Shown: in pieces, positions 1-64,000 of the stretch
How positions within the stretch are numbered: the first letter of the stretch is position 1
Layout: each line of letters starts with the position of its first letter
Assembly (NCBI GenBank): GCA_040757035.1
Contig: JBFLYM010000003.1
Span: forward strand, 1,079 to 65,078
DNA length: 64,000 nucleotides
From: Candidatus Micrarchaeota archaeon
GTDB lineage: Archaea > Micrarchaeota > Micrarchaeia > Anstonellales > Bilamarchaeaceae
Direction: 5' to 3'
Translations under genes and position numbers: made by a program
Notes under the pieces: model-generated
Told to the model about the DNA's origin: nothing
Databases searched by the model: none
Seen by the model: only the letters and a program-made list of their open reading frames with translations

Positions 1-525
1 ATTTTACTTTTAAAAACACTTGCAGCATCGGTCGGCAATCCAGTGAAGTACGAAACTCTCAGTCAGCAATCCGGAGTTTCTTATAATGAAGTGAAATCAA
101 TGCTGCCACTATTGCAGGACGCGCTTGTAATAGGCATAATCAAACCATTTTATAAAAATATTTCAACCGAAATAAGGAAAAATCCAAAGGTGTATTTTTT
201 AGACAATGGGTTTAGAAATAATCTTTTGGGTGATTTTTCAGGAAATATAACTGGGCAAGCGCTAGAGAATTTTGTATATTGCCAACTTATATCAAAGGGA
301 AAGATTAATTATTGGAGAACTACTTCTGGTGGAGAATTAGATTTTATTGTTGGTGATTTAGAAATAGCTGTAGAGGTTAAGAAAGCAGGAAAGACAAGCA
401 AATCATTTACAAATTTCCTGTGCAAATATGCGCCAAAGAAAACATTTATAGTGTCGTTGGACGAATTAGGTTATGGAGAAACAAATGGAAAAAAATACCT
501 TAAAATCCCAGCAGTGTATTTGTAG
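1..525 (+). CDS. AAA+ ATPase, DUF4143-family (COG1373-like), C-terminal part. The 5' end is cut by the window edge
   Basis: The reading frame is open from position 1. The product aligns with the C-terminal DUF4143 region of the intact paralog at 26510..27694 (…AGKPFTYRSIGSAVNL… versus …TLAASVGNPVKYETLSQQSGVSY…). Confidence 0.55.
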   Translation: MLLLKTLAASVGNPVKYETLSQQSGVSYNEVKSMLPLLQDALVIGIIKPFYKNISTEIRKNPKVYFLDNGFRNNLLGDFSGNITGQALENFVYCQLISKGKINYWRTTSGGELDFIVGDLEIAVEVKKAGKTSKSFTNFLCKYAPKKTFIVSLDELGYGETNGKKYLKIPAVYL

Positions 526-546
526 CATTAAACAAAAAATGGTGGA

Positions 547-1062
547 TCAGCGTATTCGCTTTATTTTTTCTTCTAACGCTTTTCTATCATTTTCGCTAAG
601 AAATATATTATCCTTGAAAAAATTTAAATAAAATTCCTTTATCATTATTTTTGTCTTTTTAGGATCATTGATATAAGCAAGTTTCATATATTCATTATAC
701 TTCTTTTTACATTCTTGGTTTTGTTTATCATCTAAAAACATTAGGCATATTGCAGAGAGAAAATACGCTTCTGCATCATTTTTCTTTAACATTAATACGT
801 TATTCAAGGTTTCTAATGCATCTGCAAACTCAAGTATTTCCATCTTTATAAGAGCATAAAATTTTAGATATTCAGAATCTTTTTTTAGAGAAAGCGCGTG
901 TTCAAGCATTTCACATGCATATTCATAATTTTTAAGTTTATAAGAAACAATTGAACGCAAATAATAAAATCTATCATTATTGTTTTTTGCGATGTTTTCG
1001 TCTAATATCTTCGCAGCTTCAGAATATTTGCCATTATTTATAAGTGTTTCAATATCAATCAT
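547..1062 (-). CDS. TPR-repeat protein
   Basis: Repeated 34-aa TPR-like helices (…YEYACEMLEHALSLKKDSEYLKFYALIKMEILEFADALETLNNVLMLKKNDAEAYFLSA…). Confidence 0.55.
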   Translation of the reverse strand: MIDIETLINNGKYSEAAKILDENIAKNNNDRFYYLRSIVSYKLKNYEYACEMLEHALSLKKDSEYLKFYALIKMEILEFADALETLNNVLMLKKNDAEAYFLSAICLMFLDDKQNQECKKKYNEYMKLAYINDPKKTKIMIKEFYLNFFKDNIFLSENDRKALEEKIKRIR

Positions 1063-1085
1063 ATTTTATTTTTATTTGCCATTAT

Positions 1086-2681
1086 TTATAAGTGTTTCAA
1101 TGGTCGTAGGATACAATTAGATCTAACTTTAAAAAACCTAGCAACTAATTTAACTAATTTTTCTACTATCATGCAATCTATTTTGTTTAAACCACCTAAT
1201 TTTATGAGGAGAATACCATAAACAAGAAATGAAAGCGACGACGCAAATGCAACGCCGATTATTTCAAACAACAGACCATGCAGTGAAAAATCAAAAAGAT
1301 GTTTATAGGAAAGAATTACAACGAGCAACATTGAGATTAGCGGTATAATTGTTTTCAAAATTATGCGTGGCACTTCAAATTTTGCGAATTTATATGCGTA
1401 AAAAATAATTATTAATTCGTTTATAGAATACGAAAACGCTGTTGCATACGCCGCTCCGCTAACTCCATAAATTGGAATTAAGACAAGATTAAGTATAAAA
1501 TTAAGAACAAGTCCTATAAAAGAGGATTTGAACAGCAGATCTGCGCGTCCTACCGCAGAAATCGCGCTTCTTGCAGGATGAGACACTATTCCTATCGCAA
1601 TACCAGGAACAATGATATAAAAGAGCCAATAATAATCCGCATACGCTGGAAAAAGAATTTCTATGATTTCTCGCGCGAAAAAGAGAACGACAATTACCAA
1701 CGGAATAGTGGTATATACGCTCCATTTTACCGCATTATTCGCTAAAGATTTAAAGATTTTTGATTCCATTCCGTGCATATGCGTAAGCATGGGTGTTAAC
1801 ACAGAAAAGATTTGAGATGAAATTGTGTGCATCGCGGTTCTCGCCACATTCATAATAGAATTATACGCTCCGATTATATTTGATGAGGCATAATATCCCA
1901 ATACAATGGTATCAATATATCCCATTAAAACGGATGAAGATTGACTAAGCACAGCTGCAATTCCATACGAAGCGGTTTCCAAAATATCTCTGTAGCCAAG
2001 CAATCCAAATCTTCCTGAAAATTTTGCGAGTTTAATAAATATTGATATAAACATCGCAATATTCACTATCATAATTGACCAAAATGTTGCGTTAAGTGCA
2101 GATTCAACATTTTTTGTTGAGAACAAAAATAACACTGTAACAAGAACTAGTTTTAAAAATGGTAGAATCGCAGAATACAATGCGCATTCTTCAAATTTCC
2201 TTAAGCCAAACAATGCGGATAAAAGAATTGCGTTAAACGAAAGCGAAATACCTATAAATAAAGTTATTACAAGAACAGGCGCGATATCTTTATTATAGTA
2301 CGTTATTATGATATCATTTAGTGTATGAACACAAAAGGAGATCAAAACAGAGAATATTAAAAATGAGATAAGAGCAGTAAAGATGAGCGGTTTTATCTTA
2401 TCCTGTTTTTTTGCTCCTTCATAATAGGGAATAAATCTTGCGAGCGAATCGCCTATTCCTAAAATACCAATTGTTGCGATTATACTTGCAATTGCTAAAG
2501 AAAGAAAATAAATTCCTCCTTCTGCCGGAGTTATAACCCTTAAAATCAAAATATAAAACAGCAATCCACCTATTTTTGAGATTATTGCTGAAGTTATATT
2601 CAAAATGCCGCCCTTTGCGCCTTGTTTTGCAGCAATTATTCTGTCATCAATTTTATCATCATTCATCAATTTTATCATCAT
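1086..2681 (-). CDS. MOP-superfamily polysaccharide biosynthesis/oligosaccharide flippase (Wzx/MATE-like) membrane protein
   Basis: About 12-14 predicted TM helices. Overall similarity to polysaccharide biosynthesis protein/flippases. The N-terminus is encoded by an 18-bp tandem repeat and the extreme C-terminal codons lie in a duplicated 29-mer. Confidence 0.6.
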   Translation of the reverse strand: MMIKLMNDDKIDDRIIAAKQGAKGGILNITSAIISKIGGLLFYILILRVITPAEGGIYFLSLAIASIIATIGILGIGDSLARFIPYYEGAKKQDKIKPLIFTALISFLIFSVLISFCVHTLNDIIITYYNKDIAPVLVITLFIGISLSFNAILLSALFGLRKFEECALYSAILPFLKLVLVTVLFLFSTKNVESALNATFWSIMIVNIAMFISIFIKLAKFSGRFGLLGYRDILETASYGIAAVLSQSSSVLMGYIDTIVLGYYASSNIIGAYNSIMNVARTAMHTISSQIFSVLTPMLTHMHGMESKIFKSLANNAVKWSVYTTIPLVIVVLFFAREIIEILFPAYADYYWLFYIIVPGIAIGIVSHPARSAISAVGRADLLFKSSFIGLVLNFILNLVLIPIYGVSGAAYATAFSYSINELIIIFYAYKFAKFEVPRIILKTIIPLISMLLVVILSYKHLFDFSLHGLLFEIIGVAFASSLSFLVYGILLIKLGGLNKIDCMIVEKLVKLVARFFKVRSNCILRPLKHL

Positions 2682-2698
2682 TTATCAATTTTATATTC

Positions 2699-3283
2699 TC
2701 AAGTTTCTGAATATATTATACTTACAAATCGCTCAAAAAAAGTAAGGACACACAATATCGCTGTAAACATCAGTACTATGGACGCGAGATATTCATTATC
2801 AAGCAAAACAAATAAATATGATATTAAAAGAAGAAAACTTCTTTCCATGCGTTCAAGCATTCCTGATATTTTCACTGCTTGTTCATGTCTTATCGCTTTG
2901 GTATATACGGCATACGCTTTAACAAAGCTGGTCATCCCTGTTCCAAAAAAAAGTATAATCAAAAGCCAGATATCATTCTGCAGGATGAACTGCGAAATAT
3001 GAATATTAAATAGCGTAAGAATTATTAAAAATTCAACAATGCGGTTCGCAATTCCGCACGTAAATTTTGCGCTTTGTATCTGTATACTAGCTTTTTGCGC
3101 AACTATATAACGCCATATGCCCATGAAAAATGCTAAAACAAAAAATCCAAATGAAATGCGACTGCTGTAATTATATACAAAATACGCGAGAAGTGCGAAA
3201 ATTACTGTAAGTGCTGAAATAAAATTGGAATTAAAAAATAATCCATCAAAAAATCCTTGAAATGTTTTATTATTTTTGAACAT
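2699..3283 (-). CDS. Small polytopic membrane protein, possibly a CDP-alcohol phosphatidyltransferase-family member
   Basis: Five to six hydrophobic helices. A weak GFFDG…ANRIVEF pattern is the only hint of a family. Confidence 0.3.
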   Translation of the reverse strand: MFKNNKTFQGFFDGLFFNSNFISALTVIFALLAYFVYNYSSRISFGFFVLAFFMGIWRYIVAQKASIQIQSAKFTCGIANRIVEFLIILTLFNIHISQFILQNDIWLLIILFFGTGMTSFVKAYAVYTKAIRHEQAVKISGMLERMERSFLLLISYLFVLLDNEYLASIVLMFTAILCVLTFFERFVSIIYSET

Positions 3284-3285
3284 AT

Positions 3286-4050
3286 TTATCTATACATACC
3301 GCCACTAGGTGGTCCGCCTTTTGTAATAACCTTAGATTTTATTACATTATCTTTCGCCTTATGACCGAGCCTACGCGCTTCTTTTTCAAGTTCAATAGTA
3401 TCTATCGGAACATCTATTATTTTTGACAATGTTTGTAATGCGTTTGATGCCGCCTTTGGATCCACAAAGTCTGGGTTAGCTTCTGCGAGTACAGCAAGAA
3501 TAGAGTAATCGCTCATGCTTCCAATCGCAAGCAATGTTCCGGCAACTCCGGTAGTCGCGCCTTCCTTTATGCTTTTTCCTATTTTTTTGGAGATAAGCGA
3601 CTCCACACTCTCCTTTTCATTTCCAACAAGATAAACAGCATTTTCGGATCCCTTTAATGAGATTCCACCTATTGAAATTATTTTTTTGGATTTTAATTCA
3701 GTCGCGAATTCAAGAATTTTTATTGCGAGTTCATTAGAAACCGCAACCGGAACAACTATCTCGCTCAAAATCACAATTATATTTTTATCTTTTGAATAAT
3801 AAATTCTAACTGGTGGAAGCGGCGTATAATTATGTATCGCCGCGAGCGGTGCGAATTCATTGCTCATAACGTATCCAATGATAACAAATCCGCATTTCTC
3901 AACTAAGTATGATGTTGCCACGCTTCCAACTAATCCAATCCCAGGAAAACCAACTATAAAAAGCGGTTCTTTTGCATCTATCTGAGATGTCCGAATTATT
4001 TCAATTGCCATAAATGTAAAATATTTCTCAAACTTTATAAATATTAACAA
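3286..4050 (-). CDS. Proteasome assembly chaperone (PAC2/PbaA-PbaB family) protein
   Basis: PLFIVGFPGIGLVGSVATSYLVE…ISIGG…GATTGVAGTLLAIG is typical of archaeal PAC2-family proteins. The true start may be the internal MAIEII at 4011. Confidence 0.65.
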   Translation of the reverse strand: MLIFIKFEKYFTFMAIEIIRTSQIDAKEPLFIVGFPGIGLVGSVATSYLVEKCGFVIIGYVMSNEFAPLAAIHNYTPLPPVRIYYSKDKNIIVILSEIVVPVAVSNELAIKILEFATELKSKKIISIGGISLKGSENAVYLVGNEKESVESLISKKIGKSIKEGATTGVAGTLLAIGSMSDYSILAVLAEANPDFVDPKAASNALQTLSKIIDVPIDTIELEKEARRLGHKAKDNVIKSKVITKGGPPSGGMYR

Positions 4051-4072
4051 AGTATATTAACACTTAATATTT

Positions 4073-5230
4073 TCAATATTTTATTCTTTGCACATGCTCA
4101 ATATCCTTGTCGCCTCTTCCGGACAGGTTCACAATAATTATTTTGTTTTTATCTATTTTTTCCGCAATCTTCACTGCATACGCAACAGCATGGGCGCTTT
4201 CAAGCGCTGGAATTATTCCCTCGCATTTTGAAAGGAGGTAAAAGGCATCAAGCGCCTCATTATCCAAAACCGAAACATATTCTACCCGGTTTTCATCGTG
4301 AAGTTGCGAGTGTTCCGGACCCACAGCAGGATAATCTAGCCCTGCGGATATTGAGTGAGTATCCATTATCTGGCCGTTCTCGTCCTCAAGCAAGTAGCTA
4401 AACATTCCGTGCAATATTCCTGGTTTTCCATAACCGGTAAGCCGGGCTGCGTGCTTTTTTCCGTCTCCGCCAGCTTCAACACCGATCATTTTTACGTTTG
4501 TATCCATAAACGGATAGAACAAACCGATCGCATTACTTCCACCGCCTACGCATGCAACCAGGTAATTCGGCAGTTTTCCCTCTGCTTCTAGGATTTGCGC
4601 CCGCGCTTCCTTTCCGATTACCGATTGAAAATCCCTTACCATTGTAGGATAAGGATGCGGACCGAGTGCAGAACCCAGAAGATAATGTGTATTTTGAAAA
4701 TTCGCAGTGTAATCCCTTAGCGCGTCATTTACCGCATCTTTGAGCATTTGCGAACCACTCTCTACTATGTTGATTTTTGCTCCAAGAAGGTTCATTCTAA
4801 AAACATTTGGTTTCTGCCTTTCTACATCTATTTTGCCCATGTAAATTTCGCATTTCATTCCAAAAAGCGCTGCGGCTGCGGCTGTTGCGACTCCATGCTG
4901 TCCTGCCCCGGTTTCGGCAATTATCCTTTCTTTTCCCATTTTTTTCGCAAGTAAAATTTGTCCGATTGCATTGTTTATTTTGTGCGCTCCGGTATGAAGC
5001 AAATCCTCGCGCTTAAGATAGATTTTTGCTCCACCAATTTTTTTAGTTAATCGCGATGCAAAATAAAGCGGAGTTTCTCTTCCTGCATAATGTTTTAGAT
5101 AATAAGCGAATTCCTTTTGAAATGCAGTGTCTTCTCTATATTTCACATATGCCTGTTCAAGTTCGGCAAGGGCAGGAACCAATGTTTCGGGTATGAATTG
5201 CCCGCCGTATTTTCCAAAATAGCGGTTCAT
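4073..5230 (-). CDS. trpB: Tryptophan synthase beta subunit (stand-alone TrpB)
   Basis: [28 protein letters not shown] and [11 protein letters not shown]-enzyme motifs. The start is placed at the internal [10 protein letters not shown], because the 52-codon N-terminal extension in the ORF track is unsupported. Confidence 0.9.
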
Positions 5231-5385
5231 GAGTTTGATTACTTTAGTAATTCTTTTAATGGTTTGCCGGTACTTTGTATTTTTCAAGCAGCCAATATCA
5301 AAGCGGAATGTATTTCGTAACCACGTCTCTTTAATTCTAAAAAAAACAACATTCTCTGCAGGTCTATTATTATCTTTTGAATGCA

Positions 5386-6696
5386 TTAATAAGTCTGTTT
5401 TTGTTCTTTGTGTGCATTCTCTGTCTTTTCACGTAGTTCTTTAATAATCTTCTCTATGTTTTTTACTTTAACCTCCATTGATGCTTCACTCTCACTCAAT
5501 GCATTAATAAGTCTGTTTTTTAATTCTTCATTTAATTGCTTGGTGTCAGCAGGCTTTTGTAATATTTTTTCAAGTGCCCATGCTGCATTCCTTCTTACAT
5601 TTTCATCTTCATCTTCATCCTCTAATACTCTAATCAAAGGTCCAACAGCGCTTACATCTCCCAATTTTCCAAGTGCATCTGCTGCACGTGCTCTTACATT
5701 TTCATCTTCATCCTCTAATGCTCTAATCAAAGGTCCAACAGCGCTTACATCTCTTAATTCTCCAAGTGCCCATGCTGCATTCATTCTTACATTTTCATGT
5801 TTATCCTCTAATGCTCTAATCAAAGATCCAACAGCGCTTACATCTCCTATTCTTCCAAGTGCCCATGCTGCATTCATTCTTACATTTTCATCTTCATCCT
5901 CTAATGCTCTAATCAAAGGTCCAACAGCGTGTTCTCCTAATTTTCCAAGTGCCCATGCTGCATTCCTTCTTACATTTTCATCTTCATCCTCTAATGCTCT
6001 AATCAAAGGTCCAACAGCGCTTACATCTCCCAATTTTCCAAGTGCATCTGCTGCACATGCTCTTACATTTTCATGTTTATCCTCTAATACTCTAATCAAA
6101 GGTCCAACAGCGCTTACATCTCTTAATTTTCCAAGTGCCCATGCTGCATTCATTCTTACATTTTCATCTTCATCTTCATCCTCTAATACTCTAATCAAAG
6201 GTCCAACAGCGCTTACATCTCCCAATTTTCCAAGTGCCTCTGCTGCACGTGCTCTTACATTTTCATGTTTATCCTCTAATACTCTAATCAAAGGTCCAAC
6301 AGCGCTTACATCTCTTAATTCTCCAAGTGCCCATGCTGCATTCCTTCTTACATTTTCATGTTTATCCTCTAATGCTCTAATCAAAGATCCAACAGCGCTT
6401 ACATCTCTCAATTTTCCAAGTGCCCATGCTGCATTCCTTCTTACATTTTCATCTTCATCCTCTAATACTCTAATCAAAGGTCCAACAGCGCTTACATCTC
6501 TTAATTCTCCAAGTGCCCATGCTGCATTCCTTCTTACATTTTCATGTTTATCCTCTAATGCTCTAATCAAAGATCCAACAGCGCTTACATCTCTCAATTT
6601 TCCAAGTGCCTCTGCTGCACTGCTTCTTACATTTTCATCTTCATCCTCTAATGCTCTAATCAATTTTTTAATACGATCCTCAACATTCTCTGTCAT
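5386..6696 (-). CDS. HEAT/PBS-lyase-like repeat protein (about 13 x 31-aa repeats)
   Basis: Repeated unit …[31 protein letters not shown]…, the classic PBS-lyase HEAT-like repeat. Confidence 0.8.
5560..6665. repeat. About 12 near-identical 93-bp tandem repeats that make up the coding sequence of the HEAT-repeat protein
   Basis: Visible period-93 repetition of …catcttcatcctctaatgctctaatcaaaggtccaacagcgcttacatctc…. Confidence 0.85.
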
Positions 6697-6837
6697 CTTT
6701 CATCACCCTTATTTGATATTATAAATTGTAAAAATTTATAAATTGCACGGGTTATCTCGAAAACTCGCACCGAAAAGCGTAAGAATTTTTCTGTTGAATA
6801 TATTTGATATATAGCAAATAGGTAAATAGGTAAAAAT

Positions 6838-7275
6838 ATGGAAAGGGTTCTCATTATTATTGGAAGCGAAAGCGATAGAAAAATTTCTGAAAAGGCAGAA
6901 GAAATTTTGAATGAATTCCAAGTGAAATTTAGAACCGAAGTAGCCTCTGCGCATAGAAATCCGGAAAAACTAGAAAAAATCTTGAAAAAAACAAACGCAA
7001 ATGTGATTATTGCGATTGCTGGTTTAAGTGCACATCTCCCCGGCGTTTGCGCATCAAAAACAATAAAACCAGTTATAGGTGTGCCAGTAAATGTAAAGCT
7101 TGAAGGTTTGGACGCGTTATTGAGTATAATGAATATGCCTTCAGGAATTCCTGTTGCAAGCGTTGGGGTTGATAGTGGAAAAAACGCGGCATTACTCGCG
7201 CTTCAGATATTTGCGGTTTCGGACAAAAAATTACAAAAAAAACTTTCAGAATATCGCAAAAAAATCGTGATATAA
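6838..7275 (+). CDS. purE: N5-carboxyaminoimidazole ribonucleotide mutase (PurE)
   Basis: [10 protein letters not shown]…[16 protein letters not shown]…VIGVP…[10 protein letters not shown] PurE signature. Confidence 0.85.
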
Positions 7276-7350
7276 ATCAAATTTCACCTTCCCAATCTGC
7301 TTAAAAAACTCAAGCGCGGACCTGCAATAATTCATCCAAAAGATGCAGGT

Positions 7351-7866
7351 ATGATAATTGCGTACACAGGAATAGGAAAAAACAGTATTGTTGTTGAAGC
7401 AGGTGCAGGAAGCGGATTCTTCACCATCGCGCTTGCGAATATTTGTAAAAAAGTCTATGCGTATGAATGGAAAAAAGAATTTTTTGAGCTTGCAACAAAC
7501 AATTTGAAACGCGTCGCAACTGATAATAAAATTGATAATAATATAAATAACGTTGAGTTAAAAAACAAGAATATTTTTGAAGGGATAGAAGAAAAGGAAG
7601 TTGATTTGGTAACTTTGGATTTACCTAACGCTGAAAAATGTGTTGCGCTCGCACACAACGCGCTCAAAAACAATGGATGGCTTACAGGCTATTTTCCCAA
7701 TATTGAACAAGCAAAAATATTTTATATAGAATGCCACAAGATAGGATTTTCCGAAATATTTGCGCTTGAGAATATAGTACGAGAATATGAAATACGAGAA
7801 TATGGTGTAAGACCCATACATGTTGGATTAATGCACACCGCGTACTTGATTTTCGCGAAAAAATAG
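7351..7866 (+). CDS. trmI: tRNA (adenine57/58-N1)-methyltransferase TrmI (Gcd14 family), catalytic domain only
   Basis: …IIAYTGIGKNSIVVEAGAGSGFFTIALAN… matches TrmI SAM-binding motif I. The conserved KRGPxIxHPKD motif is encoded upstream of the first ATG (see findings). Confidence 0.7.
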   Translation: MIIAYTGIGKNSIVVEAGAGSGFFTIALANICKKVYAYEWKKEFFELATNNLKRVATDNKIDNNINNVELKNKNIFEGIEEKEVDLVTLDLPNAEKCVALAHNALKNNGWLTGYFPNIEQAKIFYIECHKIGFSEIFALENIVREYEIREYGVRPIHVGLMHTAYLIFAKK

Positions 7867-8116
7867 ATTTAAATATTTTTCTCTTTTTATGTTTTATGCT
7901 TATTAAAATTTAAAATTTTTAAAAATTAAAAAAAGAATTGATGTTAAATCATTGTGCATAATTACGCATATTAAATATTAATACTAAATTTAAATAAATT
8001 TAAATTAAATATTATCTTTGTTATCTTTATAGATTTATCTTTAATCTTTAAATAGTTAGATAATTTAGATAAATAAAAATAAATAAATAAAATATAGATA
8101 AAATAGGTGAATAAAT

Positions 8117-9781
8117 ATGGCAAGACAAGTAGGAGGACAAGAAGGATATATCATGCCGGAAGGTGCTCAGCGCGTACTTGGAAGGGACGCAATGAGAATA
8201 AATATTGCAATTGGATATGCAGTTGCTAACATAATAAAAACCACGCTTGGTCCAAAGGGCATGGATAAGATGTTAGTTTCAGATTTGGGCGATATTGTAA
8301 TTACAAATGATGGAGCCACGATTTTAGAAGAAATGAACGTTGAGCATCCAGCGGCAAAACTTATGGTTGAAGTTGCTAAAACGCAAGATAAAGAAGTTGG
8401 AGATGGAACCACAACAAGTGTTGTTATTGCAGGCAATTTGCTTAAAAAGGCTGGCGATTTGCTTGATCAAAATATTCATCCAACTACTGTAATAAAAGGT
8501 TATGAATTTGCGTGTAAAAAAGCAGAAGATGCACTTATAAGGATTTCAAGCAAAGTCTCACCAGAAGACAATGAAATTCTAAAGAAAATCGCTCTTATTG
8601 CGATGGGTTCAAAAGGAATAGGAAGCGAACGCGAAAAAATCAAAATAGCAGACATTATTGTAAGAGCAGTAAAGCAAATAATAGAAAAAAAGGATAATAA
8701 GATTGTTATTGATGCTGATCTTATAAAAATAGAGAAAAAGGCCGGTGGCGAAGTAATGGATACAGACATCATTATTGGTGTTTTGGTAGATAAAGAAGTA
8801 GTACACGCAGGAATGCCAAAAGAATTAAAAAATGCAAACATCGCACTTATCGATGTTGCACTTGAAATCGAAAAAACAGAAATAGATGCAAAAATAGAGA
8901 TTACAAGTCCGGCTCAAATGGAATCATTCCTTAAACAAGAAGAAAAAATGCTTAAGGATATGGTTGATAAAATTTCTTCTACAGGCGCAACAGCAGTGTT
9001 TTGTCAAAAAGGAATTGATGATGTTGCACAACATTATCTTTCCAAATTAGGAATAATAGCCATAAGAAGGGTAAAAAAGAGTGATATGGAAAAACTCGCA
9101 AGAGCAACCGGAGCAAAAATTGCTTCAAGTCTTGAGGATCTTACAGCAAAAGATTTGGGTTTTGCCGGTGCAATATCAGAACGCAAAATTGCTGGAGAGG
9201 CAATGGTATTTGTTGAAAATTGCAAAGATCCAAAAAGTGTATCTATCTTTGTAAGAGGCGGTACTGACCACGTTGTAAGTGAAGTGGAGAGAGCGGTAAA
9301 AGATGCTATAGGTTCTGTTTCAGCAAGCCTGGAAGATGGCACGTATGTAACTGGAGGAGGAAGTGTTGAAATGGAACTTTCAAAAGAATTAATGACCTAT
9401 GCAACTGAGATAGGTGGAAGGGAGCAACTTGCAATTCAAGCATTCGCAGAATCGCTTGAATCAATTCCTAAAACACTTGCAGAAAATGCAGGAATGGATT
9501 CCATAGACACTTTGGTATCGCTTAGAAATAAGCACAAACATAAAGATGATGATGGAAAATATATAGGCGTTGATGTTCTGTCTGGTAAAATTGGTGATAT
9601 GAACAAAAACGGAGTATTAGAACCTGCAAAAGTGAAAAGACAGGCAATAACTAGTGCAACAGAAACCGCAAGACTTATTCTTAGAATTGACGATATTATC
9701 AGTTCAAAAGGTAAGAGTGGACCAAGTCCAGGAGGTCCTGGGGGTCCTGGAGGAATGGGAGGAGGTCCAGAAGAAATGTAG
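8117..9781 (+). CDS. ths: Thermosome subunit (group II chaperonin)
   Basis: …[13 protein letters not shown]…[10 protein letters not shown]…GDGTTT… and a [13 protein letters not shown]-terminal tail. An AGGTGA Shine-Dalgarno motif lies 7 bp upstream. Confidence 0.95.
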
Positions 9782-9832
9782 ATTTTTTAATTCTTTGCTC
9801 TTTGTTTCAATTTTTTTGTTTTTAATTTTTTA

Positions 9833-10675
9833 TTATCTATCTAATTTTTCGTATTCTTTTTTATATTCTCTTTGCATGATTAAAGCATCAATATCTAATT
9901 TTGGCGTTTCGCATATTATTGTCCCCCGATAACCATTTTCAGAAAGTACTTTCATTAAAGGCTTGTACGGAGGTTGGTTGTTCGTCCCTAAAACAACATG
10001 GTTCAATTCTCCTTTTTCGTTATAATTTATCTCTGAAAAATGGCAGTGCATGTTTTTTGTATATTCGGGTAATTCTTTTTCTAAAATTGAAAAAATCTTT
10101 CTGTAGTCCTCTTCGCTTTTTATAGAAAAATCGCCCCTTGCGTGCAAATGCGCGAAATCTAAAACAGGTGTTACACATTCCAAATCTTGCGCCATGCGTA
10201 TATTTTCATAAAAACCTCCGAACGCGCTTTTCTTTCCAACAGTCTCAGCTCCGAGTACGCATTTTATTTTTTCTTCACTCATTCTTTCTTTTATCTCCAA
10301 GAGGCGTTTTTTTGCTGTTTTGAATGCCTCTTCTCTGCCCAATGTTTGATAAAAACCAGGATGGAAAACGGTGATTTTTCCATTAACGAGAAAAGTCGCC
10401 TTTGCGGCAAGAAAAATATGTCGCTTGCTATTTTCACTTTTTACGTTGTTTGGGGTACATAAATTTATATAATATGGTGCATGAGAAGAAATACTAACGT
10501 CTAACTCATTTGCCTTTTTTTTCACTTTTTTCGCGGTCTCGTCATTCATTTTTACTCCACGCACGAATTCTATCTCCATTGCATCCAACCCAAGCTTTTT
10601 GCAGCATTCTACTCCTTTCAGGGTGCTTACTTCTTCGCATTGAATTGGAATTCCTGCTGGACCGAATCTTATCAT
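9833..10675 (-). CDS. Xylose-isomerase-like TIM-barrel protein (AP endonuclease family 2/endonuclease IV-like)
   Basis: MIRFGPAGIP… N-terminus and H/E-rich metal-binding positions typical of the family. Confidence 0.45.
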   Translation of the reverse strand: MIRFGPAGIPIQCEEVSTLKGVECCKKLGLDAMEIEFVRGVKMNDETAKKVKKKANELDVSISSHAPYYINLCTPNNVKSENSKRHIFLAAKATFLVNGKITVFHPGFYQTLGREEAFKTAKKRLLEIKERMSEEKIKCVLGAETVGKKSAFGGFYENIRMAQDLECVTPVLDFAHLHARGDFSIKSEEDYRKIFSILEKELPEYTKNMHCHFSEINYNEKGELNHVVLGTNNQPPYKPLMKVLSENGYRGTIICETPKLDIDALIMQREYKKEYEKLDR

Positions 10676-10745
10676 AAATTGTCAACCATTAATCGTTTTA
10701 TTTATGTTGTTCTTTATTAAGGCTTTTTATGGCTAATTGCGAGCA

Positions 10746-12119
10746 TCATTCATTTTTGTTCCGTTCTATCCTGCTTATTAGTACCTGTAATATCGGTGGC
10801 GTAACCAACGTTGTCAATAATGCCATTGCTGCTATCATTGAATATTCTGATACATCGAGTATTTTTGTTGTCAAACCAATAGAAGCGACAATTAGCGCGA
10901 CTTCCCCCCTTGGAGCCATGCCAAAACCAACTATTGCGGCTTCTAAAAATTTCAATTTTGCCATAAATGCAGCGCCGCAGCAACCAACAAACTTTGTTAA
11001 GATTGCTAAAACTGAAAGTATCAATATTGGTACGAAAAAGTTTACTAAAGAACTCACATCCATAAACGTACCTAATGAAATGAAAAATATCGGCATAAAT
11101 AACATTTCTAAACCGAACGTTTTCTCTTCAATTTCAGCGCGATGCTTGCTTCTATTTAATATAATTCCGGCCATAAATGCTCCGACAATGGCGGATAGTT
11201 TTACGAATTCTGCGAAATAAGCATAAAATAATACAAATGCAAGGATGAGCATGAAATGTTTTGGATTCATCTCTTCTTGATCAAGATATCTCAAAAAGTA
11301 GTTTCCAGCTAATACGCTACCAACAAGAAACACTGCTGCAGTGATCAGTGTAAGGAGCAATGATATACCAATTGATTCTACTCCTCCTCCACTAGTATTT
11401 GTAATATTTATGACAAAGGATAACACAAGCAGGCCCAAAATATCATCCAAAATTGCTGCTCCGATTATTATTTCTGCAAATCTTTCATTAAGTAGCTTAG
11501 CTTCTTTCAAAATAGCCACAGTTACACCAACGGATGTTGCGGTCAAAGCAGCAGCTACAAACATTGAATATGCAAAGCTTCCATCTGTGTGACTGGCATA
11601 TAAATAGCCTACTATAAACGGCAGAATTATACCTGCTACTGCAACTACTAAACTATCAAATGCAAAAATGCGTTCTAGTTTGTTGTGCATACCGACCTTA
11701 AATAGTAAAATAACGGCTCCCAATTGTGCAAAAACACTTAGTATTGTTTCCAGTTGTAGGATATTTGGTGGATTTGTTGGAAGCTGAATTGGAAGATTTA
11801 GTGATTGCAAAAATCCCCAAGAAAGATGGAGGAAACTAGGGCTCATGAAAAGCCCCAGAATCATTAAGATCATGACTGAGGGTTGTTTTGTATATGCGAC
11901 AACTAATTCTCCTGCTATAGCTAACAATAAAAGGAAAACAATCTCAAAATAGATGTGTTTGTTTCCTTCAACTTCTCCAAAAAGGCTTGTTCTGATAACT
12001 GAAATTATTAATAAAATAAAAATTCCAAGCATCAGTAATCCTATCAATGGTGTTGCTTTCTCTATCGTTTTTTTTAGCATATAAATGCCTTTGATGGAAA
12101 ATAATTTATATTTTTCCAT
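10746..12119 (-). CDS. Monovalent cation:proton antiporter (Na+/H+ exchanger, CPA family)
   Basis: About 12 TM helices with Na_H_Exchanger-like segments (…AGELVVAYTKQPSVMILMILGLFMSPS…). Confidence 0.7.
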   Translation of the reverse strand: MEKYKLFSIKGIYMLKKTIEKATPLIGLLMLGIFILLIISVIRTSLFGEVEGNKHIYFEIVFLLLLAIAGELVVAYTKQPSVMILMILGLFMSPSFLHLSWGFLQSLNLPIQLPTNPPNILQLETILSVFAQLGAVILLFKVGMHNKLERIFAFDSLVVAVAGIILPFIVGYLYASHTDGSFAYSMFVAAALTATSVGVTVAILKEAKLLNERFAEIIIGAAILDDILGLLVLSFVINITNTSGGGVESIGISLLLTLITAAVFLVGSVLAGNYFLRYLDQEEMNPKHFMLILAFVLFYAYFAEFVKLSAIVGAFMAGIILNRSKHRAEIEEKTFGLEMLFMPIFFISLGTFMDVSSLVNFFVPILILSVLAILTKFVGCCGAAFMAKLKFLEAAIVGFGMAPRGEVALIVASIGLTTKILDVSEYSMIAAMALLTTLVTPPILQVLISRIERNKNE

Positions 12120-12181
12120 CAGTGCATGTTGTTCGCAATCTAATTAATAGCTTTAATAATGTTATTACGTTAATGTTTTAC

Positions 12182-12409
12182 ATGAAAACTGCAAACATTA
12201 ATGCTCGTATAGAAGATTGGATATATTCAAAGGCCAAAGAGATGAATATAAACATCTCAGAAATAGTAAGGGACGCACTTATAAGTGAGCTCGAAAGGAG
12301 GCGCGCTGAAGCGATCATGAAGGAATTGGATATTGCCTCTGCCGCTGCCAAAAAAATCGGAAAGCGAATGTTAGTAAAAAGCATACGACATGCTAGGGAT
12401 AAACGATGA
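12182..12409 (+). CDS. Ribbon-helix-helix (CopG/VapB-like) antitoxin-type DNA-binding protein
   Basis: MKTANINARIEDWIYSKAKEMNINISEIVRDALISELERRR is an RHH fold pattern. Its stop overlaps (ATGA) the start of a PIN-like remnant. Confidence 0.55.
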   Translation: MKTANINARIEDWIYSKAKEMNINISEIVRDALISELERRRAEAIMKELDIASAAAKKIGKRMLVKSIRHARDKR

Positions 12410-12606
12410 AGATATACGATGCTTCTGCCCTTTTCGAAGCAGTTGCCAAAAAGGAAATAGATTTGTTTAGTTTTAACTTTACAAAAATTTTTAAAACTTC
12501 AGTTAGTCGCCATAGCGAGCACTTATCAGCATTTCGGCAGATTTTTAAGCGTTTACTTGGTATTTATATTAATTATCATTCTACGAGAGTATATTTTGAG
12601 TTTTGA
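12406..12606 (+). pseudogene. Truncated or frameshifted PIN-domain (VapC-like) toxin remnant
   Basis: N-terminus MKIYDASALFEAV… is the canonical start of a PIN domain (first acidic residue). The ORF is only 66 aa and loses PIN similarity after about 25 residues. Confidence 0.45.
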
Positions 12607-12632
12607 AATAAGTTAAGTACAAGCTTTTATGG

Positions 12633-12917
12633 GTGAAAAAAATGGTCTGTTATATTTTATCTGTTATATGCGCGGTTTTTGTATATGCAATAAGAAAACG
12701 CGTTCGCAATCCGGAACTTCGCTCGCTTAATCTTATGCTTTTTGGAGGGGCAATTTTTGGATTTGTGGATCATTTGTGGAACGGCGAACTTTTTGCGAGC
12801 GCTGATATATTTAACGATTTGCTGCTCGGAATAGCGATTGTTTCTTCTATTTTCGGAATTTGGGCTGTTGTTGTTTATACCACCTCGCTAAAAAAACTGA
12901 ACAAAATACCGCTATGA
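12633..12917 (+). CDS. Small membrane protein (2-3 TM), hypothetical
   Basis: Hydrophobic helices. No recognisable family. Confidence 0.4.
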   Translation: MKKMVCYILSVICAVFVYAIRKRVRNPELRSLNLMLFGGAIFGFVDHLWNGELFASADIFNDLLLGIAIVSSIFGIWAVVVYTTSLKKLNKIPL

Positions 12918-12977
12918 GCGCAGCTTCGCAAAAATCAAAATTATAAAAATAGTATTCATATTTTAAGGATAAGATGA

Positions 12978-14912
<1,935 letters not shown>

Positions 14913-15422
14913 TTATGAATATCCAAACATAACACTAGATAACAATAAGAAGAGTATCGATAACAACAAAGATCCTACAACTGCTGAAAGAAGATTTGCG
15001 CAGAACGAAACAATTAACGATTTCTTTAGATTGAGTTTGAAGATGTGAGCAAGCACAAATGCTTCGAGTATGAAAATAGCAAATTCGCAGATAAACGCGA
15101 ATGTTATATCATCTAGTACTCTTATGTTATACTTGATAGACATAAAATGAATCGTCAAAAGCCAGAATAAAGTGACTGAAATTGCATTTATCCCAATACC
15201 AGCAAGCAATATTTTTTGGTTAGATTCCTTTCCACGCAAAAAATACCAGTAAACCGGAGTTTCAAGTATGATCGCAAAAAGTATGGAAAAAACAAAAACT
15301 AGTAGAGGTTTTATGAAAACTTCCGCACCTACATCCATTGGATCAGCATAAATTAGATGAATGGCAAACAAAAAAGTAAAAAATACTAGCACTACGTTTT
15401 TCATTTTCTTCTCCCCGTCCAT
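14913..15422 (-). CDS. Polytopic membrane protein, hypothetical
   Basis: Four to five TM helices. It is convergent with gyrB with zero spacing. Confidence 0.4.
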   Translation of the reverse strand: MDGEKKMKNVVLVFFTFLFAIHLIYADPMDVGAEVFIKPLLVFVFSILFAIILETPVYWYFLRGKESNQKILLAGIGINAISVTLFWLLTIHFMSIKYNIRVLDDITFAFICEFAIFILEAFVLAHIFKLNLKKSLIVSFCANLLSAVVGSLLLSILFLLLSSVMFGYS

Positions 15423-15434
15423 GTTTATAATCTT

Positions 15435-17366
15435 TTAGTTGAGCTCAATATATTTTATATCATCCAAATTTTTCATTCTGCTGAATTTCAGCATGCTATT
15501 GGATATTGTATAAATTACGTCTTCAATATAACCGCTTCTTAATATTGCGTAATCAGAATCGCCCCAATAATACCCACTTTTCAAAAACTCATCCGCATTT
15601 TTTACATGCGTTATTCTTCCTTGTAGATTTATTCCTTTTACCGGCGAAATCTCTAATACGTATGCCCCTTGCCACACATAGTCTCCATGTATATATGCAG
15701 GCGGTTTTCCCTCGTATTTCTCTTCATCTATCTCTGCAAGCAAAACAGGGAGAATCATTATTCCTTTCTCCTTACTGAAAAGAAATGCCTTGTGATCTCT
15801 TAACACTTCGCTGTCCGTTCCTCTATCCCCAATATTATATTTTGCAATTTCCTTCGGTTTCTCAACATTACTTACATCAAAAAGAGCAATCTTTATTCCT
15901 TGATACCATACAAAATCACCTTGTTCAGCTTCTACTGTTTCCTTTCCTATTCCGATAAGATGATTTTCATCATATGGATGAAGGTAATCCGAATATCCAG
16001 GTATTTTTAGCTTTCCAAGCACTTTTGGCTCTTTTGGATTTTCAAGGCTTATTACAAAAAGAGGATCAATTTTCTTGAATGTAACAAGATACGCTTTGTT
16101 TCCAATAAACCTTGCAGAATGTATTCGTTCTTTCGGTGCAAGATTTTCAATCTTTCCCACTATTTCCATTTTTTCGTTCAATACATAAATATTATTTGTT
16201 TCGTCTTGCCATCTCCCCCATCTCCCACTTGTTGTCGCAACTCTAAAATAGCCATTGTATTCATCCATGGAAAACTGATTTAGCACCCTGCCCGGAACTC
16301 TTCCGATTGCGCCAGGCTTTATTTCTCCATCTTTTATGCCAACTTTTGCGATTTCAGTGTCACTGCCCATTGTGTTTGTAAGATATATGTTCTTCTGTGA
16401 AACAAAAAGATCCTGAGGCGAGCCAATCAAAAACACCTTGCTTTTTTGCGTATGATTTTTCAGATCAATAGCCACAACTTGGGCAAAGGCGCTAATTTGT
16501 TTTGTTTTGTCAAAATAATACATATCCGGAAATTCGGATCCAAAATCTCCAAAATTCAGGGTTTGGAGATTTTCACCCTTCTCATTAGTATAATAATAGT
16601 ATCTAAGCGGTTGTGTTACTATAAGATATATATAATCCTCGATCATTCTTGCGTCAAAATAATAGCCATGATAAGTAAACATATCCGTGAGTTTTGGATT
16701 TTCTCTATTTGAGATATTATAAATTTCTACTATTGTATTTGCGCCATAGAATGGTGGTGTGCATCTGTAATTTTCTGCACATTTAAAATCGGTCATATAG
16801 TTAATACTTTCAAACAACACTAACATATTTTTATTTATAAATATTTCTTCTGCGGTAGTATTCAATGTTGCAACAATTTTCGCATCTTCGGCAGGATACG
16901 CCTTTACAATATGGACTTTTCCTTTTGTAATTATATAGAGATATTCACCATCGCTTTTTACAATGTCTGGTTCGTCAACACCTATCACTTGAATGTTTGT
17001 TGTAGAATAATCAAAACCAGGAGTAGTAGGAGTAGAAAATGCATCAGCTTTCCCCATCACCCTTTTTCCTGCCGTTATATAAAATTCGGGTGATCCTGTT
17101 TCAGACCCTTTGGTTTTTAGAAGTTGTTCTAATTCAGCCGGCGAGGAAATTTTCTTTAGTCCTGTTGTAGTATTACTTAAGTTCACTTGTTCTACGTGTG
17201 TCTGATTATTTGGAAGATTAGGAAGTTGTTCGCCTAAACAGCCGATCAACAGACAGCTAAGTAAAAGGACAGAACACAAAATCTTAAAAATTACTCGCAT
17301 AAGCAAATTTGTAATAAAGCTCTTTTTATATGTTCCTATTTTGTTTGGTATAGTAAACCAATACAC
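15435..17366 (-). CDS. Secreted/anchored beta-propeller-domain protein (archaeal Beta_propel-like)
   Basis: N-terminal hydrophobic signal/anchor with LLIGCLG, a lipobox-like motif. Long beta-rich region resembling the secreted archaeal beta-propeller family. Confidence 0.45.
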   Translation of the reverse strand: MYWFTIPNKIGTYKKSFITNLLMRVIFKILCSVLLLSCLLIGCLGEQLPNLPNNQTHVEQVNLSNTTTGLKKISSPAELEQLLKTKGSETGSPEFYITAGKRVMGKADAFSTPTTPGFDYSTTNIQVIGVDEPDIVKSDGEYLYIITKGKVHIVKAYPAEDAKIVATLNTTAEEIFINKNMLVLFESINYMTDFKCAENYRCTPPFYGANTIVEIYNISNRENPKLTDMFTYHGYYFDARMIEDYIYLIVTQPLRYYYYTNEKGENLQTLNFGDFGSEFPDMYYFDKTKQISAFAQVVAIDLKNHTQKSKVFLIGSPQDLFVSQKNIYLTNTMGSDTEIAKVGIKDGEIKPGAIGRVPGRVLNQFSMDEYNGYFRVATTSGRWGRWQDETNNIYVLNEKMEIVGKIENLAPKERIHSARFIGNKAYLVTFKKIDPLFVISLENPKEPKVLGKLKIPGYSDYLHPYDENHLIGIGKETVEAEQGDFVWYQGIKIALFDVSNVEKPKEIAKYNIGDRGTDSEVLRDHKAFLFSKEKGIMILPVLLAEIDEEKYEGKPPAYIHGDYVWQGAYVLEISPVKGINLQGRITHVKNADEFLKSGYYWGDSDYAILRSGYIEDVIYTISNSMLKFSRMKNLDDIKYIELN

Positions 17367-17430
17367 AATAATTCTTCAGTATCTAATCTTTGATCCGAAT
17401 TACCTTGCTGGTTTGCTATAAAAATTTAAA

Positions 17431-18378
17431 TCAACCCACCCATCCTAACAATTTTGAAATTCCAAGAAAGATAAAATTACATAGTGCAATTATTGGAAGC
17501 GCAGACAATACAGTTTTCTCCTTTGCGATCAATATGAAAAGCACAAACAATGAAAAAACCGATGCGCTAAATGTTATTATTGAATACATTAAATTGATTT
17601 GATATCCGGAAACTCCTAAAATTATTGGCACAATAATGTCTCCTGTTCCGAGTTCAAATCGTATTTCGCCCCGCGTGCTTTGTTGAACCGAAGATATAAG
17701 AAAAGCCGTTTCTCTTTTTGATAACACCATTGCCATTTTTACCATATGTTTGGTTTTGAACACAGCAATATAGTCATAAATTGAGAGCAATACAAGAAAT
17801 AGTAAAGCTTGATGAAAATTGAATGAAAGCCCGAAAACTGCGCCAGCTCCAGCTGCTGAAATAACAGCTGCGGTATTTTTAAGTTGCGGAAACGCAATTT
17901 TTGAAAATCCGAAACAAAGACCAAGAGCGATTGCAATTACCATTGCGTTAAATTCCAGAAACATCGGCCTTAAGAAAGAATAAAATACAACTGATGAAGA
18001 GAATGAAATTATCGCAAACTCTAAAAGGATAAAAAGCAATTCGCCGCGATAAAATTTTATTATTAAATACATTATAAGCGTTCCAAGTAACACATAAAAG
18101 AAAATGTAAAAAGTGCTGAATTCGTTTGACACTGAAACAATTTGCATATTTTTTACGATTTCATTATGTTTCGCATCTTGGATTATGAAGTTACCTGTGT
18201 GAAGTCCGAGGATTTGTGCTGCAATAAATAACAAAATGATGTGGGCAAAAATTAGAACAATTTTGTATTTTTCATTTTTTTTATCAAGTTTTTTATCAAG
18301 CTTTTTATCCTTATCAAATATTTCATTTTTATTAAGCGTTGTGGTATTTTCCGTGCGCCGGTTTGTACACCTGTCCAT
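17431..18378 (-). CDS. Presenilin/signal-peptide-peptidase-like intramembrane aspartyl protease (GxGD family; DUF63-like)
   Basis: YD motif (…SIYDYIAVF…) and LGTGD (GxGD) motif in TM helices, plus a downstream …ALP… motif. The annotated 5' end overlaps the 3' end of mcm by 47 nt. Confidence 0.55.
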   Translation of the reverse strand: MDRCTNRRTENTTTLNKNEIFDKDKKLDKKLDKKNEKYKIVLIFAHIILLFIAAQILGLHTGNFIIQDAKHNEIVKNMQIVSVSNEFSTFYIFFYVLLGTLIMYLIIKFYRGELLFILLEFAIISFSSSVVFYSFLRPMFLEFNAMVIAIALGLCFGFSKIAFPQLKNTAAVISAAGAGAVFGLSFNFHQALLFLVLLSIYDYIAVFKTKHMVKMAMVLSKRETAFLISSVQQSTRGEIRFELGTGDIIVPIILGVSGYQINLMYSIITFSASVFSLFVLFILIAKEKTVLSALPIIALCNFIFLGISKLLGWVG

Positions 18379-20368
18379 TCCTCACCAACTCTGAAAGTAT
18401 TCTCATCACTAGCTGCTCCTCTATGTTATAGTTTTTTGCTTCGTTTATTATCTGATTCTCTTCTGCAACATCAAATTTTTTGCACAGTTCCTTTATTATT
18501 TCAAAAACTATTTCGCTCCTCTCGAGCTGGCTTTTTGTTTTTCCAGTTTCAATTATGCTAACATCAGCAAGCCCGGTTTCTTTATCTGTCATCACCTTTT
18601 CCATGACATAATTCATTAGATTAATCGCAACCTCTGCATCTAAAGATTCAACATTTTGGCTTAGTCTCATTTTCGCGTTCGCTTCAGATAATCTAATAAG
18701 CCCTTCAAGATAACGCGGAGTGATAGGTACAGTCCCCGAATTCCTTCCCCTTCCCCTTAAATCAAGATAGTATTCCTTTAATTTATCCATTGCCTCTCTT
18801 GTAAGTTTTGGGAAAACGTGCCTTCGCGAATACGAAATATATTTGCGCAAAAATTCTTTATCTACTAATTCTACATCAGGTGTTTTTTCGGCTTCGCTCA
18901 GCGACGCTTGTTGGTGCGCACTTAAGATATACTCCGCCAATTTTGTATCTTTTTCAACATCTAATATATCCAAAATTGGAAATATCAAATCAAAACGCGA
19001 CATTAGCGAAGGCGGAATGTCAAATTGTTCAACCAAATTTTTGTTTTGATTAAATCTTCCGAATTTAGGATTGGCGGCAGCGAGAATTGCTGTTTTGGTT
19101 TTAAATGTAGCGACAAGACCTGCTTTTGCGATACTTACTGTTTGGCTTTCCATTACTTCATGTAATGCCGCCCTATCTTCATCTTCTATTTTATCAAATT
19201 CATCTATTGCCGCGAGTCCTCCGCTTGCAAGAACAAGAGCTCCGGCTTTGAGCGTCCAACCGCCTCCGCTTAATTCGTCTTTTTCAACTGCGACAGTAAG
19301 TCCCACCCCAGAAACCGATTTGCCGCTCACATAAATTTTTTTTGGTGCGATATCCATTACGCTCTGCAAAAATCTGGATTTGGCTATTCCTGGATCACCA
19401 ATCAATATTATATGTATGTCGTCTCTTATTGGCAGTCCTTTAGTTGTTTTTCCTTTTGTTCCACCAAACATTTGAAGCGCGATCGCGTATTTGACTTCGC
19501 TATGTCCGTAAATTGAAGGCGCAATAGATTCGGTTATTTTTTTTACAAGCTGCGCGTCCTTGGAAAAATCACTTATTCTTTTTTCGTCTTCCTTTGAAAT
19601 TTCTATTTCTTCAAAATCCCTGCGCAAATTTCTGATTGAATTAACCTCTAAGTATCTTCCATAAATCATCTCTTGTTTTCCTTTCTGCGCAATTGGCGGT
19701 TTTAATCTCAAAATGCCTGCTATTTCAACATTGTCTCCTGGTACAAGAGAATTTACGATATCATCTTCTATCCAAAGCTCTATTTTTGCTGCTGGTGTTC
19801 CACCTCGCACGCGTTCAAGCAATTCTTGCGTTTCTGCTTTTTGCAAATCTACAAATTTGCTTTCTTCATCTATTTGCTTGAGGGCTATTCTTTTGCATGA
19901 TTCGCACCTCTTAAGTGGGACAAAATTTCTTTCAACAATTATCTTATAAATTGAGTCGCATACTTGACATTTATAAACCGCGATCTGCATTTTGTGCATT
20001 ACGTCTGCGCGCCTATTCACCACGCCCTTTACCGAAATTAATTCACCAAGATTTTTTGAACTTATATTTTCTATAAGCAAATTGCGGTCAGGAACGTTGA
20101 AGAAGCGTATATTTGGCGAGAAAACTCCATGACCTGGCACAATTCTGTTCAATCTTTTTATCGCTTCATTTGCAGCGGCTATTACTTCATCCGGTTTTTC
20201 TATCAATCTATTTGTTATATCCGGATCATACTTATCCAAATCGTGGTAATCCACATTAAGGCTTTTTTTTGCAGGATAGTGCGCAATTAGTTCGTTTATT
20301 TTTAGAGAATAAACTGAATCAAAAAAATCATACAATGCTTCTACAAGAGAAGATAAATCTTCGTCCAT
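18332..20368 (-). CDS. mcm: MCM replicative helicase
   Basis: Zinc-finger cysteines (CQVCDS…CESCKR), Walker A …ILIGDPGIAKSRFLQ… and arginine-finger/sensor-2 regions. Confidence 0.9.
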   Translation of the reverse strand: MDEDLSSLVEALYDFFDSVYSLKINELIAHYPAKKSLNVDYHDLDKYDPDITNRLIEKPDEVIAAANEAIKRLNRIVPGHGVFSPNIRFFNVPDRNLLIENISSKNLGELISVKGVVNRRADVMHKMQIAVYKCQVCDSIYKIIVERNFVPLKRCESCKRIALKQIDEESKFVDLQKAETQELLERVRGGTPAAKIELWIEDDIVNSLVPGDNVEIAGILRLKPPIAQKGKQEMIYGRYLEVNSIRNLRRDFEEIEISKEDEKRISDFSKDAQLVKKITESIAPSIYGHSEVKYAIALQMFGGTKGKTTKGLPIRDDIHIILIGDPGIAKSRFLQSVMDIAPKKIYVSGKSVSGVGLTVAVEKDELSGGGWTLKAGALVLASGGLAAIDEFDKIEDEDRAALHEVMESQTVSIAKAGLVATFKTKTAILAAANPKFGRFNQNKNLVEQFDIPPSLMSRFDLIFPILDILDVEKDTKLAEYILSAHQQASLSEAEKTPDVELVDKEFLRKYISYSRRHVFPKLTREAMDKLKEYYLDLRGRGRNSGTVPITPRYLEGLIRLSEANAKMRLSQNVESLDAEVAINLMNYVMEKVMTDKETGLADVSIIETGKTKSQLERSEIVFEIIKELCKKFDVAEENQIINEAKNYNIEEQLVMRILSELVRNGQVYKPAHGKYHNA

Positions 20369-20400
20369 ATTAATCTTTTTGTAAAGTTTTTATCAAGCTA

Positions 20401-21459
20401 TCAAGCTGTTTTGCCATATATCGAATGCATTATTTTGGCCTGCGATTCCAAAGCGTTTTTTATGTATGCCGACATTTCTTCTTCTTTTGCTGTTAGCGTT
20501 CTTTTTTTTATTATATTTTCTATTATCATATCTTCTATTTCATTTGTTTTGCTGCTACCGATAAGCGCTGAGAGTTTTTTTATTTCAGATTTATATAGTA
20601 ACATATCCGAAAATGCTTCATCGGTATTTGTTTTCATAGTTTTCATAGAATTGTAATAAATTTGTATTATACTTCGTACGGTATCCATTGTAATAGCATA
20701 CGTAATTGTTTCTGCCATTCTTAAATTGTTATATATAACAGAATCAAAATTGGTTTTGTAGCCATGCGAATATGCAAATTTGCGAACTGAATTTATATCT
20801 GACATCTCTGCGACTTTACATGCGTTGTTGATGTTTCCTTTTTTAGATTCTGACGATACTATATCTATTTTGAGTTTATACAGATTTAATTGTTCGTTTA
20901 CCTTACTTATAAAAGCATGTATAAACATTTTTTTATCTGGATGTTGTTTTAGATAATCATTTATTATATCCCATGACGCATCAAGCGTTTCTGCGTTAAC
21001 TATTTTCTGCGCAGTTTTATCATCAACACCCATCTCAATAAGTGCGTTACATGATATTTCTTTAACTTTTTTTAGCAAGATTCCTTTTGTAAATTTGCAA
21101 AGCTCACCTTTTCCTTTTTCTTTGAGTAAGCATGCTGCCTCTTTTGCAACGTCACCACTCATTAGATTATGAGTTATCTTTTCTAGTTCTTTTGCTATTT
21201 CATCAATTGTTTTATCTTTATAATTAGATAATATCTCAGATTTTTCGAATGTTCGATCAAAGATTGAATTATAAATAAGAGAAATTGGTTTGCACAAAAT
21301 GAAAGAAACTGGTTTAAATATCAGATGTATCGGTATACGTAATATTTTTATTATTTTTTCGTCATCAGTCTTTGGTGTAGTTTCATCTTTTTTCTTTTCT
21401 TTTTGTTCTTTTTCTGGTTCTTTTGTAAGAACCGTTTGCCCTAAAATCATTCTTACCAC
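20401..21459 (-). CDS. Hypothetical protein with a Lys/Glu-rich N-terminus
   Basis: Long ORF with no recognisable domain. Confidence 0.4.
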   Translation of the reverse strand: MVRMILGQTVLTKEPEKEQKEKKKDETTPKTDDEKIIKILRIPIHLIFKPVSFILCKPISLIYNSIFDRTFEKSEILSNYKDKTIDEIAKELEKITHNLMSGDVAKEAACLLKEKGKGELCKFTKGILLKKVKEISCNALIEMGVDDKTAQKIVNAETLDASWDIINDYLKQHPDKKMFIHAFISKVNEQLNLYKLKIDIVSSESKKGNINNACKVAEMSDINSVRKFAYSHGYKTNFDSVIYNNLRMAETITYAITMDTVRSIIQIYYNSMKTMKTNTDEAFSDMLLYKSEIKKLSALIGSSKTNEIEDMIIENIIKKRTLTAKEEEMSAYIKNALESQAKIMHSIYGKTA

Positions 21460-21871
21460 ATATATACAATTTTGCCACTTATAATAACCAATTAAAGATT
21501 AATTAATCTATGTCCATATCCCTTTCTTTTTAAAATAATGCAAAACATACGATTTATAAACTCTTGTAAAATATAAATTAATCATGGAAAAAAAAGTAGC
21601 AATGCCAATGAGCAGTGCGGGTATTTTTGGGATAGGCTCAAATATGGAGCTTGCCGGTATAAAAATTAGTCCGAAGACAGTGTTTGTAGGCGCGCTTATT
21701 TTCATATTTGTAATAAAAATAGCAGACAAGCTGATTAGATAAATTTTGGTAAATCTAGAATGCTTTTGCGCATCAGTAATGCTTCATCGAAACCTGGTAT
21801 AACTTGACTTTACAAAACGCGCGCGCTTTTACAATGACTTCTGGCCGAAGTCCATGGCTTCCATCAATTTT

Positions 21872-22993
21872 TTAAAGTCCAGTATAATCACGACAGATTT
21901 TTTCTAGTTTTTTTCGTTGCGCAGCTGGAGAAAGCACAAGTATTTTTTTCCGCGATTCCTCGGCTAATTTAAGCGCTTTCACAAGTTCGGATATGCGGCT
22001 TATTTCGTATTTTTTTCCATCATGCATTCTTATTTTAAATCCTGAAGGTTTGAAAAAATTTCGTGCGACATCAATGATAACATCGCATTTTGCCAGTGAA
22101 CAAAGCTCTTTTTCTATTTTTTCAATTTTCGTTTTGTTTAGCTGCTGCTGATTAAGAGAATACGCTTCTTTGTAAAGCTTTCTGTTAAGCAATGCTTTAA
22201 CATAAAATTTCGCATTTTTCCTTTTAGAGAGTAGATTGAGCGCTTCCAAATCGCCGATATTCAAAAATTGTTCTGCTTTAAGTCCGTCAACAAGCGCGTT
22301 TTGTATTGCGCGCTCCAACATTGCCGATGCTATGCGTGCAGTATGGTGCAGATAAACAGTAGAAAACATCATGAAGCGCGCAATCAATAAGCTTTCGCTT
22401 GATTCCAATGCGCCTTCGTAAACTCCAAGTTCGCCGCGTTCAAAATACATTTTATTGATTATGCGCTCTTCATCTATAATCCCATACGCCACGCCTGTAT
22501 AATACGCATCCCGCTTAAGATAGTCCATTCTATCCGCGCCTATATCAGAAGAAATCAATTTCGCGTATGGAGAAGAACCAAAATCCGCTATCTCTCGCTT
22601 ATTAAAATTTTCCGAGATTAAATCGCCTATTTCTCCGCAAACTATCTTCTTCTTGCCGATCTTTTCATGATCGCCAAGTATTTTTTCGGTTATGTGTTCT
22701 GTTTCATGAGAAAACGCGATGTGCCCTAAATCGTGAAGAAGCGCATATAGTCTTATTTTAGATGTTACATCATGCTCAAATCCAAGTTTTTCTGCAATGC
22801 GCGAAGCAAGATGAAGCGTGCCAAGCGAATGTTCAAATCGCGAATGATTCGCACCTGGATAAACCAAATACGCCGTTGCCAACTGTCTTATTCTTCTCAA
22901 GCGTTGAAAATCGCGCGTGTCAATTATACGATTCTCCAATTCGCTTAATTCTATTGTTCCATGCAGTGGATCCTTTATATTCAAACCAAGCAA
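21872..22993 (-). CDS. HD-domain phosphohydrolase (dNTP triphosphohydrolase-like)
   Basis: RFEHSLGT…LLHDLGHIAFSHETEH… HD motif. Confidence 0.65.
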   Translation of the reverse strand: MLGLNIKDPLHGTIELSELENRIIDTRDFQRLRRIRQLATAYLVYPGANHSRFEHSLGTLHLASRIAEKLGFEHDVTSKIRLYALLHDLGHIAFSHETEHITEKILGDHEKIGKKKIVCGEIGDLISENFNKREIADFGSSPYAKLISSDIGADRMDYLKRDAYYTGVAYGIIDEERIINKMYFERGELGVYEGALESSESLLIARFMMFSTVYLHHTARIASAMLERAIQNALVDGLKAEQFLNIGDLEALNLLSKRKNAKFYVKALLNRKLYKEAYSLNQQQLNKTKIEKIEKELCSLAKCDVIIDVARNFFKPSGFKIRMHDGKKYEISRISELVKALKLAEESRKKILVLSPAAQRKKLEKICRDYTGL

Positions 22994-23865
22994 AACAACC
23001 CTCTCTTTTTTTCACTTATTTCTCCATTTTCCGCAAGTATATTAAGAGCAACGAGCGTTGGTTCGTGTTCAAAATTGATTGCCGCTGCGATTTCGTCAAT
23101 ATGCATTTCGGTTTTTTCCCCTATCATAACCGACTTTATTTTTTCGTAAGCTTGATGAACAAATTTATTGGTGGCGATATAAAATTTACCGTCAAATGCG
23201 CGCACGCCTTTTATATTTTGCGCGACTCCGATTCTTTTTAAATCAGATGAAAACTGTTCCGCATCGCGCGGATTTGAGAGAATGAGCCAACCATTTCTTA
23301 ACAATTCAGAATAGGTTGGTAGAACCGCTGTTGATGGTGTTGTTTGCGGCGCGCTTTTTTGCATATTTTTTTGTATTTGCGCGTCTTTAGTTTGTGGTTC
23401 ACCGTACGGCGTTACTGATGCATGCTCTTCCTCCTGATTTATAAGCGGATAGATATCATCCTTTATATTATACACTCCTGTTTTTTGATATTTTTTTCCA
23501 TAAAATATTTTGACAAATCCTTTTTTCAGAAGTTGGCGCACTACATTTTGTTTTTCCTGCGAAAATAATTTCTCTATTTTTAGAGGTGTGCGATCAGCGA
23601 ACCTTATTTTCAAAAGTTCGCGTAAAACAACTTTCTCTGGTTCTGACAATTTTTTTTCAGATTTTTCAAGTTTTTTCTCAACTAATTTTTCCTGATTTTT
23701 TTCCTGATTCTGGTTTTGTGCACTTTCAAGAATTTTTTTAAGCGGAGAACAAATAAACCAAAAATTATCTTTGAGTTGGAAAAGCTCTATTTCATCGATT
23801 GTGCTAAATTGTGCTGGCAATTCAAGATATACCTTTTCATTTTTTTTAATTAATTTTATGTTCAT
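22981..23865 (-). CDS. Hypothetical protein
   Basis: Long ORF overlapping the start of the HD gene by 13 nt. No recognisable domain. Confidence 0.4.
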   Translation of the reverse strand: MNIKLIKKNEKVYLELPAQFSTIDEIELFQLKDNFWFICSPLKKILESAQNQNQEKNQEKLVEKKLEKSEKKLSEPEKVVLRELLKIRFADRTPLKIEKLFSQEKQNVVRQLLKKGFVKIFYGKKYQKTGVYNIKDDIYPLINQEEEHASVTPYGEPQTKDAQIQKNMQKSAPQTTPSTAVLPTYSELLRNGWLILSNPRDAEQFSSDLKRIGVAQNIKGVRAFDGKFYIATNKFVHQAYEKIKSVMIGEKTEMHIDEIAAAINFEHEPTLVALNILAENGEISEKKRGLFCLV

Positions 23866-23871
23866 GAGTTT

Positions 23872-24447
23872 CTATCCCTTTCTTTTCTCATCAAGAACAA
23901 TACCTTGGAACGCCTTTATGGTTACAGGCATTTTAGTCCATATGTTTTGAGGTAAACCTGCTTTTCTGCACAAATAACCTAGATAGGTTTTTTTATCCCA
24001 TTTTTCTTCTACTGGAACTTGAGGGAGAAGAAGCCCCCCATACATTCCATATTCTATAATAAGTCCATCACGACCTATTTCTATTTTTTTTAGCAATTCA
24101 TCAGGAGTGTTATAATTTATCTGCTCTGGAACAGTAAGAATTGTTATCTCTATTTCCAAATTATTTACTTCTTCTTTTTTTAATGGAGGAAATCTAAAAT
24201 CGTGAAATGCAGCATTTATTGCATTATCTGCAACCGCTTGTGCAATTGATTTTTCAGGAAGCGGATAGCCTATACAACCGCGAAGTTCCCCATTTGTTTT
24301 AAGAGTTACAAAAACTCCCATTTTTTTATTAAGTTTTTCCGGTACATTTACAGGATGATAGTACTTATCTTCGGTCAAAAAATACTGTACTATTGCTTTT
24401 CTAGCAAGCGAAAAAAGATAGTTCTTTTCGTATTCTGAAATTTCCAT
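23872..24447 (-). CDS. AMMECR1-domain protein
   Basis: …GVFVTLKTNGELRGCIGYP… AMMECR1 signature. Confidence 0.8.
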   Translation of the reverse strand: MEISEYEKNYLFSLARKAIVQYFLTEDKYYHPVNVPEKLNKKMGVFVTLKTNGELRGCIGYPLPEKSIAQAVADNAINAAFHDFRFPPLKKEEVNNLEIEITILTVPEQINYNTPDELLKKIEIGRDGLIIEYGMYGGLLLPQVPVEEKWDKKTYLGYLCRKAGLPQNIWTKMPVTIKAFQGIVLDEKRKG

Positions 24448-24476
24448 GAACAGATATAGATAAATAGATTATATAA

Positions 24477-24968
24477 TTGTATTGTATTAATAATTTCATG
24501 CTAAAATTTCTTCAAGCCCTTATTAGAATTGAAAAGCCTGCTACAGATCTAAGACAAGGAATATTTAATTCTATAAAAAATATAGCTCAGGGTGCGAATT
24601 TAAAAATTTCAGAAGAGCCAAACAAGCTCAAAATTATGAATAGTGAAAATGCGGTTGTTGTTATACAATTCGGCGGAAGAAGAGATTTTTACGAAATGAT
24701 GGAAGCATTAAACAGAGAATTAGCTGATTATAAAATAATAATCACAAGTTCAAATGTAAAAAGCATAAAAATAGGAGAAATAAAATGGATTCTCAATACT
24801 AGATATCAAACTAAGGATAAATGGCTTATAATTGATATTGAACATAAAGAGAACCCAAAAACAATTAATTTCATGCTTTACGAAATGAAGAATACAGGAC
24901 CAAATCAAAACGCTTCAAGAAGAAAAAAAATATATGGGACGCGTGGCGAGTACAAAAAACAGGATTAA
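24477..24968 (+). CDS. Hypothetical protein
   Basis: ORF only. Confidence 0.35.
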   Translation: MYCINNFMLKFLQALIRIEKPATDLRQGIFNSIKNIAQGANLKISEEPNKLKIMNSENAVVVIQFGGRRDFYEMMEALNRELADYKIIITSSNVKSIKIGEIKWILNTRYQTKDKWLIIDIEHKENPKTINFMLYEMKNTGPNQNASRRKKIYGTRGEYKKQD

Positions 24969-25004
24969 ATCGAGTTTTCATTTTATTTTTTCTTATTTGG
25001 TAAG

Positions 25005-25685
25005 TTATTTGACAACCGTTCCTGAATGCGCCTTTCCTTCAATCGCTTTTTTTACTTCATTTAAATTTTTTCCATTTATAAAATGCGCTTCTATCTTAGC
25101 GCGCGCAATTATTTTACATGCAAGTATATCAAAAACAAAGTTTGTACCTGCTTTTCTTGCGTCGTTTTTCGTTGCGAGCGCAATGAGTTCATCATAATTT
25201 AATTTTGAGTATTTTTTCGCATTCGCGTTTGCCTTTGGGTTACAATTATAAATTCCATCCACATTGCTTAAATTTATAAGTTTTTTCGCTCCGAGCGCAT
25301 CTGCCAAAAGCGCAGCGTCAGAATCTGTGGTTATTCCAGGAATCGTTCCACCCATCACTATTATCCTATATTTAGTTGCGGCTTCTTTTGCTTTGTTAAA
25401 ATCCGAAAATATAGTTGGACATGCTTCGCCCTTTAGCGCCAACGCAATAAGCACTGCATTTTGAAGCGTGCTTATTATTGCTATTTCATCAGCTTCAAAT
25501 TCGTTTGCGCCTAATTCGCGTGCGACTTGTGCATATGCTCTCGCACTTTTTCCCCCGCCAGTAACTATTGCAAACTTATTTTTACTATCCTTGATAAGTT
25601 TGGAGAATTTTTTTATAAATTCTACATTAGGACTGCCTCTTGAGTTTATTATTCCGCCTCCAAGTGAAATAACTATCCAATTCAT
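25005..25685 (-). CDS. pyrH: Uridylate (UMP) kinase, archaeal type
   Basis: …IVISLGGG…FAIVTGGGKSAR…MGGTIPGITTDSDAALLA… amino-acid kinase family. Confidence 0.85.
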   Translation of the reverse strand: MNWIVISLGGGIINSRGSPNVEFIKKFSKLIKDSKNKFAIVTGGGKSARAYAQVARELGANEFEADEIAIISTLQNAVLIALALKGEACPTIFSDFNKAKEAATKYRIIVMGGTIPGITTDSDAALLADALGAKKLINLSNVDGIYNCNPKANANAKKYSKLNYDELIALATKNDARKAGTNFVFDILACKIIARAKIEAHFINGKNLNEVKKAIEGKAHSGTVVK

Positions 25686-25836
25686 ACTATCAACAATTCA
25701 TACTACCAATTTATACTATCAACAAAACCAATTATAATACCTTCATAATTTAAATTTTACTTTCATAATTTATTTTACCTTTATAATTTAAATTCTTAAT
25801 TCTTATAGAATATAAATATCATGTATCTCGGATCAG

Positions 25837-26406
25837 ATGTTTGGTGATAACATGCTCAATATAAAAGAAATAGAAGAAAACTTGATTAAAAAAGAGGCGA
25901 TATTAGACGAACTCATAAAAAAAAATAGAGAAATTGTGCGCATTACAGCAAATTCTATAAAAGAGATGCATGCAGGAAACATTGACAACGCAAAGATTCT
26001 TCTTGAAAACGCAGAAGCCCAAATCAAAATACTTTCAGAGAAAGCACAGAACCATGATATGGGTATAAATCACAATATTAATCATATAATGCAGGAATAT
26101 GCAGAAGCGAAATTACTTTTTTTCGCAATAGAAAAAAAAGAACTCCCGAGCAGCACAGAGCTTGGCATAACCCCGGAAGCATACCTAAATGCGCTCTTGG
26201 ATTCAATAGGCGAGTTCAAGCGTGAAATGTATGAATCGCTCAGGAAAGGAAAGAAAGAAGATGCGTTATATTATTTTGAATTAATGGAAATTGTATACAA
26301 TGAACTTCTTCCGTTTAAGTTTTCCAATGCTCTGCTGCCAGATTTCCGCAGAAAGCAGGATGTAGCAAGAATACAAATAGAACAAGCACGCGGAGAATTA
26401 TTGTAA
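25837..26406 (+). CDS. Translin-like helical protein (tentative)
   Basis: All-helical ~190 aa. The C-terminal …ITPEAYLNALLDSIGEFKREMYESL…DFRRKQDVARIQIEQ resembles the translin family. Confidence 0.35.
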   Translation: MFGDNMLNIKEIEENLIKKEAILDELIKKNREIVRITANSIKEMHAGNIDNAKILLENAEAQIKILSEKAQNHDMGINHNINHIMQEYAEAKLLFFAIEKKELPSSTELGITPEAYLNALLDSIGEFKREMYESLRKGKKEDALYYFELMEIVYNELLPFKFSNALLPDFRRKQDVARIQIEQARGELL

Positions 26407-26428
26407 CAAGATATCATTCTTCTGAGCT

Positions 26429-26484
26429 AAATGCTCATAGGAGTGAGTATTTTTTGTAATAAATGCTCATTGCGATGAGTATTT
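26429..26484. promoter_or_regulatory. Two tandem imperfect palindromes (AAATGCTCAT-N5-ATGAGTATTT) upstream of the DUF4143 ATPase gene. Candidate operator
   Basis: Copies at 26429-26453 and 26461-26484, each an inverted repeat. They lie 26-80 bp upstream of the ATG at 26510. Confidence 0.4.
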
Positions 26485-26509
26485 ATTCTTGTTGGTCAAT
26501 ATTTAAGAT

Positions 26510-27694
26510 ATGACAGCTATTTCAATCCTTAAGGACCTTATAAGGGAGTATTCTGAAGAAATAGACAAAGCCTCAATCAAAAGCAGATGTGCGATGAATG
26601 AAGCTGAAAAGACCATGGTACTTGAAGAGGTGACTGTTCTCGTTGGCGTGCGTCGGAGTGGAAAGACCTTTATAATGTATGACCTTTCAAGGAAATGGCC
26701 TGGCCCATATCTGAACTTTGAAGACGAACGACTAGCAGACTTTGAGAGTGGGGATTTTGAGAAACTGCTTCAGATAGCTAAAGAAGAGAATTCCAAGGCC
26801 ATCTATCTAGACGAAATACAGAATGTCGCCAATTGGGAGAAATTCGCGCACAGAATCCACAGGCAAATCAAACTTGTAGTGTCAGGCTCAAATTCGTCTC
26901 TGTTGGCAGGTGACTATGCAACCGCACTAACAGGAAGGACTAGAACTGTTAATGTGTATCCCTTAAACTTCAAGGAATTCCTGCACTTCAAAGACGCTAC
27001 GCCGAACAGAGAATCTTTTGAGAAGTATCTTAGCTTAGGAGGTTTTCCAAGGGTAGTACTAACAGAAGAAAAGGAACTTGTAAAGGAATACTTTGAAGCA
27101 ATAATTAATCGCGACATAATTGCAAGAAATGCGCCAAAATATCCAGAAGCGCTGCGCAAGATCGCAATATATTTGCTTTCAAATGCAGGCAAACCATTTA
27201 CTTATCGGAGCATAGGTAGCGCGGTCAATCTGAAACACGAGATGACAACAAGGGAATATATCAGTTATATGAAACAAGCGTATCTCCTGGAATACCTCAC
27301 AAGATACGATCCCTCCCTAAAAAAACAGGAATCCTTTGAAAAGAAAGCCTATGGCGTGGATCATTCACTTGCGTATGTAGGTATGCGGTTGGATGATGAT
27401 CGAGGTAGGGTTTTTGAGAATGCCATGCTTTCGAATTTGAGGCAGCAGGGTACTATATTTTTTGCCAGAAATAGCGGTGAGACGGATTTTCTGATTACAG
27501 ATTCGCTAAAGCCAAAATGGGCGCTCAATGTATGCTATGAATTGTGTGGCGAACGCGAGGAACGTGAATTAGTCCCGCTTCGCGCATGGAAGGAGAAAAA
27601 CGTAAGAGCTACACTGGTTGTGGTATATCCTATGGCGAAGCAGCCTGAAGACATAGAGTTTCGTCTGGCGCATGAATTCCTTGCCTTGCTTTGA
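26510..27694 (+). CDS. AAA+ ATPase with a C-terminal DUF4143 domain (COG1373)
   Basis: Walker A VLVGVRRSGKTF, Walker B IYLDEIQ, and a C-terminal DUF4143-like region. Confidence 0.7.
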   Translation: MTAISILKDLIREYSEEIDKASIKSRCAMNEAEKTMVLEEVTVLVGVRRSGKTFIMYDLSRKWPGPYLNFEDERLADFESGDFEKLLQIAKEENSKAIYLDEIQNVANWEKFAHRIHRQIKLVVSGSNSSLLAGDYATALTGRTRTVNVYPLNFKEFLHFKDATPNRESFEKYLSLGGFPRVVLTEEKELVKEYFEAIINRDIIARNAPKYPEALRKIAIYLLSNAGKPFTYRSIGSAVNLKHEMTTREYISYMKQAYLLEYLTRYDPSLKKQESFEKKAYGVDHSLAYVGMRLDDDRGRVFENAMLSNLRQQGTIFFARNSGETDFLITDSLKPKWALNVCYELCGEREERELVPLRAWKEKNVRATLVVVYPMAKQPEDIEFRLAHEFLALL

Positions 27695-27727
27695 CTTCTG
27701 GATGAAAAGGTTAAAAACTGATGTTTT

Positions 27728-28843
27728 TTAGTGGATCGGTATAATTGCAAAAGTCAGATCTTCAATGGTTGCATTAGTCTTTATACTTTTCTCGCAAAAA
27801 TGAGTTCGTGAAGCTTTAAATCCCTTCTTCTTTAGTTTCGCAATAAGTTCATTAATTTTTGGAACTCTTGGGTATTTTTTTCTTTTGCAGATATTGTTTA
27901 GATTAAAATAAAACAACGGCATGCCGACTTCTCCAATAAGCAAATTCAATGTTTTTTCTAGTTCAATTTTATCAGAATAATTCCGTTCTGCGTTTATTTT
28001 TTTCATTTTTACCAAAAATTTTTTTTCATGGAGTTCGCCGAGCCAAAGAGGGCCTGCATAATCCATATTTTTTTTACAATTTGCGCAAACTCTATTTGGA
28101 AACTTTGCTGTTTCTCTGTAACCGCAATGAAAACAAAAAGAAACATAGCCGACTAAGTCTGGAATTTCAGATGCTTTTTGGGCAGAGCGCGAAATCTTCA
28201 GCAAAACTTTAATGTAGTGCCTGTCTGAAAGCGAATAAAGCGGCATAATACCGAAATCAAATTGAGAGGCAAAATCGCTTATTTTTTTAAGCAAAATTCT
28301 TGTTCCGGTTTCATGCGTAAATTCATTTCTTAAATTTTTTGCCCCATATTTTTTCCTACATGCGCGAGCGTTCTCTCCACAAAGCACAGCAACATCTGTA
28401 GCGCAGATCGAAAGGTAGCCGCTTTTTCTCTTTCTGAATGAATAAAACGCGTTATTCAAATAAGGGACAGGGGACCCAAAAGGATCAATTTCTACAAGAT
28501 CAAATTCATTCTTTAATTCATTTTTTATTACAAATTCATTAAAATCAAAATTATAAACTTCAGCGGTGTTAATATTTTCAAGTTTGTTATATCTGATGTT
28601 CTTTTTGATTATTTTTGGTGCGATTTTCCATATATCCAAAAAGGTTATTTTTTTTATGTTTTTGTTTTCCGTTGCGTATCGCAGTCCTCTGATTCCTGAA
28701 GCTGCAAATCCGTCCAAAACACAAATATCTTTTTCTATTGCGCCGAGCGAAAGCGAACCGAAACTCCGGTTAAATCTCATTTCAGGATTGTAAAAAAGTT
28801 TATCGGTTTCAAATTTTATTTTTTCTTCTAACATTTTACTCAC
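27728..28843 (-). CDS. trm1: tRNA (guanine26-N2)-dimethyltransferase Trm1
   Basis: …FYNPEMRFNR…VLDGFAASGIRGLRYA… and a Cys cluster, typical of Trm1. Confidence 0.8.
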   Translation of the reverse strand: MSKMLEEKIKFETDKLFYNPEMRFNRSFGSLSLGAIEKDICVLDGFAASGIRGLRYATENKNIKKITFLDIWKIAPKIIKKNIRYNKLENINTAEVYNFDFNEFVIKNELKNEFDLVEIDPFGSPVPYLNNAFYSFRKRKSGYLSICATDVAVLCGENARACRKKYGAKNLRNEFTHETGTRILLKKISDFASQFDFGIMPLYSLSDRHYIKVLLKISRSAQKASEIPDLVGYVSFCFHCGYRETAKFPNRVCANCKKNMDYAGPLWLGELHEKKFLVKMKKINAERNYSDKIELEKTLNLLIGEVGMPLFYFNLNNICKRKKYPRVPKINELIAKLKKKGFKASRTHFCEKSIKTNATIEDLTFAIIPIH

Positions 28844-30065
28844 ACCGTATTGGTTTAAGATTAACGAACTCCCTTAACGCGGAAGTTGCGTAGCTTCCTG
28901 AAGGCAGAGAGAACCTGAAAACATCTTCTTTGAAACAAAAATCTTTAAGCGGTGCAAGAAGCGTGCGATAGGTTCCTTTTGAATTAATTTCTGGCAAGGC
29001 CTTTATTCTAAAATCTGTTTTTCTTATGTTAAAACGCTCAAGAATTCCGCTCTCGCGTTCGTTTAATTCGCTCTGATACCCTATGATCTTGCCAGCAATC
29101 CATTTATTATCTATGTTTTTCACAGTCTTTTTTTCCAAATCCGGAAATCCGAATTTCTCACCGCAATAATATTCCCCTTCTTCAAGTTTTAGTTTGTCGA
29201 TTTTTGATTCGCCTTCGCAAAGCCGCTCAGAAAGCATGATGTTGAATATATAAGACTGGAACGCATGAACAAATAAAAGTAAGATTTGCCTTGGAAGTTT
29301 TCTGAGCGCGCCGCCATAATCATTCGGATATTTGGCGAGATGCAACAACATTAATCGTTCCAATTTCAGATGTTTCGGAAAATAAGCGAGCGCTTTTTTG
29401 TAATCGCGTTCCTCGCAAAGTTGTTTTCTTGCTTCGATTGCGTACGCATTTGTTTCATTGGTATAATCCATTAAGTACATTTCAACCGCGCTTCTTAATT
29501 CGCTTCTTAACACCGCTTCTCCTATTTTATGAGTGTTCTCTCTAGTTCCGCCAAAGCGCTGCGGTCCGAAATAATTTGGAAATTTTCCATTGAGTTCCGA
29601 GAACGCTTCGCTTATTTTTTTTTCGTTGATTTTTTCCGAAATTTTTATTTTGAATCTATTTCCTAATAGCGTTCCTAATTCTACTTTTTTCTTGGAATTC
29701 CAAGCGCCGAGTATTTTCATTCCGCTTATTTTTAAATCGACGATGCTTTCTTTTTTTATTCCAAATGCTGACATAAGTTGAGTTGTAATTGCGCGCTTAT
29801 CTTTTGTGCCGGCATAATTTATCCGCTTTGGAGATATGTGCAGGCAAGAAGCGATTTTTCGCGTTGCATCCGTAGTGCTCCAATTCTCTTTTTGCAAAAC
29901 AAAATGTACGAATTGACTTCCGTTATTCGCGCGTTTGATTTGTTTATTGCATTCCAAAATAGTTCCATCTTCCATTATTTCTTCAACTATAAAATCGGAC
30001 ACCTCTTGTTTTATTGCGCAATCTATTTGCTTAGGTTTTGAGGAGAGATAATTTAGCATAAACAT
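28836..30065 (-). CDS. truD: tRNA pseudouridine synthase TruD/Pus7
   Basis: …NYAGTKDKRAITTQ… TruD catalytic motif. It overlaps the trm1 start by 8 nt. Confidence 0.8.
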   Translation of the reverse strand: MFMLNYLSSKPKQIDCAIKQEVSDFIVEEIMEDGTILECNKQIKRANNGSQFVHFVLQKENWSTTDATRKIASCLHISPKRINYAGTKDKRAITTQLMSAFGIKKESIVDLKISGMKILGAWNSKKKVELGTLLGNRFKIKISEKINEKKISEAFSELNGKFPNYFGPQRFGGTRENTHKIGEAVLRSELRSAVEMYLMDYTNETNAYAIEARKQLCEERDYKKALAYFPKHLKLERLMLLHLAKYPNDYGGALRKLPRQILLLFVHAFQSYIFNIMLSERLCEGESKIDKLKLEEGEYYCGEKFGFPDLEKKTVKNIDNKWIAGKIIGYQSELNERESGILERFNIRKTDFRIKALPEINSKGTYRTLLAPLKDFCFKEDVFRFSLPSGSYATSALREFVNLKPIRCE

Positions 30066-31502
30066 TCAACATTCGCCAAACAGCGTCCCATTTTCTGCGC
30101 ACACTATTTTTACCGTAACAATTTTTCCCAGCAATTTTTTATTTCCGCGAACTACAACTTGCCGATAATTCTGCATTCTTCCTTTCATCTGATTCCGCAA
30201 TCCTACTTCGGTTATAAGGACCGGAACCTTCCTTCCAACAAATTTTTCCGCGTTCTTGTAAACGATTTGTTTTGCGAGTTTGGCCATTTCGCTTGTTCTT
30301 TTTTTCGCAATTCTACTTTCAATCTGCGCAAGATTTTCCGCTTCTGTTCCGTGACGGGGCGTAAACCGAGAGATATTAATGACATCTGGTTTTACGCGCA
30401 AAATCATTTCTGAAGTAAGTTCGTAATCCTCTTCGCTCTCGGTTGGATAGGCCGTTATAATGTCAGTTGCGATTGAAATATCTGGAATGTTTTCGCGAAA
30501 TTCAGCAACACAATGTTCAAAATCCTTAACACTATGAGTTCTTTTCATTTCTTTGCATATCTTCTCGCTTCCGGTTTGCACCGGCATATGCAAAAATTTG
30601 TACATCTTTTCATCGTTAAACAGTTTTATCAGTTCAATGCACATTGCTTTCACGTGATTTGGATTTGTCATTCCGAGTCTTAGTTTGAAAGGACTTTTTA
30701 TCCTTACGATATCTTTAAGAAGCGAAATTAGGTTCGTTTTGATATCAATTCCATACGCACCACTATCCATTCCAGTGAGTTGGATTTCTTTTGTACTTTT
30801 TCTCTGTTGTTTATTTTGCCCGCATTGTACGGCAAGCTCAATCAATCTGACGATTTCTTTTTTTGGATAGCTCATTAGAAATGGTCTCGCAAATTTGGTT
30901 TGACAGAACGTACATTTACCTACACATCCTTCTTGTATCGGAATTCGGATTATGGGAAAAGTAAAAATTCGCGGGAGAGAAAATTTTTGTTTGTACTCCT
31001 TAAAGAATACACCTTTCTGCCAGCCTTCCTGCTCGTCCTTCCGCTCGCTTTCTTGTTCGCCTTTGCACTCACCCTCCTGCTTGCTATTCTGCTCAGACAG
31101 CGCGCTCTCTCTACTCTGCCCATATTGTTCGGTTAATGCAAGTTTTACTGCATCTCCAATTCTGTTTATTGCTCCAGGTCCAACAACAGGCGCGCGCTGA
31201 GCGATTTTTCTAATTTTATCTATATTCGCAGAAAGACAGCCAGCAATAATTATATTCTTGCCCAATTTCTTCAATCGTTTGATTTCCTCAAAAATTTTGT
31301 TTTCTGTTGCGCCCTTTACAGTACATGTATTAAGTACAATTGCATGCGCATTTTTTTCGCTCGATACCAATTTGTAGCCATTATTTTTCAAAAGCGCGCG
31401 CATTATATCGCTGTCGCTTTGGTTGAGCGTGCATCCCCAAGTGCGAATGAATATCTTATATTTAGACTTAGATTCAAGCTTAGATTTGTTATATTCGAAC
31501 AT
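30066..31502 (-). CDS. Radical-SAM methylthiotransferase (MiaB/MtaB/CDKAL1 family; t6A37 methylthiotransferase-like)
   Basis: N-terminal MTTase Cys triad (…TWGCTLNQSD…NTCTV…AGCL…), radical SAM CVGKCTFCQ, and a TRAM-like C-terminus. Carries an acidic low-complexity insert. Confidence 0.8.
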   Translation of the reverse strand: MFEYNKSKLESKSKYKIFIRTWGCTLNQSDSDIMRALLKNNGYKLVSSEKNAHAIVLNTCTVKGATENKIFEEIKRLKKLGKNIIIAGCLSANIDKIRKIAQRAPVVGPGAINRIGDAVKLALTEQYGQSRESALSEQNSKQEGECKGEQESERKDEQEGWQKGVFFKEYKQKFSLPRIFTFPIIRIPIQEGCVGKCTFCQTKFARPFLMSYPKKEIVRLIELAVQCGQNKQQRKSTKEIQLTGMDSGAYGIDIKTNLISLLKDIVRIKSPFKLRLGMTNPNHVKAMCIELIKLFNDEKMYKFLHMPVQTGSEKICKEMKRTHSVKDFEHCVAEFRENIPDISIATDIITAYPTESEEDYELTSEMILRVKPDVINISRFTPRHGTEAENLAQIESRIAKKRTSEMAKLAKQIVYKNAEKFVGRKVPVLITEVGLRNQMKGRMQNYRQVVVRGNKKLLGKIVTVKIVCAENGTLFGEC

Positions 31503-31607
31503 GTTTGTTATACTCAGACTTAGATTTGTTGTATTCCATATTTGTTGCGGACATATTTGTTGTATTCTGATTGTTGTATTCTGATATTTTATTATACCCG
31601 GCCTAAA

Positions 31608-33008
31608 TTATTTGTTCTTCGTAATTATTTCAAGAGTTTCGTGTTTTTTGCTTACGTTTCCGAGTTTCATTCCAATCATAAGCGTAACTCCTTTTTGCAT
31701 TGCAACGTCCACTAATCTTTGAGTGATTATTCCGTCAAAAATTATAGTTTTGACTCCTTCAGTTTCTGTTATAGACCTAAGCACATCTCTTACAGGAACC
31801 TCTTTTATAAGTGTGCCATCCTCAGAATAAAACCTTGCTTTAAGAGTGTTGTTGAGTTCGTTGAGTTCAAGCATAAGTTCATCTTTGCTCTTTTTTATAT
31901 CTAGTTTCAAAGTTTTGTGTTGCGAAGCAATCTGATGGCCAAGGTCTATGATTTGATCAACACGTTCATCAATCACATGCTTTATAGATTGTACGGAAGA
32001 TGTTTTTGACTCGGGTTTCAATTCAGATTTTGATTCAGATTTCAATGATTCGGCTTCTTTTCTTATCTGAGGAAGTGTTTTTTGCGCATATTCTTCCAAT
32101 TGTTCATTATAAGTGGCTATTTGCTGTCCTATTACACTCATTTTCGGAGTTTGATATGGTATCGCAAATGGTTTTGCTTTAACATCTTCAATCTGTTCAA
32201 AAGGAATCTTGCTTCTAAGTAGTTTTATTATTTCTTTTCGAGTAAGTTCTTCTACTTCTTTCCCGGCAGGCGCGCGCGCAACGAAATCAATTTCAACTCC
32301 TCCATGTATGAGCGCGTTCAGAATTATATCCCCACCACGATCGCCATCTAAAAACGCTATAACTTCTTTTTCGCGGGAAAGTTCAACTATTGTTTTAGGA
32401 ACTTTTGCTCCGCCGATTGAGATCACATTTGTGAAGTCGTTTTTAATCATATTTATTACGTCTGCTCTTCCTTCCACCAAAATTATTTCATTTAACTTAT
32501 TTATAAGAGGACCAGAACAAAGTTTATCCGGGCCATATTCTATAACCTCGGCAATTTTGACTTGTTCGCGTACCAAATCGCCTATTTCTTTGCTTTCAGG
32601 AATCTCGGTGTTAAGCATATTTTTAAGTAGAACCTTCGCGCGATCTACGAGTATTTTTCTTTTTTGATTCCGCGTATCTTCGATTTTCTGCACTCTCATT
32701 TTTCCTTCGCACGGTCCAACTCTGTCAACCGCTTCAAGCGAAGCAGCAATTATTGAAGTTTCCACCATGTCTAAACTACTTGGTATTTTGATTATGCCAA
32801 ATGTTTTTCCATTTTTTATATTAAGATCAACTTCGATTCTCCCTATTCTACCATTCTTTTGCAAATCTCGTAAATCTAAATCATCACCAAGAAGCCCTTC
32901 TGTTTGTCCAAATATTGCTCCAACTACATCTGGCTTATCCACAAGACCATCTATTTCAATCTCTGTATATATAAGATATTTCACTGTGTCAATGTATGTT
33001 TTTCCCAT
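31608..33008 (-). CDS. dnaG: Archaeal DnaG-type primase (TOPRIM)
   Basis: MGKTYIDTVKYLIYTEIEIDGLVDKPDVVGAIFGQTEGLLG… conserved N-terminus. TOPRIM …ILVEGRADV…DGDRGGD. Confidence 0.85.
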   Translation of the reverse strand: MGKTYIDTVKYLIYTEIEIDGLVDKPDVVGAIFGQTEGLLGDDLDLRDLQKNGRIGRIEVDLNIKNGKTFGIIKIPSSLDMVETSIIAASLEAVDRVGPCEGKMRVQKIEDTRNQKRKILVDRAKVLLKNMLNTEIPESKEIGDLVREQVKIAEVIEYGPDKLCSGPLINKLNEIILVEGRADVINMIKNDFTNVISIGGAKVPKTIVELSREKEVIAFLDGDRGGDIILNALIHGGVEIDFVARAPAGKEVEELTRKEIIKLLRSKIPFEQIEDVKAKPFAIPYQTPKMSVIGQQIATYNEQLEEYAQKTLPQIRKEAESLKSESKSELKPESKTSSVQSIKHVIDERVDQIIDLGHQIASQHKTLKLDIKKSKDELMLELNELNNTLKARFYSEDGTLIKEVPVRDVLRSITETEGVKTIIFDGIITQRLVDVAMQKGVTLMIGMKLGNVSKKHETLEIITKNK

Positions 33009-33165
33009 ATTTATCTCCCTTTTTTTGTTTTTTATGCGATTATTACAATTCTTAGTTTGATTTTAGTTTGATTGGGGTAGTGTCAGAAAAATTAGTAGGA
33101 AAAACTGTGTACTGTTGACCGATTTTTCATCGCTTAAAGCTCTGACGGCCATCCGTACACAGTCA

Positions 33166-33591
33166 TTAACGTTGTGCTATATCTCTTTCTTCAATCAGAT
33201 CAATAACAGAAGGCAATAGACGCGCAAGATCTCCTTCGCTTAAGATTCCTATTAGTTCATTATGGTTATTCACAACTGGAAGTCGCTTTATTTTATTGTC
33301 CTTCATCACTTTTGCTGCATCTTCAAGCGTTATATCAGGTTTAATCACTCTGAGCGGTTTTGACATTACATTATCAACTTTCAACTTTAAGATATCTTTA
33401 TCTAGCGCAATAGCTTTATGTATGATATCGCGTTCTGTTATTATCCCAATCGCATTTTTTTCGTCTACTATAAGAATAGAACCAACATCATACTCTTTCA
33501 TTAATTTTGCGGCTTTAGGTAAAGGACTACCTTTATCTAACATTATAACCGTTTTCGTCATTACGTCTCCTACTTTTAATTCTGAACTCAT
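33166..33591 (-). CDS. CBS-domain pair protein
   Basis: Two CBS motifs (…VGSILIVDEKNAIGIITERDI…; …RLPVVNNHNELIGILSEGDL…). Confidence 0.8.
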   Translation of the reverse strand: MSSELKVGDVMTKTVIMLDKGSPLPKAAKLMKEYDVGSILIVDEKNAIGIITERDIIHKAIALDKDILKLKVDNVMSKPLRVIKPDITLEDAAKVMKDNKIKRLPVVNNHNELIGILSEGDLARLLPSVIDLIEERDIAQR

Positions 33592-33782
33592 AATTTCAAT
33601 TTTGTTAAAAAGGATTTATAAATCCACAGCAAGACTGGTTTATAAATCTTTCGCTACTATCGGCTTTGTTAGGCTACCCGCCAATTTGTTCGAATAAAAA
33701 AAATATATATTTTTAATTAATTAGTGGACAATATATTATAAGCATAAAGCAATCACCGGATTATTTTGTATGCTAAAGTGCG

Positions 33783-34052
33783 GTGATAATTATGAATATT
33801 GAACAAAGAGTAACTGAGATAGAAAAAAGAAACACACGAGTGGAGGTGGATAAAGCATGGGAAACGAGCTTTACAAGAAAAGTACTTATTGCAATACTAA
33901 CTTATGTTACAATAGTCTTATTCTTCCTTGTAGCCAAACTACCAAATCCATTTATCAATTCAATTGTTCCAACAGCAGGATTTGTACTTTCCACATTATC
34001 GCTGTCTTTATTCAAAAGAATATGGATTAAGTATATTCGTAAAAGCTCTTAA
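33783..34052 (+). CDS. Small membrane protein, hypothetical
   Basis: Two TM helices. The probable ATG is at 33792, preceded by GGTGAT. Confidence 0.35.
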   Translation: MIIMNIEQRVTEIEKRNTRVEVDKAWETSFTRKVLIAILTYVTIVLFFLVAKLPNPFINSIVPTAGFVLSTLSLSLFKRIWIKYIRKSS

Positions 34053-34072
34053 TGATTTTCTCTGGTTTAGAT

Positions 34073-34145
34073 CCACCAACCATAATGCACGTTTGTTCAT
34101 TGGCGGTACTCGAAAAACACCGAATTACTTAGTTGGGGGAGTATA
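34073..34145. repeat. Copy A of a 73-bp direct repeat (~88% identical to 45015-45087)
   Basis: ccaccaaccataatgcacgtttgttcattggcggtactcgaaaaacaccgaattacttagttgggggagtata. It overlaps the last 5 codons and stop of the minus-strand 838-aa ORF. Confidence 0.8.
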
Positions 34146-36641
34146 TTTTTTGTATAAATCATTAAGTTCTTCTAAAGTTGGCTCACCTTTTTTATCTTCT
34201 TTATCTTCTTTTTTCCATACAATATACGAAACAAAAAAAGGTAGGTGAAATACCTTATATGCCTGAGAATAAGATGTTATATTTTCAGCTATATCTGTAC
34301 CTGAAAAATTATCAGTGGCTTTTTTATCTGATTCATCTAATTTTTGTATATAATCCTTATATTCGTTCCAAAGGTTTTCCATTTCTTGTTGATTTGTATT
34401 CTTACTTATCTCTAGGTTGTATTTTGTTAGAATAGACATTGCCGTTTGTTTAGCTTCATCACCAAATTCTATCTTTTTAAGTGTTCCAACAAACGGATTT
34501 TTCATATTTCCAATTTCATCAGCTTCACCAGTAATTTTGCGAATAGGAATTCCTTCGTTTTCTTTTTTACTTATTTTGATTTCTTTGATTTTTATCGGTC
34601 TCACGTTTCTTGTAATTTCCTTCTTTTTCTTCATCTCTATCATCTCCTTATTTTCAATTGGTATCATCCCAATATTCTTCGTGCGATATTCCTTCAGCCA
34701 TAAAAGTACTGGGGACGTATCTCTTACCTCCCCAATTTTCTTCTTTCCACTTCTATCAAAAATTTCAGTGCCTTTTACATACTCATCATTGCCAACATTT
34801 TGAAGAGAATCCTTTTCATCTATGCATTTTGTTATTATACTAGCAACGACATTTTTCCCTATTTGTCCTTCTCCCCAAAGTTTTATCATTAAATTTATTT
34901 GATTTAAGAAATGCTGTTTTTCGTCATCCTTGGAAAATTCATAGTTTCTGAGTTTATCTTCAATAATTCTCCATCCACAGTCTTTAAATTTTTTAGTTTC
35001 AAGCGCTTTGGAAAGATTATTTACTATGTTGCATAATTTTGGTTTGATTACAGGTGCTTTTTTTTGCTTCTCTTCTTGTACTTGTTCTCGCCCTTGTTCT
35101 TCAATAAATTTATCTTTATCCTTTGTTTTATTATCTATGAATGTGCTGCTGTTCTGTATACCGATGCTCTTTGTGTTGTTTTTCCTGTATGTTTCCACCT
35201 TTCCAATTGCCTCAACTATTTCATTTAAATCTCTTCGTGGAACCGGGGTATTTGGAATTGCATATCCTTCTGGGGTTAGTTTTATTTGTCCGTTTTCGGT
35301 TTGTGGTAGTTTTGTTTTGAGATATTCACAAGAACGGTCAAGATCAAGATTTTGCGCTAATTCTTGACTCAAATTCATATTATTCTGTTCTTTTGAAAGT
35401 GCATCAATGGTTGTCTCAACATTTGTAATCGCGTTGGTTATTTTATCATTTATGTTTCTCTCTGCTAATTTTTTCTTTGAACGTAAAAATGTTGATGGAT
35501 TAAAAATATTCAATGAAATCGGCAGCCCTGAATATGCTATTGAGAATTCTATTTTATCTTCTTGATCTTTCAATTTTGCATAATCTGGCGTTGCTATTTT
35601 AGATGATATTGGAGATGATAAGAGATTTCTAATTCTTTTTTTCGCTGTATTAAAATTTCCACGTCCGATATCCATGCTTATTTTTTTATTCTCTTCTTTA
35701 ACAATGTCTGCTATTTTTTTAGGATCCGTTTCTTCTGTGCGAGATTTAAATTCCTTTACTTTAGTTGGAAATAGGCCATCATAAATATCTATAAGCTTTG
35801 CAATTGGATTTTTTACAAAGACTTCAAATGCAGTATTCCAAATATTTTGCGGAAATACCAGCTGCTTTGAAAGTTCAATAGCAAGGTTAGTTCCTTTTTC
35901 TTTGCTGCGTTCATTTGCTTTTGACCACGAAAGGGTTAGCACTCCTAATACGGTACCGAACCAATCCATACTTCTGCTGATTTTTTTTGTTAAGAAATTA
36001 TACCCCCAGCCAAATGGTCCTAATGAAAAACCGATTACAGTATTCCATAAACCGTGTTTTGGTTTTGACAATGAAACGTTTAATGGACCTCCGCCTCCTA
36101 TTCCTAGGTTCGTTCCTTTCTTTGAAATTTTTGCTGATACTCCTGATAACTCAACACTAGGTCCTAATCCATCTTTCGAATATTGCATTCCAATACGCGA
36201 TTTGGATTGAGGAGCAAAGACATTATATGATTCGTTTCCTAGGCCGATAGTTGTATCTACTGTTCCAAGTGTAGATACTTTAGTGCCAAAAGACCATCCT
36301 AAATATCTACACTTATAATCAGAGTAATTACTTTCGCGATATGCTGGGAAATGCGCTTTCAGAAAAAAATTGATTAAATCCTGATCTTTAATTTTTTTAT
36401 TTTTTGCTACTTCAGCTACCTTAAGCCATTCATCAAATTTATTTCCAATATCCGCAGATGAGTATTCTTTTTTACCCTGATCTGTAAATCTTGTTAAATC
36501 TACATAATCTGCTTTGATAGAACCATCCTTATATATTCCTTTTTGGGTAAGCGAATCTATTACATTCTTAAAGAGTCTATCTCTTGTTTCTTTCGTTTTG
36601 TCTAATAGAATTTCTTTTTCTTCTTTTTGACAAAAATCCAT
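34125..36641 (-). CDS. Large hypothetical protein (838 aa), Lys/Glu-rich with Gly-rich beta segments
   Basis: Long uninterrupted ORF in tandem with the 1268-aa ORF. No recognisable domain. Confidence 0.5.
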   Translation of the reverse strand: MDFCQKEEKEILLDKTKETRDRLFKNVIDSLTQKGIYKDGSIKADYVDLTRFTDQGKKEYSSADIGNKFDEWLKVAEVAKNKKIKDQDLINFFLKAHFPAYRESNYSDYKCRYLGWSFGTKVSTLGTVDTTIGLGNESYNVFAPQSKSRIGMQYSKDGLGPSVELSGVSAKISKKGTNLGIGGGGPLNVSLSKPKHGLWNTVIGFSLGPFGWGYNFLTKKISRSMDWFGTVLGVLTLSWSKANERSKEKGTNLAIELSKQLVFPQNIWNTAFEVFVKNPIAKLIDIYDGLFPTKVKEFKSRTEETDPKKIADIVKEENKKISMDIGRGNFNTAKKRIRNLLSSPISSKIATPDYAKLKDQEDKIEFSIAYSGLPISLNIFNPSTFLRSKKKLAERNINDKITNAITNVETTIDALSKEQNNMNLSQELAQNLDLDRSCEYLKTKLPQTENGQIKLTPEGYAIPNTPVPRRDLNEIVEAIGKVETYRKNNTKSIGIQNSSTFIDNKTKDKDKFIEEQGREQVQEEKQKKAPVIKPKLCNIVNNLSKALETKKFKDCGWRIIEDKLRNYEFSKDDEKQHFLNQINLMIKLWGEGQIGKNVVASIITKCIDEKDSLQNVGNDEYVKGTEIFDRSGKKKIGEVRDTSPVLLWLKEYRTKNIGMIPIENKEMIEMKKKKEITRNVRPIKIKEIKISKKENEGIPIRKITGEADEIGNMKNPFVGTLKKIEFGDEAKQTAMSILTKYNLEISKNTNQQEMENLWNEYKDYIQKLDESDKKATDNFSGTDIAENITSYSQAYKVFHLPFFVSYIVWKKEDKEDKKGEPTLEELNDLYKKYTPPTK

Positions 36642-36694
36642 TTAATCACTAGTAAACCACAACACGTTTAGTCTCAAGGTTTAGAAATCATAAA

Positions 36695-39600
36695 TCAAAA
36701 TTTATAATATATTGGAATTCGTGCAGAACCTCCGAGTTCAAATATCCAAATTGAACCTTTGACGCCTGTTGGTATGTATTTATCCCATTCTTTGCGAATC
36801 CCAGCGTCTATATAGTAATTACGCCCAATACTTTTCTTAATCATAGAAAGGAATAAACCTATGCTGTGATATTTGATTGTTCCGCCTGTTTCTTTACTTG
36901 TATTTTTACCGCTTTCAAATTCACCTCCGCAGTCCATTGTGCAAATTGAACCATAATCATCTCCTGGTAAGAATAGCGTTACTGCTCCGCGCACAACATT
37001 TCTATTAAACTCTAATTCATTCATTTGGTTGGCATAGTATTTTCCATTTTCATATTTTATTGCAATATACTTGCCACTAGAACCCAACTTTTCACCATTT
37101 ATTATATAACCATTAGCGCTAAAAACCACTGCCTCTGCTGTCTTTATATCTTTGTTGAGCGTGCCTCTTGTTTCACGACTTGCTCCAACAATAATACCTT
37201 CACCGCCGTATGCGTTTTTTTCTTTATTTTTTTTATATCCTCCGTATAAAAGAAGTTTGCTTCCAAATTCATTATTTACTATTACACCGCCTGTTATAAA
37301 CGCGACTGCAAGATCAAGCGGTTTGATTATTTTTCCCCCAATTCCGCGAGTATTTCCCAATGAAGTTATGGCCTGCCAACCGCCGCCATTTGCGATCGCG
37401 TAGGCATTGAACATTTCCCCTTCTTTACCTATTATACTCTCAAAACCAAAAGTCTCTCCATCCTTAGTTGTAAGTTTATATTTAAATGTGCCCATATATT
37501 GCTCTGCGATTAGCAAATTTATTGCTTTTAGTTTTCCTCTTAAATTCTCTATTTCAGCGCGCGCATTTCTATAGTCCTCCCATGCTTTGGACAGTTCCTC
37601 ATCAGAAATTCCTGGTTTTGCGAGTGTTTCAGATGCTGTATTTATATTATTAATTTCGGTCGCTATATTGTCATTTATTGCTGATTGTGCTTGGACCGCG
37701 GTTGATTTTGATGTATGAGTGGAGAATTGAAGCTTATGACGTATAAGTTTTTGTAGGTTCGGTTCTGTCTTTTGTGATTTCTGCCATTTTCCTGGTGTTT
37801 CCCGCTCTTCTGATGTTTCCCACTCTATTGCGCCAGTCAGTGCATATTCTTTATCATTATTTCCAGTAGCATTTTTTACATAACTGCCAACTATCCATGC
37901 AAGATCGCTTCCAAGACCGATGTATGCGATATTAGTCCTTGCCGCGGTTTCTAAATTTGATAGATAGGTAATATATGCTGGATTGAATTCAACGTTGTTT
38001 GTTCTCCATGTAATATCTATGCCATATTGTTTATTTGCTCCATATACTAAATCCCAAAACGAAGCAGTAGTCTTATCGCTACTTTCCTGTTTAAAAGTGA
38101 GACCCATTTCCTTTTTATCTTCTTCAGAGTACGCCCTTATAAAAGTCATTGAGTGCTCCCCAGTTTTACTATCGGTTGTATCACTACCAATTATTGCGCC
38201 AAACTGTTCAGCAAGCGTTTCTGAATTCATACCTTTCAAAACCGCAGCACTAAGCCCTGATTTTGATTTTAATCCAACAACGAATGCTTCAAGTTTATTA
38301 TTATCAATGAGCGCGCGTACATCTGCGTTAGCACTAAAGTATACTAGAAACGTGCTTTTAATGTTATCAGCGGTTTCGTTAAATGTATAGCGATACCAAG
38401 TTCCATTGGTATTGCGAACATATGCTTTTACTAAGTAGCTGTTGTCAGCGTTTTTTTCGTAAAATAAGCGCGCAAAATTCTCTTTTGTTGGTTGTTTTGA
38501 GTTAAAATTAAAGTAGCTATCAAGAGCGGCGCGTAATTGGTCATTACATACATAAAATTCTCCTTTTTGAATTTCCTTCACCGGTTCTTCTGGGGTTTTA
38601 ATATCGTTAGCAATTATTCGGAAAGCCTTTTCAGCCTTTTCATCTTCATTAATATATACACCGCCGCTTATTGAGGCGCCTTCAGTACCTATCATTTCTA
38701 CTTGAGCAATAACAGATGTTTCTGATTTACCATTCTTTCCTTTGGCTATCGCGCCCCCACCCAAAGTAAGGTAGGTAAGCGTAGTAGGTAATTTTACAAG
38801 AAATGGAATCTCTTGGTTTGAAAGTTCGCGCACGAACTCATCAATCGAAGGTATAATATAAGTGACTTTTTTATATCCTTTATCAGGAATTAATTGAAAC
38901 GAATATGGCGAGAACTCATATAAAAATTTAGACAGTGTACGATCAGTTTCTCCACCACTCATTTTAGTTGTATCTGATTCATATGCCGAATCAATAGGCT
39001 GCAATGGGTTTAAAATATAAAAATCAAAAAGAGTACTAATAAGATTAGGGGAAATTTCAACTTCTGTTATTTTATCTGAAATGTTTTTTTCCATGGCTTC
39101 AATAAGCCGCTTCAATTCCGCTTTTGTAGGTTCTGGCACATTTTCAAGTAGTGCCGAAAAACTAGCTGGATCTTTGAGCGTTTGTTCTATAAATGCTTTA
39201 AATATTGCTTTCTGCGCTTCTTGAAACGCATCCTGAACACCAATTATTGTAAACGTAAACGCAGATCTTTCACGCGCTGCGCCAGCTCTATCATAAACTT
39301 CATTCAGTCTTAGTGCAATAGCTGGAATAATCCTTGTTCTTATTTCATCCAGACCATAAGCACCGCTTTCCACAATAGCTCTCAATGTTCCTTTTGTTGC
39401 TATTTTCTCCCCATCCACATAAACATTTTCTGCGAAAAGCGCGTAGTAAGATTGTTTTGGCATTACGGCGAGCGCTTCGCTAAGTCCAGGATTTTTCTGA
39501 TCTCCAATTAATATCCTAACTCCATCTACCCCCCAATTATCTTCCATTACAGGAAGGAACGAAAGGAATGCGCGTTGGGAAAGCAGGTCCATGCGTGAGA

Positions 39601-40501
39601 ACATATCTTCTCCTTCTGCTGAATATTTGCCAAAAAAATTTCCCCGTTCAACAAAAAAGGATTTGTTTAAAGTACTGTCTACAAATTTTTGAAGTATTCC
39701 TACTTCGCTCAACTTGTTTAGCAATGGTTTACCATGTTTATCTTTCGGGATATATTGTCCAAAATTTTCAATCATTTCATTTTTAGTCATGCCAAAATGT
39801 TTTCTAACGAAAAAATTCATAACAGCTTCTTGATTTTGACCAAAACTAAGCGAACTTTGAGGAGTATAAATATTGGTTCCTGAAGCTATTGAGATATAAT
39901 TTTCAACTTTGGCATAGCATTCATTATAGTTGGCTATAATATCATAAATAGTTGAACCATTTTCAAAAAATGAAGCGAAATCCGAAACATTTGAAAAGTT
40001 ATAACCTATTGTTTGTTTTAAAACGCTGCGTTCATTTTTATTAAATCCTACTGAAGAAAGGGCGGTTTCAATAGAGGTGGTATCTTTAGCTTTAGCAAAG
40101 AGGGCACAATAGTTATTTATCTTCTCTCTAATTTTCCCCTTCTTCAAATCTGGATCCTGCTCAATACCAGCAATTGTTTTGTTGTCGTTACTTAATATCG
40201 CGAGAATGAGATTCTTTGTGATATTCTGTGCAGTCAGAAGTTCTTCTAGTTTTCTAAGATTATTTTGTGCCTCTAAATTCTCCGGATTCAATTTTATTGT
40301 TTTTTTATAATCTTGTATTGCTAAATCGTATTTTCCTTGCTTCTCATAACACAGTCCGCGATTGAAATATGCGTCTGCATTCTTCGGATTCAATTCTATT
40401 GCTTTTGTATATTCTTGTATTGCTGAGTCATAATTTCCTTTCTTATATCCTTCATCATAATGATCTTCTACCACTGATTTTTGATATTTAACTGGTCCCA
40501 T
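36695..40501 (-). CDS. Giant hypothetical protein (1268 aa): N-terminal TPR repeats, then a long unknown region and a Gly/aromatic-rich beta C-terminus ending …IPIYYKF
   Basis: TPR motifs at the N-terminus (…AIQEYTKAIELNPKNADAYFNRGLCYEKQGKYDLAIQDYKKTIKLNPEN…). Long ORF; no other family recognised. Confidence 0.55.
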   Translation of the reverse strand: MGPVKYQKSVVEDHYDEGYKKGNYDSAIQEYTKAIELNPKNADAYFNRGLCYEKQGKYDLAIQDYKKTIKLNPENLEAQNNLRKLEELLTAQNITKNLILAILSNDNKTIAGIEQDPDLKKGKIREKINNYCALFAKAKDTTSIETALSSVGFNKNERSVLKQTIGYNFSNVSDFASFFENGSTIYDIIANYNECYAKVENYISIASGTNIYTPQSSLSFGQNQEAVMNFFVRKHFGMTKNEMIENFGQYIPKDKHGKPLLNKLSEVGILQKFVDSTLNKSFFVERGNFFGKYSAEGEDMFSRMDLLSQRAFLSFLPVMEDNWGVDGVRILIGDQKNPGLSEALAVMPKQSYYALFAENVYVDGEKIATKGTLRAIVESGAYGLDEIRTRIIPAIALRLNEVYDRAGAARERSAFTFTIIGVQDAFQEAQKAIFKAFIEQTLKDPASFSALLENVPEPTKAELKRLIEAMEKNISDKITEVEISPNLISTLFDFYILNPLQPIDSAYESDTTKMSGGETDRTLSKFLYEFSPYSFQLIPDKGYKKVTYIIPSIDEFVRELSNQEIPFLVKLPTTLTYLTLGGGAIAKGKNGKSETSVIAQVEMIGTEGASISGGVYINEDEKAEKAFRIIANDIKTPEEPVKEIQKGEFYVCNDQLRAALDSYFNFNSKQPTKENFARLFYEKNADNSYLVKAYVRNTNGTWYRYTFNETADNIKSTFLVYFSANADVRALIDNNKLEAFVVGLKSKSGLSAAVLKGMNSETLAEQFGAIIGSDTTDSKTGEHSMTFIRAYSEEDKKEMGLTFKQESSDKTTASFWDLVYGANKQYGIDITWRTNNVEFNPAYITYLSNLETAARTNIAYIGLGSDLAWIVGSYVKNATGNNDKEYALTGAIEWETSEERETPGKWQKSQKTEPNLQKLIRHKLQFSTHTSKSTAVQAQSAINDNIATEINNINTASETLAKPGISDEELSKAWEDYRNARAEIENLRGKLKAINLLIAEQYMGTFKYKLTTKDGETFGFESIIGKEGEMFNAYAIANGGGWQAITSLGNTRGIGGKIIKPLDLAVAFITGGVIVNNEFGSKLLLYGGYKKNKEKNAYGGEGIIVGASRETRGTLNKDIKTAEAVVFSANGYIINGEKLGSSGKYIAIKYENGKYYANQMNELEFNRNVVRGAVTLFLPGDDYGSICTMDCGGEFESGKNTSKETGGTIKYHSIGLFLSMIKKSIGRNYYIDAGIRKEWDKYIPTGVKGSIWIFELGGSARIPIYYKF

Positions 40502-40711
40502 AATATCACTAATATATTATTATAAGAAAGAATATTAAATATGTTGTACGTGCCTAACCACAGAGTAGCACTGGAAAGCATCTCCTCCGATATATTATAA
40601 TATATAATCAATAAATATCCTTATAACTTTTTTATAATTTTTGTGCCTGGAGTAATAGAATAATAAAATAAAAGCTGAAAAAACAAAAATTATAAATTTT
40701 GAGGTGAAAAT

Positions 40712-40966
40712 ATGGCAGAAGATGAAGGCTTTGAAGAAATAAAAGGAAGTGAAACAGAAACGCAAGAAATCTCAGGAATTGGAAAAAGACCAGAATTGCG
40801 CGTAGTTCAACCGGTTACAGACAGAGATGGAAAAACAGTATACAAAAGTGTCGGCGCAATGTGGAAAAGCGTAAGTAAAAATGGAAACGAATTCTATACG
40901 CTAAAAATAGGTGAATTGAGGCTTCTTGTATTTCCGAACACTCCTCGCGAACAAAATGACCTATAA
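40712..40966 (+). CDS. Small acidic hypothetical protein upstream of radA
   Basis: GAGGTGA Shine-Dalgarno motif upstream. 84 aa. Confidence 0.4.
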   Translation: MAEDEGFEEIKGSETETQEISGIGKRPELRVVQPVTDRDGKTVYKSVGAMWKSVSKNGNEFYTLKIGELRLLVFPNTPREQNDL

Positions 40967-40979
40967 ATAGGCGATTGCG

Positions 40980-41954
40980 ATGGCTGAAAAAAAAGAGGAA
41001 AAGGAGCAGAAATACAAAAAATATGAAGATTTAGAAGATCTTCCAGGGATAGGGCCTGCAACAAGTGAGCGGCTTAAGGCGGCAGGTTATAAAGATATTA
41101 CAAGCATCGCGTCGGCGAGTCCACATGAACTCGCCGAAGTTGGCGATTTTGGAGTTGAAGCAGCGAAAAAAGCAATAGAAACCGCAAAATCTGCAATTGA
41201 AATAGGATTTGAAACCGCGGATCAACTTAACGAACGAAGAAAAATGATAGGAAGAATAAAAACCGGTTCGGCCAACCTTGACGAACTTTTAGGCGGTGGT
41301 GTGGAAACGCAATCAATAACCGAATTTTTTGGCAGGTTTTCATCGGGAAAATCGCAAGTAGGTTTCCAACTCGCTGTTAATGTGCAAAAGCCAAAGGAAC
41401 AAGGCGGTCTTGGGGGGAAAGTAATATTCATAGATACTGAAAGCACTTTTAGACCAGACAGAATTATTCAGTTAGCCGAAATACAGGGACTGGATCCTAA
41501 CGAAGTACTTAAGAATATTTTTATCCAGCGCGCGGAAAATTCTGATCATCAAATGCTTTTAGCAGAAAAATGCGAATCGCTAATAAAAGAACATAATGTG
41601 AAATTGCTAATAGTAGATTCGCTGACTTCGCATTTCCGCGCAGATTATATAGGGCGCGGAGCGTTAAGCGACAGACAACAAAAACTTAATAAACACATTC
41701 ATCTTCTCCAAAAACTTGCTGATACATATAATATTGCGATATACATAACTAACCAAGTAATGGATAATCCAGCAATTATGTTCGGAGACCCAACCACCCC
41801 TATAGGAGGGCATGTACTTGCGCATGCGGCAACCTATCGCGTTTATGTGCGAAAAAGCAAAGATGAAAAAAGAATTGCGAGGTTGGTAGATTCACCAAAT
41901 CTTCCTGATACCGAATGCGTGTTTAAAGTAACCGCAGAAGGGATCGTTGATTGA
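40980..41954 (+). CDS. radA: DNA repair and recombination protein RadA
   Basis: N-terminal HhH (…[20 protein letters not shown]…), Walker [10 protein letters not shown], and a RecA fold. Confidence 0.9.
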
Positions 41955-42910
41955 AAATGAACAAAATATCTTGCGAAACGCTGAATCTATGCAAAATAAA
42001 ACCACCCTGTTTGCTTTCAATGACTGAGTTGAAAAAAGATGAGATAGAAGCACTATTAGAGCTTGCTATATCATTAAAGAGCAATCCAAAACATTATGCA
42101 AAGGCGCTAGAAGGAAAGACGCTGCTTATGCTTTTTGAAAAACCATCGCTGCGCACAAGGTTGAGCTTTGATGTTGGTATGAAGCAATTGGGCGGAAATA
42201 CGTCTATATTTGATGCCGAACAAACTCCTTTAGGTGCGAAAGAAACAATAGAAGATACCGCAAAAGTATGCGGTAGCTATGTGGATTGCATAATGGCGAG
42301 ACTTTATGAACATGAAAAGTTAGTTAAGCTTAGCGAAAATGCGGGAATTCCTGTGATAAATGGTCTTACCAATGATGAGCATCCTGTTCAAGTGCTTTCA
42401 GATTTGCTCACTATAAAGGAAAAAAAGGGAAAACTCGCAGGATTAAAGATGTGCTATTTGGGCGATGGTAAAAATAATGTCACGCATTCCCTTCTTATCG
42501 GTTGTGCGATAATGGATATTGATATTTCTGTGGGATGTCCGAAAGATGCGATGCCAAAAAAAGAGTATGTAAATAAAGCAAAAGGTTTTGGGAGCGGAAA
42601 AATAGCAATAACTGCGGATCCGATCGAAGCAGTAAAAAATGCGGATATAATTTATACGGATTCGTGGATGAGTTACCATATTGAACCTTCAGAAAAAGAA
42701 GACAGGGTAAAAAAATTCATGCCATATCAAGTTAACAGCGAAAAAGCGAAATATGCGAAAAGCAATTTCCTATTCATGAACTGCCTCCCTGCAATGCGGG
42801 GCTGCGAACAAACAGCAGAAATAATTGACGGTCCACATAGCATAGTCTTCGATCAGGCAGAAAATAGACTACACATGCAAAAAGCGATACTATTAAAATT
42901 ATTAAGATAA
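41951..42910 (+). CDS. Carbamoyltransferase of the ornithine/aspartate transcarbamylase fold (OTCase-like, variant substrate motif)
   Basis: S-x-R-T-R motif (…PSLRTRLSF…) and HCLP motif (…NCLPAMRG…). The canonical ornithine-binding DxxxSMG is replaced by …TDSWMSYH…. ATGA start overlap with radA. Confidence 0.65.
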
Positions 42911-42938
42911 AAGATTGACATAAAAAGGTTGATATATT

Positions 42939-44990
42939 ATGATGGCTTTTGATGAATCAAATTTAATAATATTTTCATTGAGCGCAGGAATATTAATTTT
43001 ATTCTACGCGCTCTATCTTGCATTGAAAGTGATAAGATCTTCAGCCGGAAGCGAAAAAATGCAGGATATCTCTAAAGCAATTCAAGAGGGCGCAAACGCA
43101 TTTCTCGCAAGACAATATAAAACACTCGCGCCATTTGCAATAGTTTTGAGTTTGATAATTCTATACTTTATTAATTGGCAAACCGCGCTCGCGTTTATAA
43201 TTGGAGTTTTGAGTTCTGCGCTCGCTGGATATATTGGTATGATGGTTTCTGTGCGCGCCAACGTGCGTGTAGCAGAAGCAGCCAAAAACGGACTTGCATC
43301 GGCACTTGATCTCGCGTTTAAAGGAGGCGCGGTTACAGGTATGGCGCTTGTTGGACTCGCTCTTGTTGCGTTAACCGTTCTTTATTTATTTTTTGGAAGA
43401 AATTTAACGCCAATGATTGGATTTGGTTTTGGAGCTTCGCTTATTTCTCTTTTTGCAAGAGTAGGAGGAGGCATATATACAAAAGCAGCTGATGTCGGCG
43501 CAGATTTAGTTGGAAAGATTGAAAAAGGAATTCCCGAAGACGATCCAAGAAATCCAGCAGTAATTGCGGATAACGTAGGAGATAATGTAGGAGATTGCGC
43601 TGGAATGGCTGCAGATGTTTATGAATCTTTTGTAGTTACTATAATAGCTGCAATGTTTCTTGGAAATGCGATCGCTCATCAATATCCTTTTGATGATAGG
43701 TTCACTGCGTTTACCGTGTTTCCGCTTTTAATTGCTGGAATAGGTGGACTCGCAAGTGTAATAGGTTCATTAGTTGTTCGCCTTAACAAATCGAATAAAG
43801 ATAAAAAAATAATGCGCGCGTTCTACTTAGGAATAGGCTTGGCTACCGCAATTACTATAATCGCGTCCTATTTCATATTATCTAATTACAATTGCATGAA
43901 CCTTTTCTTTTGCGTTATAGCCGGCTCAATGGCAACCATACTTATTTTTGGAATAACGGAATATTACACAGCAAAAGAACACTCTCCTGTTCAGCGGGTG
44001 GCGAATGCAGCAAAAACAGGCGCAGGAACAAATCTTATTCAAGGACTGGCGGTCGGAACACAAGCAACAGCGCTTCCTGTATTACTCATTATTATAGCTA
44101 TTGCAATTTCATTTAATCTCGGTTCAGCATATGGCGGAGTTCATGGAGGGATCTATGGAATAGCGCTTGCGGCTGCGGCAATGATTTCGCTTAGCGGTAT
44201 AATTATTGCGATCGACTCGTATGGACCTATTACAGATAATGCTGGAGGAATCGCAGAAATGTCCGGACTTCAAAAAGCGGTTCGCGAGGTTACAGATGAA
44301 TTAGATGCTGTTGGAAATACAACAAAAGCCACAACAAAAGGATTCGCGATAGCTGGTGCAGCGCTTGGTGCGCTTGCCTTGTTCTCCGCATTTGCGAACG
44401 AAGCCAAAATCGCTTCTATTAATTTATTGGAACCGGCAACAGTAATTGGTTTGTTTATTGGCGCTATGCTCCCTTTCCTTTTTACCAGTTTTCTTATGAC
44501 TGCGGTAGGAAGAGCAGCATTTTTTATAGTTGAAGAAGTTAGAAGACAATTTAAAGAAATAAAGGGTCTTATGGAAGGAACGGCAAGGCCTGATTATGCA
44601 CGCGCAGTAGATATTAGTACAAAAACTGCGCTTAACGAACTTCTTGTACCAGGTGCGCTTGCGGTTTTTGCACCTATAATTGTCGGATTGCTTTTTGGTG
44701 TTGGAGCGCTTGGAGGTTTTTTGGGAGGAATTATTGCGAGCGGTTTTTTGCTCGCCATTATGATGTGCACATCTGGCGCGACATGGGATAACGCAAAAAA
44801 ATATATAGAAGAAGGAAATTTTGGCGGAAAAGGCAGCGATGCGCACAAAGCAGCAATTGTTGGCGATACGGTTGGCGATCCGTTTAAAGACACCGCAGGT
44901 CCTGCACTTAATGCATTAATAAAAGTCGTGAACACAATTTCGCTATTGTTTGCTGGCTTAATTCTTACTTATGGGGTTCATTTGCTCTAA
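42939..44990 (+). CDS. hppA: Membrane-bound H+(or Na+)-translocating pyrophosphatase
   Basis: …GGGIYTKAADVGADLVGKIE…DNVGDNVGDCAGMAADV…DTVGDPFKDTAGP… signature motifs. Confidence 0.9.
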   Translation: MMAFDESNLIIFSLSAGILILFYALYLALKVIRSSAGSEKMQDISKAIQEGANAFLARQYKTLAPFAIVLSLIILYFINWQTALAFIIGVLSSALAGYIGMMVSVRANVRVAEAAKNGLASALDLAFKGGAVTGMALVGLALVALTVLYLFFGRNLTPMIGFGFGASLISLFARVGGGIYTKAADVGADLVGKIEKGIPEDDPRNPAVIADNVGDNVGDCAGMAADVYESFVVTIIAAMFLGNAIAHQYPFDDRFTAFTVFPLLIAGIGGLASVIGSLVVRLNKSNKDKKIMRAFYLGIGLATAITIIASYFILSNYNCMNLFFCVIAGSMATILIFGITEYYTAKEHSPVQRVANAAKTGAGTNLIQGLAVGTQATALPVLLIIIAIAISFNLGSAYGGVHGGIYGIALAAAAMISLSGIIIAIDSYGPITDNAGGIAEMSGLQKAVREVTDELDAVGNTTKATTKGFAIAGAALGALALFSAFANEAKIASINLLEPATVIGLFIGAMLPFLFTSFLMTAVGRAAFFIVEEVRRQFKEIKGLMEGTARPDYARAVDISTKTALNELLVPGALAVFAPIIVGLLFGVGALGGFLGGIIASGFLLAIMMCTSGATWDNAKKYIEEGNFGGKGSDAHKAAIVGDTVGDPFKDTAGPALNALIKVVNTISLLFAGLILTYGVHLL

Positions 44991-45014
44991 TGACAATTGA
45001 TGGTTGTGTATATT

Positions 45015-45087
45015 CCGCCAACCATAATACGCGTTTGTTCATTGATGGTACTCGAAAAACACCAAGCTACTTAGTTGGAGGAGTATA
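45015..45087. repeat. Copy B of the 73-bp direct repeat. It retains a remnant …IYTPPTK* of the 838-aa ORF C-terminus
   Basis: ccgccaaccataatacgcgtttgttcattgatggtactcgaaaaacaccaagctacttagttggaggagtata. Confidence 0.8.
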
Positions 45088-45121
45088 AATAAACTAAACG
45101 TATATTTTTATATAACTTTGG

Positions 45122-45778
45122 TTGATTAATATATTTATGATAATTCCACTTGAGAAAAGGCTTAAAAAAAGGATGCACGTTGAAATCGCACTTCTTCAGG
45201 ACGAAATAACCGAACTACTTTATGGAATAGAGAATGACATTATCCTTCATGGCGGAACTTCAGTGTGGAGATGTTATGGTGGGAATCGCTTTTCTGAGGA
45301 TCTGGATTTCTATTGCGCCAATGTCAAAAAGATAGAACACAACTTTAAAAAGGCAGCCAAAAGCAGAGGTCTTTCTATTTTGAAATTCAAAAAAACTAAA
45401 AACTTGATTTTCTGTAAAGTATCAAACAGAAACTCCGAAGTTAGAATTGAGATAAATTTTGCGCGATTGAAAACAGCAATCTCGAAACCATTTGAAAAAA
45501 CAGATGGTACGTTCATGGAAGTGTTGACGCTATCGCCTGAGGAGCTTGTACTTGAAAAAATCAGCGCTTATCAAAACAGGAGGTTTATACGCGACATCTA
45601 TGATATATACCATCTTTCAAACTATGTAAATGATGAAAAAATCGGCGAGAGGATGATAACGTTTTTCGCTTCTCTTGAAAAACCAGTTGATGAAGAAAAC
45701 CTAAATAGTATTGTATACTCGGGAAATGTGCCAGCGTTCAAACAAATCGTAGCAGCATTAAAGAGGCGTTATTCATGA
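45122..45778 (+). CDS. Nucleotidyltransferase of the AbiEii/AbiGii (DUF1814) toxin family
   Basis: …ILHGGTSVWRCYGGNRFSEDLDFY… NTase motif. The likely real ATG is at 45137. Confidence 0.6.
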   Translation: MINIFMIIPLEKRLKKRMHVEIALLQDEITELLYGIENDIILHGGTSVWRCYGGNRFSEDLDFYCANVKKIEHNFKKAAKSRGLSILKFKKTKNLIFCKVSNRNSEVRIEINFARLKTAISKPFEKTDGTFMEVLTLSPEELVLEKISAYQNRRFIRDIYDIYHLSNYVNDEKIGERMITFFASLEKPVDEENLNSIVYSGNVPAFKQIVAALKRRYS

Positions 45779-46359
45779 AATACATTGCTAAAGTGCGCGA
45801 GCATTTCAGGAGAGTTCCAGTATTCACTATTTCAGATCTTAAAGTGTTGTTCAGAAAAATAGGTATTTCAAAGAGCTATCTTCGGCTTCTCATTCACAAT
45901 CTACTCGCAAAAGGCGAAATAAAGAAAATTTCGCGCGGCATCTATAGTTTCAGGAGCGAAACAGAAGTCGTAGGTTTTGGCTTCAGGCCATTTTATTATG
46001 GATTGCAAGATGCGCTTTCACTTCATAATTTATGGGAGCAAGAAACAAACCCTGTTGTCATCACTCCTAGAAAAGTCAGAAGCGGAATAAGGAATTTTGA
46101 GGGCGCTAACTATGTAATTAGAAGAATAAAGCGCGAAATGTTTTTTGGATTCACGTTGATAAAATATAGTGATTTTTGGATTCCTGTTTCTAACATAGAG
46201 AAGACAGTTATTGATTTTGTGTATTTTAGGCAGCAACTAAATATCGAGGTTCTTAAGGAAATTAGAAAAAAACTAGATTGGAAAACCCTTAAATCATACC
46301 TAAAACGATGCCCTTTATGGGTGAAAAATGGTGTGTTGAAAGCGTGCGGTTTGTCTTGA
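45775..46359 (+). CDS. AbiEi-like winged-helix antitoxin/regulator
   Basis: N-terminal wHTH …LLIHNLLAKGEIKKISRGIYSF… typical of the AbiEi N-terminal domain. ATGA overlap with the upstream NTase gene. Confidence 0.5.
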   Translation: MKYIAKVREHFRRVPVFTISDLKVLFRKIGISKSYLRLLIHNLLAKGEIKKISRGIYSFRSETEVVGFGFRPFYYGLQDALSLHNLWEQETNPVVITPRKVRSGIRNFEGANYVIRRIKREMFFGFTLIKYSDFWIPVSNIEKTVIDFVYFRQQLNIEVLKEIRKKLDWKTLKSYLKRCPLWVKNGVLKACGLS

Positions 46360-46397
46360 CTTTACAAAAATTTTTTAAACTTCGGTTTGAGACGAGC

Positions 46398-47039
46398 TCA
46401 AGCCTGACTTTCAAGTTTTCTTTTTATTACTTTGAGAGAAACGAAACTATCCCGTTCAAGTTCATCAAGCTTAAACGAAATTATTTTTTTCTGCCCATCA
46501 AGAAAAGGAATCACAATATATTCAAGCGAGTTTACGCGCCTTTTGGTTTTTTCTATTTCACTGATAAGCCGTTTTATTGCGATTTCCGTCTCAGCAAGTT
46601 GGAGCGCCATATTAAACACTTCTTCATATTCTTCTATACAATGTTCAAGCATTGAAGTAGTGCTAGAAATAGAATATCCTTTGCTGGGATATGTTCGCGT
46701 TTCGATATTTGGAGTGAGATGCGGAATTTTCACACCCATAACATTTTTAACTTCTATATCCACATCCATTACTCGCGCGCTCGCAAGCGAAATCGCTTCA
46801 AGCTCAAATGCGGAGTGATACGCGTTCGCAACAGCCAGTGCAGAATATGCGCCTTTCATTTTTATGTTTAATTTACTTCTTATGTCCTTTGATTTCTTAA
46901 GAATTTCAAAAAATTCAAGAATGAGCGCATCGCGTTTTTGCTTTAAAAGTTTATGCCCTTTTTTCGCAAGCGCAATACGTTCCTTTATTTTTAAAAGTTC
47001 CATTCGCGTTGGATTCGGTTGTTGTTCAATCAATATCAT
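46398..47039 (-). CDS. atpD: A/V-type ATP synthase subunit D
   Basis: …PTRMELLKIKERIALAKKGHKLLKQKRDALI… subunit D signature. Confidence 0.85.
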   Translation of the reverse strand: MILIEQQPNPTRMELLKIKERIALAKKGHKLLKQKRDALILEFFEILKKSKDIRSKLNIKMKGAYSALAVANAYHSAFELEAISLASARVMDVDIEVKNVMGVKIPHLTPNIETRTYPSKGYSISSTTSMLEHCIEEYEEVFNMALQLAETEIAIKRLISEIEKTKRRVNSLEYIVIPFLDGQKKIISFKLDELERDSFVSLKVIKRKLESQA

Positions 47040-47063
47040 CCACTCTGTGTTTGGATACCATCT

Positions 47064-48488
47064 TTATACCGCTTTTTGGGATTGAGGTTTAATTTGGTTA
47101 ATTTGATTAAGATATTTTGCGATATGTTCGCGTTTCACTCGCTTAAGTTCTTCCTCTGGCAATGATGATAAAAGGTTCCAACCCAAATCAAGTGTTTGTT
47201 CTATGCCTCTATCCTCATACGAACCTTGGCGCACAAATTTATTCTCAAATTCATCTGCAAAACGCAAATATTTTCTGTCAATATCTGTTAGCGCTTCTTC
47301 TCCAACAACAGCACTCAGGCTTCTTAAATCCCGTCCCGTTGCATATGCTGCATACATTTGATCCGACACTCCTTTGTGATCTTCGCGCGTTTTTTGCGCT
47401 CCGATACCGAGATTCATAAGCCTTGAAAGCGAAGGAAGTACATCAACGGGTGGATATATATTTTTTCTATGCAAATCGCGTGCGAGTACAATTTGTCCTT
47501 CTGTGATATAACCCGTAAGGTCAGGAATTGGGTGCGTTTTGTCATCACCAGGCATGGTAAGTATTGAAAACTGAGTGACAGTACCTTTTCTTCCACGCAC
47601 ACGGCCGGCGCGTTCATAAATACTCGCAAGATCTGTGTACATATAACCGGGATAGCCTCTTCTTCCAGGTACTTCCTGCCGCGCCGCGGCGATCTCACGA
47701 AGCGATTCGCAGTAATTTGTCATATCTGTAATTATTGTAAGCACGTGCATATCATGCGTAAACGCCAAATATTCGGCAGCAGTGAGCGCAATTCGCGGCG
47801 TTATAAGGCGCTCCACGCTTGGGTCATTAGCAAGGTTCAAAAAAATTGCTGATTTTTCTAATGCGCCGGTTCGTTCAAAATCGCGCATAAAAAATGACGC
47901 TTCTTCATGAGTAATTCCTATCGCGGCAAAAACAACCGCAAATTCCTCTTCAGTTCCGCGTACTTTTGCTTGTCTTGCGATTTGCGCAGCGAGTTGGTTG
48001 TGCGGCAAACCAGAAACCGAAAAAATAGGTAGCTTCTGCCCACGCACCAATGTGTTCATCGCATCAATAGTTGAAATTCCGGTTTGAATAAAATCAGCAG
48101 GACTTTCACGTGAGTATGGATTAATAGGCAGCCCATTGATATCTAATTTTTCTTCAGGAATAATTTTCGGACCTTTATCCTTTGGTTCGCCCAAACCAGT
48201 AAATATTCTTCCAAGCATGTCGGATGAAAACGCCACCCGCATGCTATCTCCTAAAAATTTTACAGAGGTTTGTGAAGTGTTTATTCCAGTTGTGGTTCCA
48301 AAAACTTGAATTACCGCAATGCCTTCACTTACATCCAACACCTGCCCCTTTTTCCTTTCTCCGGATGGAAGAACGATTTCAACTATTTCATTATAACTTA
48401 CTCCACTCACTCCTTCAATAAATACAAGTGGACCTGCAATCTGATTTATTGTTTTATATTCCTTTATATATTCTTTCATCCCAATCAC
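47064..48488 (-). CDS. atpB: A/V-type ATP synthase subunit B
   Basis: …[11 protein letters not shown]…[15 protein letters not shown]… non-catalytic B subunit. Confidence 0.9.
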
Positions 48489-48604
48489 TCGTAATTAATT
48501 GTTTAGATACTATTCGTTGCTATTCGTTGCCACGTTAAATCTAAATCATCAGCCATATATTTCATCTCAAAATTTATAATTTTTATAACTTTCCGACTCT
48601 ATGG

Positions 48605-49153
48605 CTACTTAGATTTAATTCCTGTCAATACTTCTAATGCAGTTGAAATTCTTTCTAGAACAAGTGAAATTTTTCCGTATTTTTGCTCCATCACATCGAA
48701 TTTATTTACCGTATCCTTGTGAAATTCGTCTAATTTTCCAATAGTTTGTTTGTGAAATTCGTCTAATTTTCCAATAGTTTGGTCTTGCTTTCCTAACATC
48801 TGATCTTGTTTTTCCAATATCTTATAAAGGAAATTACCGGCAACGTCAATCCTTTCCCCCAATTCCTCGTTTGGTTCTCCTCTTAGTATTTTAAAATACT
48901 TAAATTCGCCCGTTGCTTTTTCTTCACGAATGTCTATTTTTTCAACTTCAATTGCAGGACCACTTATCTTGATCAGTTTTAAAAATTCATCAAGACGTTT
49001 CTCTTCCCCTTCTGCTACAATCTCGACAGAAACATCATCTTCTAGATTTCTTACTGTTCCTTTTATTCCGATTTTTCTAGCCAACTCTGCAACTGCATCT
49101 CTGTAACCTACTCTTTGAACACGCCCATAAACGTTTATTATCAATCGTTTCAT
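48605..49153 (-). CDS. Acylphosphatase-domain protein with a C-terminal tandem-repeat coiled-coil tail, inserted in the ATPase operon
   Basis: …INVYGRVQRVGYRDAVAELARKIGIKGTVRNLEDDVSVEIVAEGEE… acylphosphatase signature. The C-terminus has QTIGKLDEFHK x2, encoded by a 33-bp DNA tandem repeat. Confidence 0.55.
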   Translation of the reverse strand: MKRLIINVYGRVQRVGYRDAVAELARKIGIKGTVRNLEDDVSVEIVAEGEEKRLDEFLKLIKISGPAIEVEKIDIREEKATGEFKYFKILRGEPNEELGERIDVAGNFLYKILEKQDQMLGKQDQTIGKLDEFHKQTIGKLDEFHKDTVNKFDVMEQKYGKISLVLERISTALEVLTGIKSK

Positions 49154-49212
49154 TTATCGCACCAATTACCAATCAATTCCATCCCATTGAATATTTTTAA
49201 TCCTATCTTTTC

Positions 49213-50991
49213 CTATTTTTTTGCAATTTCGCCAAAAGAAATATCGATCTCTTTGTGAAGCTCAAAAAGTTTTTCCAGTTCATTTTCCTTTATTTCTTTC
49301 ATTCTTCCAATCTTCGCAATTATTGGCATAGTTTGAATTTTTTTGAGATGTGTTCCTATATCAATGGCATGGATTGCTTTTTCATGGAAGAATATTATAT
49401 TTTTGAGCATTAAATATTGCTTTTTAAAGCTCGCTTTTGCATCAATATCGCTGTATGCGTTTTGTTGGAGAAAATCTTCTCTTAACATTTTTGTGATAAG
49501 AAGAATAACTTGCTCTTTGTCTGGAAGCGCATCTGGTCCAACCAATTGCACAATTTCCTGCAGTTCTGCTTCCTTTTGAAGAAGCTCCATTGCCTTATCT
49601 CGCATTCCTGGAAATTCATTGGCAACATTTATTCTGAGCCATTCATCCAAACTATCTTTGTAAAGAGAATAACTTTTGAGCCAGTTTATTGCAGGAAAAT
49701 GCCTTCGTTGTGCGAGCGAAGCGTCAAGCGCAAGAAATACTTTTGTAACTCTAAGCGTATTTTGCGAAACCGGTTCGCTGATATCTCCTCCTGGCGGAGA
49801 CACCGCTCCGATTATTGAAATTGAGCCGTATCTCTCATCTTTTCCAAGCGTCTGCACTCTTCCAGCCCTTTCATAAAATTCCGCGAGTTTTCTTGCTAAA
49901 TAAGCGGGATAACCTTCTTCTCCGGGCATTTCTTCTAATCTTCCTCCGATTTCGCGAAGCGCTTCTGCCCATCTGCTTGTTGAATCAGCCATAAGCGCGA
50001 CATTATATCCCATATCGCGATAATACTCTGCAATTGTAATTCCAGTGTATATGCTTGCCTCGCGCGCAGCAACAGGCATGTTAGAAGTATTCGCGATAAG
50101 TACCGTCCGTTCCATGAGCGGTTTTCCTGTTTTATCATCTTTTAAGTGTGGAAATTCGGTTAATACTTCGGTCATTTCATTTCCGCGTTCTCCGCATCCG
50201 ATATAAACAACTATCTCTGTGTCAGAATATTTGGCAAGGCTCTGCTGGGTTACTGTTTTTCCAGAGCCAAATGGTCCTGGAATGCACGCGGTTCCGCCTT
50301 TTGAAATCGGAAAAAAACTATCTATCACTCTTTGTCCGGTAATGAGCGGTATTATTGGTGGAAATTTTTCAGCGTAAGGTCTTGGAAGTCGCACAAACCA
50401 TTTTTGGTACATATATAAATTTTTCTCCTTCCCTTCAACAACCATTTCGCCAATTTTTTCCTCAATTGTATATTTTCCGCTTTTTATCTTTTGTATTGTT
50501 CCCTCATATGGTGAGAGTATTTTGTGCAATATAAGTTCTGTTTCCTGCACTTCTCCGATTATATCCCCAACTTTTACTCGTTCGCCTACTTTTGTTTTTG
50601 CAACAAAATCCCATTTTATATCGCGTGGAAGAGAGGGCACATTAATTCCTCGCGTAATATAATGCCCACTTTTTGCTTCTATATCCTTTAGCGGGCGCTG
50701 AATTCCATCATAGATATTTTTTAATAATCCCGGTCCAAGCTCTACGCTTAGCGGTTGTCCAGTATTTTCTACGCGCTCGCCTGGTTTAAGGCCTGAACTA
50801 TCTTCATAAACTTGCACTATGCACGTATTTCCGACTATTTTGATAATTTCCCCGATAAGTCCTTGTTTTCCGACTCGTACAACATCGTAAAGCTTCGCGT
50901 CTTTAAGGTCGTTTGCCTCTACAACAGGTCCTGAAATTCTTTTTAAATATCCTTCTTTGACTTCTCTTTTTGCGCCGTCCATATTTATCAC
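49213..50991 (-). CDS. atpA: A/V-type ATP synthase catalytic subunit A (no intein)
   Basis: Walker [10 protein letters not shown]. …[21 protein letters not shown]…. Confidence 0.9.
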
Positions 50992-51050
50992 TTTATCAGT
51001 TTATTACTACCACTTTGTTACAATACTATCTATCTTACAATATTATTTGT

Positions 51051-51395
51051 CTATTTCGTAATTACATCAAAGCCAAGCGCTCTTTTTATCAGCGCCTTTA
51101 TGTTCGCAGCTTCTTTACTTTCACCTGTAATATCTGGCAGCGGAACAATAACTGGATAAGCAAGAGTAGAAATTTTTTTCTTGATTTTCCAATCCATTTG
51201 TTCGCTAAGTTTTTCGCTTATGTATATAACAGAATATTGTTTTGAATCTATCAATTCTATAAGTTTTTGTTCGCTACTGCTCTCTCCTTCTCCTTCCTTC
51301 CCTTCCCGAATAGTAAAAACATTTTGTACTCCGGCCAGCATAAAGCCAATGGTGAAATGATGTTCGCCAAGCACGGCTATTTTCCCAATTGTCAT
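51051..51395 (-). CDS. atpF: A/V-type ATP synthase subunit F
   Basis: …KIAVLGEHHFTIGFMLAGV…; operon context. Confidence 0.75.
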   Translation of the reverse strand: MTIGKIAVLGEHHFTIGFMLAGVQNVFTIREGKEGEGESSSEQKLIELIDSKQYSVIYISEKLSEQMDWKIKKKISTLAYPVIVPLPDITGESKEAANIKALIKRALGFDVITK

Positions 51396-51492
51396 TTTAT
51401 CATCTTTGTGATTAGTTGATCGAGTTTGGTTGAATGTATTACGTATGGATTAAATTATGGATTAATTACGGATTAAATACAAATTTATGAAT

Positions 51493-52632
51493 TTACGAAT
51501 TCGGAAATATAAGCATCTCGCTGATTTTTTCATCAGGCATGCCAAATTCTTTTCCTATTGCTATTTTCCTTAAATTGTTTATCTCCTCCTCTTTAATAAA
51601 TAAAAAACTGAATATCGCTCCTATTGACAGTATAGAACGATAGAATACTGCTAATTTTGCCGAAGCAAATTTTCTATTTAGCATCATTTCAAGTTCAACG
51701 ACATTCGCAGGCGCATTTTCAAATCCAAATTTTTTTCCAACATGCATCAAACCATCGCGCATATCCTTTGCATCAATTAATTCTGCAAACGAGCCGAACT
51801 GTTTTAATCCTCCTTTTATAAAATATTTTGCTATTTCATTCGGGTTATTTATTCCGTGCTGTTTGAGTCTGACAATGATCAATGCATTTTTGAAATCTAT
51901 TTCGCGCCTGAATAATTTTGCTATTGTTTCAAATTCTTTTGCGGAGAATTTTCCAATAGAACTGTAAAGCGAATAATAAAACATATCCAATAATGCTTCT
52001 AATTTCATCACTTCAGTCGTTCCCATGTACCGAAAGAGTTTTTCAAGTTCTGCACCGAAAATTGCGGTATTCGAAACAAATTTTCTACCTAAATTTGTTT
52101 TTGCAAATTTAGAAAAAAATTCTCCTTCTTCGCTAAGCAATCCTTTGATTTCGGCTTCTGTAAATGAACCTATTGGGATTATGTGCGGTGCGATTTCTTC
52201 ATACTTTTTTCCTATGCGTTTTGCATTAAGAATAGTTTTTGCATTTATCAAATCCCATTTCATTAATATAACTCCAAACGCTTCTTTATCGCTTTCTGGA
52301 GTTATGCGTTCAAGCTTGTTTACAATTTCGGCAAAATGCATTGAAGTTGCAATCTGCACAAGATCAGAACCATGGTAATGAATGGAAAACTTCACAAGGT
52401 TATCTTTATAGTAAGTTCGTTCCAACATTTCTATAACTGAATATACATTACCTAAATGCGTTAGTCCGATTAAAAATTCTTTATTCAAAAGCAATCCTTT
52501 CATTGCACCGACGCGGGCATTGGAATAACCGTATTTTGCAGCTTTTAAAGTTGGTAGCGCTATTTTTCCGCTCTTTCTTGTTCCAGAAAATTCAAATTTT
52601 TTTACATGTGTAAATAAACTCGGTTTTATCAT
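51493..52632 (-). CDS. atpC: A/V-type ATP synthase subunit C (V0 d-like)
   Basis: Helical ~380 aa with AtpC-like features (…YGYSNARVGAMKGLLL…). Operon position between E and F. Confidence 0.75.
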   Translation of the reverse strand: MIKPSLFTHVKKFEFSGTRKSGKIALPTLKAAKYGYSNARVGAMKGLLLNKEFLIGLTHLGNVYSVIEMLERTYYKDNLVKFSIHYHGSDLVQIATSMHFAEIVNKLERITPESDKEAFGVILMKWDLINAKTILNAKRIGKKYEEIAPHIIPIGSFTEAEIKGLLSEEGEFFSKFAKTNLGRKFVSNTAIFGAELEKLFRYMGTTEVMKLEALLDMFYYSLYSSIGKFSAKEFETIAKLFRREIDFKNALIIVRLKQHGINNPNEIAKYFIKGGLKQFGSFAELIDAKDMRDGLMHVGKKFGFENAPANVVELEMMLNRKFASAKLAVFYRSILSIGAIFSFLFIKEEEINNLRKIAIGKEFGMPDEKISEMLIFPNS

Positions 52633-52689
52633 ATTATCATACAGTAGTTGTTTGAATACGTAGCCTTTTTTCCTTTTTCTCTTTTTTTC

Positions 52690-53274
52690 CTAATTTTTCA
52701 TTTTTACTTCAAACATTCTTTTGTAGATCTCCTTTCTTAGCGCATCCTTTTGAAGATTAAGCAATTCTTCAAGACAGAGATTAATTCTAATTTTTCCATC
52801 TTTGCTTTCAACTATCGCACCACCAATTATATCGGCATCTCCAACTATTTTTGCGCAGGGAATTGCAAATCTTTTTTCGCCATTTTTTACTCGCACAACC
52901 ACGTTTCCGCCCAATTCGTTTACAGCGCTGCTAATCATTTGTTTCATTTTGTTAACATATTGTTCAGTAGTTGTGTAAGAATTCATTTTTTCAAGAAGTG
53001 TGTCAAATACTGTGTTCACAGCATCTTCTTTTGCATCGCTAAGGATTCTTTTTGATTCAAGTTTCGCCCAACTAAGCCGTTCGCGCTTTTCATTTTCAAT
53101 CAAAGTTTTGGCTTCTTGGAGTGCGATAGCAACCTTCGCTTCGCCATCAGACTTTATTTTAGTAAAATCTGCTTCAAGCTCACTCTCAGCTTTGCGAAGC
53201 GAAGCTTCGCCTTCTGCTTTAGCATTTTTAAGGATATTTTCTTTAATATCGCTTAGCATTTTACATCTTCCCAA
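52690..53274 (-). CDS. atpE: A/V-type ATP synthase subunit E
   Basis: N-terminal long coiled-coil plus a C-terminal globular domain. Operon position. Confidence 0.75.
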   Translation of the reverse strand: MGRCKMLSDIKENILKNAKAEGEASLRKAESELEADFTKIKSDGEAKVAIALQEAKTLIENEKRERLSWAKLESKRILSDAKEDAVNTVFDTLLEKMNSYTTTEQYVNKMKQMISSAVNELGGNVVVRVKNGEKRFAIPCAKIVGDADIIGGAIVESKDGKIRINLCLEELLNLQKDALRKEIYKRMFEVKMKN

Positions 53275-53515
53275 AGAGCATAAACGCTATTACAAATCCA
53301 AACAACACAAGAGTCTCAGGAATAAGATAATAGAGAAGTAATCTTCCGTATTCATTCGGTTTTTCTGCAATAACCCCTATTATGCTTGAACCTACACTAC
53401 TTTGAGCCAAACCAGTTCCTATTGCACCTCCTAATATGGCAAGTCCTGCTCCAAGTGCAATCAATCCTTCTTTTGCTACTCCTCCTACTATTTCTGCATC
53501 GGGCATATATTTCAC
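53261..53515 (-). CDS. atpK: A/V-type ATP synthase proteolipid subunit K (c)
   Basis: Two-helix hairpin …ALGAGLAILGGAIGTGLAQ… with a conserved E in helix 2 (…YLIPETLVLFG…). Confidence 0.85.
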   Translation of the reverse strand: MKYMPDAEIVGGVAKEGLIALGAGLAILGGAIGTGLAQSSVGSSIIGVIAEKPNEYGRLLLYYLIPETLVLFGFVIAFMLFGKM

Positions 53516-53593
53516 CTCATTTTTTAACTCATTTTTTTATTTGTTTTTATTTTTTTCGTTTTTTTTCATTTTTTAATGCTTTTTTAATTGATT

Positions 53594-55564
53594 CTATTTT
53601 GACTCTATTTTGAAAGGCTCAAATGCCCTTCCTCCTCCATAAAAAAATTTAGAATAAAACTCAACTAAATTAAGTCGTCCGCCCTGCACTATACTTTCAA
53701 ACATTGCAAGAGCAGCATTGAAAATATGAATAAGAATAAAAATAGGTATTAATAAAATGCTTTTTTCTGGAACTGGAAGCAAGTTTTCATTAGCAATTTC
53801 TGCAATAATAACTCCAACTATTCCAACCGCTCCGATTCGTGTATATGATAGCACGTTTGACAGGAGTCCAGGAATTTCAAACAAGCCGGTCAATCCCTCT
53901 AAAAATACTATAATTGCTGCACTTGCAATAAATATTAGCATAGTAACATTTCCGGTATCTTTAGAGATAAGACTAAACATAAACGATGCAACTGTAATTG
54001 CTCCGCTGATAAGAACTATGAACCAGCATATTTTAGCAAACGCATGCTTTTTATCATGACCCCATGCATTTATTGCTCCAAGAACAAATCCTATGCTAAG
54101 TTGGGTAATGCCTACTAAAAGCGTGAGCCCTAAGATAAGGGCAAAATTATGACTTCTACTCAAGCCGGTATAAAGTGGATGCGTTATTCCTGAATCAAGT
54201 CCCCATTTACCCAACCATTCTATTAGCGCCAAATGCGAAAACCCAAACCATTCATCAAAAATAACACCAAAAATTATTGTTGCTATTGAAGAAAAAAACC
54301 ATATTTTAGCGATATTCCCAAGCATGCCGGTTTTGAATTTTTGTAGGATATAGGATGAAAGCAAAATGGAAATTAATCCATAACCAACATCCCCCATTAT
54401 CATACCATATATTATTGGTAAAGTGAAAAGCAGAAGAAAGGTTGGATCAAATTCGCTATATTTCGGAAGAGAATATAATTCCACAAGAAATTGAAATGGA
54501 GCAATTGATTTTGGATTGTCAAGAACGATTGGCGCATCATTCTCTTCCTCTCCTTTTACCATCTCCTTTTTAACTAATTCAACTTCGCCTGCAAAATCCG
54601 TTTCTATAAGCTTGACAAGCGAATCTCCATCACTTTTTTTTATCCAGCCTTTAAATGCGATTATTTTATTGCTATTTGCAAATTTTGTCGCGATTACGGC
54701 GCGCGCTGAAAGAACCGATAATTTTTCTTCAAGAATGACCAGTATCGGATAATATTTGTTTTTAAGTTCATTAAGTTTTTTTTCTGTTTCTGCTATGCGT
54801 CCTTTATTTGCAATAGTAGCTGTTTCAATATTTTTTATTTCATTTTTGGAACTGATAAATCCTGCGGGTAATTGAATTTTTTCAAAATTATATTTGGAGA
54901 ATATGGGTTCTATGCTTTCGTTTCTTTTGTAGAATATCAAGGCGATTTCAGTTTCTGCTTTTGCGGCTGCTTTTGTGGTTGCCTTTGGATAAGCGCATAT
55001 CATTTCAAATTCGTTATTGAGATTGCTATCAAGGTCTTTTTTGAATTGTTGGGTTGTATCCTTTTTTATGCTACCGATCGCAAAAGTAAAGTTTTTTGTT
55101 TCAAGTTTTGAGAAATCGATATTTTCAAAACCAGAAATTTTTAAGGTTGTTATTCTTGTTTTTTCTAATTCAGCGGCTTCTGCGATAAGCTCTGCGCGCG
55201 TATCAACGAGCTGCCTGAGTTCTTGATCTATACTTATTTCCGCGGCTTTAGCAAGTGCATTCGAATAATTTATTTCTTCAATAGAATTAATTGGCGTTAT
55301 TTTGCCGTTTGGTATATTTGTATTTCCTTTTTCGCTTCCTTTTTCACTAAAGAAAGGTTGGAGTATGCCTATTAATCCACGTATACGTACGAGTTCGCGT
55401 GAAACATCATCATAAATTTTCAGCGGCTTTCCTTTTTCAAGCCCGACCAATTCAAATTCGTTTATTTCTATTACACCTTTTTCGTGCAATGCAGAGATTA
55501 ACCTACTTTCCGAGTTTTTGGTTGAGACTATGATAATTTTTTCCATCGCGCACGGTTTAAACAT
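53594..55564 (-). CDS. atpI: A/V-type ATP synthase subunit I (a)
   Basis: Hydrophilic N-terminal half plus a C-terminal polytopic domain with a conserved Arg-containing helix (…SYTRIGAVGIVGV…). Confidence 0.85.
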   Translation of the reverse strand: MFKPCAMEKIIIVSTKNSESRLISALHEKGVIEINEFELVGLEKGKPLKIYDDVSRELVRIRGLIGILQPFFSEKGSEKGNTNIPNGKITPINSIEEINYSNALAKAAEISIDQELRQLVDTRAELIAEAAELEKTRITTLKISGFENIDFSKLETKNFTFAIGSIKKDTTQQFKKDLDSNLNNEFEMICAYPKATTKAAAKAETEIALIFYKRNESIEPIFSKYNFEKIQLPAGFISSKNEIKNIETATIANKGRIAETEKKLNELKNKYYPILVILEEKLSVLSARAVIATKFANSNKIIAFKGWIKKSDGDSLVKLIETDFAGEVELVKKEMVKGEEENDAPIVLDNPKSIAPFQFLVELYSLPKYSEFDPTFLLLFTLPIIYGMIMGDVGYGLISILLSSYILQKFKTGMLGNIAKIWFFSSIATIIFGVIFDEWFGFSHLALIEWLGKWGLDSGITHPLYTGLSRSHNFALILGLTLLVGITQLSIGFVLGAINAWGHDKKHAFAKICWFIVLISGAITVASFMFSLISKDTGNVTMLIFIASAAIIVFLEGLTGLFEIPGLLSNVLSYTRIGAVGIVGVIIAEIANENLLPVPEKSILLIPIFILIHIFNAALAMFESIVQGGRLNLVEFYSKFFYGGGRAFEPFKIESK

Positions 55565-55574
55565 ATTCTATCCT

Positions 55575-55934
55575 TTACCCCAGTGAAGACAAAAATAAAT
55601 CAAAAATCGCATCGGTGTTTTTTTTATCCATTTTTTTCGCGCGCAGAATATCCGCTTCTTTTTTTGAATCAGAAATTATTTTTTCTGCGAGTTTTTCGGT
55701 TCTCTCCCTTTCTGCAATAATAAATTTGTTTTTTGTATCCATTGCTTTTTTTTCATAAAATTCGCGCAGCTCAACACCTTTCTCTCTCCCGCATTTAAGA
55801 AGATCGGTAATCTTTTTATCATATTCTGTCTTTATCTTGTCTGATTCACACTCTACAGCGTGGATACTACCAACAAGTTCTTTAAATTCGTTATTTTTTT
55901 CTGAATGTCTTTCCGAATTTTTTTGTTTGTCCAT
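55575..55934 (-). CDS. atpH: A/V-type ATP synthase subunit H
   Basis: Small charged coiled-coil protein at the head of the operon. Confidence 0.55.
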   Translation of the reverse strand: MDKQKNSERHSEKNNEFKELVGSIHAVECESDKIKTEYDKKITDLLKCGREKGVELREFYEKKAMDTKNKFIIAERERTEKLAEKIISDSKKEADILRAKKMDKKNTDAIFDLFLSSLG

Positions 55935-56186
55935 AAAGTCTCACTGAAGTATATCATTTATTTTGAATGAATCTAAGGCATCTTAAGGCATCTGGATAAA
56001 TCCTTTATAAACTCTCGCAATATTAATTTATAATATTAGTTTAGTTAATTTAGTTGATTTAGTTGATTAATTTAGTTAAATAACATAAAATATATAAATC
56101 TGGTCTGAAGCTCTGGTCTGAAGCCGCTTGGTTCGCTACAAACGATGCAAATATAAGAAAGCAAATATGCGAAATGAGGTACATCT

Positions 56187-56786
56187 ATGAAGAAAGGATT
56201 TTCTTACGCAATGATTCCAATAATGATTATTGCAGTAGTAATCATTGTTACAGGTTATTTTACGATATATCCCAAACAAATTTCTTCTTTTAATAGCCAG
56301 ACTTTCTCTAGTGAAGATGAATGCGAAAAACAAACAAAAAAAGATTGTTCTTATGTGACCTGCGATTATGTACCTGCTGGCAAAACATATGAAGAAGTAT
56401 GCGGAAGAGAATTTAAACCAGGCTGGGTTATAACACCAGAAACAGATAGAGAAAGGATGCAACTGTCAGATACAGCTGTTATGGAACAAAGCCGCGAACT
56501 CGCAAGGCAATTTGTACTTCAAGATGAAACATACATGTTTGATGGTGTACAAAACAGTCTTGAATTTGAGAAATATGGAACAATGACATGTATTAATTGT
56601 TGGATATTTGTGTTTAAATTCAATTGCGGGCACTCTGGGTATGGAAATCGCAACGGACAAATTCTTGCACAGGTTATAACGCCTCATACTGCATATATAT
56701 CAGTATCTAATGGAAAAATAATCTCAGCAATATTGGATAAAAAATGGGATATGATTACGGAAAGAACTACCCAGACATATGAATAA
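56187..56786 (+). CDS. Cys-rich membrane-anchored or secreted hypothetical protein
   Basis: N-terminal TM/signal anchor (…MIPIMIIAVVIIVTGYF…), 10 Cys in the ectodomain, GAGGT Shine-Dalgarno motif upstream. Confidence 0.45.
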   Translation: MKKGFSYAMIPIMIIAVVIIVTGYFTIYPKQISSFNSQTFSSEDECEKQTKKDCSYVTCDYVPAGKTYEEVCGREFKPGWVITPETDRERMQLSDTAVMEQSRELARQFVLQDETYMFDGVQNSLEFEKYGTMTCINCWIFVFKFNCGHSGYGNRNGQILAQVITPHTAYISVSNGKIISAILDKKWDMITERTTQTYE

Positions 56787-56829
56787 AAAGAGCGTATACA
56801 GAACCGATTAAATATATAGTTGTTTATCT

Positions 56830-57873
56830 ATGGTTGGCATACTCGGATATGGTGCATATATCCCATCATATAGAATAAAAATAGAAAAAATCGCAGAAGT
56901 TTGGGGTGAAGATCCGCACAGAATTACTAATGGATTGGGGATATTTGAAAAGGCGGTTCCTGCAATAGATGAAGATTCCGCAACAATTGCGGTTGAAGCG
57001 GCAAAGAACGCAATACGCCATGCCGGAATTGACGCGCAAAAATTGGGTGCGATTTATGTTGGAAGTGAGAGCAAGGTTTATGCAGTAAAACCAAACGCAA
57101 CCATAGTTGCTGAAGCGGTTGGCGCAGGTCCAAAAAATTTGACCGCAGCAGATCTTGAATTTGCGTGCAAAGCAGGAACGGCCGGAATTCAAATGCTTAT
57201 GGGTATGGTAAAATCAGAAATGATTGAAGCTGGAATGAGTATAGGTGCAGATACCGCACAGGGAAGACCAGGCGACGCATTGGAATATTCATCAGGTGCC
57301 GGAGGCGCAGCATTTATCATAGGAAATGATAAAGATAGCATCGCAATTATAGAAGACACATATTCGTTTACAACAGATACCCCTGATTTTTGGAGAAGAC
57401 CACACGCTGATTATCCGAGTCATGGAGGAAGATTCACCGGCTTACCTGCATATTTTAAGCATGTGGTAAATGCCACGCAAGGAATTCTTGAGAAATTAGG
57501 AAGAACGCAGGCTGATTATGATTATGTTGTATTTCATCAACCAAACGCAAAATTTCCGCTTGAAGTTGCAAAGAAAATGGAAATTCCTTCTGAAAAATTA
57601 AAACTCGGATTACTTACACCTATAATTGGAAACACATATTCTGGCGCATCAATGCTCGGTCTTGCCAATATACTTGATAACGCAAAACCTGGTGAGAGAA
57701 TACTTATGACTTCTTTCGGAAGTGGAGCTGGAAGCGATTCTTTTTCTATAAAAGTCAGCAATAAAGTTGATGAAAAAAGAGCGCGAATAACAAAAGTAGT
57801 TGATTATATTGCTAATAAGAAATATATAGAATATGCAACTTATCTAAAACATAGAAGAAAATTAAAAATGTAA
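56830..57873 (+). CDS. hmgB: Hydroxymethylglutaryl-CoA synthase (archaeal type, mevalonate pathway)
   Basis: …[14 protein letters not shown]… N-terminus, catalytic Cys region …[10 protein letters not shown]…, thiolase-fold. Confidence 0.85.
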
Positions 57874-58099
57874 TTTACAATGTAAGTTAGAATATAATTT
57901 AAAATGTAATTTAAAAATGTAATGAAAATGTAATAGGTGGTTATTTATGTCAAGCACCCTAACAACTTCAATAACTTCAACAACCCCAATGAAATTTGTA
58001 ATTGTAAAAAGCTATCCTGAATCTAGATATTACGAGATAAAAAAAAGAAACACCGGATTAATTTCATTATTTCTTGAAAAAATTGGATTGAAATAAATC

Positions 58100-59413
58100 A
58101 TGGGTGATTTTGTGAAGATTTTGCTTGTTGGAAATGGAGCAAGAGAGCATATTATTGCAGAACAAATTGCCCGCAGCGCAGAACTTTATGCAATAATGAG
58201 CAAAAAAAACCCAGGTATAGCGAAACTCGCGCAGAAATATTATCTTACCAATATTACAAATCCTGAAGCGGTTGGCTTGTGGGCGATAAAGGAGGATATA
58301 GATCTCGCATTTATAAGTCCTGATGCTGTTTTAGCGGCGGGAATGAGCGATGCGCTGGAAAACGCGGATATTCCAATCGCTTCGCCAGTAAAGGCAGCTG
58401 CGAAAATAGAATGGGATAAATCCTATGCGCGCAATCTGATGAAAAAATACAGTATAAGCGGTTCGCCGAATTTTGAATTGGTGAAAACTAAAAAAGACGC
58501 AATACGCGTAATTAAAGATTTTTGCGAAGTGGCGGTCAAACCAATTGGACTTAGTGGCGGCAAAGGAGTAAAGGTTTCATGCGATCATCTCAAAAATACC
58601 GAAGAAGCGATAGCCTATGCGTGCGAGCTCCTAAAAAAAGACAAACAAGTGCTTATTGAAGAAAAAATAATTGGTGAGGAATTTTCATTACAACTTTTTT
58701 CGGATGGTAAAAGAATATCGCTCATGCCTCCTGTTCAGGATCACAAACGCGCGTATAATAACGATTGCGGGCCAAATACTGGCGGAATGGGTTCTTATAG
58801 CACTGGCAGGCTTCTTCCGTTTATGCATCAGAATGATATAGAGCAAGGAAGATCAATTTCGCAGACAATTATTGATGCGTTGAGAAAAGAAGATGCGCAA
58901 TTCAAAGGCGTGCTTTATACTCAGCTTATGTGCACGCGCGATGGTGTAAAACTAATAGAGTTTAATTCGCGTTTTGGCGATCCGGAAGCAATAAATGTTC
59001 TCTCGCTTTTAAAAACCCAATTTGTTGAGATTTTACAATCCATTGCAGATGAAAATCTTTGCCGCACCAGTTTCTCTGAGAATGCAACAGTGGTTAAATA
59101 TCTTGTTCCAACTGGATATCCTGATAATCCGATTCAGAATAGCGAAATTTTTATTGATGAGAAAAAAATATGGGATTGCGGTGCAAAATACTATCACGCA
59201 TCTGTTTATGAAGACAAAGGAAAAATTTATACTACGAATTCGCGTGCGATCGCAGTTGTAGGAACGAACAATTCGCTAGAAAATGCTGAGGAAAAAGCAG
59301 AAGAAGCGATACGGTATGTACGCGGTCAGCTTTGGCACAGAAAAGATGTTGGAACTTATTCTTTGGTACAAAGGCGGATTGAAAACATGAGAAAATTGCG
59401 GCAGGGTATATAA
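58100..59413 (+). CDS. purD: Phosphoribosylamine--glycine ligase (PurD)
   Basis: …ILLVGNGAREHIIA… N-domain and an ATP-grasp core (…EEKIIGEEFSLQLFSDG…). Confidence 0.9.
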   Translation: MGDFVKILLVGNGAREHIIAEQIARSAELYAIMSKKNPGIAKLAQKYYLTNITNPEAVGLWAIKEDIDLAFISPDAVLAAGMSDALENADIPIASPVKAAAKIEWDKSYARNLMKKYSISGSPNFELVKTKKDAIRVIKDFCEVAVKPIGLSGGKGVKVSCDHLKNTEEAIAYACELLKKDKQVLIEEKIIGEEFSLQLFSDGKRISLMPPVQDHKRAYNNDCGPNTGGMGSYSTGRLLPFMHQNDIEQGRSISQTIIDALRKEDAQFKGVLYTQLMCTRDGVKLIEFNSRFGDPEAINVLSLLKTQFVEILQSIADENLCRTSFSENATVVKYLVPTGYPDNPIQNSEIFIDEKKIWDCGAKYYHASVYEDKGKIYTTNSRAIAVVGTNNSLENAEEKAEEAIRYVRGQLWHRKDVGTYSLVQRRIENMRKLRQGI

Positions 59414-59434
59414 CTTTTGGTTTGCTGAAAATAA

Positions 59435-59794
59435 TTAAATTTTACCCTTGTGGTTTGAAAAAATCTTATTCTTATCAGGTAGGAGTAGGTATGTTGCGTA
59501 AACAGTAGCGTCACTGCTTTTATTGTTTATGTGTATGGGTAACAAACTCAAAATCCTTTGTCTTTCATTTTTAGTGAAGTCAGGTGCGAACTTAATAACA
59601 ACGTTGTATTTTTTTGAACCTATAATAGATTTAATATGCTCTTTAACAGTTTGAATAAGTTTATGTAATCCACCACCAGAAAAACAACGTGTAGAACCGT
59701 TATGTGTTACTGTTATTTCTGAGTGATTTTTTATGTTCATCGTTATACCGTTAAATGATGTATTAAACATATGTTTTCTGCTCAACTTCCTCAC
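59435..59794 (-). CDS. Hypothetical protein
   Basis: ORF only. Confidence 0.3.
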   Translation of the reverse strand: MRKLSRKHMFNTSFNGITMNIKNHSEITVTHNGSTRCFSGGGLHKLIQTVKEHIKSIIGSKKYNVVIKFAPDFTKNERQRILSLLPIHINNKSSDATVYATYLLLPDKNKIFSNHKGKI

Positions 59795-59898
59795 CTCTAA
59801 ACTTTTAGCGTAGTAATATGTATAGATTAATGTATATACACATTTATAAATATATTTCCAACAAAATAACTCAACCCAGTTTTTGGTTCGTAAAAATA

Positions 59899-60915
59899 TT
59901 ATTGAACCAATGGCAGTTCAATAACAAAATTTATCTTATTAATCTCATTATTGGTTGTAATTGAAGCCTCTATTTTTCCCTTATGCTTTTCAATTATTTC
60001 TTTTATTATATGAAGCCCTAACCCACTGCCTTCAAATCCTACAGTATTTTGACCTACCCTAAACCCACACTTAAAAATTTCTTCTAAGTTATTACTTAGA
60101 CGTAATTCATCTGCCGTCTCTTCTGTAATAGAATTCGTGAAGATTAGTTGTGCATTCTCATCGGTTTTTCTGAGAAAAATTTCTATTTTTCCGTCCTTTG
60201 AAATGTATTTAACCGCATTGGTAATTAATTCAGCAATAACTTCAGTGCGGATTTTACCCCAGTCTGCTTTAATAAACACTTTGTCTCGAGGTATATTCGT
60301 GAAAACCGTTATAATGTCTTTCTCCATTTCTTTTGCTAATGCTTTAATCTCGCTCTCAATCTCATCTTTTAATCCTTCCAAACATTTCTGAAGATTTATC
60401 TTTTTCAAGCGTAATGGTGTTGGATGCTTAAGACTATCAGGTGTGATTTCCGAGATATGCTCAGCTATTTCAGTTGTTTGTGTTAGGATCATAACATCGA
60501 CGAATTCTCTAATATCATTAATACTCATTGTTTCAACATCGTTCACTGAAAGGTTTTGCAATTCTAATTCATGTGCTTTGATTGTCGTAATAATAGAGTT
60601 TATTTCTGTTTTCCATTCCTCTAGCGCATGAACGTCTTTATATTTTTGTTGCAAGGATTGTATTTTGTTGTGAACCTCTTTGAGAATCTGAATTTTGTCA
60701 TTCTTCTCGCCGTTCTTCAGATCATTAATTATCAACTGTAAAGCACCATCTAACGATGTAAGTTCGTTATGAATCGTATGCCTTTTATCAGCAAAGTTTT
60801 CTTGAAGTTCAGACCGAAAATTCATCGGGCCTTCAATTTTCGGACTAGGTAGGTCTTTTTGCGATTTTGGATTACATTCTAATAAGTTTGTTTTATTAGA
60901 TTCTTTATAAATCAT
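59899..60915 (-). CDS. Cytoplasmic sensor histidine kinase (HisKA-like dimerisation domain plus HATPase_c), orphan
   Basis: H-box …TIHNELTSLDGAL…. G2 box …GFEGSGLGLHIIKEII…. No TM segment and no adjacent response regulator. Confidence 0.6.
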   Translation of the reverse strand: MIYKESNKTNLLECNPKSQKDLPSPKIEGPMNFRSELQENFADKRHTIHNELTSLDGALQLIINDLKNGEKNDKIQILKEVHNKIQSLQQKYKDVHALEEWKTEINSIITTIKAHELELQNLSVNDVETMSINDIREFVDVMILTQTTEIAEHISEITPDSLKHPTPLRLKKINLQKCLEGLKDEIESEIKALAKEMEKDIITVFTNIPRDKVFIKADWGKIRTEVIAELITNAVKYISKDGKIEIFLRKTDENAQLIFTNSITEETADELRLSNNLEEIFKCGFRVGQNTVGFEGSGLGLHIIKEIIEKHKGKIEASITTNNEINKINFVIELPLVQ

Positions 60916-60970
60916 GGATAATTATGGATGATGAAATTTATAAATATAACTGTTGATTAGCCGTGGAAAA

Positions 60971-61513
60971 TTAGCTCGCTTTATCTATATTTATTATCTT
61001 ATTTTTTTCATTTGGTTCTATTTTTAATCTTCCGTTGAACTTTTTAGAAAAAGCGCGTTTAAGTTCGCTTCCGCTTAATAATCGGTCAAGCATTATCGCA
61101 AGCGCAGCAACCTCACTGTGCGGCTGATTTGTTATTGAGATATTAAAATCAGCAACATCGTAGAACTCGCGCGGTACTTGTCCAGCGCCAACCATTATCA
61201 AAACCTTTGCGCATTTTTTTATTTCGCGAATCTTTTCTGGCAATGGAATGCCATACATAGTAAGGTGAATCAAACAATAACCTTTTTTTCGGTATTCTTT
61301 CGCGATTTTAAGCGGAATTGTTGTATATGTTACCAAAAATTTAGCGCCCCAATTTTCTGCTATTTTTTTTAGACCGCGCTCAAAACCAGAATCGTGTTGC
61401 CCTGAATAGATTATTTCATTCGCTCCAAACGCACGCGAAACAAGTCCGACATGCGTAGTTATTCGCTCATCGCGCGGAAGCCTATGCCCTAATCTTAGTA
61501 CCGAAATTTTCAC
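60971..61513 (-). CDS. trm56: tRNA (cytidine56-2'-O)-methyltransferase aTrm56 (SPOUT)
   Basis: MKISVLRLGHRLPRDERITTHVGLVSRAFGA… characteristic N-terminus. Confidence 0.8.
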   Translation of the reverse strand: MKISVLRLGHRLPRDERITTHVGLVSRAFGANEIIYSGQHDSGFERGLKKIAENWGAKFLVTYTTIPLKIAKEYRKKGYCLIHLTMYGIPLPEKIREIKKCAKVLIMVGAGQVPREFYDVADFNISITNQPHSEVAALAIMLDRLLSGSELKRAFSKKFNGRLKIEPNEKNKIINIDKAS

Positions 61514-61639
61514 AAAACCATCGCACTATTATATATTTGTTATTTTAGAATCCCAACCATCTTTCATATTTTTATTGCTGGTGCCAAACAATCAAAAAAC
61601 TCCTTCCATTGTTCGTCAAACTCTGGTTTGTACATGCAA

Positions 61640-61912
61640 TTACTCTAAATATTTGGCGTACTTGTCCAGCGCCTGTTTCGTAGTGAGCACCTTTCTCTTT
61701 CCTTCGCGTATGTCCTCGTCAATCTGTTCCATCTTCTTTACCGCAAGCTCATCCAAAAGCTCTTCGCGAGATTTTACAACTTGGTATTCTTTCCCCAATT
61801 CAAGAATGCCAGCACGAACCGCTTCAGCTTTTGTCTTGAAAAAACCCGCCTCAACAAGTCGCCTCAGAGTTTCTTCTACAGAACCATCCAAATGTACGAG
61901 TATATCGCTCAT
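61640..61912 (-). CDS. Ribbon-helix-helix (CopG-like) small DNA-binding protein
   Basis: …LDGSVEETLRRLVEAGFFKTKAEAVRAGILEL… RHH pattern. Confidence 0.45.
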   Translation of the reverse strand: MSDILVHLDGSVEETLRRLVEAGFFKTKAEAVRAGILELGKEYQVVKSREELLDELAVKKMEQIDEDIREGKRKVLTTKQALDKYAKYLE

Positions 61913-61936
61913 TCGATCACCTGATAAAGATATATA

Positions 61937-62536
61937 TCAAATTCGTTTTATCGCAATTATTCCGTTTGCGGTTCTTATAAATTGATACCCTACTCCGAGA
62001 TATACTCTTTCTATTTTATTCCCTCTATCTCTAATCATGTCTTCTAAATTTCCCTGCGGCCAGTCAGGACTTATATATGCAACAGCGTAAACATAGTTGC
62101 TTGCTTTTCCGCATTTCTCCCGTTCATCAACAAGCATTTCTCTTATTTCTCTCCCTTCATACATAAGAAGCAGTGCGACATCTTCTAGATAAATTGCATT
62201 TGGTTCTCCATTAACAATATCTCCATTCTTCTCATCATAAAAAACCGGCCATCCGAATCCAACTCCGACAAGCATTCTTTCAACATAAGCTCCGTAGCTC
62301 ATGCCTAATTTCAGTATGTCGGTAATTTGCTGCTTGCTTATTTCCCAGAGAGTTTTGCGCATCAGTGTATAAACATCATCAAGTTCTGCTAAACTAAGTT
62401 TTTTTATTTCAACGTTTTCCAAATCGCTAAAAAGTCCTAGTTTTTTTGGTTTGTCCATCTCTGATTTGCTGCTTGCCAAAATTTCCTTTTTTTCATCAAA
62501 GATTTTTTCTTTAAACGCATTTGGCGTAACAACCAT
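61937..62536 (-). CDS. GNAT-fold acetyltransferase-like protein (tentative)
   Basis: …VGVGFGWPVFY…AIYLEDVALL…YEGREIREML… resembles the GNAT core. Confidence 0.35.
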   Translation of the reverse strand: MVVTPNAFKEKIFDEKKEILASSKSEMDKPKKLGLFSDLENVEIKKLSLAELDDVYTLMRKTLWEISKQQITDILKLGMSYGAYVERMLVGVGFGWPVFYDEKNGDIVNGEPNAIYLEDVALLLMYEGREIREMLVDEREKCGKASNYVYAVAYISPDWPQGNLEDMIRDRGNKIERVYLGVGYQFIRTANGIIAIKRI

Positions 62537-62640
62537 ATCTAACCAAAAGATTAAGATATATGTAGATTTTTAAACCCTTGCAGTTTTACTATACATACTT
62601 TATTGGTTTGCTATATTCCTATTAAAGTCTAATAAAACTG

Positions 62641-63072
62641 GTGATACAATTGATAAAAGGAATTGTAATAATTTCAAAAGATAAAATTGGTCTTCTTGCG
62701 GATATTTCATACATATTTGCAAAAGAAAAAATAAATATAGAACAAATAGATGCAAATTTAGTAGATAACACCGCAATTATTATGCTAGGTGTGGAAAGCA
62801 CAAAATATAAAAAAGCAAAGGCCGCACTTATAAGGAACAAATATCATATACTCGCAGAGAAGTCCTTTGTAGTAAAGCTTGAAGATACTCCTGGATCTTT
62901 CTCTAAATTGACAAAAAAGCTCGCTGACGCAAAAATAAACATCCTTAATGTTCATGTAATTGGAAAAGAAGGTAAATATGTTTATGATTCAATCACTGTA
63001 AACAAACCTAAAGACGCAAAAGATATACTCCGCGATGAGCTAGTAGAAGAACTAATAGAAGAAGCTGAATAA
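62641..63072 (+). CDS. ACT-domain pair regulatory protein
   Basis: Two beta-alpha-beta-beta-alpha-beta ACT-like modules (…GIVIISKDKIGLLADISYIFA…; …FVVKLEDTPGSFSKLTKKLA…). Confidence 0.65.
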   Translation: MIQLIKGIVIISKDKIGLLADISYIFAKEKINIEQIDANLVDNTAIIMLGVESTKYKKAKAALIRNKYHILAEKSFVVKLEDTPGSFSKLTKKLADAKINILNVHVIGKEGKYVYDSITVNKPKDAKDILRDELVEELIEEAE

Positions 63073-63079
63073 TGAAAAA

Positions 63080-63739
63080 ATGAAACTTGACCTTCATATG
63101 CATACTTGGTATTCTCTTGATTCATTCAATGGATTAGAAGAAATAATAAAAAAAACTCGCGAACTTGGGATTATACCGGCAATAACAGATCACAACAATA
63201 TCAACGCGCATGCGCATTTCAAAAAAATAGATAAAGAATTTAATTTTATTCCTGGTGAAGAAATAACAACCAATGAAGGCGAGATTATTGGGCTTTATTT
63301 GAATGAAGCGATAAAAAAAGGCACGCGGTTTTTAGAAACTATTGATCTAATAAAGGAGCAAGGCGGATTGACTTATCTTCCGCATATGTACGATAATAGG
63401 GGATACGGAGTTTCAAATTTAGAACTTGCTAAAAAAGTTGATATAATAGAGGTGTACAATCCAAGATGCCTTTGTTCCGCGCATAATCAAAAAGCAATGC
63501 AATTTGCCGCAGAAAACAAAAAATATTGCGGCGCTGGCTCGGATTCGCACTTTATCTTTGAAATAGGAAATGCATATGTTGAACTGTATAATGAGAATAT
63601 TCTGGATAGCGATATAAGCGAACCAAAAGGATTATTGAAGGCATTGAAAAGCGGTAAAATAATTTCGCGGAAACTAATACTAAATAGCCGTGGAATATCT
63701 AGAATAGCAAGATTCGTGAGGAAATTTTTTCTTTATTAG
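63080..63739 (+). CDS. PHP-domain metal-dependent phosphoesterase
   Basis: MKLDLHMHTWYSLDS…ITDHNNI… PHP motif I/II. Confidence 0.8.
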   Translation: MKLDLHMHTWYSLDSFNGLEEIIKKTRELGIIPAITDHNNINAHAHFKKIDKEFNFIPGEEITTNEGEIIGLYLNEAIKKGTRFLETIDLIKEQGGLTYLPHMYDNRGYGVSNLELAKKVDIIEVYNPRCLCSAHNQKAMQFAAENKKYCGAGSDSHFIFEIGNAYVELYNENILDSDISEPKGLLKALKSGKIISRKLILNSRGISRIARFVRKFFLY

Positions 63740-64000
63740 TTTTTTAAAAAGATTATTTTTTGCACATTCAATTTTCAATCAATTTTGCGAGCGCGATTTC
63801 AACGCCCATCCATCTCTTGAGTTTTGCTTCTATAATTTAGTTGGCGGACCCAGTTTAGAGCATGATAACCTAAGCTCCTACTTTTTTAGGCACATATATC
63901 AATTCTAGTTTTCTTTTTCGAGATAAAACCGTAACTCTGTAAATTCTTGGTAACAGGTTTTTGTATCTTTTCTTATTTTACGACTGTAAACTGTATAGAA

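Follow-up and report, generated by a model that had tools for sequence, protein, structure and literature searches.

The two adjacent giant genes in the window (the whole 64,000-nucleotide stretch of DNA analyzed here) represent, in rearranged form, a three-gene cluster that is very rare and occurs in only a few Micrarchaeota. Four other contigs of Micrarchaeota type show the operon order C (319–459 aa), A (~1180 aa), and B (~660 aa); here, C is joined to the C-terminal end of B. Two anonymous ORFs become a defined three-family system in which the domain boundaries of A, B, and C are now clear (Table 1). We favor, with a probability of about 0.4, a reading in which the C, A, and B products form a cytoplasmic, possibly membrane-peripheral, non-enzymatic hetero-oligomeric complex or scaffold of this three-module operon. 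C-A-B is a family newly defined here; its novelty rests on negative searches, and remote homology to a known fold is possible.

Table 1. Features of the A and B::C genes and of the flanking repeats (positions in the window).
Feature	Position (nt)	Strand	Basis or remark
Gene A	36695..40501	-	1268 aa, ATG start; ORF listing, translation, identical NCBI protein, homologs P0122, P0123, P0125, P0126
Two TPR units of A, aa ~8-80	40262..40480	-	Pfam TPR_1/TPR_11, E 1e-18
A-family core, aa 95-1268	36698..40219	-	36% identity full-length to P0122, E 1e-159; periodicity analysis; low-confidence AF2
Helical hairpin or coiled coil of A, aa ~932-1001	37499..37708	-	AF2 model
C-terminal Gly-rich basic domain of A, aa 1003-1268	36698..37495	-	pI 9.2, ends ...IPIYYKF
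A-B spacer, 53 nt	36642..36694	-	Holds B's own SD-like motif
Gene B::C, family B fused to family C	34125..36641	-	838 aa, ATG; ORF, translation, NCBI and Logan copies
B module, aa 1-480	35202..36641	-	27% identity, E 6e-43, to 662-aa L019 gene; aligns with P0127, P0128
C module, aa 527-838	34128..35063	-	50% identity over 130 aa, E 8e-36, to L019 408-aa protein
Intergenic region A / orf84-RadA, AT-rich, divergent	40502..40711	.	Presumed promoter region; sequence
74-nt repeat copy 1	34072-34145	-	Gives B's last 7 codons (YTPPTK), stop, T5 tract
74-nt repeat copy 2	45014-45087	-	Orphan gene-3'-end remnant between H+-PPase and AbiEii genes

Translation bore out the two giant minus-strand ORFs of the preliminary description (838 and 1268 aa, 53 nt apart), and the peptides quoted there, GGSARIPIYYKF (followed by the stop), GIGGGGPLNVSLSKP, and GFSLGPFGWGYNF, agree with the translations. 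At 36% GC, with ~7% stops among random codons, an open frame of 838–1268 codons has a chance probability of p < 1e-25, and both ORFs are real genes because diverged homologs exist for both. The 838-aa fusion is not an assembly artifact, since an identical record is present in NCBI and in an independent Logan assembly. The archaeal host suggested earlier is likewise correct, as an identical protein in NCBI is named "MAG: TPR protein [Candidatus Micrarchaeota archaeon]" (assembly GCA_049322435.1). An SD-like TAGTGAT precedes both genes, 4–10 nt upstream of the ATG in the case of A, and a promoter is presumed to lie in the divergent intergenic region, where the only scan was of a bacterial type. 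Codon usage of the cluster correlates with that of housekeeping genes (r 0.89–0.91), and the cluster is therefore not a recent import.

Relatives of A were sought exhaustively with HMMER among 1.84 billion proteins, and only three or four emerged, one full-length and the others contig-end fragments. The alignment between P0122 and the A core (36% identity, E 1e-159) spans query residues 24–1169 of 1174. The C-A(-B) order, with spacers of 4–26 nt, recurs in L019, L020, L022 plus L021, and L023, and a B family gene lies immediately 3' of A on the same strand (spacers of 53 nt in the window, 4 nt in L019, and 7 nt in L021). The GC content of the cluster contigs ranges from 0.37 to 0.53, so the C-A-B linkage has outlasted deep divergence; the divergence is fast (21–36% identity). 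These data agree with the earlier suggestion of a module in a DPANN archaeon, here functionally linked and lineage-specific: the partner stands beside every checkable homolog, and the survey of distribution and co-occurrence added C as a third conserved module. In other genomes, the cluster neighbors TyrRS/TrpRS, a KaiC-like ATPase, and a PyrK-like protein, and the synteny with housekeeping genes (TyrRS/TrpRS, PyrK-like) is identical in three genomes of very different GC. The locus in the window differs from that in L019, L022, and L023. Absence of the cluster from most of the Micrarchaeota RadA loci examined, including the RadA neighborhood of 12 related MAGs, marks it as either accessory or very fast-evolving.

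The B module consists of a helical N-terminus, a Gly/aromatic segment (GPFGWGYNF), and a further helical region. Its residues 19–476 match the 662-aa gene that lies immediately 3' of the L019 A homolog (E 6e-43), and B has the segment GPF[GTA][YW]GYN. Judged by pI, B is basic, as is the C-terminal domain of A. The C module aligns with P0129, P0130, and P0131, and residues 527–656 give the 130-aa match, at 50% identity, to the gene upstream of the L019 A homolog; a second segment also matches. The N-terminal domain of C is the best-conserved part of the C-A-B system, and C homologs carry a weak wHTH-like motif. Elsewhere (L019, L020, L022, and L023), C has its own gene, placed 5' of A. Its fusion to B in the window, as Rosetta-stone-type evidence, implies a putative interaction between B and C.

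The N-terminal TPRs previously noted in the 1268-aa protein were recovered (Pfam TPR_1, E = 1e-18), but as two units only. These units are 83% identical in DNA over 75 nt, with a 102-nt spacing, and therefore arose by recent duplication; the pair is the sole significant internal repeat in A. TPRs are missing from all A homologs, and the N-termini of P0122, P0123, and P0125 begin where the TPR of A ends. Judged from these sequence comparisons, the TPR pair is a recent add-on particular to this genome, outside the family architecture.

Single-sequence AlphaFold models of the giant proteins have a pLDDT of 35–36, too low to establish a fold. Residues ~95–560 of A were modeled as helical at low confidence (AF2), and residues ~560–900 lean toward beta-type periodicity in the periodicity analysis; residues ~932–1001 are the sole stretch modeled with a pLDDT of ~70. 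The Gly-rich C-terminus described earlier was also evident (13–19% Gly in residues 1001–1268), and residues 1003–1268 are probably beta. This domain contains the best-conserved block of A (residues 1045–1094, 62% identity), and its indels relative to P0122 involve only 1–3 residues. The last strand is hydrophobic at positions 1, 3, 5, 7, and 9 from the end in both A and P0122. Across the A family the terminal residue is F, W, or L, and the alternation is broken in one of three homologs; P0126 has an R at position 3 from the C-terminus. A also holds a conserved, moderately hydrophobic block, LDLAVAFITGGVIVNNEFG.

Outside the TPR units, A and B::C had no match in Pfam, NCBIfam, PHROGs, PADLOC, or PDB sequences, aside from one weak PHROGs match (E 0.0019), with a family whose function is unknown, and searches with A, B, and C found no enzymatic or known domain besides TPR. 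A known antiphage defense system was rejected, with no PADLOC-DB component match (no family at E ≤ 1 for either protein). A virus or provirus structural module was rejected as well, with no more than that weak match in PHROGs and no relatives in a tblastn search of 50,697 phage or virus records (INPHARED), or, for A, B, or C, in IMG/VR. These searches bear on the proposal that the cluster is an accessory defense or mobile-element cassette, acquired and moved as a unit, in which a large effector complex would use the TPR as its sensor or adaptor. The patchy distribution (including the absence from the RadA locus of the 12 MAGs), the different locus in the window, the AbiE toxin–antitoxin genes and DUF4143 ATPase in the wider neighborhood, and the wHTH-like motif in C homologs would fit such a cassette. 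A resembles STAND/Avs-like TPR sensors in being a large TPR protein in an accessory gene cluster, but it differs in having no NTPase or effector domain and no PADLOC match, and its TPR is not ancestral. Together with the absence of a nuclease domain and of an integrase, the shared housekeeping synteny, the native-like codon usage, and the identity of the flanking repeats, which are not att sites, the missing NTPase and effector domains and the negative searches make the cassette unlikely.

The preliminary description had seen no signal peptide, and the signal-peptide and TM check upheld this for the A, B, and C families. Hydropathy scans found no N-terminal signal peptide in the 13 members of the three families, with a maximum KD12 hydropathy in the first 40 aa of -0.07 for A and at most 1.18 for any member; signal peptides were seen in the controls, three secreted or membrane proteins from the same genomes (maximum KD12 2.4–3.6). 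No TM-grade window was present in the 13 members, bar one borderline conserved segment in A. The earlier analogy to a BcsC/PgaA/Slam-like TPR plus beta-barrel porin found no support. A resembles these proteins in its N-terminal TPR and its Gly/Tyr-rich, probably beta-rich C-terminus with an aromatic end, but its two TPR units are not conserved in homologs, its TPR and C-terminal domain are set apart by ~900 unrelated, mostly helical residues, and it lacks a signal peptide. It matches no BCSC_C, PgaA, or DUF560-type barrel model, its host is an archaeon, and no polysaccharide synthase or exopolysaccharide genes adjoin A/B. For Slam, the TPR_Slam score was 20.9 bits against a cutoff of 35.2, and no barrel domain was matched. 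A tempting but wrong annotation route ("TPR protein", BcsC-like porin) is also removed.

Membrane activity or unconventional export of A/B is possible, given the Gly/aromatic amphipathic segments, the hydrophobic block of A, the basic pI, and the hydrophobic/aromatic C-terminal strand. Archaea are not known to have beta-barrel assembly machinery, which weighs against an exported envelope or host-contact apparatus. In such an apparatus, A and/or B would exit the cytoplasm independently of Sec, the Gly/aromatic beta segments of these proteins would be inserted in, or would cross, an outer layer or membrane belonging to the Micrarchaeon or to its host, and the TPR would serve for docking. ARMAN-type cells are reported to have two membranes, inner and outer (PMC4243693), and the alternating terminal strand of A with its final F/W/L, the B segment, with a weak, non-significant profile match to the FadL-family barrel TbuX (E 0.1), and a rate of divergence typical of interaction proteins are consistent with export. 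The 3' module at the end of the B ORF is also that of a surface-protein gene: B has its final codons and 3' UTR in common with a giant Micrarchaeota/DPANN surface-protein gene (L014, 1334 aa). That protein and a second one (L004, 1225 aa), both encoded beside RadA, resemble A and B in being large, lineage-specific, unannotated, and from the same neighborhood. However, these authentic surface proteins from related genomes combine a signal peptide with a TM anchor at the C-terminus. Both features are absent from all 13 members of A, B, and C, and sequence similarity is confined to the ~35-nt 3' module. Homologs lack the TPR, no outer-membrane-protein family was matched at E ≤ 10 (and residues 1003–1268 of A and its homologs had no Pfam or PDB match even at this threshold), the R in P0126 breaks the beta-signal-like pattern, and the short indels of the C-terminal domain are unlike variable surface loops. 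We consider export quite improbable.

A further alternative is that soluble proteins become membrane-inserted or membrane-bridging, like pore-forming toxins or lipid-transfer bridges, and thereby serve to open a cytoplasmic connection to the host or to keep it in place. The proteins are signal-less and soluble, yet A and B have conserved Gly-rich amphipathic segments, A has an alpha-hairpin between beta-rich regions, and the organism that carries the cluster is an episymbiotic DPANN archaeon (PMC8975820). The ~70-aa hairpin superposes on that of AcrA/MexA, but Foldseek returned only generic alpha-hairpins, all at E > 0.1 (AcrA/MexA E 0.14–1, query-normalized TM-score 0.06) on a low-confidence model, and A lacks a lipoyl or beta-barrel domain signature and a signal peptide, so the likeness is an analogy at most. 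The case is circumstantial, with no homology to pore-forming or lipid-transfer families, and we regard it as a long shot. It is very improbable that A, B, and C make up a hitherto undescribed archaeal machine for the envelope or for host contact in Micrarchaeota with two membranes, with the A C-terminus and B GPFxYGYN as membrane-inserting beta elements that arrive without Sec signals; if true, no beta-barrel-like component of an outer membrane or cell bridge would have been described in Archaea before these.

For the cytoplasmic complex that we favor, we infer complex formation, location, and scaffold role, the last mostly from the absence of other features. A would be the large backbone, running from a helical N-terminal half through a beta-rich middle and a helical hairpin to a Gly-rich basic C-terminal domain; B would be a basic partner with its Gly/aromatic segment, and C a small adaptor. 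In this lineage C has changed place and become the C-terminal part of the B protein, predicting a B–C contact, and the duplicated TPR pair gained by A would provide an extra, lineage-specific protein-docking site. If the cluster encodes one complex, it would be a machine of unknown fold and function confined to a handful of lineages in a phylum that is episymbiotic and genome-reduced, where keeping 6.3 kb of conserved, non-enzymatic coding DNA is costly. An uncharacterized family is not surprising in itself, because most DPANN lineage-specific families have no predicted function (PMC8204110).

The giant pair had also been placed between 73-bp repeats. Two direct copies, 88% identical, do flank it, but they are 74 nt long, and copy 2 sits 4.5 kb past the 5' end of the 1268-aa gene, beyond orf84-RadA-OTCase-H+-PPase, so the pair lies between the repeats only along with four housekeeping genes. 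The repeat is a shared gene-3'-end module (…TPPTK-stop-T5) that also ends the giant surface-protein gene in L014, and we therefore rejected mobile-element borders or att sites. Neighbors of A/B in the window include CBS, DnaG-like, orf84, RadA, OTCase, and H+-PPase genes; the wider neighborhood holds the AbiE toxin–antitoxin genes and the DUF4143 ATPase.

We recovered two same-strand giant ORFs, encoding proteins of 1268 residues (A) and 838 residues, exactly where the preliminary description had placed them, and all of the peptides quoted there are present in the translations. A chance origin of both is ruled out because open frames of 838–1268 aa cannot be accidental at 36% GC. The ORFs are separated by 53 nt, a Shine-Dalgarno-like TAGTGAT lies upstream of both ATGs, and in both genes codon usage resembles that of housekeeping genes (correlation r 0.89–0.91). 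Identical proteins are recorded at NCBI for both (GCA_049322435.1, JBMORY010000033.1, Candidatus Micrarchaeota), and the 838-aa protein is also found in an independent Logan assembly. The pair lies among archaeal housekeeping genes, with a CBS protein, a DnaG-like Toprim protein, a MiaB-like protein, and TruD on one side and, on the other, a divergent group comprising a conserved 84-aa ORF, RadA, a carbamoyltransferase, and an H+-pyrophosphatase (PPase). A bacterial-type promoter and terminator scan of the window used models that are not informative for an archaeon, and a literature search by accession found nothing.

Coordinates of features in the window and on contigs carrying related loci (L handles)
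Feature	Sequence	Position (strand)
A gene	window	36695..40501 (-)
838-aa gene (B::C fusion)	window	34125..36641 (-)
74-nt repeat, copy 1 (88% identical to copy 2)	window	34072-34145
74-nt repeat, copy 2	window	45014-45087
Repeat, third, partial copy	L014	13566-13600
84-aa ORF	window	40712-40966 (+)
RadA	window	40980-41954
RadA	L013	8210-10651
RadA	L014	7540-9312
RadA-proximal giant gene	L004	13376-17053 (-)
RadA-proximal giant gene	L014	9581-13585 (+)
RadA-proximal giant gene	L006	11710-18237 (-)
RadA-proximal giant gene	L008	10974-13256 (-)
AbiEii/AbiEi pair	window	45122-46359 (+)
AbiEii/AbiEi pair	L013	5014-6422 (-)
Divergent set facing C-A-B	L019	6804-8680 (-)
Divergent set facing C-A-B	L022	85-1165 (-)
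Divergent set facing C-A-B	L023	7377-9166 (-)
436-aa HEAT/Arm gene	window	5386-6696 (-)
93-nt tandem units	window	5470-6702
Antisense 438-aa ORF	window	5408-6724 (+)

The N-terminal TPRs claimed for A are all that Pfam recognizes in this protein, and they amount to two units (residues ~8–80); their DNA is 83% identical, and A has no other significant internal sequence repeat. The 838-aa protein has no Pfam match, and NCBIfam, PHROGs, PADLOC, and PDB-sequence searches of both proteins returned nothing except TPR. A homology search with whole A was swamped by TPR proteins, every match covering ≤11% of the query, after which A was searched again without the TPR. The A core and B gave self-matches only in a word-indexed database. 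For family A alone, an exhaustive phmmer scan of 1.84 billion representatives with residues 95–1268 identified a sole full-length relative (P0122; 1181 aa, 36% identity, E 1e-159) and a contig-end fragment (P0123, E 4e-49); another candidate, P0124, is a spurious repeat protein. Two fragments, P0125 and P0126, belong to one A-family protein of GCA_018813445.1, named Candidatus Micrarchaeota at NCBI. Scans of JGI metagenomes and IMG/VR with the A alignment revealed no relatives, and profile searches with alignments of A, B, C, and the A C-terminus against PDB sequences gave nothing significant. Because every A homolog starts where the TPR of the window protein ends, we read the TPR pair as a lineage-specific N-terminal acquisition.

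Family A is most conserved in a block that, in P0122, includes the sequence ARGVGGKT (residues ~960–975), which fits the Walker A pattern [AG]x4GK[ST]. Its counterpart in the window protein is TRGIGGKI (residues 1049–1058), indicating that a nucleotide-binding role is not conserved. An NFF[VL]xxHF motif common to A and B was taken as chance, since hhalign detects no relationship of A to either B or C.

The contig L019 shows how the families are arranged elsewhere. There, a 408-aa gene (family C) lies 15 nt upstream of an A homolog and matches the 838-aa protein at residues 527–656 (50% identity, E 8e-36) and again at residues 699–808, and a 662-aa gene (family B) follows 4 nt after the A homolog and matches residues 19–476 (27% identity, E 6e-43). 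Contig L020 has the order C, A; two contigs from one MAG carry C followed by the A N-terminus (L022) and the A C-terminus followed by B (L021); and on L023 C precedes an A-like ORF of greater divergence that is cut off by the contig end. The partnership of the two giant genes is thus borne out beyond the window, with B beside an A homolog on L019 and L021 in the same operon order. The GC content of these contigs ranges from 0.37 to 0.53. The window instead has A followed by B::C, the C module having moved and become fused in frame to B, where it takes the place of B's variable C-terminal region. The naturally occurring fusion is an argument for physical cooperation between B and C.

From these comparisons, C-A-B is a real, conserved, Micrarchaeota-restricted operon of three unrelated families without detectable known relatives, export signals, or enzymatic domains, modified in the window by the C-to-B fusion and the TPR gain. 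Judging from the negative searches, A, B, and C would formally be new families in a new cluster; it is usual for lineage-specific proteins in DPANN to have no known function (PMC8204110). We favor, at a probability of roughly 0.4, a model in which A, B, and C join in a single complex, most likely in the cytoplasm and possibly at the membrane periphery, with the TPR pair of the window protein bringing in an additional partner. The conserved operon and the B::C fusion make the system experimentally tractable.

Facing the operon in L019, L022, and L023 is a divergent three-gene set encoding a single-domain KaiC-like ATPase, an MJ0538-like protein, and a Cys-rich protein of ~190–210 aa with a lipobox-like N-terminus; none of the three genes is in the window. 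This set could be a functional partner of C-A-B or mere conserved synteny. Family C proteins (P0129, P0130, and P0131, residues ~150–215) share a central SxAEIAKKTGxxxEEI-type segment, which gives sub-threshold winged-helix matches (RPA_C, HTH_NPRL3, and DUF7646; E 0.06–0.1) and is shorter in the fused version (residues ~690–715 of the 838-aa protein).

No A or B homolog was found at 12 other Micrarchaeota RadA loci, though the 84-aa ORF and RadA are kept there, indicating that the cluster is accessory or very fast evolving, with a different locus in the window lineage. A 487-aa ORF at the equivalent locus of L002 is unrelated. An accessory defense or mobile cassette is unlikely, as A, B, and C have no viral or defense match and synteny with housekeeping genes is conserved.

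An envelope or host-contact apparatus exported by an unconventional route is likewise unlikely. Hydropathy analysis agrees with the preliminary description that neither A nor the 838-aa protein has a visible signal peptide, and it reveals no TM helix in either; one borderline segment in A, LDLAVAFITGGVIVNNEFG, is conserved. N-terminal hydrophobic segments are absent from the family members, whereas the controls (a surface protein, a lipobox protein, and the PPase) each have one.

Soluble-to-membrane pore or bridge proteins are the least probable of these readings.

Several features would leave room for a barrel: the C-terminal domain of A is Gly-rich and basic (pI 9.2) with a slight beta periodicity, and B contains a conserved GPFxYGYN segment, for which a FadL-family barrel is a nonsignificant profile match (E 0.1). 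The hydrophobic-moment periodicity of A is mostly alpha-type in the N-terminal half, beta-leaning at residues 545–900, and ambiguous, with only that slight beta lean, at residues 995–1268. The details of the domain speak against a barrel: in two of three sequences every other residue of the C-terminal strand is hydrophobic, but the third sequence has Arg third from the end; the last residue is F, W, or L, and indels within the domain span only 1–3 residues. Single-sequence AlphaFold2 models have mean pLDDT values of 35.1 for A (residues 95–1268) and 36.1 for B, too low to be of use, with only a helical hairpin in A (residues ~932–1001) and a helix run in B (residues ~305–370) reaching ~70–80; the low-confidence A model retrieved only generic alpha-hairpins from the PDB with Foldseek (E > 0.1), which we regard as uninformative.

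The BcsC/PgaA-like TPR-plus-barrel porin proposed earlier is not supported, in that the TPR is not ancestral, there is no export segment, and neither the A C-terminal domain nor its homologs match a barrel family even at E ≤ 10; moreover, a TPR_Slam match in A is below threshold and no polysaccharide genes lie near the giant genes. In its favor, ARMAN-type cells are reported to have two membranes (PMC4243693).

The giant pair had also been placed between 73-bp repeats. Two copies do flank it, but the repeat is 74 nt long and the enclosed segment also holds RadA and other core genes. The repeat does not occur again within the window; its partial third copy, in the related MAG L014, is the 3' end of a gene just downstream of RadA that encodes a secreted surface protein of 1334 aa with a C-terminal anchor. 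Read in gene sense, the repeat comprises the last 5–7 codons, a stop codon, a T5 tract (likely an archaeal terminator), and ~40 more nt. The L014 protein ends in DTPPTK and is followed by a T5-containing 3' region as in the window, and the 838-aa protein ends in YTPPTK within copy 1. Copy 2, flanked by the PPase gene on one side and an AbiE toxin–antitoxin pair on the other, is an orphan to which no ORF belongs. Because both proteins' genes end in copies, the repeats are common gene-3'-end modules, not island borders, and were probably left behind when recombination took place at a variable "giant gene" slot near RadA. We rejected an ncRNA (no Rfam match, unremarkable folding z-scores, and a weak RNAalifold result on three copies) and an att site (17-mer matches in IMG/VR are chance). 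Some 35 nt of 3' UTR retain 88% identity between genomes whose RadA proteins share only 72%.

Giant proteins that carry signal peptides (760–2175 aa) recur a few kilobases from RadA in several Micrarchaeota, including a homolog of the L014 surface protein in L004 (24% identity). The window has no homolog of this protein and no signal-peptide giant gene near RadA, only 3'-end remnants. The RadA genes of L013 and L014 carry an in-frame insertion of ~0.8–1.4 kb after residue ~125–133, probably an intein, which the window RadA lacks. Immediately upstream of RadA, the 84-aa ORF is conserved at 50–76% identity across 12 Micrarchaeota loci; it has no match in Pfam or NCBIfam and so counts as a conserved but uncharacterized RadA partner. 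The type IV AbiEii/AbiEi pair adjoins repeat copy 2, and L013 has a similar pair near RadA.

Elsewhere, ARAGORN and Rfam (gathering thresholds) identified no tRNA genes or RNA families in window positions 1–64000. A 436-aa protein consists nearly throughout of HEAT/Arm repeats; the 438-aa ORF antisense to it has no family match and is probably spurious. The HEAT/Arm repeats are encoded by 93-nt tandem DNA units that are up to 96% identical.
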